Shown one piece after another: positions 1 to 64,000 of a DNA stretch of 64,000 bases. Within the stretch, counting starts at the first letter, position 1. Every line of letters begins with the position of its first letter. Both the position numbers and the translations under genes were made by a program. The notes beneath the pieces are model-generated. The model searched no databases, had not been told where the DNA came from, and saw only the letters and a list, made by a program, of their open reading frames with translations. This DNA comes from Vitrella brassicaformis CCMP3155 (taxonomy: Eukaryota; Protista; Chromerida), in NCBI GenBank assembly GCA_001179505.1, contig CDMY01000007.1:150470-214469 (forward strand), in the 5' to 3' direction.

Positions 1-1564
1 AGTGCAGTTCTTGGGGCGACAAGGCCTTCAAGGAGTGCCAGAAGTACGGCAAGGCCAACAAAGGTGACTGACAACTGACACCGTACACCACAGAGAGCAT
101 CGCCTCTTTTTCGCTTTGTTGGGTTTCTTTCTGGCCGCCAGTGTGCGACACCAAGTCGTCCAACTACACCTTCATCCCTCCAGTGTCAGAGTGGAAAGTC
201 AACCCAGGTACGCAAGACACCACACCCACAATGGGGCCATTGGATAAGACGCTCATCTTCGCACTGCCCCTTTTGTTTTGCTCGCAGAGGCCTCGTACCT
301 GCATTACTGCGCCAATGAGACGGTCAGGATGGCGGCGCAGCAGAAATGGAATGGCGGATCTGAAGTATGTTTAGTGCATCTGTCTGTGTGTGTGTGCAGA
401 TCTACGGCGTGGAGTTCAAGTCGACTCCCGACGTCGGTCTGCCCCTCGGTCAGCAACCAACGCTGCGTTGCATTGTGCGTCTAGACCTGCGATGGTCTGT
501 CTGTTCAGTGTCTGATATGTCATCGAATTTCTGCTCCAAGCCCATCGAAGTCAGCAAACACACACTCATCTATGGTGAGTGAGCACCGACCGATGAGCAG
601 CTTTCCTTTCATGAACTGGATGGTTCCGTGTGTCATCCATCAGCCGGCATCCAGAAGAACCTGGGCCCTGCTGGCGCTGCAGTCGTCATCGCCGACAAAG
701 CATGCCTTGGTGAGTGAGTGAGTGAGTGACGCACTCTTGCGCACACAATGTGGCTCGTGTCGGTCGGTTGTCCAGGCAACGCCAAGTCCATCTGCCCGAC
801 TCTGTTGGACTACAAGACGATGTCTGACAGCGAGTCGATGTACAACACGCCGCCCTGCTGGTCCATCTACGTCGTCGGTGAGCTGAGATGAACGGCAGGT
901 GCACTGCACTCCATCCCCTGCTGCTGGTGTGGCATGTGTGCCAGGTCTGATGGCGAAGTATCTGAAGGAGAAGGGCGGGCTGGCATTCTGGAAGGAATGG
1001 AGCGAGAAGAAGGCCAAGATCCTCTATGACGCCATCGACGGCTCAGATGGTACGCCACGCCCACACAATCACTGCTGGTCGTATGTGCTGCTCACTCACC
1101 CATGCTGGTGTTATGCAGGTTACTTCATCTGCCCCACTGCCAAGGACTGCCGCTCAAACATGAACATCCCATTCAGGGTAAGCTACACACATGTCCACCA
1201 AAGGTGTGTCCATTTGCTTTCGGCTCCGTCAGGTTGGTCGCGGCGACGAGGCCCTGGAGAAGAAGTTCCTCGAAGAGGGAAAGAAGCACAAACTCGTCAC
1301 ACTCGTAAGACACGACGAGCAGACAACGCACGCGCATTGCGAGGAAGAGACTGCCCATGAGTGTGGTATGCGTGCAGTCGGGGCACCGCACGGTGGGTGG
1401 CTGTCGAGCCTCGCTCTACAACGGCATGCCCATCGAGGGAGTGGAGACGCTCGTCTCGTTCATGAGGGTAAGTGAGAGAGCCACGTCACCCGACGTGGTG
1501 ATGGAAGCATAACTGGGCACGTCTTTGGCGTCTGCAGGAGTTCCAAGAGGCCAACCCGGAATGA
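1..1564 (+). CDS. PSAT1: Phosphoserine aminotransferase (class V PLP enzyme), multi-exon, 5' end upstream of window
   Basis: Manually spliced GT-AG exons give [54 protein letters not shown] (PLP lysine), [38 protein letters not shown], ending EFQEANPE* (TGA 1562-1564). All are SerC/PSAT hallmarks. Confidence 0.95.
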
Positions 1565-2334
1565 GAGAGACTGCGTAGCTGACTCGTGTCTCTTCGTAGT
1601 TGATCGTGTTGATTTGTAGCTGTCGTAGGCCACAAAGTGCTGCTGCATGTGTGTGTGTGGTGCACTCTTTTTGACGTGCCGATTTTGTGCACAAGGTGAT
1701 GCAGCTAGCTGCCTATCGCTCCCTACTCGGGTGGGGTGGTGCGAGCAGCCTCTCGTGGGGCTCAGCTCCAGGCGTGTGCATGCACATTTTTGCCAGGTTC
1801 CTCCCTAGACGAGCCACAGTGTCTTTTGACATACATGCGTGTCCACAGTTGGTTGACTTCCCTTTGTCTGCATGCCGACTTCGCCATTAACGTCTCTAGG
1901 AGATGGATACATGAATGAATCGAATACACGTACGCATCGATGGCGCGTAGAGCCGCTTAGGCCCCCCCTCCCTCCCACCAATAAGATAAAGTACCCCACC
2001 CCACACAGTGGATAAACATACTCACCGAGGGGAAGCATGATTCAGTAGATAGATACGCGCTGAATAAGGCAGATAGATAGCCAAGCTAGAGAAGAAAGCG
2101 CCTATTCCTTTTCTGTTGCCGCTTTGGGGTCGCCGTCCGCCACTTCGGCTGGTCTCGTTGGCACCAATTTCTCCTCGATGACGGTCTTTAGCTGATTGAG
2201 TTCCTCTTCCAGTCTCTGCATGACCCACCCAAAGAGGGGAAGGGAAGGGGGTTTGGGAGCCTGCAGGCTGTCGACCCTTGGGGCTCACCTTTCGCTTCTG
2301 TCTCTCTTCTTCCAACTCCTGGCGCAAGGCAGCC

Positions 2335-5300
2335 ATGGACGACTGTCTGCAGTGCAGAAAGGGTGAAGTAAGTTGTGCACCGACAGCAGTGCCAAGGCTG
2401 CCCCTCACCTTCTAGACGAGACGTTGCTGCTCTGCTCCCCAGAAGTCACTGATGAGGCCGTCCGGGCGTGCCGGTTGACGCTCGAGGGCGTCTTCGGCTT
2501 GTCCTCTTGGGGGACAGAGAAACTCGTGACTTCGAAGGGATTCAACGTGCTGCCGCGAAAGCCCATAAAGCTGCTCCCCTCACTGAAACGGCAGAGCAAC
2601 ATCAGAGGCAGAACAGGCAGTGGTCTGTGATGTGTCGCGGTCGCCTACTTTCTTCCCACAGGATGGCTCAGCCGATGCAACAGTGCGGTCTCCTCTCGCA
2701 TGATTCTTCGTCGCCACTGCTGAGCAAGCTGTGTGGGGTCCCAAGTCATCGCGAGGAACTCTATGCTCCAACTTAGTAGTAACTTGAAGGCCGGAGCGCG
2801 CTTGAGCCCCCCAAGTCGCCCCCAGTCTCTTTTTGGGGGAAGCGACATGTCCGACGAGAGGAAACACACACACCAGCAGCCGCCCGACCTGGATCTCCTT
2901 TATCAACTGCTGACAGAGAAATATACCGCAAGCACCGTCGACAGGTACGAGGACACTTGGGCTGTTGGGTGCGTTACTTGACTCGAGGTCTCTTACGCTG
3001 CAGGCATGTAGAATCTGTGACGCGGTACGCCGTCTACCTCGAAACAAGAGGAGGTAAGGAACGAATGGCAACCATGACTTCGGGCCCATGTGTGCGGTTT
3101 GGTTGGGTGGCACTGCAGGTCTGCCGCTGAGTCATCTTACAGCCGCCGTGCGCCTACTGGAGGTTGTTATATCGCGATACTTGGGCGGGCAGGCCTGCTG
3201 GCTGCCGGTGCTGCTGCGGATCATCGCGGTGTCAGGCAGGGCCCTCCTGTTGGAAAAAGCATCAGGTGCGAACATTCACACACAATCGATTGATTCCCCA
3301 AACCCCTGTGGCACTATGGACGCCATTTTGTCTCAGATCCGCTGACTCATGGGTACACGAGCAGAGCCAATGAAGACATACGCTCTGATGCTTTGACGAT
3401 GTATGGCTTCACAGCGCCGCTGTTCCGTCTTATTTGACGACGGTCGCCCTCCCGTTGGAACTGTAAGGACAGAGGACGCACGTGCAGATGTGCATTCGTA
3501 CAGCGCGCGTCTCCTTATGCCTTGCAGGGGCACCGCGAAGAGCGGTATTGAAAGGCGACCTCTTGACGAGGAGGCCTACCATGCGATTTGGCGGCTATAT
3601 GCCTCGCTGGCGCTGTCTCCTGGTGGCGAGACACCTGACGGAAAGAAGGCGCTGAAGCGTGCCCAGGCCTTCCAAGCGTTCGAAAAGACAGATGTCATCC
3701 AATGGGTGGGCAAGCGGCGATCGAAAGTGGGTGAGAGGAAGGCCGATGGCTCTTTGCGTGTTCGTGCCAGGCGTCTCGTGAGCTCGATCGGCAGGCCCCC
3801 CGATGTGTCTTGACGGAGGTGCTGGAAGTGTTGCGGGCGCTGTCCACCAGCAAGTAAGACCTGATAGGGCCACTGAGTCCTGCATATACACTGTGTGCGC
3901 CTCTCTTGCAGGGTTTTCTGTCAGCGGATGACCGAAGGGGTGCGGGTTTTGCTTCATTTTGGCTGACACCTTGCCATCTTCTGTCCCTCTGGCTGCAGGA
4001 CGTCCTTCAGAAGCTTCTTGTCCTGATCCGGGATATGTGTGAGGCCGGGTCTACGGAGGGAGTGGCTCAGATCGCGCTCGAGGCAACATGGAATGTGATT
4101 GTTTTGGAGGAGCAAGCAGCCAGCAAGGTCAGCCCGCACGTGTGTCCCGCTTGTGAGAGTAAACTCGCGTCTCTGTGCGTTAATCTTGTAGGTGCTGAGT
4201 GAGAGTGCGTCCCTCCATTCCATTAAGGGCATCTTGCACCGGCTAAGAGAGCTCAAGGGCAGTCCGGCAAAGGTGTTCAGGAATGAAATCCTACTCATCG
4301 CGCTGCTTGTCGCCAAGATGAGGGCAGACAAGGTGGCGCAGTCCTCACTGGTCTCTCTGCTGCTGAATATGCTTGTTGACGGGTGAGCAAGAGAACGAAG
4401 TGGCTCTGTCTCGCGTGTGTATCCTGTGTCTCTCTTATCAGTCTGCCCTTTGAAGCCAGTGAAGAGGAGTTGAAGAAGGAAACTCATGGTCAGTCGAATA
4501 TACATGTCTGTCCGCACTTTGTCTGTCAGTACCCCGTGCTTTCCTTCTGCAGATTTGATATGGCTGATTGTCATCGAGTGTTCGGGTGAGGGGTACGATT
4601 GCACACCCCTTCATGCATCATGCCATGTCGTCGCTTTCCATTTGTGCAGGTGCGTGTGCCCACTTTCCGTCCACCCGACAGCATCTGACGGAGGCCCTGT
4701 CATCTCTCATCGCCAAAGGCACTGCGCCGGGGGCTGCGTGGGCATGTCTCAGCGGCCTGCTCTCCTCCAATTGCGAGTTGCAAGCATCCATGAAGTCGCT
4801 CGTGGGTGAGGCGCTGAAGCAGCTCGCCAGCGGACACACAGACATTGAAAGAGTGCTCACGTTCCTCTCTGCGGTGAGCACACCTGACCTGATTGTGCGT
4901 ATGTTAAGAACAAATGCGTGTTTGCAGGTCGGCAAAGCGCGCCCGGAGGATCTTACGAGCAGAGGTAGAACACACATATGAAAGAGGGGCGTGGGAGTGC
5001 CACTCGCCCCTGTCGGTGTAGTCAGACTCTGAGATCCTCGACACGTTGACGACTACACTGGCTACATGCACTGGTACTCACCCATCAACTTGCGAGTGAT
5101 TACCGTTTTTGGGTATTCTTTGTGCCAGGGGAGTTGGATGAGAGGGATATGCGCTGCTCCACGATTGCGCTCTTTGTCGTGTCGTGTGTGTGCTCCGACA
5201 ACACGGCCATGAAGAACCACTTCAGGCATTTAGGCGGGCTGCAAATCATCTCAGCGATGCTCAAGTAAGGAAGTCCCGTGGTGTGTGTACGCCTGCATGT

Positions 5301-6512
5301 CTGTGTCTCCCAGGTCATTGATACTGCGAGGCCTGTCGAAAGGCGGGCAGCTCAAGCGCACAGAGGAACTGTTCCTGCTCAGGTATTCTTTATATCCCTG
5401 GGCCTCACACAGAGGCATGTCTTCTCTCCTGTCTCTCTCGCCAGCGTCCTCGAGTGTGTCAGAAAAGTGGTGGTCGGCCACAAGTAAGGCCAACCGGAAC
5501 GGCACTGCGCACATTGATATGGGTCGCCTGTACGGTGATGCAGGCGGAATGAGGAGCGTTTCGTGACGGACGGTGTCGTGTATATCCTCCTGGACATGCT
5601 AGAGGTGAACTGACGTCTCCATTTTCCATTGTTCGCTGTTGAATCGATTGCCGCCTCTCTGAGCAGTCGTCTCTGAACAACCAGTCGGCCGTATGCGACA
5701 TGCTATTGCGGACCCTGGCGGACGTAATCGCTACCAAGTATGTGTATTTTCGCACACAAATACGCGTCTCATAAAAATGCCACGCTTCACTTGTCTTTTT
5801 GATGTGTCAGTGAGGACTGCGCTCTTCAGTTTGTTCAGTGGAACTCAGCCACTATCCACTCGCCGCGTGGGGCCGTGCAGATGCTGCTCGAGACCGTGCG
5901 CAAGATGGGCGAAAGGCCTGCAGTCGAAAGCCCCCTTATGGCCAATGTTTACGCTGTCTGCGGTAAGCGCAGAGTGTTTGGACACAAAGCGCATCAACAA
6001 TTGTTTCCTTTACTTTTGGCAGAGACGCTCACGAGCGGGTTCGAGTCCTTTGACAAGGTTGTGGAATTGGAGGGCGACAAAGACATGAACATGGTCAAAT
6101 CGTACACCGACCAATGGTAATCCACCCAATGGTCTCTTTGCTCTTCCTTGTGTTGGAAGCTCTCGACGTGGCTGTTTTGTTGGTAGGAGCGTTGACGCGT
6201 GGACGGATGTTGAGAGGTTGTGTGACCCATTTATGACCTCCATGGACAGGCAGTGGCTGACAGAACAAAGAGGGGCGCTGCAAATGAGGGTGCATGCTTG
6301 ATCGACTCGGCATAAAAATATGTATGCGGCACAAGATGTGTAAGTGTACGTATAAATCATGGAATGCAGGTTTCGGAGAGAACACACTTTCAAGGCGACA
6401 GGCAACAAAACAGAAGACAAAACTCTGCCTGGAGGAGCACAAAAAACAAGGTCTTCTGCGAATGTCCTATTGTCCAGTGTCTCAGAAAAAGAGAGATGTC
6501 ATGGTTGGCTGA
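2335..6512 (+). CDS. CFAP69: CFAP69/FAP69-like armadillo-type flagellar protein, many exons; 3' end uncertain (last confident exon 6187-about 6290)
   Basis: Exon peptides resemble CFAP69 blocks as I recall them: PDLDLLYQLLTEKYTASTVDRY; WLPVLLRIIAVSGRALLLEKAS; IALEATWNVIVLE..SLHSIKGILHRL..FRNEILLIALLVA; DMNMVKSYTDQW/SVDAWTDVERL (spliced 6117 to 6187). ATG at 2335. Recognition by memory, no search run. Confidence 0.7.
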
Positions 6513-6597
6513 CGTAGGCACCTCACCACATCTCTCGCACCTACTCTACGGTACAGCCTGTTCCCCACCCTGGTGTATCAGACAGCACAATAGTGAC

Positions 6598-9500
6598 TCA
6601 TTGTCCTCCGGGTTGAAACGTCACTGTCGCCAATCCCATATAGCTAGAAGATAGAAGACCACTCGGGTCTTGTCCTATGCCGTCCATGCCAATGCCGTTC
6701 GACGCGAGACAGGGATTTCTCCTTCGCATCTGCGAGACACGGATTTGCAATAAGGAAGCTGACACTTTTCTTCCACTTTGTTGTCTTTCGCCTGTTCTCG
6801 GTACCGCTTCAAGGAACTGCAAAGAGAGGAGACACGAAAGGGGGAGCTGTTCGAGTGGAACCCCTCGTCTCAAAACATGCGACCGATCTTTACCTTTTGC
6901 GGGTGCGCTGGATCATTCAGTTTCCAGTCGTTCGCCGGCGAGCAGACAGGAGTCTGTGAGAGTCGAAGTCTGAAGTCATCTCTGACGGCAATATCGGCAA
7001 TGCCTGGATCACAATGACACCGAAGCGACTCTTGCTTTCCAATTCTTTGATGCCCATTTATTCGGCTTCTCTTTCAATTACTGTATGGTATCGATTTCAA
7101 TGCGTTCCCCCTCAGGTCAAGCTCACGCAAGTGAGTCATTCTTCCCACACAGTCTGGAATCTTCTCTATCTTGTTGGCAGCTGAAGGACATTTGATTGCC
7201 ATGAGCCAGCCACTCAGCCATATGTGCCGTATCTGTTACCTGCATACGTGAAGGTAAGCTGAGTGTCACACCATTCGGGCGGCAGCTCGGTCACTCCAGT
7301 CCTATGCCAGATGATTGCCTTTAAGAACAATTGCTTATGCACGTCAGGATTGATGCGCGTAACCTGATGAGCACAGGAAAGGATCGGTGAGATCGCCAAG
7401 CCAGTAGATCTGACAGCCTGGGCTCACATTCATGTTGAGTGGCCCATCCAGAGCGAAGTCAATGCCGATCCCCTGTCCAGGCACAAACATGGCACTGCTT
7501 TTGTATTCTCATTTGGCCTTTCGCCCTCCTGGTCACCTCTAGCGTAGAAAACGATGAAATTGACTCATCGAGCAGCTCACCCTCGTCGAACCTCCTCGTC
7601 AACACATATCTGCAAAACAGCAAGGAGAACAGCTTTGTTTGTGCGTCAGACAGGCAGGCCGCAAAAGACAAAGACCGACTGACCTGCAATTACATGGATG
7701 CCAGTCTGGCTCCAGCCCACACGGACAGCACACAGGCGGTGTAAGAGACACGGTCAGAGAGGGACGAGGATGGGTCGGTACCTGTCCGGAACGTGTTGCC
7801 AAATGAGGGAAAAGTACGCCAGCCGCAGAGATGCCAGCCTCGAATTTCAGCACACACCCATGATGCTCTGGTGCGTTGACAAATGGAGAAGATCCAGACG
7901 CTCCAACAAAGAATACACCATATCTACGTGTAGGCAAACGTAGACAGACATGCTGTCAGTAACGTCATGTCTTGCTCACGATTGACAAGCGGAAAGCCAG
8001 GCTGCGGTCATATGCTATCCAGTCCCTGTGCGTGAAGCGGCGCGCAGCCACGCTCAATATGCTGGATGTGCGCACACTCGCGCTCGTAATGAGAGCTGAC
8101 GGACAACAAAGGGAAGGTGAGGTACACGAGGAGGTGAATCACTTTCCTAGCCAAAGATACCTTGGATAGACCAGACTGGAGTCCCTTTAGTCTCCTCCTC
8201 TCCATCCGTCATTGTACTCAGCGCGCGAGGTGGGCGAAAGAAGGTACTCAAGATGCTCATTCGTTGTCGAGATGGGAGAGGGCCAATCCTCACGCCTTTC
8301 GTTGTCGATCTCTGAGGGGGAAGCGGGATCTCCCCACTCGCTGACCGAATAATGAACGAATCTATCAGTCTGTGCATGGGTGCGCTCCTGATTACCTATC
8401 GCTGGTATAGCTGGGGGAGTCAGTCGGCGTCTCATAGGGCTGGCATCTGGTGTCTCTGCTGTCTCTGGTGTAGTCGTGTCTTCGCCAGATGCGTCTTTCT
8501 CAGTTGTGTTCTTATCGTCCGCAGATGGCGGATTCTGTGACACTCTCCTCGATTGCATGGACCTGATCCTCCTCACGCCATCAATGGGGGCTGTGGTAGT
8601 TGCTGATTCTGGCGACTCCGCATCTGGCGACTCTGCATCGGAGTCGATCACCTCGTTGATTTCATGATCGATGCCGGTAATGATTGACAGTTGCGACACC
8701 AGACGCTCCGGGACGATCTGAAGATCGGGATTCAATGCACAACAACCATGATCATGGATTGCTTATGGCCTGCAGCTGTTGGTTGCATACCTTATTTCGC
8801 ACATTCGCCAGGCCCGCGAGTAAGGAGCTCCTCCGCCTGCCTGCTTGGACGATTGATTGGCGCGTGCGGGGCGTGCGGGCCTCGGTATTCGATTCTCTCC
8901 TCCCTGCATTCGATTCTCGTTTCCCAAACGTGAATGTCCTGCGACTTGGCGATGACGAATGCCGCCCTGTCAATGGCGACAGGTCTTGTTGGTCGATGAC
9001 GGGTGAGGTGAAATCCTGTGTCGCAGCAACTCGGGTCGAAAACGACAAGCGTCGAGCGGTATTCTTGGCAGGCGAGACATCAGTGTTTTCATGCGGCTCT
9101 TTCACGGCACTCTCGAGCTCAACCTCCGGCGACGCGCCATCGAAAAGCTCGTCTTCTCTGATGATGCGCACATCTGCCTCTGCCTCGCTGCGATGACTCG
9201 GCGAGCTCGACAAAGAGACATCATAAAGCCTCTCCATGACGACCGGAGCGAAGCTGGTCCTCCGTGGGGGAGGTTTGGATCCTGACGGCGTTCTTGATGA
9301 GCGCTCCTTGTGTGTTGGGCTCTCTGTCTCCTCGTCTTCTGGCGAGTGAGCCTCCTCTTCTGGCTCCGAACCGTTTTGTTGCTCCGGCTCCTCTATGTCT
9401 TCGAAGGCCTCTTCCGTCCGATGGTAATGGAATCGCTTTGCCGATTGCACCCTCCGCATGTACTCCGCTTTCTTGCGGTAGTCGTAGTAGCCCTGAAGGA

Positions 9501-11501
9501 GACGGACTGTCCTATGCAATGTGTGCATCGGAAGCTCTGTCATGCCTTCCCCGTTTACTCACCTTGAGGATCAGAAGGGCATCCAATGTCCGTAGACCCC
9601 AGAGAGCAGTAAGCAGAGGCATGACGGAGGTCTGGCCACATAGTTCGGAGAGAACAAATACAAAAAGAGGCGGGCTGCATTGTGGATTGACTTATTGAAG
9701 GCTTACGAGGAAGATGAGGACTGAATTCGACTTGAGGCCGACGAATGCTGAGAGCCTGAAGTTGCCTTCGGTGTAGGTATTCATCGCGTGTAGCGCATAG
9801 GTAATGCTGGTGATGACGCTCATGATGATGGCCATGCCTCGTTTGTTTAGCCAGACAAAGATGACGATCAGCAAAGCGTGAACAGCCATGATTGTGCCGA
9901 GCGACAAATATATCCAGGCTTGCAACGCTGGCGCCTGCAGAAGCACAAGAAGGATGCTTTGCCTGTGCACCTCTTCCTCTGCGTACCTCTGACGCTGTCG
10001 TGAGGTCCCAGCCGCTGTAGAGCACAAACCTGCGTATTGCCGCGCACAGTACCTCGATGTATCCATCTGTCGCTGTAGCGGACTGACCTGTAGTGCTGGG
10101 CTGTCAGCGTGATCGTCTCAACCGTCAGAAAGGAAAGCCAGAACAAGCGACCAGCTGTCCCAAATGAGCGTTGCACTTTCAGATAGGAAGCGACGCAGAA
10201 GCGCTTGAAGGAGTCGAATGCCGATTTTAGTGTTGCGATTGAGAAAAACAACGGGGCCTTATTGTGGGTGGCTGACGTGTGAGACGAGATCGATTTGGCG
10301 ATCTGTCTCCTTCTAAACTGCTTAGCGAGACGCCTCCTGTGCTGCGGTGTCACCAGTGAGAAGAGACGAAGAAGACATGCTGTATGGAGTGTGAATTACA
10401 CAAGCAAGCGGAGCCGGCTCAAATCACCTGATTCCACTTTTTGAAGTTCCTACACACACCACGTCAGAATAATAGGTGACAACTGGTCTTCACGTCCCTC
10501 AAATCTCTTCTCACCAGTGTTTCATGGTACGTCTCCAACCAAGCGTATGCTGCAAAACAAGCATACACAACAGCACACACTGACTTAATATGGGCCTTCT
10601 TGTCTCCTACAGAGCAAATGAGACAGATGCCTTGCAGCAGTACCACAAAGAACACACACAATTGCCACTTCATTCGTTGAGTCATCCCTGTGCGATCCTT
10701 TTGCTTACTCGCTAGAACAATCAGTCCCCAAATCAGAGTGAATGTTCCCCTTCGAGGGGATTTATTCTCGCGGCGATTGACAAGGCGAACCTCATCGTCG
10801 CTAACGCGGGAATTGGCCTCGAGAAATGCTTCAAAGGATGGGTACAACAGCCGACCTGCGACAGCAATGAGGAAGGAAGGAGAAGGATGCATCTCATTGG
10901 TGTCTTTCTATTGTTTCCCATAAAGCACCTTCTTCGTCTTGAAGAGTAGACTCCAAAGACACGAGATTCTCTCCATAGCCGTGGCACAACGCCAGCACGC
11001 CAATCATGGCAATGATCAGCCAGAGCATGACGTTAACGAGTGTGATCACGTCACCCATCTTCACCCGTGTCTCATACCTGCACAACACACAAACACCATC
11101 TCCTCCCTGGCGTCTCCTTGGCGGCCCTTGCTCTCACTCATCTGCCGGCGCTGCCAGCTCGCTGCCCCTCAGGTGGGTCAATATGAGGTCGTCCACCTTG
11201 TCAGACGTTGGGGCAGCCTGAAACAAAAAAATCAGTCAATAAAGCCAAAGCAAGTCACGATTGACATTGACGGAGGTTGATCCGACGTCGTTACCGCTAG
11301 TGTGGGCCGTCGGCTTGCGTGGACGGATGTTGCCTCGTCGGCAGCACAAGCGACGGCGGATGGGGAGCGCGAGCGGCTCGAAGCGTCACCATTCTCTTCC
11401 TGCTGTTTCTCCTCATCGTTTTCTGAGCTCTCGGCGACGGGCGTGAGGGGTGATGGGGTGATGTGCACTTCAGGAGAACCCTCCTCGATGACGTTCTCCA
11501 T
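6598..11501 (-). CDS. Multi-pass membrane protein with a long disordered loop and a C-terminal Cys-rich plus leucine-rich-repeat region
   Basis: Hydrophobic exons (VITLVNVMLWLIIAMIGVLALC; WQLCVFFVVLLQGICLIC; WIYLSLGTIMAVHALLIVIFVWL; MAIIMSVITSITYAL; LLTALWGLRTLDALLILK), S/E/R-rich loop exons 8187-9543, a late TM (IWCILCWSVWIFSIC), then spliced LRRs LKAIIWHRTGVTELPPEWCDTQLTFTYA/AANKIEKIPDCVGRMTHLRELDLRGNALKSIPY (about 7083-7360) and LRLSQTPVC. ATG 11501; the 3' end is approximate. Confidence 0.7.
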
Positions 11502-11799
11502 CGCTCACGATGACCTCTCAACCGAAATCCCCTGCGAAGGATTCCCAGGGGAGATCACAGCTCAGGAACCCTTCGTGGACGCGTGGGCGACAGGGGGCCA
11601 ACGCTGGCCGTATGCCAGGAAACATATCTGGGCAATATATATGGACGTTTGCTTCAATTGCAGCACTTTCAGAGAGGTAGTGAGCGTCGGGCATGCATGC
11701 AAACAGGCAACACACACTCCACATATCATGACACGTCTATCCGTCCGTCCGTCACATATACCCATTACCTAGTGAAAACGTCACATACACTCACTCACT

Positions 11800-14700
11800 G
11801 ATCCACTCACTCACCATCGGGCAGCTAGGGGCCGGCCATTGACGCATCTCCATCGGCCGATACACGCACACTTACTTGACGTATCTGGGCGCCACCAACG
11901 AAGGCAGCACACATCCGTCCATCCACCCGGCCGGCCACCCATGAATGAATGAATGCAGCACGCAGTAAGGACTCTTGTACGTATTGAAGGGAAATATTAC
12001 GATGCACGCAGATAGGCAGGAAGGGGCACACGGACCGAAGACGTGAGTGCGATGACACACACATACACACAGACACGTACACGTGTGCCTACGTGGTTCA
12101 TTCACGAGGGACACCAAAACGTACGTAGGCAGCCGAGTGAGTGAGTCAGCCAGCCAGGGAGGAGTAGAGTAGACAAGTACATTTCTGCAGGGCGGGCAAT
12201 CATAGTGAGTGGGTGGCTGGGTGGGGGGAGGCAGGGAGGGGCCGAGGGACCGAGGGAGGGAAGGTGCCATGAAATACACTATAGGTACGCAGATCCGGCA
12301 ACCGCGCGGTACACCCACCCACCTACCTCGCTGGCCCAATTCTCCTCTCCCTCCCCTCTCCTCTGCCTCTGACCAGCCCCAGGCCAGCACCGCATCCCAT
12401 CCGCACCAAACACCCAAAAAAATCACCGTAGGCAGGCAAGACAAGTGTGAAAAAGTATGAAGTATGCAGGCTTGCCAAGGCAGGTTCATACGTGGGATCG
12501 GTTGCGCCTCCCCACCTCGCTCGACCGTTCGCTCATGGCCGCCCTGCCCTCCCCCAGTTGTCATGGTGGAGCACATGACAAAAAGGATAACAGGAAATGT
12601 TTGCATTCATTGCTCGCTTTAAAGTGCGTGTGGACGGAAAAAAGGGCTGCAAAATCTACATACCACTAACGGGGTTGGGGCAACGGGTGGGTAGCGTGAC
12701 TGACTGACAACGTGAGAGCAGCGCGCAAGAGAGGAAAAGAAGAGAGCTGGCGAGGCGTACGCGGCCATTCACGTATTCGCGACGTGTGTGTGAATCAATC
12801 CTGCCTTCACCTGTGCAAACACAACCAAGACGGCAGCGAGGTGAGGCGAGAGAGAGAGAGAGGTGACAGCGTGGGACGACGAGAAGGCGGGCAGTGGTGG
12901 ATTCGACAAGAGGCAGGAGGGCACGAAGGATCGAGCGATAAATAGCCAGCCATGCACCTTAAAAAATGACTGCGCACCGAATCGCGTCGCTCCCCAAGCC
13001 CCCGACCACCCGCCCTTTTCTCTCCCCCGCCCCTGTGTTGTGTGTATGGTGTGTGTATGTCGAGAGCACAGCTCACAGCATGACAAAATTGCTGTCGCGC
13101 ACGCTTGTATAAGCACCGGACCCCTCGATCCTCCCTCCCTCCCCCTCTGTAAAACGAGTGCATGCCCCGGCCCCGTTTCTGGGTTGTGTGGTTGTGTGAG
13201 TGAGTCACGGACTACGAACCAGCAGAACATGGCGGAGTGTGGCTGCATGTATGTGTCGTGTCTGGCTGAGTGGACGGATGGATGGATGGATGGGGGTGGG
13301 GGGCATGCAGTGGCGTTGAGACGTGTGTGCGCAGGCAGCCAGGCAGCCAGGCAGGCAGGCAGGACACACACAAGGGTAGCGAGTAGTGAGTGAGTGCCAC
13401 GTATTCTAGAAAGTCACCATCACCGGTACGCAGGCCGGCAGGGAGGCAGATGGGATGTGTGCTGACCGTACTGTACACTCGCAGCCCGCCCCGCCCCGCC
13501 CCCGCCCCGCCCCATGCATCCATCCATCCGCCACTCATTACATCACATCACATGACATCACATCACATGACGTCGCATCGCATTCACCGACACGAGCGAC
13601 ACAACACACGGCCGGCCATGCGGCGGATCGATCTCGATCGATTCGAGTGAGTATACCCTTAAATGCACAAACAGCCAGCCAGCCAGCAGCAACCCACGTG
13701 TTAGGTACACAGATTCACACGTAAAGAAATACAAAAGCAGGAAGGCACAAGTGGGGGAGTAGTGAGTCAGTGAGGGAAGCGAGAAAGGAACGTGTGGGTG
13801 TGTAATGCCTGGATGGATGGATGTGTGTGTGTGTGTGTGGGCGGTGTGTATGGGTGTGTGTATTCCTGAATCGACGCACCTTGAGCACCGAAAAGGAGAG
13901 AGCGAGTAGGAAGGCAAGCAGACAAGACAGCCATGCAAGCAGGCAGACGTGCTCCGTACGCAACAACAAACGCACCTGCAGGAGCATTGTACAAAATGCC
14001 AAAGGAGCGACAATCCCAACCACCCTCCCTCCCACACACGAGACGGCCTTCTCTTCCTTCCTTCCTCCCCTCCCCAGCCCCATTCCTTCCAAACCGGCCT
14101 TACAAAACACTCATAATCCGTCCGTCATTACAGCTTGCATTCACCGGCCGACAGAGAGACAGAGAGACAGGCAGACAGACAGACAGACAAGGCAGCCTAC
14201 GGACATGTCTGTCTGCCAGGCCGCTCGTCGCACCAAATAAACTTGCAGCGAACCCACCCAATCACTCACTCAGTCGGACCCTTTACCGCCCCACAGCACA
14301 CACCAACAGCCCGCCCGCCCACCCACCACCGGCCCTTCTTACCCATAATTCGTCCCAGCACAGCGGCAGCCAGCAGCGTCGACCGAGGGAGGCCGGCCGT
14401 CCATCCAGCCAGCAATCGACACACTCAAGCATGCACGTGTGTATGTGTGTATGTGTGTATGTGTGTATGTATTTCCGTACTGGTTGCTTGGTCTAGTAAG
14501 TGAGACAGACGTAGCCCCTGACTGACCCCCACCCCCGATAAGCGAACAGGCGAGACCAAGAGAGGCAGGCGAGAGCGAGCTGACTCTCTCCCGCCACACT
14601 ACGCAAGGAAAGAAGGAAGGGCAACAGTGTGTGTATGCGTGTGTGTGTATGTTAGTGTAAACATGACTGACACACGTGACATAGACAGGCAGGCAGGCAG

Positions 14701-14800
14701 GCAGGCAGACAGAGAGGCAGGCAGGCAGCCACCCCATGCGGCTCCAGCCATGACATGACGGCTAGAGCCCCGCGGGCAGACAGACAAAAAAGGCCCCCCT
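11800..14800. repeat. Long intergenic region rich in simple sequence repeats (TG/CA, GGAT, CAGG, ACAG, GAGT)
   Basis: Visible tracts such as ggatggatggatg, gcaggcaggcagg, acagacagacag and gtgtgtgtgt. The ORFs here are low-complexity translations with no protein signal. Confidence 0.85.
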
Positions 14801-14820
14801 GTCTGTCGTGTCCCACATGC

Positions 14821-16527
14821 TCACTGTCTGGTGTCGTATGAGTTGACGTGGTGTGTGTCCTGCATGGATGGCACGTCGCTCCTCGTGTCGGTGCCGCCGC
14901 CCACTGTGGTGTTGGCCCCCCCTGTTGAGACGTTCTCGGGGTCGCCCGTGCCCTCGGCGTTGATGGAGGCCGCCGTGATCTGCACGCGGTCGGGGTCCTC
15001 GTCTTTGCACCACCTGACCCTCCGGCCCTCGGCCCACTCGCCCACACGCCTCTCGCCCTTGGCTGCACATGTTGAACAGGGAGAGGAAAACGTGACGGCC
15101 GCTCTCGTGTGTCCTCTTGTCCATTTCATATGTACCTGTGGTGTAGATCCCTCTCCCGTGCTGCTTGCCGTTGCGCCATCCCCCCACATACTTGCGGCCA
15201 TCCGGCCATGTGAATGTACCCTGAACAGGCAGGCAGGCAGGCAGGCAACATAAGAGAGGAAGGTGGTCGCACTGGCCGTGACTGCGTGTGTCATGTCATT
15301 GGTTGCTTACGATTCCCTCCTTTTGGTCGTTTTCGTACTGTCCCGAGTAGGATCTGCCGTCGGCCCACGTGAAGGTGCCCTCGCCGTGCATGCGGTTCTT
15401 CTTCCACTGGCCGTCGTACTTGCGACCGTCAGACCACTTGTACACGCCCCTACCCTCAATGTCGTTGTCGTAGAAGCCGCCGTCATACACAGAACCCTAA
15501 GGGACACAACCCCCACACCAACACACAGAGGAGGGACGGATGGTCGATTGCTGGGTGTCGTGTGCGTGTGTGTGTTTTGCTCACGTCTGCCCATGAGAAG
15601 GTGCCCTCTCCGTGTTTCCTTCCGTGCGAGTACTGCCCCTGGTACTTGGCGCCGTCTGGCCACTCCTCAACGCCTCTCCCGTGCTGCTTGTCCGATTGCC
15701 ACTGACCCTCGTACCTAGGGAGGCGACACATCAGTCAGCAATACAATACAGGTGTGTTGTGTACATGAATGACATACTTGGATCCGTCTGCGTGTTGGTA
15801 GAGCCCGTATCCGTGTGCCTTGTCTTCAAACCACTCCCCCTCATACACGTCACCATCAACTGAGCGATTTAACCATCAGACCAGACCCACCAAACAACGG
15901 CAGGCAGGGAGAGGTCGGGTCGGCTGTGGGAACGTTTTCTACCTACTTGTGTGCCCTGCCTGCGTGTGAGTTACCCACCGTGAACGAATTTGCCGTGTCC
16001 CTGTGCCTTGTCGTTGGCCCACTGCCCTTCGTACATGGCCCCGTCAGCCCACGTCTGGACACCAAAACCATCACGAAGGTCACCCTGAATGAAGCAACCA
16101 CACGACACACACACACACACGGAGAGAGAGAGAAGCAGTCACGCATGGCGTGTGGGTGCGTGTATCGGCACCACATTTGGGTCAGCGAGCCACTGTCCCT
16201 TGTAGACGGCCCCGTTGTCGAAGGTCATCTCCTTGAACACCCGCGGGCCGCTCGTGCCGTGGGTGGCGCTGCCCACCGGCGTGTGATTGCCACTCAACGG
16301 ACCTCCATTCAGCCGACCAGACATCAGTGCGCCGTCGGCCCCTCGAGCCGACTTCATCGCCTCAACCTGACGAAAACACCACCCACAGACACACATTCAA
16401 CAGATCATCTCAGACAAGAGCGCGTGTGTGTGTGCGCTGTGGTTGTCTTGACTTTGCGCACCTCGGGGTGGACGGGCTCATCGACGAGGTCCCCCGCGAG
16501 GCCTCGCGGACACGCGCAGTTCCCCAT
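14821..16527 (-). CDS. MORN-repeat protein with an N-terminal MGNCAC myristoylation/palmitoylation motif (about 8 exons)
   Basis: ATG at 16527 gives [22 protein letters not shown], spliced in phase 0 to VEAMKSARG. Then about 10 MORN units ([89 protein letters not shown]). Stop at 14821. Confidence 0.9.
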
Positions 16528-16818
16528 GCCTTGGCCTCGCTCCCCAACGCAACAAAAGACACCACGCGCCCTGCTGACGCGAGCGAGGCTGCTGCACCAG
16601 CAGTAACCAGCCGCCGAGGGGGCAACTCACCTCCCGCCGCACGACCGTCTCTTTGAGCCGTGGTCAACTCGCCTCGTCCCTCTCCGGCAGCCCCAGGGGA
16701 AACAACCTCCGATTTGCCTGCAGATCGGGGGCCCTGATTTGAAGATCAGCGTACCCGCCAGCCTGATGTGACTTAGGAAGCCTGGCTCGGCCTGCCTCGC
16801 GCTGAAATTCCCTTGCCA

Positions 16819-16847
16819 AAGATGCGAGCTAGAGGCTCGCAGATCTT
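16819..16847. promoter_or_regulatory. Inverted repeat TGCGAGC-n5-GCTCGCA in the divergent MORN/transporter spacer
   Basis: aagaTGCGAGCtagagGCTCGCAgatctt: perfect 7-bp arms at 16823-16829 and 16835-16841, lying between ATG 16527 (-) and ATG 16938 (+). Function is inferred. Confidence 0.45.
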
Positions 16848-16937
16848 CATAACTCAAAGGGAAAGCCTTGGAGAGCCAGTTGAGGCAACAGCGTCATGCT
16901 GAGACCGTCTCATCGTCAGACTGGCAAGGACAGCAGA

Positions 16938-18495
16938 ATGAGTTTCACCGAGACGGACCCTCTTATTGCACGGCAAGAGGTGGGCAGTGATGCTCAGCTG
17001 AAGGCGAAAGAGCCGAGAGTGTGGCTGTTGCACCGCCCTCTGCCCTACTACCATGAGCCGAGGCCATCGGAGGAGAGAGGCCCTTTCGGGCTGCCGTCGC
17101 TCGCTGCAATGGAAGGCTTCTTGTCCTGTCTGCTCTACTTCTTGGTCTCGCTGAGCATTACTCTGTTCAACAAGACCGTCTTGTCAACGTACCATTTCAG
17201 GTGACAAAGCGAGGAGAACACACGGCAAGGCAATGAACCACTGGTGGCGATTATATTGTGTCTGTCTGTCTGTCTGTGTTGATTGTGGGTCAGATTCGTG
17301 ACTGTCCTATTGCTAGTGCAGACGCTTGTGACGGTTGGTATCGTGCTAGTCGCGAGAGCGATTCACGTCGTCGACTACCCTCAACTGACGCTGAGGAGAG
17401 CGTGGCAGCTCATGCCTCTCTCCGTGTTCAACCTCGGCCGCATTCTCACCTCGCTTGGCTCACTCTCGCATCTCAACGTGCCCACAAACAGTGCCATCCT
17501 ACGGTGGGCCGGGCAGGGGAGTTCACGCGGGTTGTGCCGCTTGGTAGATGGATGCACTGCTGGCTTGTTCGGGTGTGCAGCTCTGGGACACTCGTCGTGG
17601 TGGTGGCGGAGTGGTGCTGGTTCGGGTGGATCCCATCAACACTCATCTTCATGTCTGTCGTCATGCAAGTGATTGGCGCTGGACTTGCTTCATGGTATGA
17701 CCTTCACTTTGTCGCCATCGGGTGCGCCCTTGCGATGGGCTGCAACTTCTTCGCTGCCGGTACGTGACGAGCAGGCCATAGACGCACACGGCGACTTGGG
17801 TGTTTGTCTGTCTGTGTCCTTCTCAGGTTATCAAGTACAAATGAAGGCCGACCTGACGTCCCAAGCGGGCAGAAGAGAGAACATCATCAGCTTGCTCATG
17901 TACCAGTCGCTCTTATCCCTTCCACCACTCTTCGTCTGGTCACTCGTCGGAGGCGATTTGCTCCATGCCTGGCGGTTTGGGCCTCTCTGGACCGACGCTG
18001 GCTTTCAGCTGTGCCTCTTCTCCTCCTCGACGCTTGCAGCCCTACTCAACTTCAGCAACATGCTCGCATGTCGGTACACGAGCCCCCTGTCTGTCACCGT
18101 CACCAGCAACCTGAAGTCCATCGCTGCCGACGTCTTGGGCGTGTTTCTGTTCCCTGATGTCACCCTCAGTGTCGGGTACGTTCAAAGATACATACAACAA
18201 ATAGACAGAGTCCATTTAAATTACACGTGTTGACGTACGTGTCTCACACACTTGACATATGTCCACACGCGCCGGCAGGTATGTGGCCGGTGTTTTTCTT
18301 TCTGCCGGCGGCGCCTTCTGGTTCGGTCTCATCAAGACAATGGAAAGCAAGAGGGCAAACACAAAAAGGGCAGAAGACAGCAGCGATAGGAGGCAGAGCA
18401 GCGCCGACACAAACGTGGAGGACTCGTCTGTGTCCGGGGAGTGTGAGAGCACGGCGAGAGAAAAGGACGCCATGAACAGCCAACAAGGGGGATAG
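16938..18495 (+). CDS. Nucleotide-sugar transporter, SLC35D/TPT family
   Basis: SCLLYFLVSLSITLFNKTVLSTYHF, LSHLNVPTNSAILR, IGAGLASWYDLHF, LAALLNFSNMLACRYTSPLSVTVTSNLKSI and GVFLSAGGAFWF match SLC35D/GONST-type transporters. Stop TAG at 18493-18495. Confidence 0.85.
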
Positions 18496-18850
18496 ACAGC
18501 CGAGGCAGGAGAGAGAGAGAGAAAGTCAAGGCATGAGCAAGACACTCAGACAGCCCTCCGCCCAAGGGGATGCGAGAAGAAAAACGGGCGGAAACACAAA
18601 GAGAGACGATGGGGATATATATGGAATAGTCAGGGCGTCCGACGGCTATGTGCATACCATGGATTCTTGTGTACATTGATGTCAAAATACGTGTGTGTAC
18701 ACAACAAAGAAGGGTCACAGAAAATGTTGGGCATACTGGAGGGCACATTCACATTCACGTCGACATGGACAAAACCTCCTGTCAGCTCGTCAGCCGACAG
18801 GAGACACTGCATTCACAAATCTGCGATGAGAAACCACCCGTCATTCCCCC

Positions 18851-21800
18851 TCACTGCTCCCTGCGCATCCCTGCAGGCGCAGTCGCATCGGCATCATGGC
18901 CAAACCCAGCCCCCATCCCCAACCCGCGTCCTTGCTCAGCTTCCACATCCGACTGCTCCAAGTAAACCATCCCTCCGTCATTCAGGCGGCGTTCGCCCGA
19001 GTGCCGCTGCTCCTGGTACCGTGTGAACTGGCTGGCCTCGCCCAACAAAACGTTGGAAATGCCCTCACACACGGAGGCGGCGAAGTTAAGCGATCCGAAA
19101 ATGGGCGAGATGGCACAGCGGAAGACACACCAGACGAGCAGCAAGAAGGCAATTGTATGGCCCTCGCCACTGAGCAAGGAGCGAACGACACACGAGGGTC
19201 AGCATGTCGTCGGGCAATGCACGTTGTATTGTGTCTCCACCTGTATATCGCATCGAGTGGCCACTGGATCAAGTCCTTCCATGGCGTGACTAAGGTGTCC
19301 CGAACAAAACCGCTGAGGCCCTTCCACAGGCCGTCCAGGAAGCCGTCGGCACGCGGTCGTGACCCGCCCAACATCTTGTGAAGAGCATTGAAGAAGGTGA
19401 ACAAACTCTGGAACACACCGCCGATAACGTGAGTGGTGAACCTGGGACAGAGACAGCAGAGACAGAGGGTGGGGTGAAGCGAGGGTATCCCAAGTCTCCG
19501 TTACTTGTAGAATCCATTGTTGAGGCCCCCAATGACGCTGTCGACGCATTCCATGGAGCAATTCGGGTGTGCTCGCCACGCCACGTACGGCTCGACAAAT
19601 AGTGCGATCACCCCATCAATCAGGCCCTTCACCACAGCCAAGAACGATCCAAATCCCACGGTGGGCAGCGAATTGCGGACCATCTGACCAGCGGTGACAT
19701 AGAGATTTTCAAAAGACGCTGCTTTAGGGGTTCTGTTTACCTGCTGGAAGTAGGCATTGCTCAGTTTCTGCGAGATGACCCCCCACGGCGCCACGACATG
19801 GAACCTCCTCTCCTGTCTGAAATAGATGGCCATGTTGGGCGTGTCCACCGGCAACGCGTCCAGCAATTGCAGAATTTGCCATGCCGACCCTGTGAATCCC
19901 TCCCCGGGCCCAGACCCCCCACCCATCGCCTGCAGATGGTGACGTGCGGCTTTCGATGCCCCAACACCCAAAGTGGGGCTGTGGGCAGGCATCCCGGCCC
20001 CTTTTTCTGCCAGCTGTTTCGCCCGTCCTCTCCCGGTCGGTAGCGTGTCAGCTGCTTTCTTGACCGTTCGCGCAATGGCTGCACCTGAGGCCTTGACTGC
20101 GTTGCCCTTGGCGGAACGGGTGGAAGTAAGCAGCCGCCTGTCGGAGGAGCGGATGGTGCACCGCACTTGGATTGAATGAATCTGCAGTTCCTTGACGTAG
20201 ACCGGACGAGAGTAGGCCTGACCGATCTCTAGGCGCCTGCACGAGTACGACACGCCAGACATAGATACTCTCCTGCCTGTTCGAAAGCGCCGCTTACTTG
20301 GGCCTTGGCATGGCGATCATCTGGCCCATGACGACAGTGACGTCATCAAAAGCCCTCGACGCAGGACACCGCAGTGGCACCCCTCCCATGGGGCCCTTGG
20401 CCTCCCTCCTTTCGTCGCGACGAAAGGACAGGGACGTCGTCTCGCTTGTCGGACTCGTGCCAGGCTTTGGCAGAGACGTTGTACTGAATGCCGGCAAGAT
20501 GGTGTCTGGTGTGGGGGGTTGCTGAAGGGATGGAACAGTGTCAGTGTCGGCGACTGCGGTGTAGTCCAGCAGTTGCCGTGTCTCCCGCTGCATGAGGGAC
20601 AAGAGGTGCATTACCACACCCATCTCGACATTCAGACCGAAAGGGGCGATCTGGACCTCCACATTCTCATATGTGGGTGCCCTCGTTGCATCCACGAGCT
20701 CTTTCTTGAAGCGCAAGAAAAAGAAATGGCTGGCTTCATTGACTCTCTGCCGCCAAGCCAGCAGAACGGGGATCTCGTTAGGCAACTGACGGTGCAATAT
20801 CACGGGCAAGTCCCCAGGCACAAAGTGGTCCAGATGGAGATTCGAGAAGGAAAACTCCAACTCAAGCGAGTCGCCCCGGATGCCAGGTGGGGAAGGGGAG
20901 GGACCCCGGGGCGCCTCGCTTGGTGCTGACGGAAGCGGAGGTAGGGTGAGACGCTTCACTGTTGAGCGACCGGCGGATGTGATCAGGGTGAAAGAGAGAG
21001 ACATGTCCTGAATGTGGGCTGTCAAGACCTGTGTGGCAGAAAGAAAATGTACATAGCATGAAGGACTCTCAAACGATGTCTTTTTGTCTGGCGCACTTCT
21101 TCGTGCTGATGTATCCAGGCCACAGTGACCTTCGACACCTTGACCGAGCCCATCAACTTGTGCGCCCTTTGTCTCCCCATTGTCTCCTTGTCATCATCAT
21201 CTTGGTCAACATGATTGGCGCCGACCGCTTTCTGTCTGTCTCTGATACACTCGGCAGCCTCTTTTGTCTCGGTCACTGTCAGCACTCGAGTGCCCTTGGC
21301 GTCAACCGTCAAAGCCACATACAGCTTTCCTTTGCGGCGCTTCTGAGCGCGTGACGGAAAGAGGTCGCGAGAGCCTGACCATTGAATATGAGGAACGAAG
21401 CGCTGGGCTGCTGCGGGCCGAGAGGGGGCAAAGCGGCTCGACCGCTCTTGCAGCGAGCCTTGAGTGGCAAGTTGCTTGACTTGCGGGGACCCATCAGCAG
21501 CTGTCACGCCGTTATCTGGCCTGTCGTCCGTCAGAGTAGAGCTGCTGAGGTGTGTTCGTCTCGTGGACATCCATCCAGGCCCCGGAGCCCCGGCGGTAGC
21601 GGGGCTGGCGACAGGCGACAGTTCGTCCGGGCCTGCCTCTTCCTCCGTGTCGTCCTTCATGAGCGAGCCACTCCGGTTTGTCAAAGCGTCCTCGCCATGC
21701 AGGCCTTGCGGGTAGATCAAATCCGAGGCGGCATGCTGTGGCCGCGCTGCAGACCCTGCCCCCCTCCTCTGCATGCGCTTGGCACTCGGCAGGTCAAAGT

Positions 21801-24800
21801 CCAGGATAGAGACATGCTCCTCGACGGTGACCAGCGAGAAGAACTCCCACTTGACTTTCTTGTTGCAATCCTTGACCCTCAGCGCCACCTTTGCCTTGCT
21901 CGCGTGTAGCCTGGTCTTGCGCTCGTCCAGCTCGTCTTCGGGTGTGAGAACGACGCTGCTCCTGCCAGGTAGGTCGAAGACCCGCTCGCTGGGGGGCGGA
22001 TCGGAACGGGCCGTGGAGAACGAGAGAGCGTAACTGAAGACACAATCGAGACATATGGATGTGCGTGACAGAAGCAAAGCACCAACTGCCGCACTTACTC
22101 TGTGAGGTTTCTGAGTTTGAAGGTCGGGTAGAGTGGGATAGACAGGACAACAAAGTAGCCGTTGAAGACATACGGCACCGCCGACCGATTCCCAAACTCT
22201 CCGCTGACGATGTCCACCTGTATGAGAGTCCGTTTTGTCGCATCCTCTGCTTGTGCCTCGCCCATTTGCCGACTTATCAGTGAGCCACAGTATCTTCTGA
22301 AGGTCCGGTCATCGACGATCGATGCCTCCATATTGAATTTGAACTGGAACGATGCGGGCACACTCGGAGGGGGCAGTGAGAAGGCCGGCGTCGCCATCTG
22401 CAGTTGCGGCGAATATAAGAAGACTTTTCCGCCACCACCAAGCTCCCCATGGAATGCCAGACTTGAGTGTGGTGCCAGATATCCTTCGGGTCCTTGCAGT
22501 CTGGCGTCTGTGGCTGACTCATGCTCCGACGTGCTCTTGACGACCACCCGAGCGTGATGTCCGCCTGCAGGCACGCTTTTTGACGCAGGTAGGCGCGGTG
22601 TCGCGCCGGCGGGGGCCGGGGATTCGGACCCTGAGGCCGAGAATATTTGCACAGGGAAGGGCAGCTTGGACTGGAAGACAAAACGGTCGATAAAGCTGAC
22701 CACTTTGCTGAGGGAGAACGGGGGATCGGCGTACCGCACACATACGCCAAGCGTCACTTTGACTGAGTCAGGGACAGTCGGGATGGTGGGTGATGGCTGA
22801 GGGAGGGGGAATGGCAGAGAGAGAGGGCTGACGCCGACGGATGGCACAGCTGAAGGGGCCATGCTCTGTTCGCGTGTCTCGCTGCCGTGATGCTCCATGA
22901 AGGTTGTCGGATAATCTCCGGTCTCCATCAGCCGATCCACAGCAGCATCAACCGCCGGCCATGACACCAAATCAAGATCGATCGCCTCTTCTGCCTTCTC
23001 AACTGTGACTGACGGTACGACGGCCACTGTTGCATCTTCCGATCCTCGCCCTTCCCGTCCCACCGGTCTGCGTGGCTGCTTCGTCCTCTTTGCTGCCACG
23101 AAAGCGGATCCAGGCCTTTTCCTCTTCGCCAATGCCTCCCGGGGCCGGAAGCTGTAGACAGTGCCTGCGTAGCGCGCCAGCTGCTGATTGGAATGTCTGT
23201 GCGGATTGGATCTGAAGACCCTCTTGCTCAGGGCGGAAATTGGCTTGAGCGGAGCGAACGACCGTTTAGGCGGGACGGCTGTCTCGTCAGAGTCGCTCGA
23301 CGACTGGGCGTCGTGAGAATGAGAAGAGGCGGACTCTGAAGAGATAAGAGAATCAAGGAATCTGGAAGCTGGTGCGGACGGCCGTGGCTTACTGTCTTGT
23401 GCGACTGTGTCCACAGTGACGTCTGCAAGTGGTTTCATGACGAGCTGAAGAGTGTCTCGCGTGAGGGTCGGATTGATGAGGTCCAAACTCCTGCTGTAGC
23501 CGCTGCCGAGCACACACGATTCGCCTTGCTCATACTGCATCGCCCGCACACGCACCGACCTGCATCCAAACAAGCCGATTCTCAACCATCAGATTCTCTC
23601 CAGATGTCAACGCACCGCACTTCTTCTTCAGTTGTGTACAGTCGGCAGTGTGGCGGAATGACCATGCTGTTGCACGACAGCGCAACATCCGTCACGTTCT
23701 CGATGAAGAAGGGCATGTAAAGAGTTACGACACGACTGCAAGGCCGACAGACAGCAACACAATGCCTGTGCGCCCATTGCTGGTATCGTTGACTGTTCCT
23801 ACCGTGTAGCTTCCATGGCGATCTGCATACGCTTGTAAGAGCACAGCTTCAGCTGTCGGCCGACTTTGTCCCGAGACTCGTACCTGACCAGATGACACAT
23901 AATAGAGCACAGACCGCGACTCATCAGCTTCATCATCGCTCACGCAATGAGCGGCCGATCGTGATCTCGCAGCACTCCTTCCAGTGATCCCGCCCTCTGC
24001 CTCAGCGGAAGAGTCCTCGTCAGTGTCTCATACTTGGGCATCACCAGATACGTCTTGGCTGACACGTACAGGTCTGTTGTCGTCTTGCGACGAGGGGGCG
24101 AAGGCACATGATCTCCTTCATCCTCTTTGCCGTCTGTCGCTTCCATCTTGGGCTGAGGGACCCCTGCATTGCCATCAAGTGGGGCGCCATGAATTGACAC
24201 TTTTAGCCACGCTTGGCGGCGAGACAACGGAATGGCCTGCGACAGCAAAACAAGCACAGTCAGACAGAATACGACAGCGAGTGTTGCTTACCCATATCTG
24301 GTCCGGTCCCAGCTTCTTGACGATCTTTCTCTCCCCGATCAGTGAGATGGCGTCTCTCAAATGCGTCGGTGCCTTGGAGACGTCGGGCCCCTTCATCCTG
24401 TTGCTGCGCCGAATGAGAAACGAGGGCATTGGCGCATTGCTGGTCTTTGCCGTCGGAGACATGGAGTGGGGAGAGGTGATATGCAGTGAATGCCGTCCAG
24501 CCCGTGGCTTCTCTGTCACGGCTTTCTCGGGCTGCTCCTCCGTCCCCGCCACGGATTCTTCTTCGTTGACGCGTGGAAGGGCAGTGGTGGATGCGAGCTG
24601 GCCTCGGCTGGAATCCTTGACAGGCGCCAACTGATCAAGGAACAATTGAAATAAGAGAAAGATGAAAACAAATGCATTTTGTGTACCTCCAGCGTGATTG
24701 GAAAGGGAAGAGCATTCTTGACGGCAATGAAAGGTTCGATGCGGATGACATACTTGTGCGCTATCTGAAAGACCCAAGACAACTCAGTCCAACATGCTGT

Positions 24801-27800
24801 ATGAAGGCTCAGAAGGCTCGCTCACCCTGTTCCTTTCGTTGGACGGAATCTCAGTAACATCGACCATACCTGCAAGGAACAATGCCCCACATACACAGTA
24901 GACAAGTTGTGCCCGACATATTGCTTACCGTAGAATGAGAGATTGCAAGTGTATTTCAAGACGAAATCGGCGACGCTCACCCGCTGATATGCAAGATGTG
25001 GACCTGAACGAACAAGCAGAGTTTCTTGCGTGTTTTGCTCCGTGTGCCCTTGTCCCCGACTTGTGATTTTGTTGATAAGCTTGGCCAGCGCAGCGAACGG
25101 CAGTGGGACAATAGCCTTTGCCTTCGTCAGCCACTTCCCAAAGCCGCCCTCCATTTTCGTCCGGACTCCGGTAACGCTTGCCCGAGTGCTCCATGTTCCC
25201 GCAGATAGGTCCCACGCGCCCGTCGGCCCGACCAGGTGGGGCGCGATCAGCGGAGCGACCTCGAGGAAAAACCAATGGAGAGGAATCGACTTCCGGCTGT
25301 ACGGCTGGACCTCGATGGATGCGCATGTCTTGAGAATAGGAAAACCTGTCAGACACAGTTACCGGAGGGATATGCGTGCTTTCGAGACAGCTGCATATTC
25401 CTACCGCCATCTGCGGCTTTTGTCCTCCCCTCGCTAAAGAATCGACCAAGCTGCCTGACGAATCGAAGCAGCAGGATTCTAACAAGCACGCTAATGTAGC
25501 TGCCGATCGATACCTCATGCCCATTTCACCGAGGGCGATCGGATTGATTGGGAGCCCCAGTAATCGCGTTCTTCCCTGTGGACTTGGCAGGTGGATAGTA
25601 AAGGGGAGGGACGTCGAGTTTTGAATCTGGATGCACGTCCCGACAGACAGATTGCAGATGCCCTCGTCCCAATTGATTTGCGGCTCAACAAGAAGTTTGG
25701 AGCCGATCTTCGCAAGGGTACCCAAAGCAAGACACGCAAATACTCATGTAGTGCATAAGAGCAAAAATTCTTGCGGACCTTGTCAACCTTGTAGGCTTTT
25801 GCCCGTGTGTGGTCATACTGAAGCCGTCCCACTTGCTTCCAGTTCCTAGCCGTCAACAGATCCCCGTGCAAAGTGTGCGATCGCGACCCGAGCGCCCGTC
25901 TCTCCAGAGCACTGTCGACCGTCACGTCAAGCTCGCTGTCAGCAACGCTTTCCCTCATTCCAGCGTTTGCCCGCCCTTCTTCCATTCGCAAGATCTCGAG
26001 GAAGTTCTGTGCTCCTCTTGACGTGCCGAATAGAAGCAGGTCGTCTTCCTCGATGCGAAAACCATCCAGTCCCTCCATCCCACGGCAGAAGTCTGCGACT
26101 TGTCGACCAGATTTTTGTCCCCTCACTTTGTGTTGCAGGGCGCTTCTTGTCGTAGCTTGAGGTGCGCTTCCTTGTGATAACTTCGTGGGGTATATGTCTT
26201 GTATCACTTGCTTGAAGCCCGCCCAAGTCGCATTGACAGTTGCGCTAACCCCTTCTTGGATGAAACCCCGAGCCTGGGAGCTGTGCGGGGACTGGTCGGG
26301 CAATCGGTCGGTGGCTGGCTTGGGTGCGTCGTGGTATGTGTACGTAGTGTGGTCGTCCAAAGGGATGTTGCACGCCAGGTCGACAAGTTGGGCATTAGAG
26401 ACACGACATGCCTCAAGCTCACGCAGCTTCCCAATCCACCTGAGCGACTTTGATGGACTTGGATGATCCTCCCCCAATTCGTGACGGATCCTTCCGCTGA
26501 CCGCTGATCGGCAGTACAGGAGAAGCTCAGCCGCCGTGTCATTGTGGATGCGAAACGTGGTGATGGTCAGCGGCCGCTCGACAGCCCTGTCGCTCTTCTT
26601 AATCTCACTGTGAAGCCGTGCCACCACTTGAACGAAGGACGACGTGATGTCCAGATTCAGGCGATCGACGAAAACCGTCACAGTGTACGGAGACGCCTGC
26701 TCGCGTCGTATGCGAGAGCTCCTGCGCTGCCGGGGGAGCAGAGAAGGCTCTCCGGCCTGGAGCTTCTCTGTCGAAGCTGGTACAGCAGCTGGTCTCGGCA
26801 CTTCTGTCGTTGCAATGGGTTTACCACCTTCACTCGCCTCGTCAAGGGAGGGGTGACGTTGGCGAGAGAAGTTGAGGGTAACTTTAAACTCCTGAAGGAT
26901 GCGCTGCTGCGTGTTGGCCAGCGAGTTGTGGCAGGTGCAGTCGATCTTGAATGTGCTCATGAATCCACCTCTAGCGGGCGAAACCGGATACGACCCTTCC
27001 AATTTGAAGTTTTTCACCGCGAAGGACACAAGCTGCAGCTGCATGTCGAGGACCTTGAATGATACTTCGCAGATGTCGACTCGCAGGGTGAGGCGACGCT
27101 TGTGGGGCTTTCGTGAGACAGGCGAAGTACCTGGCACGGCTGTCTCGACCAGTCGCTGATGTCCGACAGCGGCGAGAGAAACGCTCTCTGTGACATTCGG
27201 CCCATCATCATGATATTCAGAAGCAGCTGAAGAGGGGGGGGCTCCCTGGCCAGAGATCTCCTCATCAGGCGCCGTCGCATCGAAGAGCGGCGTGAACAGC
27301 CACTCGAGCGGGTCGACCGTTTCTCCAGCTGTCGAAATACTCCCTGTCTCAGCCTCTTCAGCGGCCTCGCGCTGCGGAGTCGGCTGATGCCGCCTCCTGA
27401 ATCCCACAGGAACTCGTCGCCTGCCGGCTTCCCTGAAAGCGTGGCGCCTCATTTGGTGCCGCTTCATCAGTGCTGGAGACATGTCCTCTCCTGCATCGTC
27501 TGCTTCGTCCTCAGAAGACGTGTTGGCCGGCAAAGGGGCCGATGCCCGACGGCGACGAGAGCTGGGTTGACTGACTCCTGTCTTCTCCTGCAAGGAATCT
27601 CTTAGACTGAATTTTGTCCTTCTTCTTTTTGGGTCATTTCTGGCACCGAAAAGCCGTCTCAACATTGTCAATCGCCCTGGAGCTTCGCTGGCGACAGTCA
27701 CGATTTCTGAGGGTTCCTCTGCAATCCTGCTGACCTCGCCGGGTAAATCCAGCGAGCCACTGTGACTTGCCCTTCGCAATGCCGATTCAGCTTCCCTCTC

Positions 27801-30800
27801 CCTTTCTTGCCCAGTCTTGAGGGTTGATGCCTTCCATGGCATTGTCAACACATGAGGGAGCGATACCTTGCGCTGTGATGATGCAGATAGTCTCCTCTTT
27901 TCGTCTTCTTCATCCTCGTCTTGGCGCTCATCTGACATTCTTCGCTTTTTTTGCAGCTCGTCAGTGCTGATCAGTCCCAAGTGGTCTTGTGTCACGCCGC
28001 GCTCAAACTCAGGCGAGAATGTCGCTACATAGTGCAGCTCTTGGCCCTCCTCTCGATCGCTCTGGACAATTGTCTTCCAGCTGGCACGCAGCTCATTGAT
28101 AGTGTGGTTGAGCTGTCTCGACAGAGTACGGAAGCGGCGAGAATTCTCAAATGACATCCGCACTCGGATCTCGTGGACATGGTTGGAAGGACGACCAATG
28201 CGCTCGACGGTCACCTCTCGCAGACCCGGACTGCCCTTAACATTCGCGTACACTTGGTTCATCTCAAAGAAGCAGTCATCTCTGTTGGATGCCCTTTCAA
28301 CCAGCATCGACCCTGTTGGCCCAGTGAGGATTGGTGGGGATGGAGGGCGAGAGGCGGAGGGGGCACGTTCACTGTCAGGGCGCGGCGAGCGGGCGCCGGA
28401 AGGGGATGGGCTAGCAGAGCTTGTGGATGATGACGATGACGGTATAGGCGAACCTACCGCGCCTTGGCTGTTGTCTTCTCCTGTCTCGCGCGCCTCTGTG
28501 TTCTTGATCTCGGGCCATCCGTACAGCATCAAGAGCTCCTCTAGGTGGCACGAGACGTTCGACAAGTGTGGCTGCTTCTTTGCCGTCAACTCGAATCCAA
28601 GCAGGATGCCGACGGTCAGATCCGAGCCCTTTCTGACATCTGTGCGGTTGCTTGGAGGTAGCGATGCAGGATTGGACAAGGAAGGGATTGTTACAGCCGA
28701 TGGCACGCTATCGTCACCGATCTCAGGGGTGCCACGCTCAAACGCCTGGAAGGCGTCGATCTCATTGCTCGTGTGCAACACTTGCAGAGATGGCGTGAAG
28801 TGGACGTCGTCGACAACAGAAGGCACGTACTGGCCATGTCGCACAGCTGACGGCGTCTCCCAACCCATTACAGCCACAGTCGACCGCCGGGTCTTAGCGT
28901 CAGGCTTCTCGTTTGCAAGCTTCGGCTCCGCTTGAATCCCACGTGGCCTTTCTGCCGTCTGACTTGGTTGCTTCTTGATGCCTAGAAGTTCCTCATCGCT
29001 GGGCAGCGGAGGCAGCCAGATCTCGAGAGATGAGACGTGAATGGTGACCAACTGTGTTGCGATCGGCCTGGTAGGCGGAACGGTTGGCATAGAAGGCTCT
29101 TCGTATCGTTTGCACGCATCCCCTTGCTTAGCACCATCGTCATGCCTGACAATTCGCATGAACACCACCTGACCCATGAGAGTCGCAACTTTCTTTCTGG
29201 CAGCTCACCTTTGTACGAGCGCCTTAGTCATTCTCATCACTCCATGCAAGGTCCTACCCACTGTACCAAACATAGTCGACGGGCGAGACATGATCCCAGA
29301 CGCGCTGCGAGGACAGAGGAGACGAGTTAAGCCGCGGCTTCGTTCGGGAATTGTGTTATCCCACCTGGTCTTGTCTTCAGACCTCACGTCATCCGCAGGG
29401 GGTGCATCTTCCTCTTCCGTCCTCCTGCCTCCGAAACCTTGGGGCGGCTTCAGGTTTCGCGAAAGAGAGCGAATGAATGGATTTGACGATAGCCTTCTTT
29501 CGCCTGCCGTGATGGCGGCCTGCGATATTTGGTCATCGGCAGATACGAAAGAAGGTTGGCGTGCGATCGGGCCCAATGTGCGAGCGGCCGCCGACGATGC
29601 TAGGCTCTTTGGGCCTGGCATCTGATCCATCGAAGGAGGAGACGGGCGACGAAGCAAAGAGATCGATCGCAAAGGATCCGTCCTTATTGACGCTGGCCTT
29701 GACACCGCAGAAGAGTCCTCATCGGGCATTGGAGTCGGACGGAAATGCTCGGTTGCCACAAGGATATGCTGGTCTAAAGGCAAGTTGTAGACACGGAGCA
29801 CACTCTTTGTTGACCTGCCTTCATTTTAATGTGCCATCTCACCTGGTTTCTGAGGCGTCAGGGTTATTGTCTTGCGCAGTGTCCTAACAGCCCCGCTCAT
29901 CATTCTAATAGGCTGCCACACCCGTGAGGTTCGCTCCTTCTCCTCATGCCCTGTGCCGCAACCTCCCATGTCTCGCATGTCTGCGCTGTACTCGAGGTCG
30001 GAAAGAAAGTGAGAGGGCTCTGATTCCTCGCGCAGTTGGACCGTCAGCCCAGGAGCGCTCGACCGCACCTGCCGAGAGTGGCCGGTGCTGGCGAGATGAG
30101 CCACGACGACGATCTCTGGAAGCAATAGCAGTAAAGCCCTGGTGTCTGTGCCGACACGATGCTTGGAAGGGGGACGCGGGACTGCTTCAGACGACAGGTC
30201 AGAAGAGATCCTGAAAGTGGAGGTGCGTGCAGTCGTGAAGTGCATTGAGGTAGGCTGGATTGAGTGGCTTGGCGAAGGAGCTGTGATATCGTTGTTGAAT
30301 CGCAGGACCCCACCAAGAAAGCGGAACAGCGGAACAATGAGATGCAGACGCAGCTCGATCCGCAGGTTCTGGAGATTTGTAAAGGACTGCTGCAAGTACT
30401 TGCTCTTGTGAATGCTCCAGGTGAGCTGCTCGCGCGAGGGCTTCTTGTTAGTGCGCGCTGAAGGGGTATGGCTCGGAAGCGGATGGCTGGCCTTGAGTGC
30501 GATGGTGTTCGTGATCAGAGACTGCTGGGCCCGGTCCAGCATTGTCACGTTCCGAACAGAAATGTCAGCGCTGCGAGGAGGTCACAAGAAGAAACAAAAG
30601 CTATGTGCAGTGTATCCTGATGATGAGATCCTACCTGAGTTGGCCTGGCACTGACGCCAAATGCGCTTGGACCTGCTTGAGCTCAAAAGTCACGATATAC
30701 TCGTGTGCCTCGCGCCCTTGCCTCTCTTCTTCCGCGCTCAATTCCTGCTTCAGGCCAAGCCTCACATGGTCCAGCTTGAAAACAAACTCCCTCTGACGCG

Positions 30801-33800
30801 CCTTGCCTGCTGTCCCATTCCCCGTGGACACTTGAGAACGCAAAGATGGATGTGTCGACGCTGAACACGGCGAGAGAGCCACAGCTTCTTGCTCGGACGC
30901 GACGCCTTTCAAGTTGATGTCAATTCGTGGAGCGGGGACGGTCGATGTGCATGCGACGAGGTATTGTACATTGGACATGCCGCAAGGTTGGCTCGGCGTG
31001 GCGGACACCTTGAGTGCGACGTTAAGGTCATTCAATGTGGGAAGCAGCAGCTGATGACCACAGAAGCAGGTGGAAGTGACAGAGTTGTTCATATGTGCTC
31101 ACACCTGTATCCCTCCCAACTCAAGAGTCGTCGTCATGTTCTGTGGCACGCGATCCCAGATACCAGTCGGCGTCTCCTTCTCGTGTCTGTCTTCTTCTTG
31201 TCGCTCTTGAGCCTCTGGAAGTGAGGCAAGGGCAGGTGGGGGAGAGACGTCCTCCAAAGAAGAGCAAGACGACGATGAAAGGTTGAGAATGGAATCCTGC
31301 CATGGCCTGGAATGCGCAGCGACCGAGCGTGATGCACCTAGACTGAAGAAAAGTCAAAGACGATGAAGAATCAATGAGACACGAGACCCGTGTGATGGCT
31401 CACTGCTCGGAGAGATTCTCCTGCCACTGCTGCGTATGCTTGATGAAATCTTGGACCATGCGGATCTGCACAAAAGGACAAAGAATGTACAAATGGATGG
31501 CAGCACTCGAAATTGCCACTCCGTGCTCACCGTGTGTGGGTGGCATCTCAGCCGGGTGGTGGCAATCTTGGTCACAAACCTCTTCTGTTTTCCATCGGAT
31601 GTCGTCAGCTCCATCTCGATATGCCTCTCCATCCCCATCTCGTCTCCTTGGTTCACTTGGAACATGACTGGAAAGACGACAGGCGGTGTGTGATCGGCCA
31701 CGATGGCCGCAAATGGAGGCAGCCACGGCAAACATTCCTCGAAGTCAGGATGATACCACAGCTCCTTGTGGAGCCGCTCCTCAAGCGTCAAGCCTCCTGT
31801 TCCGTCAATTGTCGCATCGCCCTGCATCTCTCCGGCTTCGTTCCACAAGGATGGAAACACATCGCGGTGAAGCGATGACAAAAGGGACGCACGCGAGAAG
31901 CCTGCGTGAGCCCGATGGCCGGACAGTGTACTCCCTGGCCGCCCCGAGCTGACAGTCGATCGTCGCGCTGACTGGCTTGTTGGTGAAGTTTTGGCACCTT
32001 CGTCAGCGGCCTTGTCGTCCATCAGTGTGGTTGCGCGCCGCAGAGACGCCGACTGATGCAGATGCTTGATAAGCGACGAGGGTGAACCTGTCAGCGAAGG
32101 CGACGCTTCCGCCTGACCAATGCTGGCTGTGCTTGTGTGACTGCGGCGCAGCGATTGAGAGATGGAAGAAGAGGGGCGCGGGCTGACAGAAGAAGGCCCT
32201 CGATTATCGTCATTGTCGATGTGCCACAGATAGATGCGGTCGACGTGAAAGAAGAACTGCAAGGTCTCCTGCTGTGGCACAAATCGATCGCCGTCCCTTC
32301 TGGCGGATGATGCAAGCGAAAAAGGCAGCTTCTCAGCCCAATTGGCACGGAAGGAGACGTTGTGGACGACGAAAGCAGTGAGTAGCCATGTGGCATTTCG
32401 CATGATGCCGATTTCAATGCGATCGACTCTCAACTTGATGACATGGACCGGTCGGGTAGCCTGGGGGGCCAAGGAAACTCGCGTTTGTATGCCGGGGTCA
32501 GAGTCAAATTCGCCCTTGAAGTACACTCGGAAACCTGGGCGAATTCGACTCATCAAGACTATTCAGATTCCCATGCTGTCTCACCATAATTGTTGACATC
32601 GACGACGGCCGTTCTCCCCTCAACACGCTCCCAGTGGCTTCCTCGTTCTCCTTCTCGATTCGCAGGGCCCCTCAGCCAGTCATCGACAGTCAAAATGACC
32701 GACACCGCACTTTCTGGCGCCAAACTGGTAGGAGACTGCCCGTCAGCAGAACGCAGCTCGCTTCGTAACACATCTTCTTCACAAGGCGCGTCGCTGGCGG
32801 CTCCTCCATCGGCGTTGACCATGTGGATTCCGACGTTGTGGACGAATGTGACAACTTTGGCAGCGGTGGATGCGATGCGAGAAAGGGGAGATGGAGCGGC
32901 TGACGAAAGATTGGCGCCCACTGCGAGGCTGTGGGGTGATACCGCAAGAGTAGAGATGGGACTGGAAACGGTAGCAGAAGGCTCCGACTCGCCAGCAAAG
33001 AATTCCTGAGGCGCAGCCAAAAACCTGAGACACAAAGTCTTGCTTCTTTGAGTGAGCTGACTTCCTCTTACACGTGCGAACTTGACGAAACCAAGGGTAG
33101 CAGCAAGAAAGGATGCCGTGGGAAAGAGATGAATCGACACGAGATGCATTGACACATAGAGTTCTTTATCATCAACGGCTTTGGCTGAGTTTTTCTCCTC
33201 GCGACGCCCATAGCGCACCACTATCGACACCTGGAGAAGATCGGCAGAAATTGTTTGCCTTCATTGGATGCCACTCGTACCTGTCCCTTGTTTCTGCCGG
33301 CGACAGTCGACGTCCCAGACATGACCGTCCACTCTGACGCCGTAGGCGACGTTCGCTCCTTCATTTTGTTAGTAAGTGCTGCCACGTGGGCAATGTGCTT
33401 GGAGAAAACCACAGACGGTCTGTGTCAAAATGAATTTGGACCAGCGCGGACAAGCAAGAAGGGGGCACGATCCGCATACCTGTACGATTTTGATGACAAC
33501 ACTTCGATGTACTCGACAAATATTTCATCCAAATGCAGACTCAGTGAGAATCCCGCATCCCCACAGGGATCTGAGTGACGACATGCAAGAGACACAAGGG
33601 TGGCAACAAGACTCATTCATGCTCACCATAAACAAAAAGAAGCCCTTCAAGCCTCGACATGAGCCACAGGTTGCGCTTGCGATACACATATAAAGCAATC
33701 TGCAATGAAAGCCATCACGAGATACCCGTCTGCAGTGGCAGCTTCATGCTTGACCTCTGGCTTCTCTTGCCTGGTTCGCCCTTATGTCGAAGCATTGGTT

Positions 33801-36800
33801 TGGCGTCTCTTGTTCCGCAATCCGTGTCTCCTCTGCCAAACTCTGCCTCCTCTGCCATCGAGGAAGGAATCCTTTGAAGTTCTTGACAACAATGAACAGC
33901 GCAGTGCTGACGGAGACCTCCATTTCGGCGACGCGTAATTCGAGTTTTCTTGGCGAGTACACGACAGACAGATTGGGCACCATTGCCAGCTCTGCTGTTG
34001 GACCCCTTCCATCAAACTCGTCACCGTCGTAGCTGGAGCCTTCGGCAAACGCTTGGGATGAAGCGGCGTGGACAGCGACTGTCTGAGAGTCGGGGTGATA
34101 CTCTAAGTCGAGAGCAGTTGCTTGGACGAGCGTATGCGGGATGTCTGTTGCGTCAGAGGGACTGGCGGGAGCTTCGGGGCGAAAGCGGACAGCAGCCTCC
34201 GCCGCCTCGACACGCAGCCGCTGAAACCGCGCACTGTCTGACTGCCCTGCCGCGACGGCCGCAACAACCTGCAGACACGAATAGACGCGAAGCGATCTGT
34301 TGGCTGAAAGTGATAAGTGTTAATAGGCGGAATGTTACCTCTGCAGCACTTTCATGGTGAGTTCGCGCAAGCCATTGGGCATTCACCTCTGATGAAGGAA
34401 GGATGTCTTGCACAAGGGATAAAAGGAGCCGCGCATCGCCCCGGACGTGAGAGAAATCGATCGAGTAAAAGCGTTCACGGTCCTGGAAAAGCGAGCAATT
34501 AGAAAAGGACGTTGTGTTCTTTATTTGTGTACGTACTCGTGAATCTGTGTATGTGAGAGAGTCTGAGGGGCCATCACAAGCACACCGCTGCCCCATCTGC
34601 GTTTCGCTTTCGCACCGGATGGCCGAGCCAGCTTCTTCGTCACCATTTCCATTCTTCACGCGATCTGTCTTCCTCCTGACTGCCCGCTTTCCCATCTCGT
34701 CCACCGATTCGGAAATGTCTTGACTGGCGCGTCTCTTGTGGACTCGTGTGGGGCGAGCCGGCACATCTGTTAAACAGGAAATGGCAGCCATGCCGACTTG
34801 CGTTGTACACGGCGAGACTTACCTGTCTCCTGCACTGACGGCGATGGAAGCGGTCCGGCGTGCAGTAGCACTGATGAAGGCTGCGATGCCGATACTTGCA
34901 GCGCATAATCCATTTCGCTCGTTGCAAGCCATTCGCTTATAATCTCCTGAGTGCCGCTGGTGACCTCTTCGAAGGCGATGTGCGTTGTCTTCCTCTCTCC
35001 CGCCTCAGACGTCATCTCAAAGCCTTGAACACTTGCCCACTTGGACGTACTTGCATGAATGGGTGGGACGGGGGCAGCTGTGTCGCTTGGGGGGGACAAA
35101 ACTGAGGACTCAAGCCGTGAGTGGGCTGGGAGGAGCGACGGATCAGGCAGTGGGAAGATGCGAAGCAAAACGCGAGGAATAGACACCTGCCGAAACACGG
35201 AAAACATTGAAGGCTTTGTGACGAAGAATCGTGGCATCTTTCACACCTTTATCGTTTGATCTAGTCCGAACCAGTGCAGCGCTCTTGTTTCAGGCTGCGC
35301 TTCGCCCTCTCCATGTCTGCCCTCATCGGACGGGTCGCTCGACGTCTCGTCAAGTCGCTCATCGATGCTGGCCTTGTTGAGGTCGCTTGAGGGATGAAGG
35401 GAGGCTGATGAAAACAGACAAATATACAAGACTAATGCAACAGTCTTCAGCCCTGCTACGGACCTCGGGCGTGATGCTGCCCTGCTTGACAACAGACCGA
35501 TCCCCAGATAGAAGGTCGGATCTAACGCAAGCAAAGAAACTCGATCGGATAAGAAAAGGCGGTATTTGATGTTGTCTCACATTCTCTTCCATTTCCCGTT
35601 GCAATTTCCGATGCGCCTCCTTTTGCAGGTGAATAAGGCTTGTACCTGCAAAGTGGCGCTCCATCTCTTGGAGCTCTTGTCTGGCGGCAGAGACGAACGG
35701 AGCAGTGGCGGCTGCAACGACAGCGCCCTGCAATTCGATAAATCTCATCAAGGACAGACGGAACACTTCTTTTCTTGGCAACTCACATGTGTGTGTCTCC
35801 TTCCAGCAGCCTCTATCCACAGGTCTACGTAGCGTGCCGCTTCCTGTCAACAACGAAAGCACAAGAGCAATCGTGATCGATGGCTGTGGACAGCACGCAC
35901 CACTCGTGTCATTCATGTTGGAGAAGATACAACACACCTGTGTCCGGGGATCTATGCCAGTCGGTAGCCTTAAACCCTTGGCGAAAGTCCACCAAAGGTC
36001 CAGGAACCTGATCCAGTAGCACACCCTCTCAACAGCGCGTGTTGGTGGCCAGGTTAGATGCTCACTGGTAGATGGTCCACAGGGCGTTGAGAATGTGGTC
36101 CGGAAGCGCCAAAATAAGAAGAGGCTTCTCCGACTGCTCCTGTTGTGTGACAGATGGGAATGCAGTCACGGTGATTGCGAGCAGGAAGAGAGGGAGGTCG
36201 CTGAGATTGAAACTGAGGGGGGCCGACAAATGCCATCGGCGAACCTCGATAAGCACTGAACAAAGGAGGAACACTCCCGCTGTTGCCCGGTCGCACACAT
36301 ATGCGTTACTTACAGTTGCTGTCCTCCAAGAATTGCTGCCTTGGCCCTCTGAGCAGCGACTCTGTCTCGTCTTCTGCGCCCACTTTTGCCTGCCCGATCT
36401 CCCCTTCTGCCGTACTCTCCTCTCGTCCTGTTGCATCCCTCTCGTCCTGCGGCGGTGGGATGTATGCAAAGCTTGCCCGCTCAAAGCGGACAACTTTGCC
36501 GTCGAAAAGAAGCCGTTTCAGCCCCTGTTGCTCCCTTTCGTCCATTTCAATCTCGTCCTCATCGCCACTTGGAGGCCCGACGTGGAGCACCGAACAATTG
36601 ACGCGGATGCCGAACGAGTGGGGAGGCAGGCAATCAGCAATAAGGTCAAAGCAGAACTCCTCGGCTCGAACCTTCATGACGCCAATCGCTTTGCGCTGAA
36701 TTCGCTCGCTGAAGCTGAATGCTTCGCCGCCTCCAAGGCGAACCGCCCCTCCCCTGTCGGGTCCTCGCCATGAACGAAGGAAGTTGTACCAGGCTGTCAA

Positions 36801-37274
36801 AAGCCGTGTCTTGGAATTCTCGTGCTTCTCCCTCACTGCTGCAGCGTCCCATGTCGACGGGTCCCTCAGCCGTGCCACGATATGCATTCTCCTGGCCTCA
36901 ACTAAGAGGAAAGGCTGCTCGTCTGTGCGCGCAGCACTTTCCTCTCCATTATCTTGTTGCCGTTGCTTGGCCACCGAGGGCCCCGTAGAATCAAAGAGAG
37001 TCTTCCATGCGAACCTGACTCGGACCCAGTCCGCCTTTCCCCTCACCAGGTCCAGCGGCAGGCTACACACGGAAAGCAGAATAGAAACGATATGGCTGTG
37101 TTGTGTGTTTCTGTGTTTGTGTTACTCCAGCAGGTCGAGGATGGCTCCTTTGAGCGGCACATCCGTCAGCTCGATGTCGGGATCTGTGAGGGAAGCAATG
37201 CTCAACTGGCGGTCAATGTCCTCAACTGTAAAGAAACGACTAAGATGCTGCTGAATCAGGCGACCGATTATCAT
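18851..37274 (-). CDS. VPS13: VPS13-family bridge-like lipid transfer protein, about 18.4 kb and dozens of exons
   Basis: Chorein-N start MIIGRLIQQHLSRFFTVEDIDRQLSIASLTDPDIELTDVPLK..LPLDLVRGKADWVRVRFAWKTLF. VAB-like repeats (TFRIHNDTAAEL, IQIQNSTSLPF, IEPFIAVKNALPFPITLEV). APT1/ATG2_C-like end (VQIAPFGLNVEMG, GFGSFLAVVKGLIDGVIALFVEP, GFLDGLWKGLSG, SPIFGSLNFAASVCEGISN). Stop at 18851. Confidence 0.9.
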
Positions 37275-37394
37275 GCGAACGACACGAGAAATCATCGTCG
37301 CGAGGAAACGAGGCTCCAAGTTGCTATCGATTCTGCATGCACTGGCAGACTTAGGCCCCCAGCTCGCCCCCCAGAATTGTGAGGAAACTTCGCG
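37275..37394. promoter_or_regulatory. 120-bp bidirectional spacer between VPS13 and kinesin, containing TGCATGCA and AGCTCGC
   Basis: The ATGs at 37274 (-) and 37395 (+) face away from each other. TGCATGCA is at 37334-37341 and AGCTCGC at 37361-37367. Confidence 0.55.
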
Positions 37395-40300
37395 ATGAGT
37401 GACGCCGTCCCTCCACCGCCATCCAAGATAGGATCCCTCGAAGCCCCAACAGCCGCACTTGGCAACAGCGAGGACGGCGATGGAAAAACGCAGAACATTA
37501 ACGTGGCAGTGCGTGTGCGACCACTTCATGAGAGTGAGAAGAAGAGCTTCTCCAATGCGTGGCGCATCGACGGCAACGCCATTCACCAGGTCGGTGCAGC
37601 CTCGCAGAATGGACCTGGGCGAACATCGCGGCGACTCGTCCATATCTTTCTCTCTTTCTCTCAGGTCCTCCCGGGTGTCCAGAAGGGAGCAGTTGAGGCA
37701 GCGCTTCGGAAAGCGTCAGCTGAGCGGCCGCCAAAGGCTGCTGCTGGAGGACTTGGGTCGAGGGCGACCGCGAGCAAGGGAGAAGAGCCCTTTGAGCCCC
37801 TGACATTCACCTTCGAGACGATTCTGGGTGCAGACATCACAAATGCGGACCTATACGACCAGATGGCCACGCGGATGATCAAGAAAACAGTGTTCACAGG
37901 TACGAGGAAGACAGGACATACAATGGCCACTGAAAGCCATACATGTCTCGCAGGAATTAATGGCTGCTTTCTCACCTATGGCCCAACTGGATCTGGGAAG
38001 ACACACTCAATCATGGGGAATCACGACGATCCTGGCATCCTGCCACGCGCAATCGACGAGATATTCGCATCCATTGAGAGCTCGACAGAGAGCGAGACCA
38101 AGGATAAGACGCAAGAGACGCACGAGTTCTCCGTTCGATTCAGCTACTTAGAGATATACAAAGAGATGGTCACCGATCTTCTTCAAGACCCACCTGAGAA
38201 TCAAAACCTTGCCGTCAAAGAGGATCCCGGCAAAGGTACAACACCATGAATGTCTTTCATGTCTCCACGTATGTTTCCATGCAATCAGGATTCTTTGTAC
38301 AAGGAGTGCTCGAGCGTCTTATTTCGGGCGCTCAGGAGGCTCTGGTCCTCATCGGCGAGGGAGAGAGTAAACGAAGATATGCAGCCACTGACTTCAATGA
38401 GCGGTCCAGCCGATCCCATGTCGTTTGTACCTTCATTGTGGAAAAGACGACGACCAAAGTTACACGAACAAGCCCACGCGGTTCACCAGCTACGTCTCCA
38501 CCACTGCGCCGATCGTCATCACTCAATCTAGACAAGGCCAAAGGGGAAGATGGTATGACAGATCGGGGTCGGAAAGCAATCACACCAGATATTGGCGACT
38601 TGTGGCTACTGTGTGTACCCACAGTGCCTTCATCCAAGTCGGAGCGAGAGTTCGTGGCGGAAACAAAGACGACGTGTGTGGGGCGCTTGGTAAGTCTGTC
38701 GTGATGTTTACTACGTGCCAGTGTGAGTTCTCCCTCTCTTTCAGCACGTCGTCGATCTCGCCGGTTGTGAGCCGGCTGGGCACCTCAAGGGCGACCGGCT
38801 GGAGGAGGGCAAGTTGATCAACAAGTCCCTATTCTTCCTATCTGAGTGCATCTCCCGTCTCGTCAAGGCCCAACGCAAAGAAGACAAGGCGGAAAGGGAG
38901 GCGGCAGCCGCAGCGGCTGCAGCGTCGGCAGCGCCGGCACTCAAAGTGCCTCCATCCCCCCTTCCCAAGGGTCCCGGCCGCTCATCTGCCCCAACAGTGA
39001 CGGCCGGCACGATTCAGGAGAAGGCGGGCGCCGTATCACACACCCACATCCCGTATCGGGACTCCAAACTGACCAGACTCCTTGCCAATTCATTAGGAGG
39101 CAACAGTCACACGGTGCTCCTGGTCACGCTGAATCCCACAGAAAATCACGTTGACCAAGCCATCCAGGCTTTACGGTAGGCAGAAGGCGACGTCTCGCTC
39201 CCACAAGCCATGTACGCCGTGTCTCATGTTGAATACGTTCTTTCTTTACGGGCAGGTTTGCGGCCAGGGCCAAAATGATCAAGAACAGGATCGAGGAGAA
39301 CTTCATTTCGCCCGAACAATCCGTCATTCACCGCCAGAACGAGCTCATCAAACAACTGCAAGCACAGCTCCGGGATTTGGAGTCAAAGCTTAAGGATACT
39401 GGCCCTGGACGCGGCGACTTGCTTGTCATCACGAAACCACGAGTTGTTCTCCCTGATACAGAGAAGCGCGGCGAAGTGGATCCCGTTTTGTACGCGATGC
39501 GCCGCCAGTCTCTCGTGCCTCCTGGCGGCCTTGCGCGTGGCAAATCTGGTGTCAGTGAGGTGTCAGCGATCACGGAGGACAACGAGGAAGAGGAGGAGGA
39601 CGAAGGCACGCAAATGATCAATGAGATACAGGACAAGCTGGAGATGTTTCAAAAGATGATCTTCCGATCGCAAAGCAAAAGGGAAAAGGAGGCAGAGGTA
39701 AACGGAGACACACAGACATGACCACCATGAGGGATGGGCGTCCATTTTCGTTTTCTGTCTCTCAGGAGGAAGCCAAATACAATCGTGTCCGTCGCGCCAC
39801 TGAGGCAGCGCCGCTTGCATTGGCACGCGGTTTCAACAAGCTCGACATTCCGCCAGAGGCTACGCAAGCACGGCGCAGCTCCGCCATGCCTGGAACCATC
39901 TCCCTTCAGCTGGCATCCGCTCTCAGAAGCCCCGACGGCCGCAAGGGATCACTCAAGGTATCATGGCAAGACACAGTCCAAGAGGAGGATGACGGTTCAG
40001 AGCTGGCATCCTCTTGGGAGTCAATGAAGGAGAGACGCAAGCAGGCGGGGAAGAGGCCTGTTGAGAAGATCGACATGGCCACCAGCACCTCCCATCTGTC
40101 GCTCACTATCCCTGAGGCCCAGGCCGCGCCCAGTGACCTCGATAGAGTCAGCAGACGTCTGGAGAAAGTCGACGTTGTGTTGGAATACATTGTCAGCTAC
40201 CTCGACCGCAAGAAGAAGGGCCCCGACAACGAGGCTGTAGGCGAGGGGGTCGACAGAAGTGCCACCATGAAGCTGGAGGCCGATCTTGCGAAAACAGAGA

Positions 40301-43300
40301 AAGAGGAAGAGAATCCAGAAGAAGAAGAAGAAGAAGAGCAGGGACAAGACGGCATGTCTCGTCTTGCTCTTGCTGTAGACAAGGTCGAGGGCCGCATGTC
40401 AGGCTTAAAAGGCGGCATCAGAGGCATGATCGATCGCTCCAAGGCCGAGAAGATGCGCTGTGTTGAGAAGGAGAAAGAGCTCGAGTCAAAGAAGGAGAGG
40501 CTGGAGCAGTCTTACGAGGAGAAAGTCAAGAGCATCCAAGGAGCCACTGAGGAGCTTCAGGACCGCCTCAAGGCGAGCCGCGATGCAGAGTACGAAAGTC
40601 TTCAAAAAGTGGAGGACCTCGAGACCGTCACCGTGGCTCAAGAGAAGGATATCGAGAGATTGCAGCAGGAACTCATCGAGGCTACAGAAAAAGCGGAGGC
40701 CAAAGGTGAATCTTGGTGCTTTCAACTGCAAAGAACCACTTTGGTTGGCGATTCCCCTTGTCCTTGCTTGTCATGCAGACGCAGAGGTCGAGCGAGCCAT
40801 TGCGGCTGCTGAAAGCGAGAAAGAGGCGCTGAAGGCAGATGAGGCCCGACTGAAGGCACAAAACGCCCATCTCATCTACGAGAAGGTCAAGCCCATCCCA
40901 TATGCATTTCTCGAGACTGCCGTTCCTAGATCTGCTTTCCGCTTCCTCAGGTCACACTTGAGACCAAGTTGGAGGAGCTGCAGAAGCAAATGGAAGATTG
41001 CGAGAAGCAGTACGAGCAGAAACTAGATAATTTCAAAGATCAAGCGAGGAAGTTCCAAGAACAGGCGAAGGCCCAGATGCGACGCCTGTCAATGAACACA
41101 AGGGGATTGGTGGGCCACGGCATGCGTCTTGCTGACCGCAACGCCAGACGGCTGTCGGCAGCCAGCATGCCCATTCCAGAAACGAGAGATGAAGCCGAGC
41201 TTGAAGAGCCGCCGGCCAGGTCGGCTTCTGTGGGTGAGACATCCGGGCGACTGGTGCCTAAGGGCTCAACAGACGTCCTCATGTCCCGCGGTACAGTCGC
41301 TGTGTCGGACTTTGGCTGCCAATTTGGCGATGAGAACGAGATAGACCACCAAGGCATGCAGACCGAGACAAAGGAGCTAACATCCAGCGAGATGCAAGCG
41401 CGTGTGGAAGGCCGAGACTCAGGCGCTCTGCAAACCGAGCCTATTGAGGCTATCGAGCAAGCTATACAGAGCGAGAAGCTGATGGGCCTTACTGACCAAA
41501 TGACGCAGAGTGCGCCCGAGATCAAAGACCAGATGGAGCAGGCTGCACTAGAGACACAAGAGGCGGGGAGCCAACACATTGCGCACGCGCTATTGGAAGG
41601 GAGCGTGCAGACTGCGGTGTCTTTCAGCGGGGCGGGCTTTATTGAGGGCACCGTGCAGACAGAAGGCGCCGTGCTTCAAGACAGCGATATGCACATGGCG
41701 TCAGTTCCCCCTTCGGAGAGGCTGGAGGCGGCCATGCAGACAGATAACACTGAAGGAAGCCATGCTGAATCCCAGACTGACGCCCTCGAGAACCTCCTCG
41801 TCTTCAACAGCACGCAGACGGAAACTCGGGAAACAAGGGACCAGGAGGGCCAGATTGAGGCCCCCGTCTACCAGGACCAGAGCAGCCGGTGGGAAGGCGG
41901 CTCCCAAATGGATACGGCCGTCCAGACAAGTATTGGTGAGGGGATCCTGGCGAATGACAAGGCAACACAAGCTCTCCAGAACACTGATGTGGCTGAGGCT
42001 CAGACGGAGAGCCCCCTCATAACCGGAGCTGCGGCCTCAATCGGCAATCAGACGGACGAAAAGAAGACCGACAGCCGAATTTCGCAGACCGACGCCCTTC
42101 CTGTCCAGCATGCCATGAACCAGACGGATGTCTCTCACCTGAGGTGTCCAGCAACTCCACGAGCGACCCAAACAGTCATCAATTGCGACCATGCAGCCTG
42201 TCAGACTGACGCAGCAGGACTGGCTGAGCCACAGACTACGGCCATGCAGACCGACAAGTCGGCTCTGGGCACCTCGGGAGTGCAGACGCACACGGCAGCT
42301 CTTCTGGAGGCCAGCACATCTCATACGGACCTGCTTGGCTCGTCTCACGCCATGAACCAGACTGAAGCGGCTCTCACTCGGGTGCCTGAGAAGGAGCAGC
42401 AAACGCAGGTTGAAGTGGCGACGAGGGGCGGCGAAAGTCATACCGCGGAGTCCCTCTTGACGAAACGCCAAAGCCACTCGTTCTCCCAGACAGACCTGTC
42501 GCTGGTGAAAGTCGTCCCTGAAGACAAGCACACGCAGACGATGGCAAGGACGGAGAAGACGGCCACACAGACAGATGAGACGCGGATCGACCCCAAGCAG
42601 AAAGGCAAAGGAGTCCAGACACAAGCGGTGGTGGTGGAGGCCAAGCGCTCCCAGACCGACCCGCCCCCTCTGGAAGACGTCCGCAGCCAAACCGAGCTCT
42701 CACTTGTGCGACACACGACTCGCGACTCGAGCAGCCAGAGCCCTCAGATGCCACCCTTGCCGCCCCCAACCAGCAGAAGGGACAGCTCGGGCCAGACGAT
42801 TGAGTCGCCGCGACGCGCAAGCCCAAGTCAGACCGAAGACACGCCGAGGCGTGCTTCTGTCACACAGACGGATCGGGCGGCTTCGAGGGAGAGGGACATA
42901 CAGACCGAGCCGAGACAGTGCAGGTCCGTTGCCTCCGGAGAACCCAGCCCCACTGAAGTGCGCGTGCGATCGACCCAGACCGACAGCGGTGTCCCATCTC
43001 CCTCTCCCCGCTCAGAGGGCGGCATGGCTTGTCCACATTGGCACGGACCGATGGTGCCACCGTCTTCGTCGCTCATCACTCCTCGACCGACGGACCCATT
43101 TCAGCCGTTTCTGCCCCAACAGCAGCAGCATGCAGTGGAGCAGCAGCAGCAGCAGCAGCAACAGCAGTACCTGCAGCAGCCGCAGCAGCTGCAGACTGAT
43201 GGAGGCGAGATGCGTCGTGCTACATATTTGGTTGGCGATGGACCCGTGCAGCCTGAATGCCGCGGCTCAGGATACATCGTCATTCAGGCAAGCGACCGCA

Positions 43301-44302
43301 GCCCATCTGCACCTCCCCCCGCTCCCCCTCCCTCCCTTCATATCACCAACACGGTCACATCAGCCTCCCCTGCACGCGACCCTTCCGTGGGCGGTTCGGC
43401 GGTCGGGAGCCCGGAGGACAAGAGGATCATCGTGACACGCAGCTCCACAAGACAGGCACACGACGACCCCGTGGCCCATGTGCCAAGGAACAGGGAGAGG
43501 GAGGAGAGGGATGAGCGCCATGTGGAGCGGGAGAGGGACGGGGAGATGGCCGAGATGATTCGCTTGCTGCGGCGTGTGCTGGAAGGAAACATGCCCGCTG
43601 AGGCGGTGCCTGGTGCGCTGGCGTCGATTAGGGGGGGCGGTGGTGTGGCCGGCCAAGGCGTGCCGGCACTGGGCAGCAGGGGGCCCGAGTGTGGTGCGCC
43701 TAGTCTGCGGTGTCGATATGTGACGAGAGGGGCAGCAGGGGGGGCAGATGACCGCCAGCTGCAGAACGTAAGACAGAGACACGGGCTCCATTCTCTGCCT
43801 GCACATCTGCCTGTCGATTCTTGCTGTTCAGGAGCTAGATCAGCTGCGCCGGATGTTGGCCGATTTGACTGACAAATCAAGGGCCATTATATCGTCCCGT
43901 GATTTGTCGGTGAGGCCACACAAAAGAGAAGCACATGAGGCAAAGGACTGCTACCACCAACCCGCTCCATCGTCCAGACCCCCCCTGCTGGGCGGTGGCC
44001 CCGTCATCCACTGCCCGGCGGTTGGGCGTATTCCTGACACACACAAGATTGGACCACGCGGCACGGGAGGCGGCGGGGGCGCACAGATAAACATACTAGG
44101 CGGTGGTCTGAGAGGCCGGGGCATGGCGGCTGAGTCTGGTCAAGGAGTGGATGACCAATTTCTGTTCTTTGTCTCGACACCGGCCACTTCGCCAAGGAGG
44201 GCGGGGGTGGACAGCAGAAGGCACGAGACGATGCAGGAGAAGCTTGTGCCGCAGAGTGCGAGACAGGAGAGAGACAAGAGGCCTTTCTACTACAGGTGGT
44301 GA
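37395..44302 (+). CDS. Kinesin with N-terminal motor (kinesin-7/CENP-E-like), coiled coil and a long QT-repeat tail
   Basis: NINVAVRVRPL, AWRIDGNAIHQ, P-loop YGPTGSGKTHS, FSYLEIYKE, switch I NERSSRSH, switch II VVDLAGCE, INKSLFFL, HIPYRDSKLTRLLANSLGGNS. Coiled-coil exons follow, then a 967-aa exon. The last exon is spliced at about 43767 to 43832 and ends FYYRW* at 44302. Confidence 0.93.
41350..42990 (+). repeat. Protein-level array of about 30 xxQT[D/E/x] motifs in the kinesin tail
   Basis: Counted by hand in ORF 40969..43872: GMQTE, ALQTE, TVQTE, AMQTD, ESQTD, STQTE, GNQTD, ISQTD, MNQTD, ATQTV, ACQTD, ATQTD, RSQTD, VTQTD, DIQTE, STQTD and others. The spacers between motifs are divergent. 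Confidence 0.85.
43117..43194 (+). repeat. CAG/CAA trinucleotide tract encoding interrupted polyglutamine in the kinesin tail
   Basis: QQQQHAVEQQQQQQQQQYLQQPQQLQ read directly from the sequence. Confidence 0.9.
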
Positions 44303-44399
44303 CTGTGTGCGTGAGTGAGACACACATACATTTGATAGATCCATGCGGTAGACGGCTAGTGCAGATACGTACATAGAGACTTTGTGCAATGGCGACGGA

Positions 44400-44917
44400 T
44401 CTCGATGACGGATGGATGGATGGATCTGCATCAATCGGAATCAGATCAGACACAGCGTACTGTACAAGCATTGCACTCCGCACTGACCATGTGCATCTCT
44501 GTTTGTTGCCGGAACGGGATAACGAGCATCTTCGCAGAGATTCTGTGTTCCCAACCTCATCGTCGCAGTGGAACGACAGGTTCTTGCTCTCGTCTGTTGG
44601 AGGGGCTCTCTCGATGTCTTTGGAGCTCGAGCCTCCCGCTGGTGTCTCGGTGGGCTCGTTTCCGTCTTCCTGGCCATCCTTGAAAGAGTGTGCCTTGTTC
44701 AGGGCCGGCGTGTTGGCTGCAGGGGTGGGCAGGGATGACTCGTGGCTGGACGGCCTCGTCTCGACATCGTTGCCGAGACCCTTGGGGGCGTCTCCCTTTC
44801 ACTCAGAGCGTTGTTTGACGGCTCTCATTCGCGAGGACAGACCTGTATCCTGGCCGACCACGTGCGCGGAGTGTAGAAAGTCAGCTTGCCAGCAATGCGA
44901 ACGCATGGGCAGCTCAT
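44400..44917 (-). CDS. Possible small orphan gene divergent from TM9SF; structure uncertain
   Basis: The minus frame from 44798 reads as a natural disordered protein (KGDAPKGLGNDVETRPSSHESSLPTPAANTPALNKAHSFKDGQEDGNEPTETP...). It could join MSCPCVRIAGKLTFYTPRTWSARIQ (ATG 44917) through a 47-nt intron at 44842-44796, but the acceptor is weak. Confidence 0.3.
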
Positions 44918-44992
44918 GGCCAGGGTGCATCCGCTTTGCACTTTCTCCTCCGCCGTTTAGTGAAGCATGATCTAGGACGCGGAGAGGTCCGC

Positions 44993-45018
44993 TGCGAGCC
45001 AGCTAATTTGAGCTCGCA
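44993..45018. promoter_or_regulatory. Inverted repeat TGCGAGC-n12-GCTCGCA upstream of TM9SF
   Basis: TGCGAGC at 44993-44999 and GCTCGCA at 45012-45018, the same arms as at 16823-16841. It lies about 80 bp before ATG 45101. Confidence 0.45.
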
Positions 45019-45100
45019 AATGCTAACCGACTCGAGGAGATTCTCCGGAGAGGGCTGAGAAACGGCGAACGAAGCGCACAGCACATTGGCATCGGCGTAG

Positions 45101-48100
45101 ATGGGAAGAGGCCGGATCTTAGCAAGGCGGCCGCTAAGGCCTTCGCTTGCCGCTGCTACCTCGCTCGCGCTGCTGCAGGTGACTGCAGCATTTTATCTGC
45201 CTGGCGTGGCACCCACAGAGTATGAGGAAGGCAAGAAGGTGCAGCTAAAGGTCAACAAAATCACGTCCGTCAAGACCCAGCTCCCTTACAGGTGAGCGCA
45301 ACCACGTGGCACCACGACACGACAGGCAAGTGTGTGTCTTGTGCAGGTACTACTACTTGCCATACTGCGAGCCCGAGAACGTCAAGGAGAGTGTGGAGAA
45401 TCTGGGCGAGATCCTGGCGGGCGACGTCATCGAAACATCCAGCTATGAGGTGAATGGGATGAGATAATTAACACCTCACTCACCCTTCGCAAGCCGACTC
45501 AGCTGGAGCGGGCGTGTTTCTCTCTTGTGTGTGGCCCGGCCGTCCGTGTGTGCATCAATCAATCGCCTCAGATGAAGATGAAGGAGGACGTTCAGTGCAA
45601 GATCTTGTGTGAGAAGAAGCTCGACACCGACAAGCGGTCGCTCTTCAAGGAGGTCATCGACGACGAATACCAAGTCAACTGGTAGGTACCACACGCACGC
45701 CACACACTGACCGCTGCACGCCCGCTGACTGATGCGATGCGTCTTCTGTGTGTTCCGCCACGTCAGGCTGATCGACAATCTTCCCGCTGCGACGCGTTAC
45801 GAGGTGAATCGCGGGGCCCAGAAGGACTTCTACTACACCAACGGATTCCCTGTCGGCAGCAAAGCCGGGGTACGACGATCCTCAAGCACACACACGACAG
45901 CTGCCTTGTGCGGTGCGCGTATGGGTAATTGACGTTCGTTCATTAGGGCAAGCACTACCTGCACAACCACGTGGACATTGTGCTCAAGTACCACCAGCCG
46001 CGAAAGGGCGTCGAGAAATACAGAATCGTCGGATTCGAGGTCGCGCCACACAGGCAAGCCGACCGACGCACACTGACTGACGAGGCAGTGCACAAACCCG
46101 TCACTGAATGTCATGCGTGTGGTGCATTGCAGCATGCTTCACAAGAATGGCGGGTGTGAGGGTGTGGATGACCTGCTGGAGCTGGACTCGCTGTCCAACG
46201 ACCAGTCGGTGGCCTTCAGCTACAGCGTCAAGTGGGAGCCGTCTGACGTCCGGTGGGCGTCACGGTGGGACATCTACCTCAGGAGCCAGGCCACGGACGA
46301 TCAAATACACTGGTCAGCCATCAGCCACTGAGCGGGGCGAACAGGGAGGGTGGGAGAGCTGGGCTTGCAAGCATGTTCTTTATGCGGATGGATTGTATGA
46401 GCAGGTTTTCGATCATCAATTCGCTGATGATCGTGCTGTTCCTTTCGGGAATGGTCGCCATGATCCTCCTCAGGACTCTTCACAGAGATATCGCAAAATA
46501 CAATGAGGTCAGACAGACATACCCAACACCCACCCACTCGACTCGTGCGGATTTCTTTCATTCGGTGCAGATGGCTTTGGCGGAGGAGGCGCAGGAAGAG
46601 ACCGGATGGAAACTCGTCCACGGGGACGTCTTCAGGAAGCCGCCACACAGCCAAATCCTAGCCTGCTCAGCCGGATCGGGGATACAGGTACATAAAAGCC
46701 AGAGAGAGGGACAGAGAGAGAGAGAGAGAGGGAGAGAGGCAACACATGCGCTCGTGTGCGTCATGTGTGCAGATTCTTGGTATGACGATTGTGCTGCTGA
46801 TATTCGTGGCGCTCGGGTTCCTGTCGCCCGCTTACCGCGGCAGCATCCTGCAGGCGATGCTGTTGCTCTTTACCTTCATGGGCATCTTCGCAGGATACAC
46901 CTCGGCCAGATTCTACAAAATGATGAAGGTCAGAACATACAAACACCTACGGAATGCCATGCGCCAGTCGCGGCTTGTTTGCATGTGTACCGGTTCGTTC
47001 GTGTGTCTGTCTGTCAGGGAGAGGACTGGAAGCGGACGACACTGCTGACGGCATTCCTGTACCCCGGCACAGTGTTTGTCATCTTCTTTGTCCTCGACCT
47101 CCTTCTGTGGGGCGAGCAGTCGTCGGGCGCCGTGCCATTCTCCACCATGTTCGCCCTGCTCGTCCTCTGGTTCGGCATATCCACGCCACTCGTCTTTCTG
47201 GTGAGCCCAGCCGGGGGGCTGGCCTGGTGTGGTACACGTGGTCGTAGGCAGCCTGACCGGAAAATGGCTCTGTGCGTGTGTGTGTGTGTGTGTGTTGTCA
47301 GGGTGCGTATTTCGGTTACAAGGCCCAGCCGATATCGCTGCCGGTGCGAACGAACCAGATCCCACGTCAGATCCCCGCACAGCCCTGGTTCATTGGGCCA
47401 ATCTTCACCTGCCTCGTCGGCGGCGTGCTGCCTTTCGGGTGAGAGAGGGAAGACCAAAGTGTGGCCTCCTCTGTTAATTGCAGTGCTGTCATGTCCGCCG
47501 CCGTCTGTCTGGGTGTATGCAGAGCTGTGTTTACTGAGTTGTTTTTCATCATGTCGTCGCTCTGGCAGCACCAGTTCTACTACCTATTCGGTGGGGGAGG
47601 GACACAGAGGGCGTTCCGTGGCCTTCGTTACTTACAAACAGCCCAAATTGCGTGGGTGCGTGGGTGTGGTGTGCTGGTGTGTGTATTGACTGATTGGTCC
47701 GTGAAGGGTTCTTGCTGCTGGTGTTGGTGATTCTGATCTTGACATGTGCCGAGATCTCGATCGCCCTGACGTACTTCCAGCTGGCGAGTGAGGACTACAA
47801 CTGGTGGTGGCGCTCATTCTTCGCCTCGGCCGTCAGCGCCTTCTACGTGTTCCTCTACTCTGTCCTCTACTTCGCCACACGGTACCGTACGGGCAGGCAG
47901 TCATTCCCACCACACGGATTGGATTGCAATAATGCATTGGCGGGAGGCATGGCATGCTTTCCTTCTCTTTGTGTGGCTTGTGTGTGTGTGTGTGCAGGTT
48001 ACAGATCAACAAGTTCGTGTCGATACTGCTTTATTTCGGTTACATGTTCATCATCTCGTTCTCATTCTTCCTCCTCACCGGTAAGTGAAAGTGGGTCGGT

Positions 48101-48252
48101 CGGGTGCTGTGCTCGCACCGCAGATCGATGTCTCTCCCTCTCCGTCCCCCTCACTGCACTTTTTGTCTGTTGGCGTGCCTGCAGGTTCCATCGGGTTCAT
48201 ATCAACATTTTATTTCGTGAGGGCCATCTACGGCTCCATCAAGGTCGACTGA
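45101..48252 (+). CDS. TM9SF: Transmembrane 9 superfamily protein (EMP70/nonaspanin)
   Basis: Signal peptide then FYLPGVAP, VNKITSVKTQLPY, ENLGEILAGD, DNLP, IHWFSIINSLMIVLFLSGMVAMILLRTL, EETGWKLVHGDVFR, SSGAVPF, WFGISTPLVF, PVRTNQIPRQIP, EDYNWWWRSF, ending GSIKVD* (KxD/E retention motif). Confidence 0.96.
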
Positions 48253-50736
48253 CGCACCATGGACGAGGGGCTGGGCTGGGTGGTGGGTAGGTCATCTAGC
48301 TCGACTCGATGGTGACTAACAAACAGACAGACAGACAGCGGTGCTGTCGTAATTAAATGACTGACTGACACGTCCCGCCTCCACAAATGGGAGAGAGGCC
48401 CTCGGCGAGACACAGACAGACAGACAGGCAGACGGACGGACGGACGCGGGGGCTCGCGGGGGGGACGTATGTGCGTGCTGGGATGGGCGAGTGGTGGTGT
48501 ACATGTCATGTCAGTGAGTGCATGGGATGGATTGGTGTCGTGTGTACGAGTGTGTGTAGGTGCTGTATGTGTTGTGAAGATGGTGGTGGTGTGGTGGTGG
48601 GGAGGGAGGGGGTTGGACGAGACGACGGATATATACAACTAATTCGATGCATGCTTCCTTCCATGCATGTCATGCATCCGTGCAGTGCACGCGTGGGACC
48701 CACTTGACCTTCAACCTTCTGTATGCGTCTAGTCGTTCTTTCCTCTGCCTGCTTTCTTGCCAAATGACTGACCATCCTATCCTCGACCAGTTTGTTTGTT
48801 TCCACTTCCACACCACGTAATGAATGGCTGACGGATGGATGGATGGATAATGCAATGCTTGATGGACACTAGTAATCGAGTCGACCAGTCAATCCACCAC
48901 ACACATGGACAGACATGCCAGGGAGGGAGTGCGTCTGCACTCACACAGAGACAGACAGATACGCACACGCAGCCGGCCAAGAACGAGACAGCACTGAGAG
49001 AGAGACCCGCACCCACACAGGTGGCTAGCCACACCACACGACAGACACAGAGCCAGACAGACAGGCAGCACGCAGACAGGAAGGACATCAGCCACGGCCG
49101 AGACAGAGAGAGAGTCAGTTAAAAAGGTCGTGTCAACCTTCAGGTCGACACACTTTGGCGACTGGGGCGATTAAACAAAGTGGCTGGCGAGATGGATTCA
49201 TTCGTGTCAGGCAGGCAGGCAAGCAGGTGAAAACACGCATGCAGGCATGTATACGAGCGTGCTGCGTGGGTGTGGGTGGTGTGTATGGTGGGTGCTTCAT
49301 GTCATGTGGACACAACATAAAGGATCGCCGCCTCGAGCAAGCAGCCGAGCAAGACTAGCCTATCTATCAGCTCCTCCCTCCCTCCATCCATCCCTCCGTC
49401 TTCATCAACTCAGCTCTTCCGCCCGTCCAAACCGCCGGCCTGGTGCAGGCATGGCAAACTCCCCGTTATGAGGTCGTCTCCCACGCCTACACCAGTCCGG
49501 AACAATGGACGGGCAGCCAGCCAAGCCAACAACAGAGAGGCACCCCACCCCGCTGTCGCCCGCATAGGAGAAAGGAATCATCACGGAGCATCAGCAGACG
49601 AGAAAGACCTGGCTTTCACTCACTCCGTCTGTGTCCGTGTATTCGGCTGCTCCTCCCGCCCGTGCTGCGCTGTGCGCCGTGGGAAATGGCTCTCTGTCAC
49701 ACAGCGTCGATCAACGCTGTCGACAGCGAGTCACATTTCACCGCCGGGCTAACACAGGTTCGGGAAGGCCAGCCACAGAGACACATGTCACAGGGAGGGA
49801 AGAGGCAGCATGTCAATCGTCACATACACACACGCACACACGAGGTGAGGGATCCTCTACACCAGCAAGCAGTGTGATGGTGTATGCAGCCATGCAATGC
49901 ATGCATATCAGACGCAGTCAAGCTCTACATCAGACAGGCAGGCAGGCAGGCGGTGAAGAGAGGCCACAGCACTTGAATTAGGCCATCAATCATCATCAAA
50001 CCGCACACAGATACTCATACTCCCACACACACAGAGTGGAAAAAATAGTCGGCGACCGGCTCGCTGCCATACCGACTCTTCTCTCATCTGTTCTCTCTCT
50101 CTCCCCCAACCAGCCACAACCCGCCCCCCCTCCCCTCCCCTCCCCGATGCACCCGACATCACAGCTGCAATACTAACGATACCGTAGACACATCAACACA
50201 GCGAGGCAGACGCACGCAGACAGACAGACAGACATCGAGGGCACACGAGAGAGCTCGTCTTTGGAGAAAAAGACGGGGCAGGGGGCAAGGGCGGACAGAC
50301 GGGCAGGACGAGAGGCAGCGAGGGGGGGAACATTGTGTTGTGTTGAAACGCCGCAGACAGACGAGCATTGTGGGTGTCTGTCGGGTGGGTAGGTGAAGTG
50401 GGTGAGTGAGTCAGTCAGCGCTATGGATTGATGGGCTGCCTGGCTGCATGTGATGGTGCTTTGCATGTCATGTGTGTATAATGAGAGGAAAATCGACAAC
50501 GCATAACTTCCTCCCTCCCTCCACCCTCCATCCCAACTCACACAAACGCATACCACCCACACCAACCAACCCCGCCCACACTCGGTCTACGGCACCTGAA
50601 AAGGAGAGGAAGCACAAAACCATCAGCCACTGATGCATAGCCAGCACCTCGCCTCTCTCTCCCTCCCTCCCTCCCTCCCTCCACACACATACCTGAATTT
50701 GCGTATGTATGTGTGGCGGTATGTGTGTGGCATGCA
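48253..50736. repeat. Simple-repeat-rich spacer between the convergent TM9SF and Bfr1-like genes
   Basis: Tracts of GACA, GGAT, CAGG, CCCT and CACA; no coherent coding signal. Confidence 0.8.
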
Positions 50737-51430
50737 TCAGTTCTCGCCCTCCTCCTTCTCCTCGCCCTCCTCCTTGTCGTCCTCCTCGCCCTCCCCCTCG
50801 CCGTTCTCCTGCTCCTCACGGGCGCGGGCGCGCTCGGCCTCGCGGGCACGCTCCTCCTCGGCGGCCGTCTCCTTGGCGCGACGATCCAACTCTGAGGGCA
50901 GGGACACACAGGGACACACACGGGGGTGTTGAGTGACTTGGAAACACGTGTGTGTGTGTGTGTGTGCGTGTCTGCGTGTGCATACCGGTGAGCTGCGACT
51001 GGATTTCGGTTTTGCGGCGCTTTCGCTCCTCAATCATGCCCTCCTGAACAGACAGCCACCCAGGATGAATGGCCTGAGTGTGGAGGATATGTCGACTCGA
51101 CCCACCTACCCACCTGTTCCTTCTTGTACTCGTCGAGTTTCTTCTCGAGCTCCACGAGGAGGGCGGGGGCCTCCTCAACCGACATGGGGACCTTCAACTG
51201 CACCAGAGAAAGCCAATATACACACAGACAGAGAAGGATGTGTCGTGGGCCCGTGTGTGGTGTGGTGTGGTGTCTGTTGTCTGTCTGTTGGCTGACGCAC
51301 CCCGAGTTCCTCGAACATGGAGAGGGTGCCGATGTCGTGCTTGATGCCCTTCTTCTTCTCGTCCTTGCCGCCGGGACCCTTCTTCTTCCCCTTGGCCTTG
51401 GTCGGCGCAAAGGCCCACTCGTCGTCGCTG

Positions 51431-51461
<31 letters not shown>

Positions 51462-53236
51462 CTTTCTCCATCCGTCCGCTCCGCGTGTCGTGTGTGTCAA
51501 TTCTGGGTCGCCCACTCCACTGACCGGTCCTTCTTGGACTTGAGCACCTGGGTGACGCCCTCGGGGAGTGTCTCCTCCTTGGCCTCGTGCTCGCCCTCGT
51601 CGGCCGCCTCGTGCTTCTTGTCCTGCTCCATGAGTTTCTTGAGGTAGGTCATGGTCTGCTCGACCTTGAGCACCTCGGCGCCCAGGGGCAACTCGTCCTC
51701 CTTCTCGAGCTCGCGCTCCAAACGCATCCGCTCCTGCTCCTCCTGACGCTTCTTCTTCTCGATGCGGGCCTTCTCGGCACGGGCCTGACGCATCTCGGCC
51801 TGCTGGGCTTGGAACTCCCGCATCTTGGCGTGCATCTCGTCGCGGATGCGGTTCTTCTGCACACACACACAGGGGAGGGAGGCATGGTGCCACCTTGTGT
51901 GAGGTGTGGTTGCGCATCTCAGATATCTGACTGAGGTACGTTTGCGATGTGTTCCTGTATCTTGTTGTTGAGCTCGGTGCGCTTGTCGAAGAACTCCTTC
52001 AAATTGGCTACCTGGTCACGGCTGACGTGACACATCAATCCGTGCACAATGACACCACGCCATGCCACGCCACGCCACAGAGAGAGAGAGAAATGAGCGC
52101 ATGTGCCACTTCCCTCCATGCATACCGGTCGTTGATGAGTTTCTTGAAGTGTTCGTTCTGCCCGCGTCTGGCCTCCCTGGCGGCGTTGAGGTCGGTACTG
52201 ATCTTGAACAGTCGGTCGCGGAGGGGCGCCTGGTCGTCGCTGCTGTCGAACGTGCTCTCCATGCGATTGTACTTGCTGCAGTCCCCACACACACCAATGC
52301 ATTGCACACACCACACAGGGCGGGAGGGGTGTGTTGGTGTGTTGGTGTGTGGTGTCTGTCATGTGGGCTGCGGTGCATACGCGAGCTGCGGCTTGTCCTT
52401 CTTGAGTTTCTTGATCTCCTCCATGAACTTCTTCTCCTCCTTGAGCGACATGGTGGACGTGTGCATCTGGTACTCGATCTCGCTGACACACACACAGACA
52501 GACAGGCAGACAGACAGACAGACAGACAACAGGGCACACAGCACAGCACAGCACAGCCGTGTGGCACGATTGCCTTGTCTCGTTTATGTGGCGTGGCGTT
52601 TTGTGTGGTGCTGTGCTGTGTGTGTCTGTGTGTGTCGTGTCCTACTAACGCGATTCGGTTGTCGATCTCCTCTTCGTTCTTGTAGCCGACCTTGCGCTTC
52701 ATGTCCTGGACCTGGCTACGCTGCACACACCACACGGACCACACAAGACAGACAACCCAGCATCCCGTCACCGTCCTCCTGTGCCCACCCCACCCCACTC
52801 AGGTGTGCACCATACCATCTTCTTGGAGTCCTCTTGTTTCTGGGAGATCTGGTCGAGTGTGCTCTTGCGCTCCTGCTCGAGTTTGTCGATGTGCGCCTGG
52901 AGGTCGTCGAGTCTGGAGCGCATCTCCTCGCGCTTGCGCTGGAAGTCCTCCTTGCCCGCCGAACGCTCCGATATCAGCCCCTGCACTTTGCGCTGCACAC
53001 ACACACACAACACAGAGTCCAGAAGGCCGTCAGTCCTCCCCCGTGTGTGACTCGTTTTGCTCCTCGCTGACCATTTCGCTCTGGAGTTCGTCGATGGCCT
53101 TCTGCTCGATCTCAATCTTGTCCTTGTACTCCTGGTCGTCCGGACGGGCCGGCATGTCCTTGCGCATCCGACCGCCGCCACCACCGCCCCTCGCACCCTC
53201 CCTCCTCTCCTCACCCTTGGGCTTGGTCGCCGCCAT
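50737..53236 (-). CDS. Bfr1 / proton-pump-interactor (PPI1)-like coiled-coil protein, about 11 exons
   Basis: Spliced peptides PARPDDQEYKDKIEIEQKAID, KRKVGYKNEEEIDNRI, IEYQMHTSTMSLKEEKKFMEEIKKLKK, and C-terminal IKHDIGTLSMFEEL/LKVPMSVEEAPALLVELEKKLDEY resemble the Bfr1/PPI1 family blocks as I recall them. The acidic tail ends at 50737. Confidence 0.7.
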
Positions 53237-53471
53237 CTCGCCTCGTTCTTGTCAGGGGTGTGCTTGTCAGCGCTCGCTGCTTGTCGTGTCCGCTCGTGGC
53301 GTGAAAATCACAAAGGTGGGACTAGCTTAGGCACCTCCTCGCCGGGCAACACATGGCTGGTCAATCAAGGCAGACAGGGGGTCGGGCGAAAGATGGACGA
53401 GAGAAACGAAGTCTGAAAGCTACAGTAATGCAGCAAACACTTCTCGGAGTGACAGATCTTCCCTAGGAAAA

Positions 53472-53516
53472 CCTCGCAGTTTCGCCACTTCCAGATGCGA
53501 GCTCCACGCGCGAGCT
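53472..53516. promoter_or_regulatory. Two GCGAGCT copies in the divergent Bfr1-like/BCKDHA spacer
   Basis: agaTGCGAGCTccacgcGCGAGCTtag, with copies at 53497-53503 and 53510-53516, lying between ATG 53236 (-) and ATG 53551 (+). Confidence 0.4.
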
Positions 53517-53550
53517 TAGCCATTTTGGCAAATCGATCCCGCTCTTTCCC

Positions 53551-55989
53551 ATGGCGTTCATGACATCCTTGCGCACCTGCAGTGCGTGTGCTACAGCCCC
53601 CATGCTACAATCGTCCCGTTTTCTCTGCTCGCATTCATTGCCGCCTGGAGGTGTGACGGCGTGGGTGCGTCGGTTTGGCTCGAGGAGGAAGCTGACCGCC
53701 GAGGAGATCGAGATGCCCTTCGCGGGCGTCCTGGCGAAGCAATACGTGCACAGACCGGAATTCAAGAAGGTCAGCAAACAAAACACTTGAGGGACCGACG
53801 GCAGGCGGCTATCGCGTGCGGTTTGCTTTCATCTGTGGCTTCGTTTGTGTGCTTGTGTGTGCTTGTGTGATCGTCAGACGTACGAGGGCATCCCGATCTT
53901 GCGTCAGCTTGAGTACGATGGCACATTGGTGGATGGCATCGAGCTGCCGTTCCCGCTGGAGGAGGGGGTGGCCATGTACCAGACCATGCTCAAGCTGACC
54001 GTGTACGACCAGATCATGTACGACATACAAAGACAGGTAGGTAGGGTAGGCAGGCAGGTGAGTGAACTAGGTGGCTTACTGTCCTGTCCACCACCCATTC
54101 GTCCATCCACACGCCATGCCCTCCAGGTGACACCCTGTGTGTGTGTGTGTGTGTCGCATGGCATGCAGGGTCGTATATCGTTCTACATGACCAACTCAGG
54201 CGAGGAGGCAGCCCAGGTGGGCTCGTCGGCAGCCCTGGACCTGGGCGACGTCATCTTCCCGCAGTAAGAGGAGGCACGAGCTCGCAAAGCAAGGAGTCTC
54301 CCTCCCTCCCTCCCTCCCTCTGTGCTTGCAGGTATCGCGAGTTGGGTGTCTTGATGTGGCGCGGCTTCACGCTGCAGGACATCGTTGACCAGTGCTTCAG
54401 TACGTCAGACAGTACTGACTGACACAGAAAGGAGGCAAGCCCAGACAGTATGTCACGTTATGCGGATGGGTGGCTATCCTTGTGCTGCACACACGTCAGG
54501 TCTCAAGGGCGACCCGGGCAAAGGCAGACAGATGCCCGTCCACTACACAAGTAACGAACTAACTAACAAGGAAGGAAACACACAAGCCCATGACGCGTGT
54601 GGCACACGCGTGCATCGTGTGTCTGTCTGTGTATCCCCCCCGGCAGGCAAGAAGCTCAATATCCAGACGATATCGTCGCCCCTGGCCACCCAGATCCCAC
54701 ACGCCACCGGCTGCGGCTATGCCTTTCGTATGAGGAGACAAAAGAACTGCGCCGTCACATACTTTGGCGAGGGAGCGGCGTCAGAAGGTACGTACGCGGG
54801 CAGCCACGAGACACACACGCACACACGATGTATGACGGTTATCTATTGTGGCTGTCTGTGTGTGTGCAGGCGATTTCATCCCGGCCATAAACTTCGCGGC
54901 GACGCTCAAGAGCCAGACGCTCTTCATCTGCCGCAACAATGGGTTTGCCATCAGCACCCCCGTGTCGGAGCAGTACATCGGTGACGGCATCGCCGTGCGG
55001 GGCATCGCTTACGGCATCAACACCATCCGAGTCGACGGCAACGACATCGGTAGGTGGGTGGCCCTGCCCTCTCTCTCCACATGTATGTCATAGTGCGGGC
55101 TGTGCTGTGCCTGTTGTGGTTGTGGTCGATTCAGTTGCGTCATACAACGCCACCAAGGAGGCCCGTCGGCTGTGTCTGGAGGAGGAGGCGCCGTGCGTCG
55201 TCGAGCTCATGACCTACAGGTAACAGACAGGCAGAAACACAGCGCGGAGAGACGCTCCCTTATGCCATGCTGTCTTGTTGTGGTGGGTGGTTGGGTGCCT
55301 TCACTCTTTCATCCAGGGTAGGTCACCACAGTACGAGCGACGACGCGAGCAGGTACCGTCAGGACGAGGAGGCCAAGGCCTGGCAGGAGGAGGGCATGAG
55401 CGGGGTCGGGAGGTTCAAACGGTTCCTCATCAACCAGGTCAGTGCAGTGCACTACACGGCGCGACGAAACACCCACGACAAAACAAAGCCCTCTGAGCCC
55501 GTGCATCGATCTATCTTCCTGTTGTTTGTGGGTGCATAAAGGGTGTGTGGAGCCAGGAGCAGGACATGAAGTTGGCGCAGGAGACCAAGAAGCAAGCCAT
55601 ACAGGCAATCAGGTATAGCATAGCGACCAACACTGCTGGGCGGGCGGCACGTACCCGACCCCTATTCATTCATTTGTGTGTGCGGACAGGGAAGGAGACA
55701 AAGAGAAGTACTGTCCAATCGACGAGGGACTCTTCGAGGTGGGCCAGCTGCACCGCACCCACAGATGACCACTCACTGCCGCGTGTTATGTGTGTCTATT
55801 CTATGTGTCTCTGTGGTGTGGATCGATTCACTCCCCCAGGACGTGTACGACACGCCAGACTGGCGGCTGAGGGAGCAGCAGGCCCACCTGCACAAGCACC
55901 TCGAGACACACGCCGACAAATACGACATGAGCAGATACGAGCCGTCGGCCGCTTTCCCATTCCCAGCGGACTCGAAACCCAAGAAATGA
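53551..55989 (+). CDS. BCKDHA: Branched-chain alpha-keto acid dehydrogenase E1 alpha, mitochondrial
   Basis: R/S-rich presequence, [56 protein letters not shown] motif [27 protein letters not shown], and the phosphorylation loop [16 protein letters not shown]. Stop at 55989. Confidence 0.97.
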
Positions 55990-56569
55990 CATATGAGAGG
56001 GGAGGGAGGGGGCAGCGAACGTGATGTATAGATAGCATTGCGTGTGCATTGTGTGTGTCTACGTGGGTGGCCTTTTTGGTGTGGGTGGTGTTGCAGGAAG
56101 GCGTTTGTCGGTCTGAGTGTCTGTCCGCCTGCCTATGCTTCCGTCCGTCCGTCCGGACGTGTGTGTGCGAGTGTCGGCAAGTGATTGATTGATGAGCGGG
56201 CGAGTGAGTATTTGTTGTTGCTGTGTGATGTAGGCTTTGGAATTGCCTGCGGGTGTAGGGACAAACTGGCTGCCCATGGATGGATGGATGGATGGATTTG
56301 CTGACATTGCTGGAATATCGACTGCTGTTACAGCGGTGAGTCGGTTCTCCAGCTTTGTCTGTCAGCAGGTCTGTCAAACGCAAGAGAGGGTGTCAAATGC
56401 CACCACCCACAACAATGACAGTCCTCTGATCAGCCGTGCTCTCCAATTTTCATTCAACATTAATCCATGAACCGAGCGAGAATCACGCAGCACGCATGGC
56501 CAACCGATCACGATGGTCCCTGTACAGGTATACGACAGTCAGCCATTCCATCTATCCATCCATCTATCG

Positions 56570-57514
56570 TCATGCACCAAAGCGACATCTAATCACCCAC
56601 TCGTCCCCCTCCACCACGACGGACCCCACACGGCAACACTGGCGCAACACTGCCACCTTCTCCTCCTCTTCCCTCCGCCCGTCGGCCTCAACCATGGGCA
56701 TCTCCTCGCCGCTGCCGATGGCCGGCATCATCTCCCCCCGCCCCACGCCGTTCTTGCCCTCCCCTCTGAGCACCCTGCTGAGGTCCTTCTGCGCCTTGCC
56801 TGACCCCAGGTCAGGGGCATAGCACGATTCCTCTGGGCCGAGGTCGAGCGAGAAGCCGCCGGCCGGTGCGGGCAGCGCGCGTCTGAGGCTGTCGGCTATG
56901 CGGTGGACCTGGCAGGGCAGACACAGGCCCTCCAGACGCAGCTTGTAGACCTCCTGGTTGTCTTCCTCGGCCGTGAGGGGGTTGGGTGTCTTGTCCCCGT
57001 CTGCATCGTGGATGTTGATGGCCGCACCATCCTCGTTCTTGAGTTTCTTGAGCGGCTGAGTCGGCGCCTCGCTGAGAGGGACGGGCGTCTTGGTCTGCTC
57101 GGCAGTGAGGGCAGCCACACGCAGAGGCTGCAGCTCACCTCCCACAAACGGCCGATCGCACACAATCCGCGACAGGTACTCCACGTTGCCCCCTGCCGCC
57201 TTGCCATTGCTCGCCCCCAACCCCACCCCTTGCCCCATCTCGCTGGCGTACTGCTGCCGGTCGCCCGCCGAGCCCCGTGAGCAGGCCCGCTCCATGACGT
57301 GATGGCGCCAGAAGCTGAGCAGCGAGCTGACGTTGTATCGGCCAGTGATGAAGAGCACCGACGGCGGCCGGCCTTTGCGTGCCTGGCGTTCGGCCTTTAT
57401 CTGGGAGGGGTCAGTGGCAGCACGGCTGATGGACTGCGGGGTGCCCGGGAGAGCGATCGGGGAGATGGTCGTGTACTTAACGCCATACTCGTCGAGCTTC
57501 TTCCTGCACACACA

Positions 57515-57551
<37 letters not shown>

Positions 57552-58199
57552 GTGCTGCCTCGCCGGTCACGCAGCTTGTGGTCGGCATGACGGATGTGTG
57601 TACCTGAGGGTGCTGTCGCTTTTGGTGATGATGGCCTCGAAAGGATTCGCATTGACGATGATGGAAAAGTCGTCATAGGCAGATACGATACACGCCTGGA
57701 CAGACAACCAAACAACGCGACCAAACGTCAAATAAATGCGATGGCGACTGTGCCTTGTAAGTATTCCGTCCCTCACCTGCTGGCAGGCACCTGTGAGCAG
57801 ACTGCACGTCACGCTCCGAAACGCCATCTCCCACTTATGCACCACCTCCCGCCCCTTCCCGTCCCGCATCTCGACATCCTTCGGCGGCACATACTCGCAC
57901 CGATACACCGCTCTATGCAGGTCACTCATGGTGCTGCTCTCGTACGCACGCCCATTCATCGCATGACGGTCGCCGGCATCTGCATGCATGGCGCTGCCAG
58001 GTGGCGGCAGAGGGGGAAGCGATGCAAAGGCACTGAGGAGCGGCGAGCGGGCGGTGATGGTGATGTTTGAGCTGAGGCATCGGTGGGATTTGAGGCGTCT
58101 GAGCGCCTCTGCGGGAGTGTGGAGGTCGCACCGGCTGTCAGGGCTGCTCTCGTTGCCCTGGAGCACCTGCTGGTTCGACACTTTCCGGTTTAGCTGCAT
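56570..58199 (-). CDS. DONSON: Divergent DONSON-like (downstream neighbour of SON) replication factor; start uncertain
   Basis: Collinear blocks compared with DONSON as I recall it: CLSSNITITARSPL; LHRAVYRCEY; KWEMAFRSVTCSL; spliced GACQQ/ACIVSAYDDFSII..EAIITKSDSTLR/KKLDEYGVKY; SVLFITGRYNVSSLLSF; IVCDRPFVGGELQPL; YKLRLEGLCLPCQVHRI. Two GT-AG introns. No search run. Confidence 0.6.
57507..57550. repeat. Compound (CA)n(GA)n microsatellite, reading (TC)n(TG)n immediately before the acceptor AG of a DONSON-like intron
   Basis: Seen directly in the sequence. Confidence 0.95.
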
Positions 58200-58300
58200 C
58201 GCGGATGACAGAAGTTGATGTCACAGCTGCAGAGTATCACCCAGGGAAGCATCCAGCGTGACATGGCATCCTCTGTCCCACCATTTTTCTCCCCAATGAA

Positions 58301-58329
58301 TAAACCATTAACCCTAAACCCTAAACCCT
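58301..58329. repeat. Short interstitial telomere-type repeat (TTTAGGG on the minus strand; telo-box-like)
   Basis: taaacca-ttaaccc-taaaccc-taaaccc-t: two perfect TAAACCC units and two degenerate ones. Confidence 0.75.
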
Positions 58330-58414
58330 TCTTCTCCAATAGCACAGCGATCCCACGGTCCTGAGCATTTGACTCATCCATAAGCTTCTTCGCCACCTTG
58401 CCTTCATCCTATCA

Positions 58415-58468
58415 GCGAGCATCTTTGCCAACAGTGCGTCCGCGAGCATCTTTGCCGACGGTGCGTGG
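58415..58468. repeat. 27-bp tandem duplication in the DONSON-like/plastid-gene spacer
   Basis: gcgagcatctttgccaacagtgcgtcc (58415-58441) followed by gcgagcatctttgccgacggtgcgtgg (58442-58468). Confidence 0.85.
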
Positions 58469-58491
58469 ACCTTGCAGCTTTGTCGGTGAGG

Positions 58492-59634
58492 ATGAAGGCA
58501 GATCAGCGGTCCTCGTGGAGCTGTCGGGGACAGCTTCTATCCGTCCTCGGATTGGCTTCTTTTCTCTCGGAGTTGTGCGTTGGTGCTTCGCTCTCTGCGA
58601 GGCCACAAGGAAGGATGAATGGCTTTCTTGCTATGCCCAAGGTCACCTTGCGCGGCTTCCAGAGGCGCTCTGCATCGCGGCTGTCATCATCTCCAGCTGA
58701 CGTCTATCCCCTACCCGTCCTGCAGCTCCCTCCAAGTTCCAATGCGACATCGCTGGTGAGGGAGTCCGTCGTGCGTCAGTCGCCTGCCGACACACCCGCC
58801 CCTCCCCCGCCATCTGAAGACTCGAAGGAAGAGCTGGCGCGCAGGACGGTTGTCGATCTGGACGCGGATGTGCCGCTCACACTTGACCTGGACAACGCAC
58901 AGGTGGCTGAGCTGAAGAGGGAGGAGGCGCGCAAAGAGGTGGAGGCTTTCGAAGCGGCACAAAGGGAGATGGAGCGGGAGGTGAACCGCACACGGATGCA
59001 GCAGAAAATGATCGATGAGAAGCTCGAGGAGCTGCCGCTTGTTGACGTGCAGAAGACTCGGCATGACTGGCCGGCGGGCGCCAACGAGACCTTAGTTGAG
59101 AACGAGGAGTTCGAGGTGACCCGGCTGGCCGTGCTGGAGGAGGACTCCGTCCGAATGAGGCGCCGCTGCTCCTATCGCGTCAGGATGACCTACCCCCCTG
59201 CACTCACCCAGCGGCAATTCAACTATGTTCTCAACCAGAGGAGGCACCCCGGTGGCCACGCTGGCGACAGCACGGCGGTAGATGACTCGCTGGTTAAGGA
59301 GACCATGCTTTTCGTCGCCGGCCGCTTCATCGACATCGGCCTGGAGGACCTCGCCGCCGCCATGCAGGCCTATGTGCCGCAGGTCACACTTCGCGAGACC
59401 GACTTGGGGAGGCTCCGCGACTGTGTGGTCGACCCCTTCGACGCCAAGAGTCGGTTCGTGCCTGGGAATTCGTTTTCGTTTTGGGTGCACGTGGATGGTT
59501 ATGAGGTGTGGGACCCGACAGGGACGGACACGGGTGTGGCGCCTGGCACGTGGGAGTACAGGACGCTGGCCGCCATGCTGCCAGACAGAGGCAGGGCACA
59601 TAGGAATGGCTGGGGAGAAGAGGCGACCGAGTGA
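58492..59634 (+). CDS. Intronless protein with a bipartite (signal plus transit) leader and a possible trigger-factor ribosome-binding-like domain
   Basis: 380-aa open frame with coding-like composition. Leader MKADQRSSWSCRGQLLSVLGLASFLSELCVGASLS followed by an R/S-rich segment, a coiled coil, then RCSYRVRMTYPPALTQRQFNYVL..VKETMLFVAGRFIDIGLE..FVPGNSFSFWVHVDGYEV. The CDS is well supported; the domain call is tentative. Confidence 0.6.
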   Translation: MKADQRSSWSCRGQLLSVLGLASFLSELCVGASLSARPQGRMNGFLAMPKVTLRGFQRRSASRLSSSPADVYPLPVLQLPPSSNATSLVRESVVRQSPADTPAPPPPSEDSKEELARRTVVDLDADVPLTLDLDNAQVAELKREEARKEVEAFEAAQREMEREVNRTRMQQKMIDEKLEELPLVDVQKTRHDWPAGANETLVENEEFEVTRLAVLEEDSVRMRRRCSYRVRMTYPPALTQRQFNYVLNQRRHPGGHAGDSTAVDDSLVKETMLFVAGRFIDIGLEDLAAAMQAYVPQVTLRETDLGRLRDCVVDPFDAKSRFVPGNSFSFWVHVDGYEVWDPTGTDTGVAPGTWEYRTLAAMLPDRGRAHRNGWGEEATE

Positions 59635-60239
59635 GTGTTTCTTAACGAGAGTCTTTTCTCTGTGTGGTCTTGTGTTCATGACGGTTGGTGTTTGAGCTAA
59701 CGGATATACGGACACTCACCCATTGAAACCAAGCAATCGAGTGCAATGGCAAAGCTGCCATGATACTGAACCATTGCTTGCAGTAGATCAGATCGCGACA
59801 GAAATGAACGTGTGCGTGTGCATTATCATGTGATCAGCACGGCACCATCCGTTCGTTCAGAACACGCGGATCCGTCACCAGAACCACAGAGAGGGAGGGG
59901 GCACCCGTAGCTGCCTGGCTGTTTGCCGCCCCTTCACCACGTGCGTGCGTGCGTGTGTTGGGGTTTCACGGTATGTCATCAGCAAACAGCGGTCAGACAT
60001 GCCACCGGTGCCTTCCTCTCCCTCTCGTTGTGTCTTTCTTGTCATGTGTCTGTCCATATGTACGTATGCACACGAGTCCCCACTTCCCCACCCACTCAGT
60101 CACCCACCACACGTACAGTCGTGGTGGTACCTATTCACAGTCTGTCTATCTGTCTGTCTGTATTGCCGTTGTGTCTTTCTTCTCTCGATGTGTCTCTTCG
60201 TCTGTATCTGTGTTCGTGTCTGTCTGCCTGTTCTGTCTG

Positions 60240-60954
60240 TCACTGCCCTTTGCCGCCTGGCTTTCTGCCCTTGTCGGATTCCCGGCTGGATCCACTCCGG
60301 AGGAACTCCTGCAAAGATAGCCGTCGGCCCCTCATGCCGCGGGAGCGTGCCACCCTTCGCGCCACCCTTCGCGCTTCCTGCTCCCCATCGCCGTCCTGCG
60401 CCCCGTCCTGCCCCTCGCCGGCCACCGTTCCTCCACCCTCCTTGAGCTCTCCTCCCCAACCGTCTGCACCACACAAGGACAAGGCCCATCATATACTCAT
60501 CCATCCACCAATGTGCCTCCCTGCCTCTGTCCCTACCATCCCCCTCCCCCTCTGATGGCTTGCGTTGCACTACTGAGAAGTCGAAGACGTCAGACTCCCT
60601 GCCCAGCGCCACACTGCCCAGTTGAGTTGTCATGGGGAGGCCGTCCTTGAAGGCACCGCTCACACAAACAGGCGACTCGGTCGTCTGGACACTCATGTGC
60701 ACTGCAGACAATCAGACAGAAATCACATGGGATTTGACCAGCGGAGCTGCCTGTCTGTCAGCCTGACCGATGTCGTCCGCATCGAAAATGGAAATCCATG
60801 CGACGAAGCTGTGGCTGCCGTCGGTGAGCACCAGCTCCCGCGCATTACCGTCCCGGCTGAGTGTGGTGGAGCACCCGGCCACCGGTGTGTGGGGCGACTG
60901 GGTGAAGAGGCTATCCAGACGGCCGCCACCAACATGCCTGAACCAACAACAAGA

Positions 60955-60985
<31 letters not shown>

Positions 60986-61854
60986 CAAACACGCACCCCT
61001 CTCGCCACTGGTGCCATCGGTGTGTTACCTGTTGAGGTGATTCGATGTGGCATAGGTCTGGTGAGTTCCGACGAAGTGGTCAAGGATCACACGCTTGGCA
61101 AACGACGACAGCGACGCATCGGTGTCCAGGATATCGTTCGGCCGCCATTCGCCGGCGGTGGAGTAGTGGATGCCCTCACACACAGGGGGGTCGTGTGGCT
61201 GTCGGTGCTGCTGGTACAGGTGGCCGGCAGGGAGGCGCGGGTCGACCTCCAGCTCGAAGCCGGGCTGGTCGACGATGGCCCGCACCTGATTGTCGCCGTG
61301 TTGGAAGAGCTGGAGGCACCTGTCGTCACTGAAGTGGATGTGGCAGCCGACCATCTTGAGCTGCGACAACACTCGGGGAGCCGACACATACGCCTACACA
61401 CAGGACCACACACACCACACACAGACACGAAATGAGGCCCTCTCCCTCCCCTCCCCGCCCCTCTGTTTGCTGGCTCACCGTTTTGTGTGTGTGTGTGTTG
61501 ATGTCATCGGATGTGAGGATGACAGGCAGCTCACATTTGCCGCACTGCCCCGCCAGCTCAATCACCTCGCCGATCTCCACCCATTCTCCCTCCTCCATCA
61601 CACACACAGCCGCCAGCAGATCACACACGCCGAACTGGTCATCGTCGAACCGCACCAGCTGCACTTGCTGCCCGTTGACCACCCGCCGCAGCCCCGCCTG
61701 TGAGCCGACAGAGTGGCGAGGCGGTCTCTCAGCTGGGCCGCTCCGAACAGCTCACTGAGCCACGTGCAGGTGGCCCTCAGCTGGAGTGTGTCTGTGAGGC
61801 TGAGCAGATAGAACGCCCGACGCCCAACGAAGATGTACGTGAAGGGATGTTGCC

Positions 61855-61885
<31 letters not shown>

Positions 61886-61892
61886 CCATCAT
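60240..61892 (-). pseudogene. Member of a lineage-expanded chromerid-type gene family with apparent frameshifts; 3' end uncertain
   Basis: Peptides QQQRQHPFTYIFVGRRAFYLLSLTDTLQLRATCTWL, AGLRRVVNGQQVQLVRFDDDQFGVCDLLAAVCVMEEG, ELAGQCGKCELPVILT, SAPRVLSQLKMVG, SLFTQSPHTPVAGCSTT and PVCVSGAFKD resemble a large Vitrella-type family (memory). The first block is out of frame with both the ATG at 61892 and the downstream block (shift near 61716). Confidence 0.55.
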
Positions 61893-62010
61893 CCCGGGCG
61901 CCACGCGGCGCCACCTTCCGGCGCCACCAACCCAATCGCACCAACCGACGACGTTTCACGGGAAGACGTTTTACGGAAAGACGTTGCTCTAAGGCAAACT
62001 TTCGGTGGCG

Positions 62011-62482
62011 ATGCAGAATACCAATATTAGAGGTTTCTCGAGACGAGGAGCCTGCAGGCAGCGAGATAAGCCAGCAGCGATGGTTTCCGCCTTCTTCTTT
62101 GATAAGGGCGTTGTGCCTAATGGCCAGCGCCGCGTAGTTTTCCAGGACGACGCGTGCGTCGGCAGTGGCGCCACAGCCACCGTCATGAGAGCCCCCCTGC
62201 CACCCTCACTCCGACCACTTGGCACCCACGCCAGCAGCAGCAGCAGCAGGATCAGCAGCGGTGATGCCGCATACAAGCTGGTTTGTGAGGGGGAGGGCAG
62301 CGAGAGGCAGGGCATCCGGCGCACGGAGGTTGCCGCCGAGAAGGAGAGAATGCGGATGCTGGGAGGGCGCCCGCCCTTCCTGCCGCTCCACGTAGCGGGC
62401 AAAGGCACCTTCGTGCGGGGCACGACGCGGGAGACGAGGACCTGCTTAGTAATGCCCACCTTGAAGGGTACAGACACACACA

Positions 62483-62518
<36 letters not shown>

Positions 62519-63809
62519 TCAATCCATCCATCCACCCACACCTATAACGTTTGTCGTGTCTGTCTGTGTCTGTGTGTTGCACCAGAGCCGGAGTGGGTAG
62601 TTCAGTCGCCTGTGCCGCCTCAAGTGGTCCAGTGTCAGCGAGCGGGAGGGCAGCTACCACCTCAGCAGCATCACCGCCCGATACCGCCGCACCAAGGACG
62701 CCAGGCAGCTGCTCGGCGACTTGACTGTGGTGACCAAGGCGGTCGCGCAGATGGCCACAGCGCACGACTACGCGCTGGAGGAGGGGGTGGTGTGCGTGGA
62801 CGCCTTTGCCAACAACGTCATGTTGGAGAGGTCGTGGCTGTGCCCGGATCCCTCAGTTCCCCTCCCCGAGGCATGCCAGGGCGTGCGCATGATAGACCTG
62901 GCCAACAGCGTCTGCACACCACCCACCGACACGGCGTCCCCCCCCACCCCACCACCGCTCATCGGCCGCCGTGGCGCCCGTGTGCCCATGACGAAGGACG
63001 ATCTCAAGAGGCTGCGGCAGATCCCCACCGGCACCAGGTGGCTGTGCTCGCCGGAGCACATGCTCCTCAACGGCGGCACCAAGCCGTCCGCCGCCACCCC
63101 TGACGCCGTCAGTGAGCCAATCAAGGAGGCCATAGAAGACCTGTCGTGTGAGCTGCAATTGGCGGGGGCGTTAGTGAGGGAGGGGCTGTGGGTTGGCGAG
63201 CCTGCAGTGGTTTGGAGTTTGTGCATGATGATAGAGCTGCTGCTGAGGGCGGGCCGTTCGATGATGGAGGGCGTGATGGAGTTCTTCGGCATCGACGACT
63301 CCACCGTCCCACTGCAGGACCAGGAGCTGCTGATGGTCATGCAGTGGGACAAGTTTTGGGAGCTCGTCGTGGACGACGACGGCCGCCCTCTCGTCGCTGG
63401 GGAGCCCGACACGCCTGACGGCCAGCCGGTGTGCCCGCTCGACGGCCTGGGGGAGGGGGAGGGCCTCCCGTGGGTGGACGACTGGGTCGACATCATCGCC
63501 GGCATCGCAGCCAAAGGTCTCGTCACCAAACAGCAGCAGCGCGGCACCGTGGCGGACATCAAGGGCGCTCTCAGCCGCGACCTCGACCTCCTAAGCGAGG
63601 TGCAGAAGGCCATGGACGAGGAGCTCCACGCCGGCGCTGCTGCAGAGGGCCGTGAGGCGGCTGAGGAGGAGCGTGACGAGGAGGATATGGCCAGCATGCC
63701 GAGGAGAGCGAGGGCCACGAGCACCTCCAGCAGCAGCAGAGCCAGGGGGGAGACCAGTTGGAGGGACACGAGGGGGACGAGAGGGTCACGCTGCAGCAGC
63801 CGCCACTAG
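62011..63809 (+). CDS. Atypical protein kinase-like protein (possible pseudokinase) with an apparent frameshift near 62600
   Basis: Gly loop VGSGATATV, beta3 AAYKLV, alphaC EVAAEKE, hinge LVMPTLK, catalytic loop VVCVDAFANNVML, DLA in place of DFG, SPE in place of APE, VVWSL in place of DVWSL. The gene may continue past the window end. Confidence 0.65.
62474..62518 (+). repeat. (AC)n(AG)n microsatellite at the 5' end of the kinase-like gene intron
   Basis: Seen directly after the donor GT at 62468. Confidence 0.95.
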
Positions 63810-64000
63810 CACAGCCAGTGATTAGTTCTGAGGTTGTCGAAGGTATGTCAGTTGGACAGGCACAGGCAGACAATAGACACATGGGGCGTGCAGACATCTG
63901 CCTCATTGTCATCTCTCTGTCTCTCTTTCTGTGTATGTATGTGCGCGCGATCAGCAGTCGTTGTCGAGGCCGAGGACGAGCCGAAAGAGCCGCACCCTGC

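What the first reader, a model, noticed from the sequence alone, without database searches (positions are those of the whole stretch)
41350..42990. Kinesin-7-like motor with about 30 LC8/DYNLL-type QT motifs in its tail
Seen: about 30 QT cores spaced roughly 10-25 residues apart in a 550-aa disordered segment (for example KTATQTDE, RASVTQTD, RERDIQTE, RVRSTQTD, FNSTQTET). The spacers are diverged, which points to selection on the motif and not recent DNA slippage. Established: the LC8 hub binds TQT-type motifs, and multivalent partners (ASCIZ, Nup159, Chica) polymerise into rigid ladders. Inference: this kinesin may build an LC8-stiffened tail of unusual valency, working as a length ruler, an LC8 sink or a dynein link. 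I know of no kinesin described with such an array.
Basis: partly seen in the sequence, partly recalled or inferred. Interest (0 to 1): 0.72.

Follow-up and report, generated by a model that had tools for sequence, protein, structure and literature searches.

The report
Kinesin tail with ~30 QT(D/E) motifs
A kinesin of the alga Vitrella brassicaformis has about 30 short Gln-Thr-Asp/Glu motifs in a disordered tail just after its dimerising stalk; they look like docking sites for the small dimer LC8, which could zip the two tails into a long rod, but binding is only predicted.

Summary
The window is Vitrella brassicaformis CCMP3155. The gene at 37395-44302 (+) is the public 2082-aa model CEL91648.1 (P0001): kinesin motor, long helical stalk, then a disordered tail. 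The tail has 30 QT dipeptides in 540 residues (about 7 expected; shuffle maximum 16) and 21-22 QT[DE] (about 1 expected). Thr codons are mixed, no DNA tandem repeat exists, and DNA similarity is confined to 15-35 nt around the motifs, so selection acts on the peptide core. Spacing favours 12 residues.

LC8 binding is the best reading but is unproven (about 0.5). In favour:
- The residues flanking QT are more like 79 published LC8 binders than tail composition predicts at -4, -3, -1 and +2.
- No charged residue occurs at -1.
- The region is predicted disordered and starts just after a long helix.
- Vitrella has a canonical LC8.
- A complex prediction gave weak support (0.55 against a best control of 0.02).

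Against:
- Only 6 motifs are TQT.
- 13 of 31 have -1 residues never seen in strong binders.
- Half have a small residue at -3.
- Scores lie between published non-binders and binders.

No relative of the tail exists in 1.84 billion proteins, and 119 kinesin-7-like relatives lack the array. Kinesin-7 assignment is only partly supported. No RNA evidence could be obtained. The scan noted two other TQT arrays elsewhere in this genome.

The parts
37395..44302 (+). Whole gene, 11 exons. It encodes the public protein CEL91648.1 / A0A0G4E8I5 (P0001, 2082 aa) of Vitrella brassicaformis CCMP3155.
   Evidence: The HMMER search returned P0001 at 100% identity over the tail ORF. Exact peptide mapping of P0001 onto the window gives the 11 exons.
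37395..39176 (+). Exons 1-6: kinesin motor domain (residues 1-491), with inserts and short introns.
   Evidence: Pfam PF00225 matches three exon pieces (E 1.4e-30, 3.8e-11, 6.1e-18). PDB best hits are kinesin-1 and CENP-E motors. The best named database hits are apicomplexan kinesins, kinesin-7 and CENP-E.
40372..41154 (+). Last part of the stalk: one continuous predicted helix, residues 841-1055. It crosses two introns, including the exon 9/10 junction at residue 988/989.
   Evidence: AF2 on P0001:840-1210 gives helix 2-216 with pLDDT mostly above 90. Exon map. The stalk is 57% E/K/Q/L/R/A.
40954..43767 (+). Exon 10 (residues 989-1926). It holds the end of the stalk, the QT array and the polyQ tract. 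The boundaries may be off by 1-2 nt.
   Evidence: The donor GTAA follows position 43767.
41344..42984 (+). QT[D/E] array: 30 motifs (8-mers, -5 to +2) at P0001 residues 1124-1663. One further isolated LQTD lies at 43192-43200.
   Evidence: Motif counts, shuffles and codons are.
43120..43194 (+). PolyQ tract, (CAG)n of about 25 units, downstream of the array in the same exon.
   Evidence: TRF.
43832..44302 (+). Exon 11 (residues 1927-2082) with the stop codon. No recognised domain.
   Evidence: Pfam gives nothing significant for residues 1660-2082.

Best explanation
The array is a multivalent docking region for the LC8 (DYNLL) dimer in the tail of a dimeric kinesin. The long coiled coil ending near residue 1055 holds the two heavy chains parallel and in register. 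Downstream, each QT[D/E] site can add as a beta-strand to one groove of an LC8 dimer while the same site of the sister chain fills the other groove. Many individually weak sites, often at a 12-residue pitch, would then bind cooperatively. That would turn about 540 disordered residues into a beads-on-a-string duplex rod of roughly 60-120 nm (about 4 nm per LC8 dimer, as in Nup159). The rod would extend and stiffen the stalk between the motor and the C-terminal end.

Shown here: the motif array, its selection at protein level, predicted disorder, the adjacent long helix and the presence of a canonical LC8 gene.

Inferred: LC8 binding, the number of sites occupied, rod formation and any length or rigidity role.
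For: 1. The core Q0-T+1-[D/E]+2 is invariant or nearly so (31/31, 31/31, 22/31). It equals the published LC8 consensus at those positions (PMC3078936 abstract). PMC6607443 reports a strong preference for P/D/E at +2.

2. I tabulated position counts from the 79 binders and 32 non-binders of PMC6607443 Table S4. Against these, the array's residues are more binder-like than tail composition predicts at -4 (P=0.006), -3 (P<0.0002), -1 (P=0.003) and +2 (P<0.0002). No residue at -1 is charged (P=2.4e-4). T/V/I/S fill 18 of 31 positions at -1 (P=0.002).

3. The mean PSSM score is 8.9. QT 8-mers of 119 other kinesins score 0.4, random flanks 0.2, and published TQT-containing non-binders 3.9.

4. The context fits LC8 clients. 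The region is predicted disordered and follows directly after a long helix.

5. Anchor spacing of 11-16 residues matches validated arrays. In dASCIZ, the QT2/QT3 motif windows start 11 residues apart and QT5/QT6 14 apart. Nup159 has five QT motifs forming a 20-nm rod next to a self-dimerising helix.

6. Weak, non-TQT sites (SQT, VQT, TMT, TST, VNT, VMA) bind in multivalent clients: ASCIZ and KANK1 with 15 or more sites.

7. Vitrella has a canonical four-exon LC8, 73/75 identical over exons 2-4 to the LC8 stand-in used in the model.

8. The complex prediction of LC8 x2 with P0001:1508-1573 gave 'weak support'. The score was 0.55 against a best control of 0.02. The runs agree in at least 44% of contacts and the partner pLDDT is at least 39. 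The mark was reached by 51 of 78 solved complexes and 2 of 108 mismatched pairs. At 0.60 or under, however, it was reached by only 5 of the 78 solved complexes and by all 4 mismatches that passed.
Against: Only 6 of 31 anchors are TQT. Thirteen have -1 residues never seen among the 79 strong binders, and LQT and AQT peptides are among the published non-binders. About 20 of 31 have a small residue at -3, and 4 have a hydrophobic residue at -4, both of which PMC6607443 says are disfavoured.

Only 7 of 31 pass my binder/non-binder midpoint and 6 reach the binder mean minus 1 sd. The PSSM is my simplified rebuild, not LC8Pred itself.

The complex score lies in the band where passes are 'more often wrong than right unless the guess was likely beforehand'. 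It may reflect memory of solved LC8-TQT complexes, and the tool is uncalibrated for peptides and disordered chains.

There is no ortholog with the array, so there is no evolutionary test of the motif. There is no RNA or protein evidence.
Confidence: 0.5

Rival explanations
1. The QT[D/E] core is a short linear motif read by a partner other than canonical LC8. Candidates are one of Vitrella's divergent LC8-family paralogs, a Tctex/DYNLT-type light chain that also binds extended strands, or an unknown reader or kinase acting on the invariant Thr. The array recruits many copies of that partner.
For: What is invariant is Q-T-[D/E], not the T-Q-T triad typical of LC8 clients. The -1 position is loose. 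The genome has at least 13 PF01221 matches, including a single-exon paralog (L001) whose groove residues differ from canonical LC8. A recurrent H at -4 and A at -3 ('SHAMNQTE', 'QHAMNQTD', 'DHAACQTD') is not the classic D/S-K pattern. PSSM scores are only intermediate.
Against: No alternative reader of QT[D/E] is known to me. [ST]Q (PIKK-type) is only mildly enriched: 20 against 12.9 +/- 3.0. No acidic residue is enriched at T+3, so a CK2- or FHA-type reading does not fit. The enrichments at -4, -3, -1 and +2 all point in the LC8 direction. H at -4 does occur in validated binders, for example RHIDIQTD of Chlamydomonas RSP3.
Confidence: 0.25
2. The array is the eroded remnant of an old 12-residue tandem repeat that serves only as a flexible spacer. 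The QT[D/E] core persists for reasons unrelated to partner binding, such as solubility or composition.
For: The spacing shows an underlying 12-residue period. Local sub-families of units exist ('PRRASxxQT[DE]', 'SHAMNQT'). The tail is an orphan with no conservation outside this species. CAGA-type microsatellites, which read QTDR in frame, are common in this genome.
Against: Neutral decay would erase the core as fast as the spacers. Instead Q, T and D/E are kept while the third codon positions are randomised (Thr ACC 9, ACT 6, ACA 7, ACG 9). DNA identity is limited to 15-35 nt. No DNA tandem repeat remains. The flanking positions also carry non-random information.
Confidence: 0.15
3. The gene model is wrong. 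The large exon belongs to a separate transcript and is not part of the kinesin.
For: The public protein is a computed model.
Against: The public model joins the exons. A single predicted helix with pLDDT above 90 runs without a break across the exon 9/10 junction (residues 841-1055). The frame opens only 24 nt before the acceptor, after a pyrimidine-rich stretch. There is no ATG-initiated alternative upstream within the exon, because the listed ORF starts at TTG.
Confidence: 0.05

Closest known systems
ASCIZ/ATMIN LC8-binding domain (7 sites in Drosophila; 11 TQT plus 3 SQT/VQT in human)
   Same: Many QT-anchored motifs in a long disordered region, separated by short variable linkers with motif starts 11-37 residues apart. 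Strong and weak sites are mixed, and non-TQT anchors contribute (PMC5963919).
   Different: ASCIZ is a zinc-finger transcription factor, not a motor. Its anchors are mostly ETQT; here only 6 of 31 are TQT and the invariant part is QT[D/E]. The valency here is nominally about twice as high. There is no sequence homology.
Nup159 DID-Dyn2 rod (yeast nuclear pore)
   Same: Consecutive 'QT motifs' lie next to a self-dimerising helix. LC8/Dyn2 dimers line up as pearls between two parallel chains and form a rigid rod, five dimers making about 20 nm (PMC4315244).
   Different: Nup159 has five sites, against about 30 candidates here. It is a nucleoporin rather than a kinesin. Binding there was shown by EM and biochemistry; here it is only predicted.
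KANK1 L2 linker-LC8 rod
   Same: A disordered segment of about 600 residues with 15 or more individually weak, largely non-canonical LC8 sites and short linkers. Cooperative binding turns it into a rod of about 53 nm that spans a cytoskeletal gap (PMC12803091).
   Different: KANK1 sites use very degenerate anchors (TST, VNT, VMA, IGC). Here Q-T is invariant. KANK1 is an adaptor protein, while this is a motor heavy chain. The candidate count here is about twice as high.
Myosin Va tail LC8 site (DDKNTMTD) and dynein intermediate chain
   Same: An LC8 site in a motor-complex subunit, next to coiled coil, where LC8 reinforces dimerisation (sequences in Table S4 of PMC6607443; discussion).
   Different: Those have one site, or one LC8 site plus one Tctex site, not an array. 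I found no kinesin reported with a QT array.
Kinesin-7 / CENP-E
   Same: An N-terminal motor whose best named relatives are kinesin-7, CENP-E and KIN-7 proteins, followed by a very long stalk.
   Different: The CENP-E stalk is coiled coil throughout. Here about 540 residues of stalk-like length are a disordered QT array. Family placement is not resolved, because the PDB ranking puts kinesin-1 level with CENP-E. None of 119 relatives has the array.

Membership tests
Multivalent LC8/DYNLL client (QT-motif array of the ASCIZ, Nup159 or KANK1 type) | An 8-10 residue motif anchored by [T/V/I/S]-Q-[T/V], with uncharged buried residues at -1 and +1 | tested here: inconclusive
   Q0 and T+1 are present in 31 of 31. 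At -1, T/V/I fill 12, S fills 6, and 13 are other uncharged residues (M, N, L, A, C, P, Q, G) not seen in 79 strong binders. None is charged.
Multivalent LC8/DYNLL client (QT-motif array of the ASCIZ, Nup159 or KANK1 type) | Flank preferences: P/D/E at +2, polar at -4, large or basic at -3, no bulky aromatic at -2 | tested here: inconclusive
   +2 is D/E in 22 of 31. Positions -4, -3, -1 and +2 are significantly binder-like against tail composition. But about 20 of 31 have a small residue at -3, 4 have a hydrophobic residue at -4, and only 7 of 31 pass the PSSM midpoint.
Multivalent LC8/DYNLL client (QT-motif array of the ASCIZ, Nup159 or KANK1 type) | The motifs lie in an intrinsically disordered region | tested here: met
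   AF2 without an alignment gives block-mean pLDDT of about 30-42 (one short stretch at 51-60) and no secondary structure for residues 1205-1700. Only the first two motifs lie near a weak helix at 1132-1202. Order-promoting residues make up 16%. Single-sequence prediction only.
Multivalent LC8/DYNLL client (QT-motif array of the ASCIZ, Nup159 or KANK1 type) | Several motifs with linkers short enough for cooperative binding yet long enough for adjacent dimers (anchor spacing of about 11 or more) | tested here: met
   Median spacing is 14 and the mode is 12. Two spacings are below 11 (5 and 10), so at least one member of each such pair cannot be occupied at the same time as its neighbour. For comparison, dASCIZ motif windows start 11 and 14 residues apart.
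Multivalent LC8/DYNLL client (QT-motif array of the ASCIZ, Nup159 or KANK1 type) | The client self-associates (a dimerisation element near the array) | tested here: met
   A continuous helix of 215 residues (841-1055, pLDDT above 90) ends about 70 residues before the first motif, in a kinesin heavy chain. That the helix forms a coiled-coil dimer is inferred, not modelled.
Multivalent LC8/DYNLL client (QT-motif array of the ASCIZ, Nup159 or KANK1 type) | Physical binding of LC8 dimers to the motifs | not testable with these tools
   Only a prediction is available: weak support, score 0.55 against a best control of 0.02, for one 66-residue fragment with five motifs.
Multivalent LC8/DYNLL client (QT-motif array of the ASCIZ, Nup159 or KANK1 type) | A canonical LC8 is encoded by the same organism | tested here: met
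   PF01221 gives 13 matches. A four-exon gene at G000:C228 encodes an LC8 that is 73/75 identical over exons 2-4 to P0224:34-122.
Kinesin-7 (CENP-E / KIN-7) | N-terminal kinesin motor domain | tested here: met
   PF00225 matches three exon pieces. The motor is at the N-terminus of P0001.
Kinesin-7 (CENP-E / KIN-7) | The motor domain groups with kinesin-7 rather than other kinesin families | tested here: inconclusive
   Named top hits are Plasmodium 'kinesin-7', Capsaspora 'cenpe', plant KIN-7 and CENP-E. In the PDB, CENP-E is best for the first exon piece, but Neurospora kinesin-1 (168 bits) is level with CENP-E (164 bits) for the whole motor. No phylogeny was built.
Kinesin-7 (CENP-E / KIN-7) | Kinetochore-binding or second microtubule-binding region at the C-terminus | not tested
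   No Pfam domain was found in residues 1660-2082. CENP-E C-terminal regions have no model to test against here.
SQ/TQ cluster domain (PIKK substrate region) | A dense cluster of [ST]Q sites well above expectation | tested here: not met
   20 [ST]Q against 12.9 +/- 3.0 in shuffles (maximum 25), a by-product of S/T at -1. QT is far more enriched, 30 against 7.

The most novel reading that the evidence does not exclude
In this kinesin an LC8-zippered duplex of about 20-30 sites (60-120 nm) takes the place of much of the coiled-coil stalk. That would be the highest-valency LC8 assembly known and the first in a kinesin heavy chain. Stalk length and stiffness, and so the reach of the motor's cargo end, would be set by LC8 availability or by phosphorylation of the invariant Thr. 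In the alternative novel version, the invariant QT[D/E] with a loose -1 position is the signature of a divergent LC8-family paralog with its own motif grammar.
Probability: 0.2. Interest if true: 0.7.

Novelty: new variant of a known kind. Interest (0 to 1): 0.5.

Why it matters
Arrays of LC8 sites that turn disordered chains into rods are a recently recognised design principle (Nup159, ASCIZ, KANK1). All known examples are scaffolds or transcription factors with 5 to about 15 sites. A motor heavy chain whose stalk is partly such an array, with about twice the valency, would show that cells can build motor stalks from a tunable, partner-dependent rod instead of a fixed coiled coil. It would also give the LC8 field a natural extreme case for studying cooperativity among weak sites. 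The invariant QT[D/E] with a variable -1 position would widen the known motif grammar. On the other side, the array occurs in one orphan tail of a non-model alga, with no ortholog to test conservation and no experimental data. For now it is a well-founded hypothesis, not a finding.

Tried and rejected

2. Relatives of the tail. HMMER against 1.84 billion representatives found only the protein itself. A six-frame search of the organism's own genome found no paralog. The ESM Atlas feature search gave only a 0.78 hit of no value (one search failed on query length).

3. The array in relatives. None of 119 long kinesin-7-like proteins has it, including Toxoplasma, Neospora, Eimeria, Plasmodium and an unnamed EukProt transcript-derived protein (P0012, organism not given). 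Their maximum is 5 QT[DE]. A Chromera ortholog was not identified.

4. Other arrays in the genome, by DNA pattern. CAGACNGA triplets are swamped by (CAGA)n microsatellites, and the control pattern is equally frequent. With ACB codons only the kinesin itself, microsatellites and one short DNA tandem repeat remain; the likely reading frame of that repeat is RS-rich, not QTE. TQT-triplet patterns gave two hits, one of which is a separate TQT array.

5. Microsatellite origin of QTD. Rejected, because Thr codon usage is even across all four codons.

6. DNA slippage. Rejected.

7. CK2, FHA or MELT-type readings. Positions T+3 and T-1 do not fit these motifs.

8. SQ/TQ cluster. Only weakly enriched.

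9. Pfam on the stalk and C-terminus gave nothing.

10. The divergent single-exon LC8 paralog (L001) was considered for the complex job and rejected, because its groove residues differ from canonical LC8.

11. P0224:34-122, which is 73/75 identical over exons 2-4, served as a stand-in.

12. The complex prediction gave only 'weak support', 0.55 against 0.02. It is reported as such and does not establish binding.

13. LC8Pred itself could not be run. My PSSM uses position counts that I tabulated by hand from Table S4 of PMC6607443, and the binder and non-binder means are resubstitution values that assume independent positions.

14. and one search were malformed paper look-ups.
Full report
**What and where.** The window belongs to a 72.7-Mb assembly in 1064 contigs. 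The gene product is identical to the public protein CEL91648.1 / UniRef A0A0G4E8I5 of Vitrella brassicaformis CCMP3155 (P0001, 2082 aa). Exact peptide mapping places its 11 exons at window 37395-44302 on the + strand.
- Exons 1-6 carry a kinesin motor (PF00225 on three pieces).
- Exons 7-10 carry a stalk rich in E/K/Q/L/R/A.
- Exon 10 (about 40954-43767, residues 989-1926) carries the finding.
- Exon 11 ends the protein.

I used the public protein returned by a search and did not join any spliced model myself.

**Checking the observation.** The 967-aa ORF 40969..43872 holds 31 QT dipeptides, 30 of them within ORF residues 131-670 (P0001 1124-1663; window 41359-42984).
- Shuffling the 560-residue segment gives 7.0 +/- 2.4 QT (maximum 16 in 5000 shuffles) against 30 observed.
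- It gives 1.07 +/- 1.0 QT[DE] against 21 observed.
- QT is the most over-represented dipeptide, 4.3-fold.
- Aligning the motifs on QT shows invariant Q0 and T+1, and D (13) or E (9) at +2.
- Information is weaker but above the null at -1, -3, -4 and -7.

At the DNA level TRF finds no tandem repeat in the array. Direct repeats are only 15-35 nt long and centred on CAGACNGA. The Thr codon is ACC 9, ACT 6, ACA 7 and ACG 9, and Gln is CAG 27 and CAA 4. So synonymous sites and spacers have diverged while the peptide core is kept. That is what purifying selection on the amino-acid motif predicts, and it is not what recent slippage or the CAGA microsatellites common in this genome would leave.

Spacing has a median of 14. 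Nine spacings are exactly 12, and 17 of 29 fall within +/-1 of a multiple of 12 (P = 1.2e-4; period 12 is the best of 14 scanned). This suggests an old 12-residue unit with some motifs lost.

Only six anchors are TQT, and the '967-aa exon' is an ORF slightly longer than the real exon.

**Context in the protein.** AF2 without an alignment predicts residues 841-1055 as one uninterrupted helix with pLDDT mostly above 90. This helix crosses the exon 9/10 junction at residue 988/989. That argues, independently of the public annotation, that the big exon belongs to the kinesin.

After about 70 disordered residues and a weaker helix (roughly 1132-1209, taking together; this segment contains the second QT motif and lies just after the first), residues 1205-1700 are predicted unstructured, with block-mean pLDDT of about 30-42 apart from one short stretch at 51-60. 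Order-promoting residues make up only 16%. A polyQ tract follows at 43120-43194. The C-terminal 420 residues have no recognised domain.

**Is it an orphan?** HMMER of the tail against 1.84 billion representative proteins found only the protein itself. A six-frame search of the organism's own genome found no paralog.

A search with the motor region (candidates of 1145-3643 aa) returned 878 kinesins. The best are apicomplexan kinesins at 34-35% identity (Toxoplasma, Neospora, Besnoitia, Eimeria, Plasmodium 'kinesin-7'), then CENP-E, KIN-7 and fungal proteins. None of the 119 retrieved has more than 5 QT[DE], and none has a dense QT cluster comparable to 30 in 560 residues. The array is therefore lineage-specific, which also means there is no comparative test of the motif.

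**Testing the LC8 reading.**

*Literature.* The published consensus is [D/S]-4 K-3 X-2 [T/V/I]-1 Q0 [T/V]+1 [D/E]+2 (PMC3078936). PMC6607443 gives these rules:
- mid-sized, uncharged, buried residues at -1 and +1;
- Q at 0;
- P/D/E strongly preferred at +2, hydrophobic residues disfavoured;
- large or basic residues at -3;
- polar residues at -4;
- no bulky aromatic at -2;
- internal prolines unfavourable.

*Applying the rules.* At -1, 12 motifs have T/V/I, 16 have S/M/L/C/A/N and 3 are poor (P, Q, G). At +2, 22 have D/E and 3 are hydrophobic. About 20 have a small residue at -3, 4 have a hydrophobic residue at -4 and 4 have an internal proline. Only one motif (RERDIQTE) meets every rule. Four meet all but the -3 rule.

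*PSSM.* I tabulated position counts by hand from the 79 binders and 32 TQT-containing non-binders of Table S4 and built a simplified LC8Pred-like score.

| Set | Mean score |
|---|---|
| Published binders (resubstitution) | 20.3 +/- 5.1 |
| Published non-binders | 3.9 +/- 8.6 |
| 31 Vitrella motifs | 8.9 |
| 736 QT 8-mers from the other 119 kinesins | 0.4 |
| QT with random flanks of tail composition | 0.2 |

None of 20,000 resampled means of 31 random-flank 8-mers reached the observed mean. Seven motifs exceed the binder/non-binder midpoint, against 6-9% of controls.

*Position by position, using the binder-only matrix.* The array is more binder-like than tail composition predicts at -4 (P=0.006), -3 (P<0.0002), -1 (P=0.003) and +2 (P<0.0002). 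It is not at -5 or -2. No -1 residue is charged, although 24% of the tail is (P=2.4e-4).

So the resemblance to LC8 motifs extends beyond the QT[DE] core. Most sites nevertheless look like weak binders on their own.

**Are weak sites plausible?** Validated multivalent clients rely on such sites.
- Human ASCIZ needs three SQT/VQT motifs mutated besides its 11 TQT motifs to abolish binding.
- Drosophila ASCIZ uses a TMT site, with motif windows starting 11-14 residues apart where they are closest (PMC5963919).
- KANK1 has 15 or more mostly non-canonical sites in a 600-residue linker. They bind only cooperatively and form a rod of about 53 nm (PMC12803091).
- Nup159 has five 'QT motifs' next to a self-dimerising helix and forms a 20-nm rod of five Dyn2 dimers (PMC4315244).

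The Vitrella architecture has the same logic: a long dimerising helix, then a disordered region with QT sites at a pitch of about 12 residues.

**The partner.** The genome has 13 PF01221 matches. A four-exon gene on contig C228 encodes a canonical LC8. P0224:34-122, found by searching with the open frame that covers two of the exons, is 73/75 identical over exons 2-4 and served as a stand-in. A single-exon paralog (L001) has altered groove residues and was not used.

**Complex prediction.** Two LC8 chains with P0001:1508-1573 (five motifs) gave the verdict 'weak support'.
- The score was 0.55 (runs 0.55, 0.55, 0.57) against a best control of 0.02.
- The runs agree in at least 44% of contacts, and the partner pLDDT is at least 39.
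- The mark was reached by 51 of 78 solved complexes and 2 of 108 mismatched pairs.
- At 0.60 or under it was reached by only 5 of the 78 solved complexes and by all 4 mismatches that passed.
- The test is uncalibrated for peptides and disordered chains and may reflect memory of solved LC8-TQT complexes.

I count it as a small increment only.

**Most likely mechanism (confidence about 0.5).** The kinesin dimerises through its coiled coil. LC8 dimers bridge equivalent QT[D/E] sites on the two parallel tails. Many weak sites bind cooperatively and convert the tail into a semi-rigid duplex rod. At about 4 nm per LC8 dimer, 15-30 occupied sites would give 60-120 nm, extending the stalk.

Shown: the array, protein-level selection, predicted disorder, the adjacent helix and the presence of LC8. 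Inferred: binding, occupancy, rod formation and function.

The 'dynein link' idea is not supported by anything here. On current understanding LC8 acts as a dimerisation hub and not as a cargo adaptor (my own knowledge, consistent with the abstracts).

**Rivals.**
- *Another reader of QT[D/E] (0.25).* This could be a divergent LC8 paralog, a Tctex-type chain, or a kinase or phospho-reader. It is supported by the loose -1 position, the H-4/A-3 sub-pattern and the intermediate scores. It is weakened by the lack of any known reader and by the multi-position LC8-like signal. [ST]Q is only mildly enriched (20 against 12.9 +/- 3.0), and CK2- or FHA-type positions are not enriched.
- *An eroded repeat acting only as a spacer (0.15).* This is contradicted by core conservation with randomised synonymous sites.
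- *A gene-model artefact (0.05).* This is contradicted by the helix that crosses the junction.

**Kinesin family.** The best named relatives are kinesin-7/CENP-E/KIN-7, and CENP-E is the best PDB hit for the first exon piece. For the whole motor, though, kinesin-1 (168 bits), CENP-E (164 bits) and KIF13B (159 bits) are nearly level. 'Kinesin-7-like' is reasonable but untested by phylogeny.

**Novelty and score.** Multivalent LC8 rods are known. A kinesin heavy chain with such an array is not in the literature I could search, and about 30 candidate sites is roughly twice the largest described.

Two earlier first-reader notes of this scan report other TQT arrays elsewhere in the same genome. I found one such array myself on contig C466, with ETQT-type anchors. 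Multivalent LC8 clients with canonical anchors therefore probably exist in this organism, and the kinesin array stands out by its degenerate -1 position.

I rate this a new variant of a known kind, with interest 0.5. It is a solid, testable hypothesis, but it rests on statistics and one weak model, in an orphan sequence of a non-model alga.

Noticed in passing
L026 (G000:C466:53000-59000), nt 1007-3733, + strand: An open frame of 909 aa holds five TQT motifs with ASCIZ-like flanks (VVSSTQTDF, TKNTQTTA, HMETQTTS, AKETQTSP, TVETQTPP) and two TNTD motifs within about 230 residues. This is a second candidate multivalent LC8 client in Vitrella, with canonical anchors, and may be the 'eight TQT' array of an earlier scan note.
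   Followed up: partly
L001 (G000:C407) 1456-1764 +; L004/L006 (G000:C228); other PF01221 loci L002, L003, L005, L007, L008: The genome has at least 13 LC8-family (PF01221) matches. One is a canonical four-exon LC8. Another is a single-exon 103-aa paralog whose residues at the positions that bind the motif Gln and line the groove differ from canonical LC8. This suggests an expanded and diversified light-chain family.
   Followed up: partly
genome-wide, for example G000:C182:58737-58916, C104:25982-26093, C1052:19104-19215: (CAGA)n, (CAGACCGA)n and related microsatellites are very common. They would read QTDR in one frame and they swamp DNA-pattern searches for QT[DE] arrays. The control pattern is equally frequent.
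   Followed up: partly
window 43120-43194 (+): A (CAG)n tract of about 25 units encodes a polyQ stretch directly downstream of the QT array in the same exon. One more isolated LQTD follows it at 43192.
   Followed up: no
window 37593-37667, 37902-37955, 38238-38290, 38552-38623, 38690-38744: The motor domain is interrupted by several very short introns (about 53-75 nt). Some of them stay open in frame, so the raw ORFs read through them. The motor also carries long low-complexity inserts (for example the Ala-rich loop at P0001 ~390-460).
   Followed up: no
L025 (G000:C389:49500-53500) nt 1554-2072: A short DNA tandem repeat matched the QTE pattern. Its more plausible reading frame is an Arg/Ser/Pro-rich (SPPPRS) low-complexity protein, so the QTE reading there is probably a frame artefact.
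   Followed up: partly
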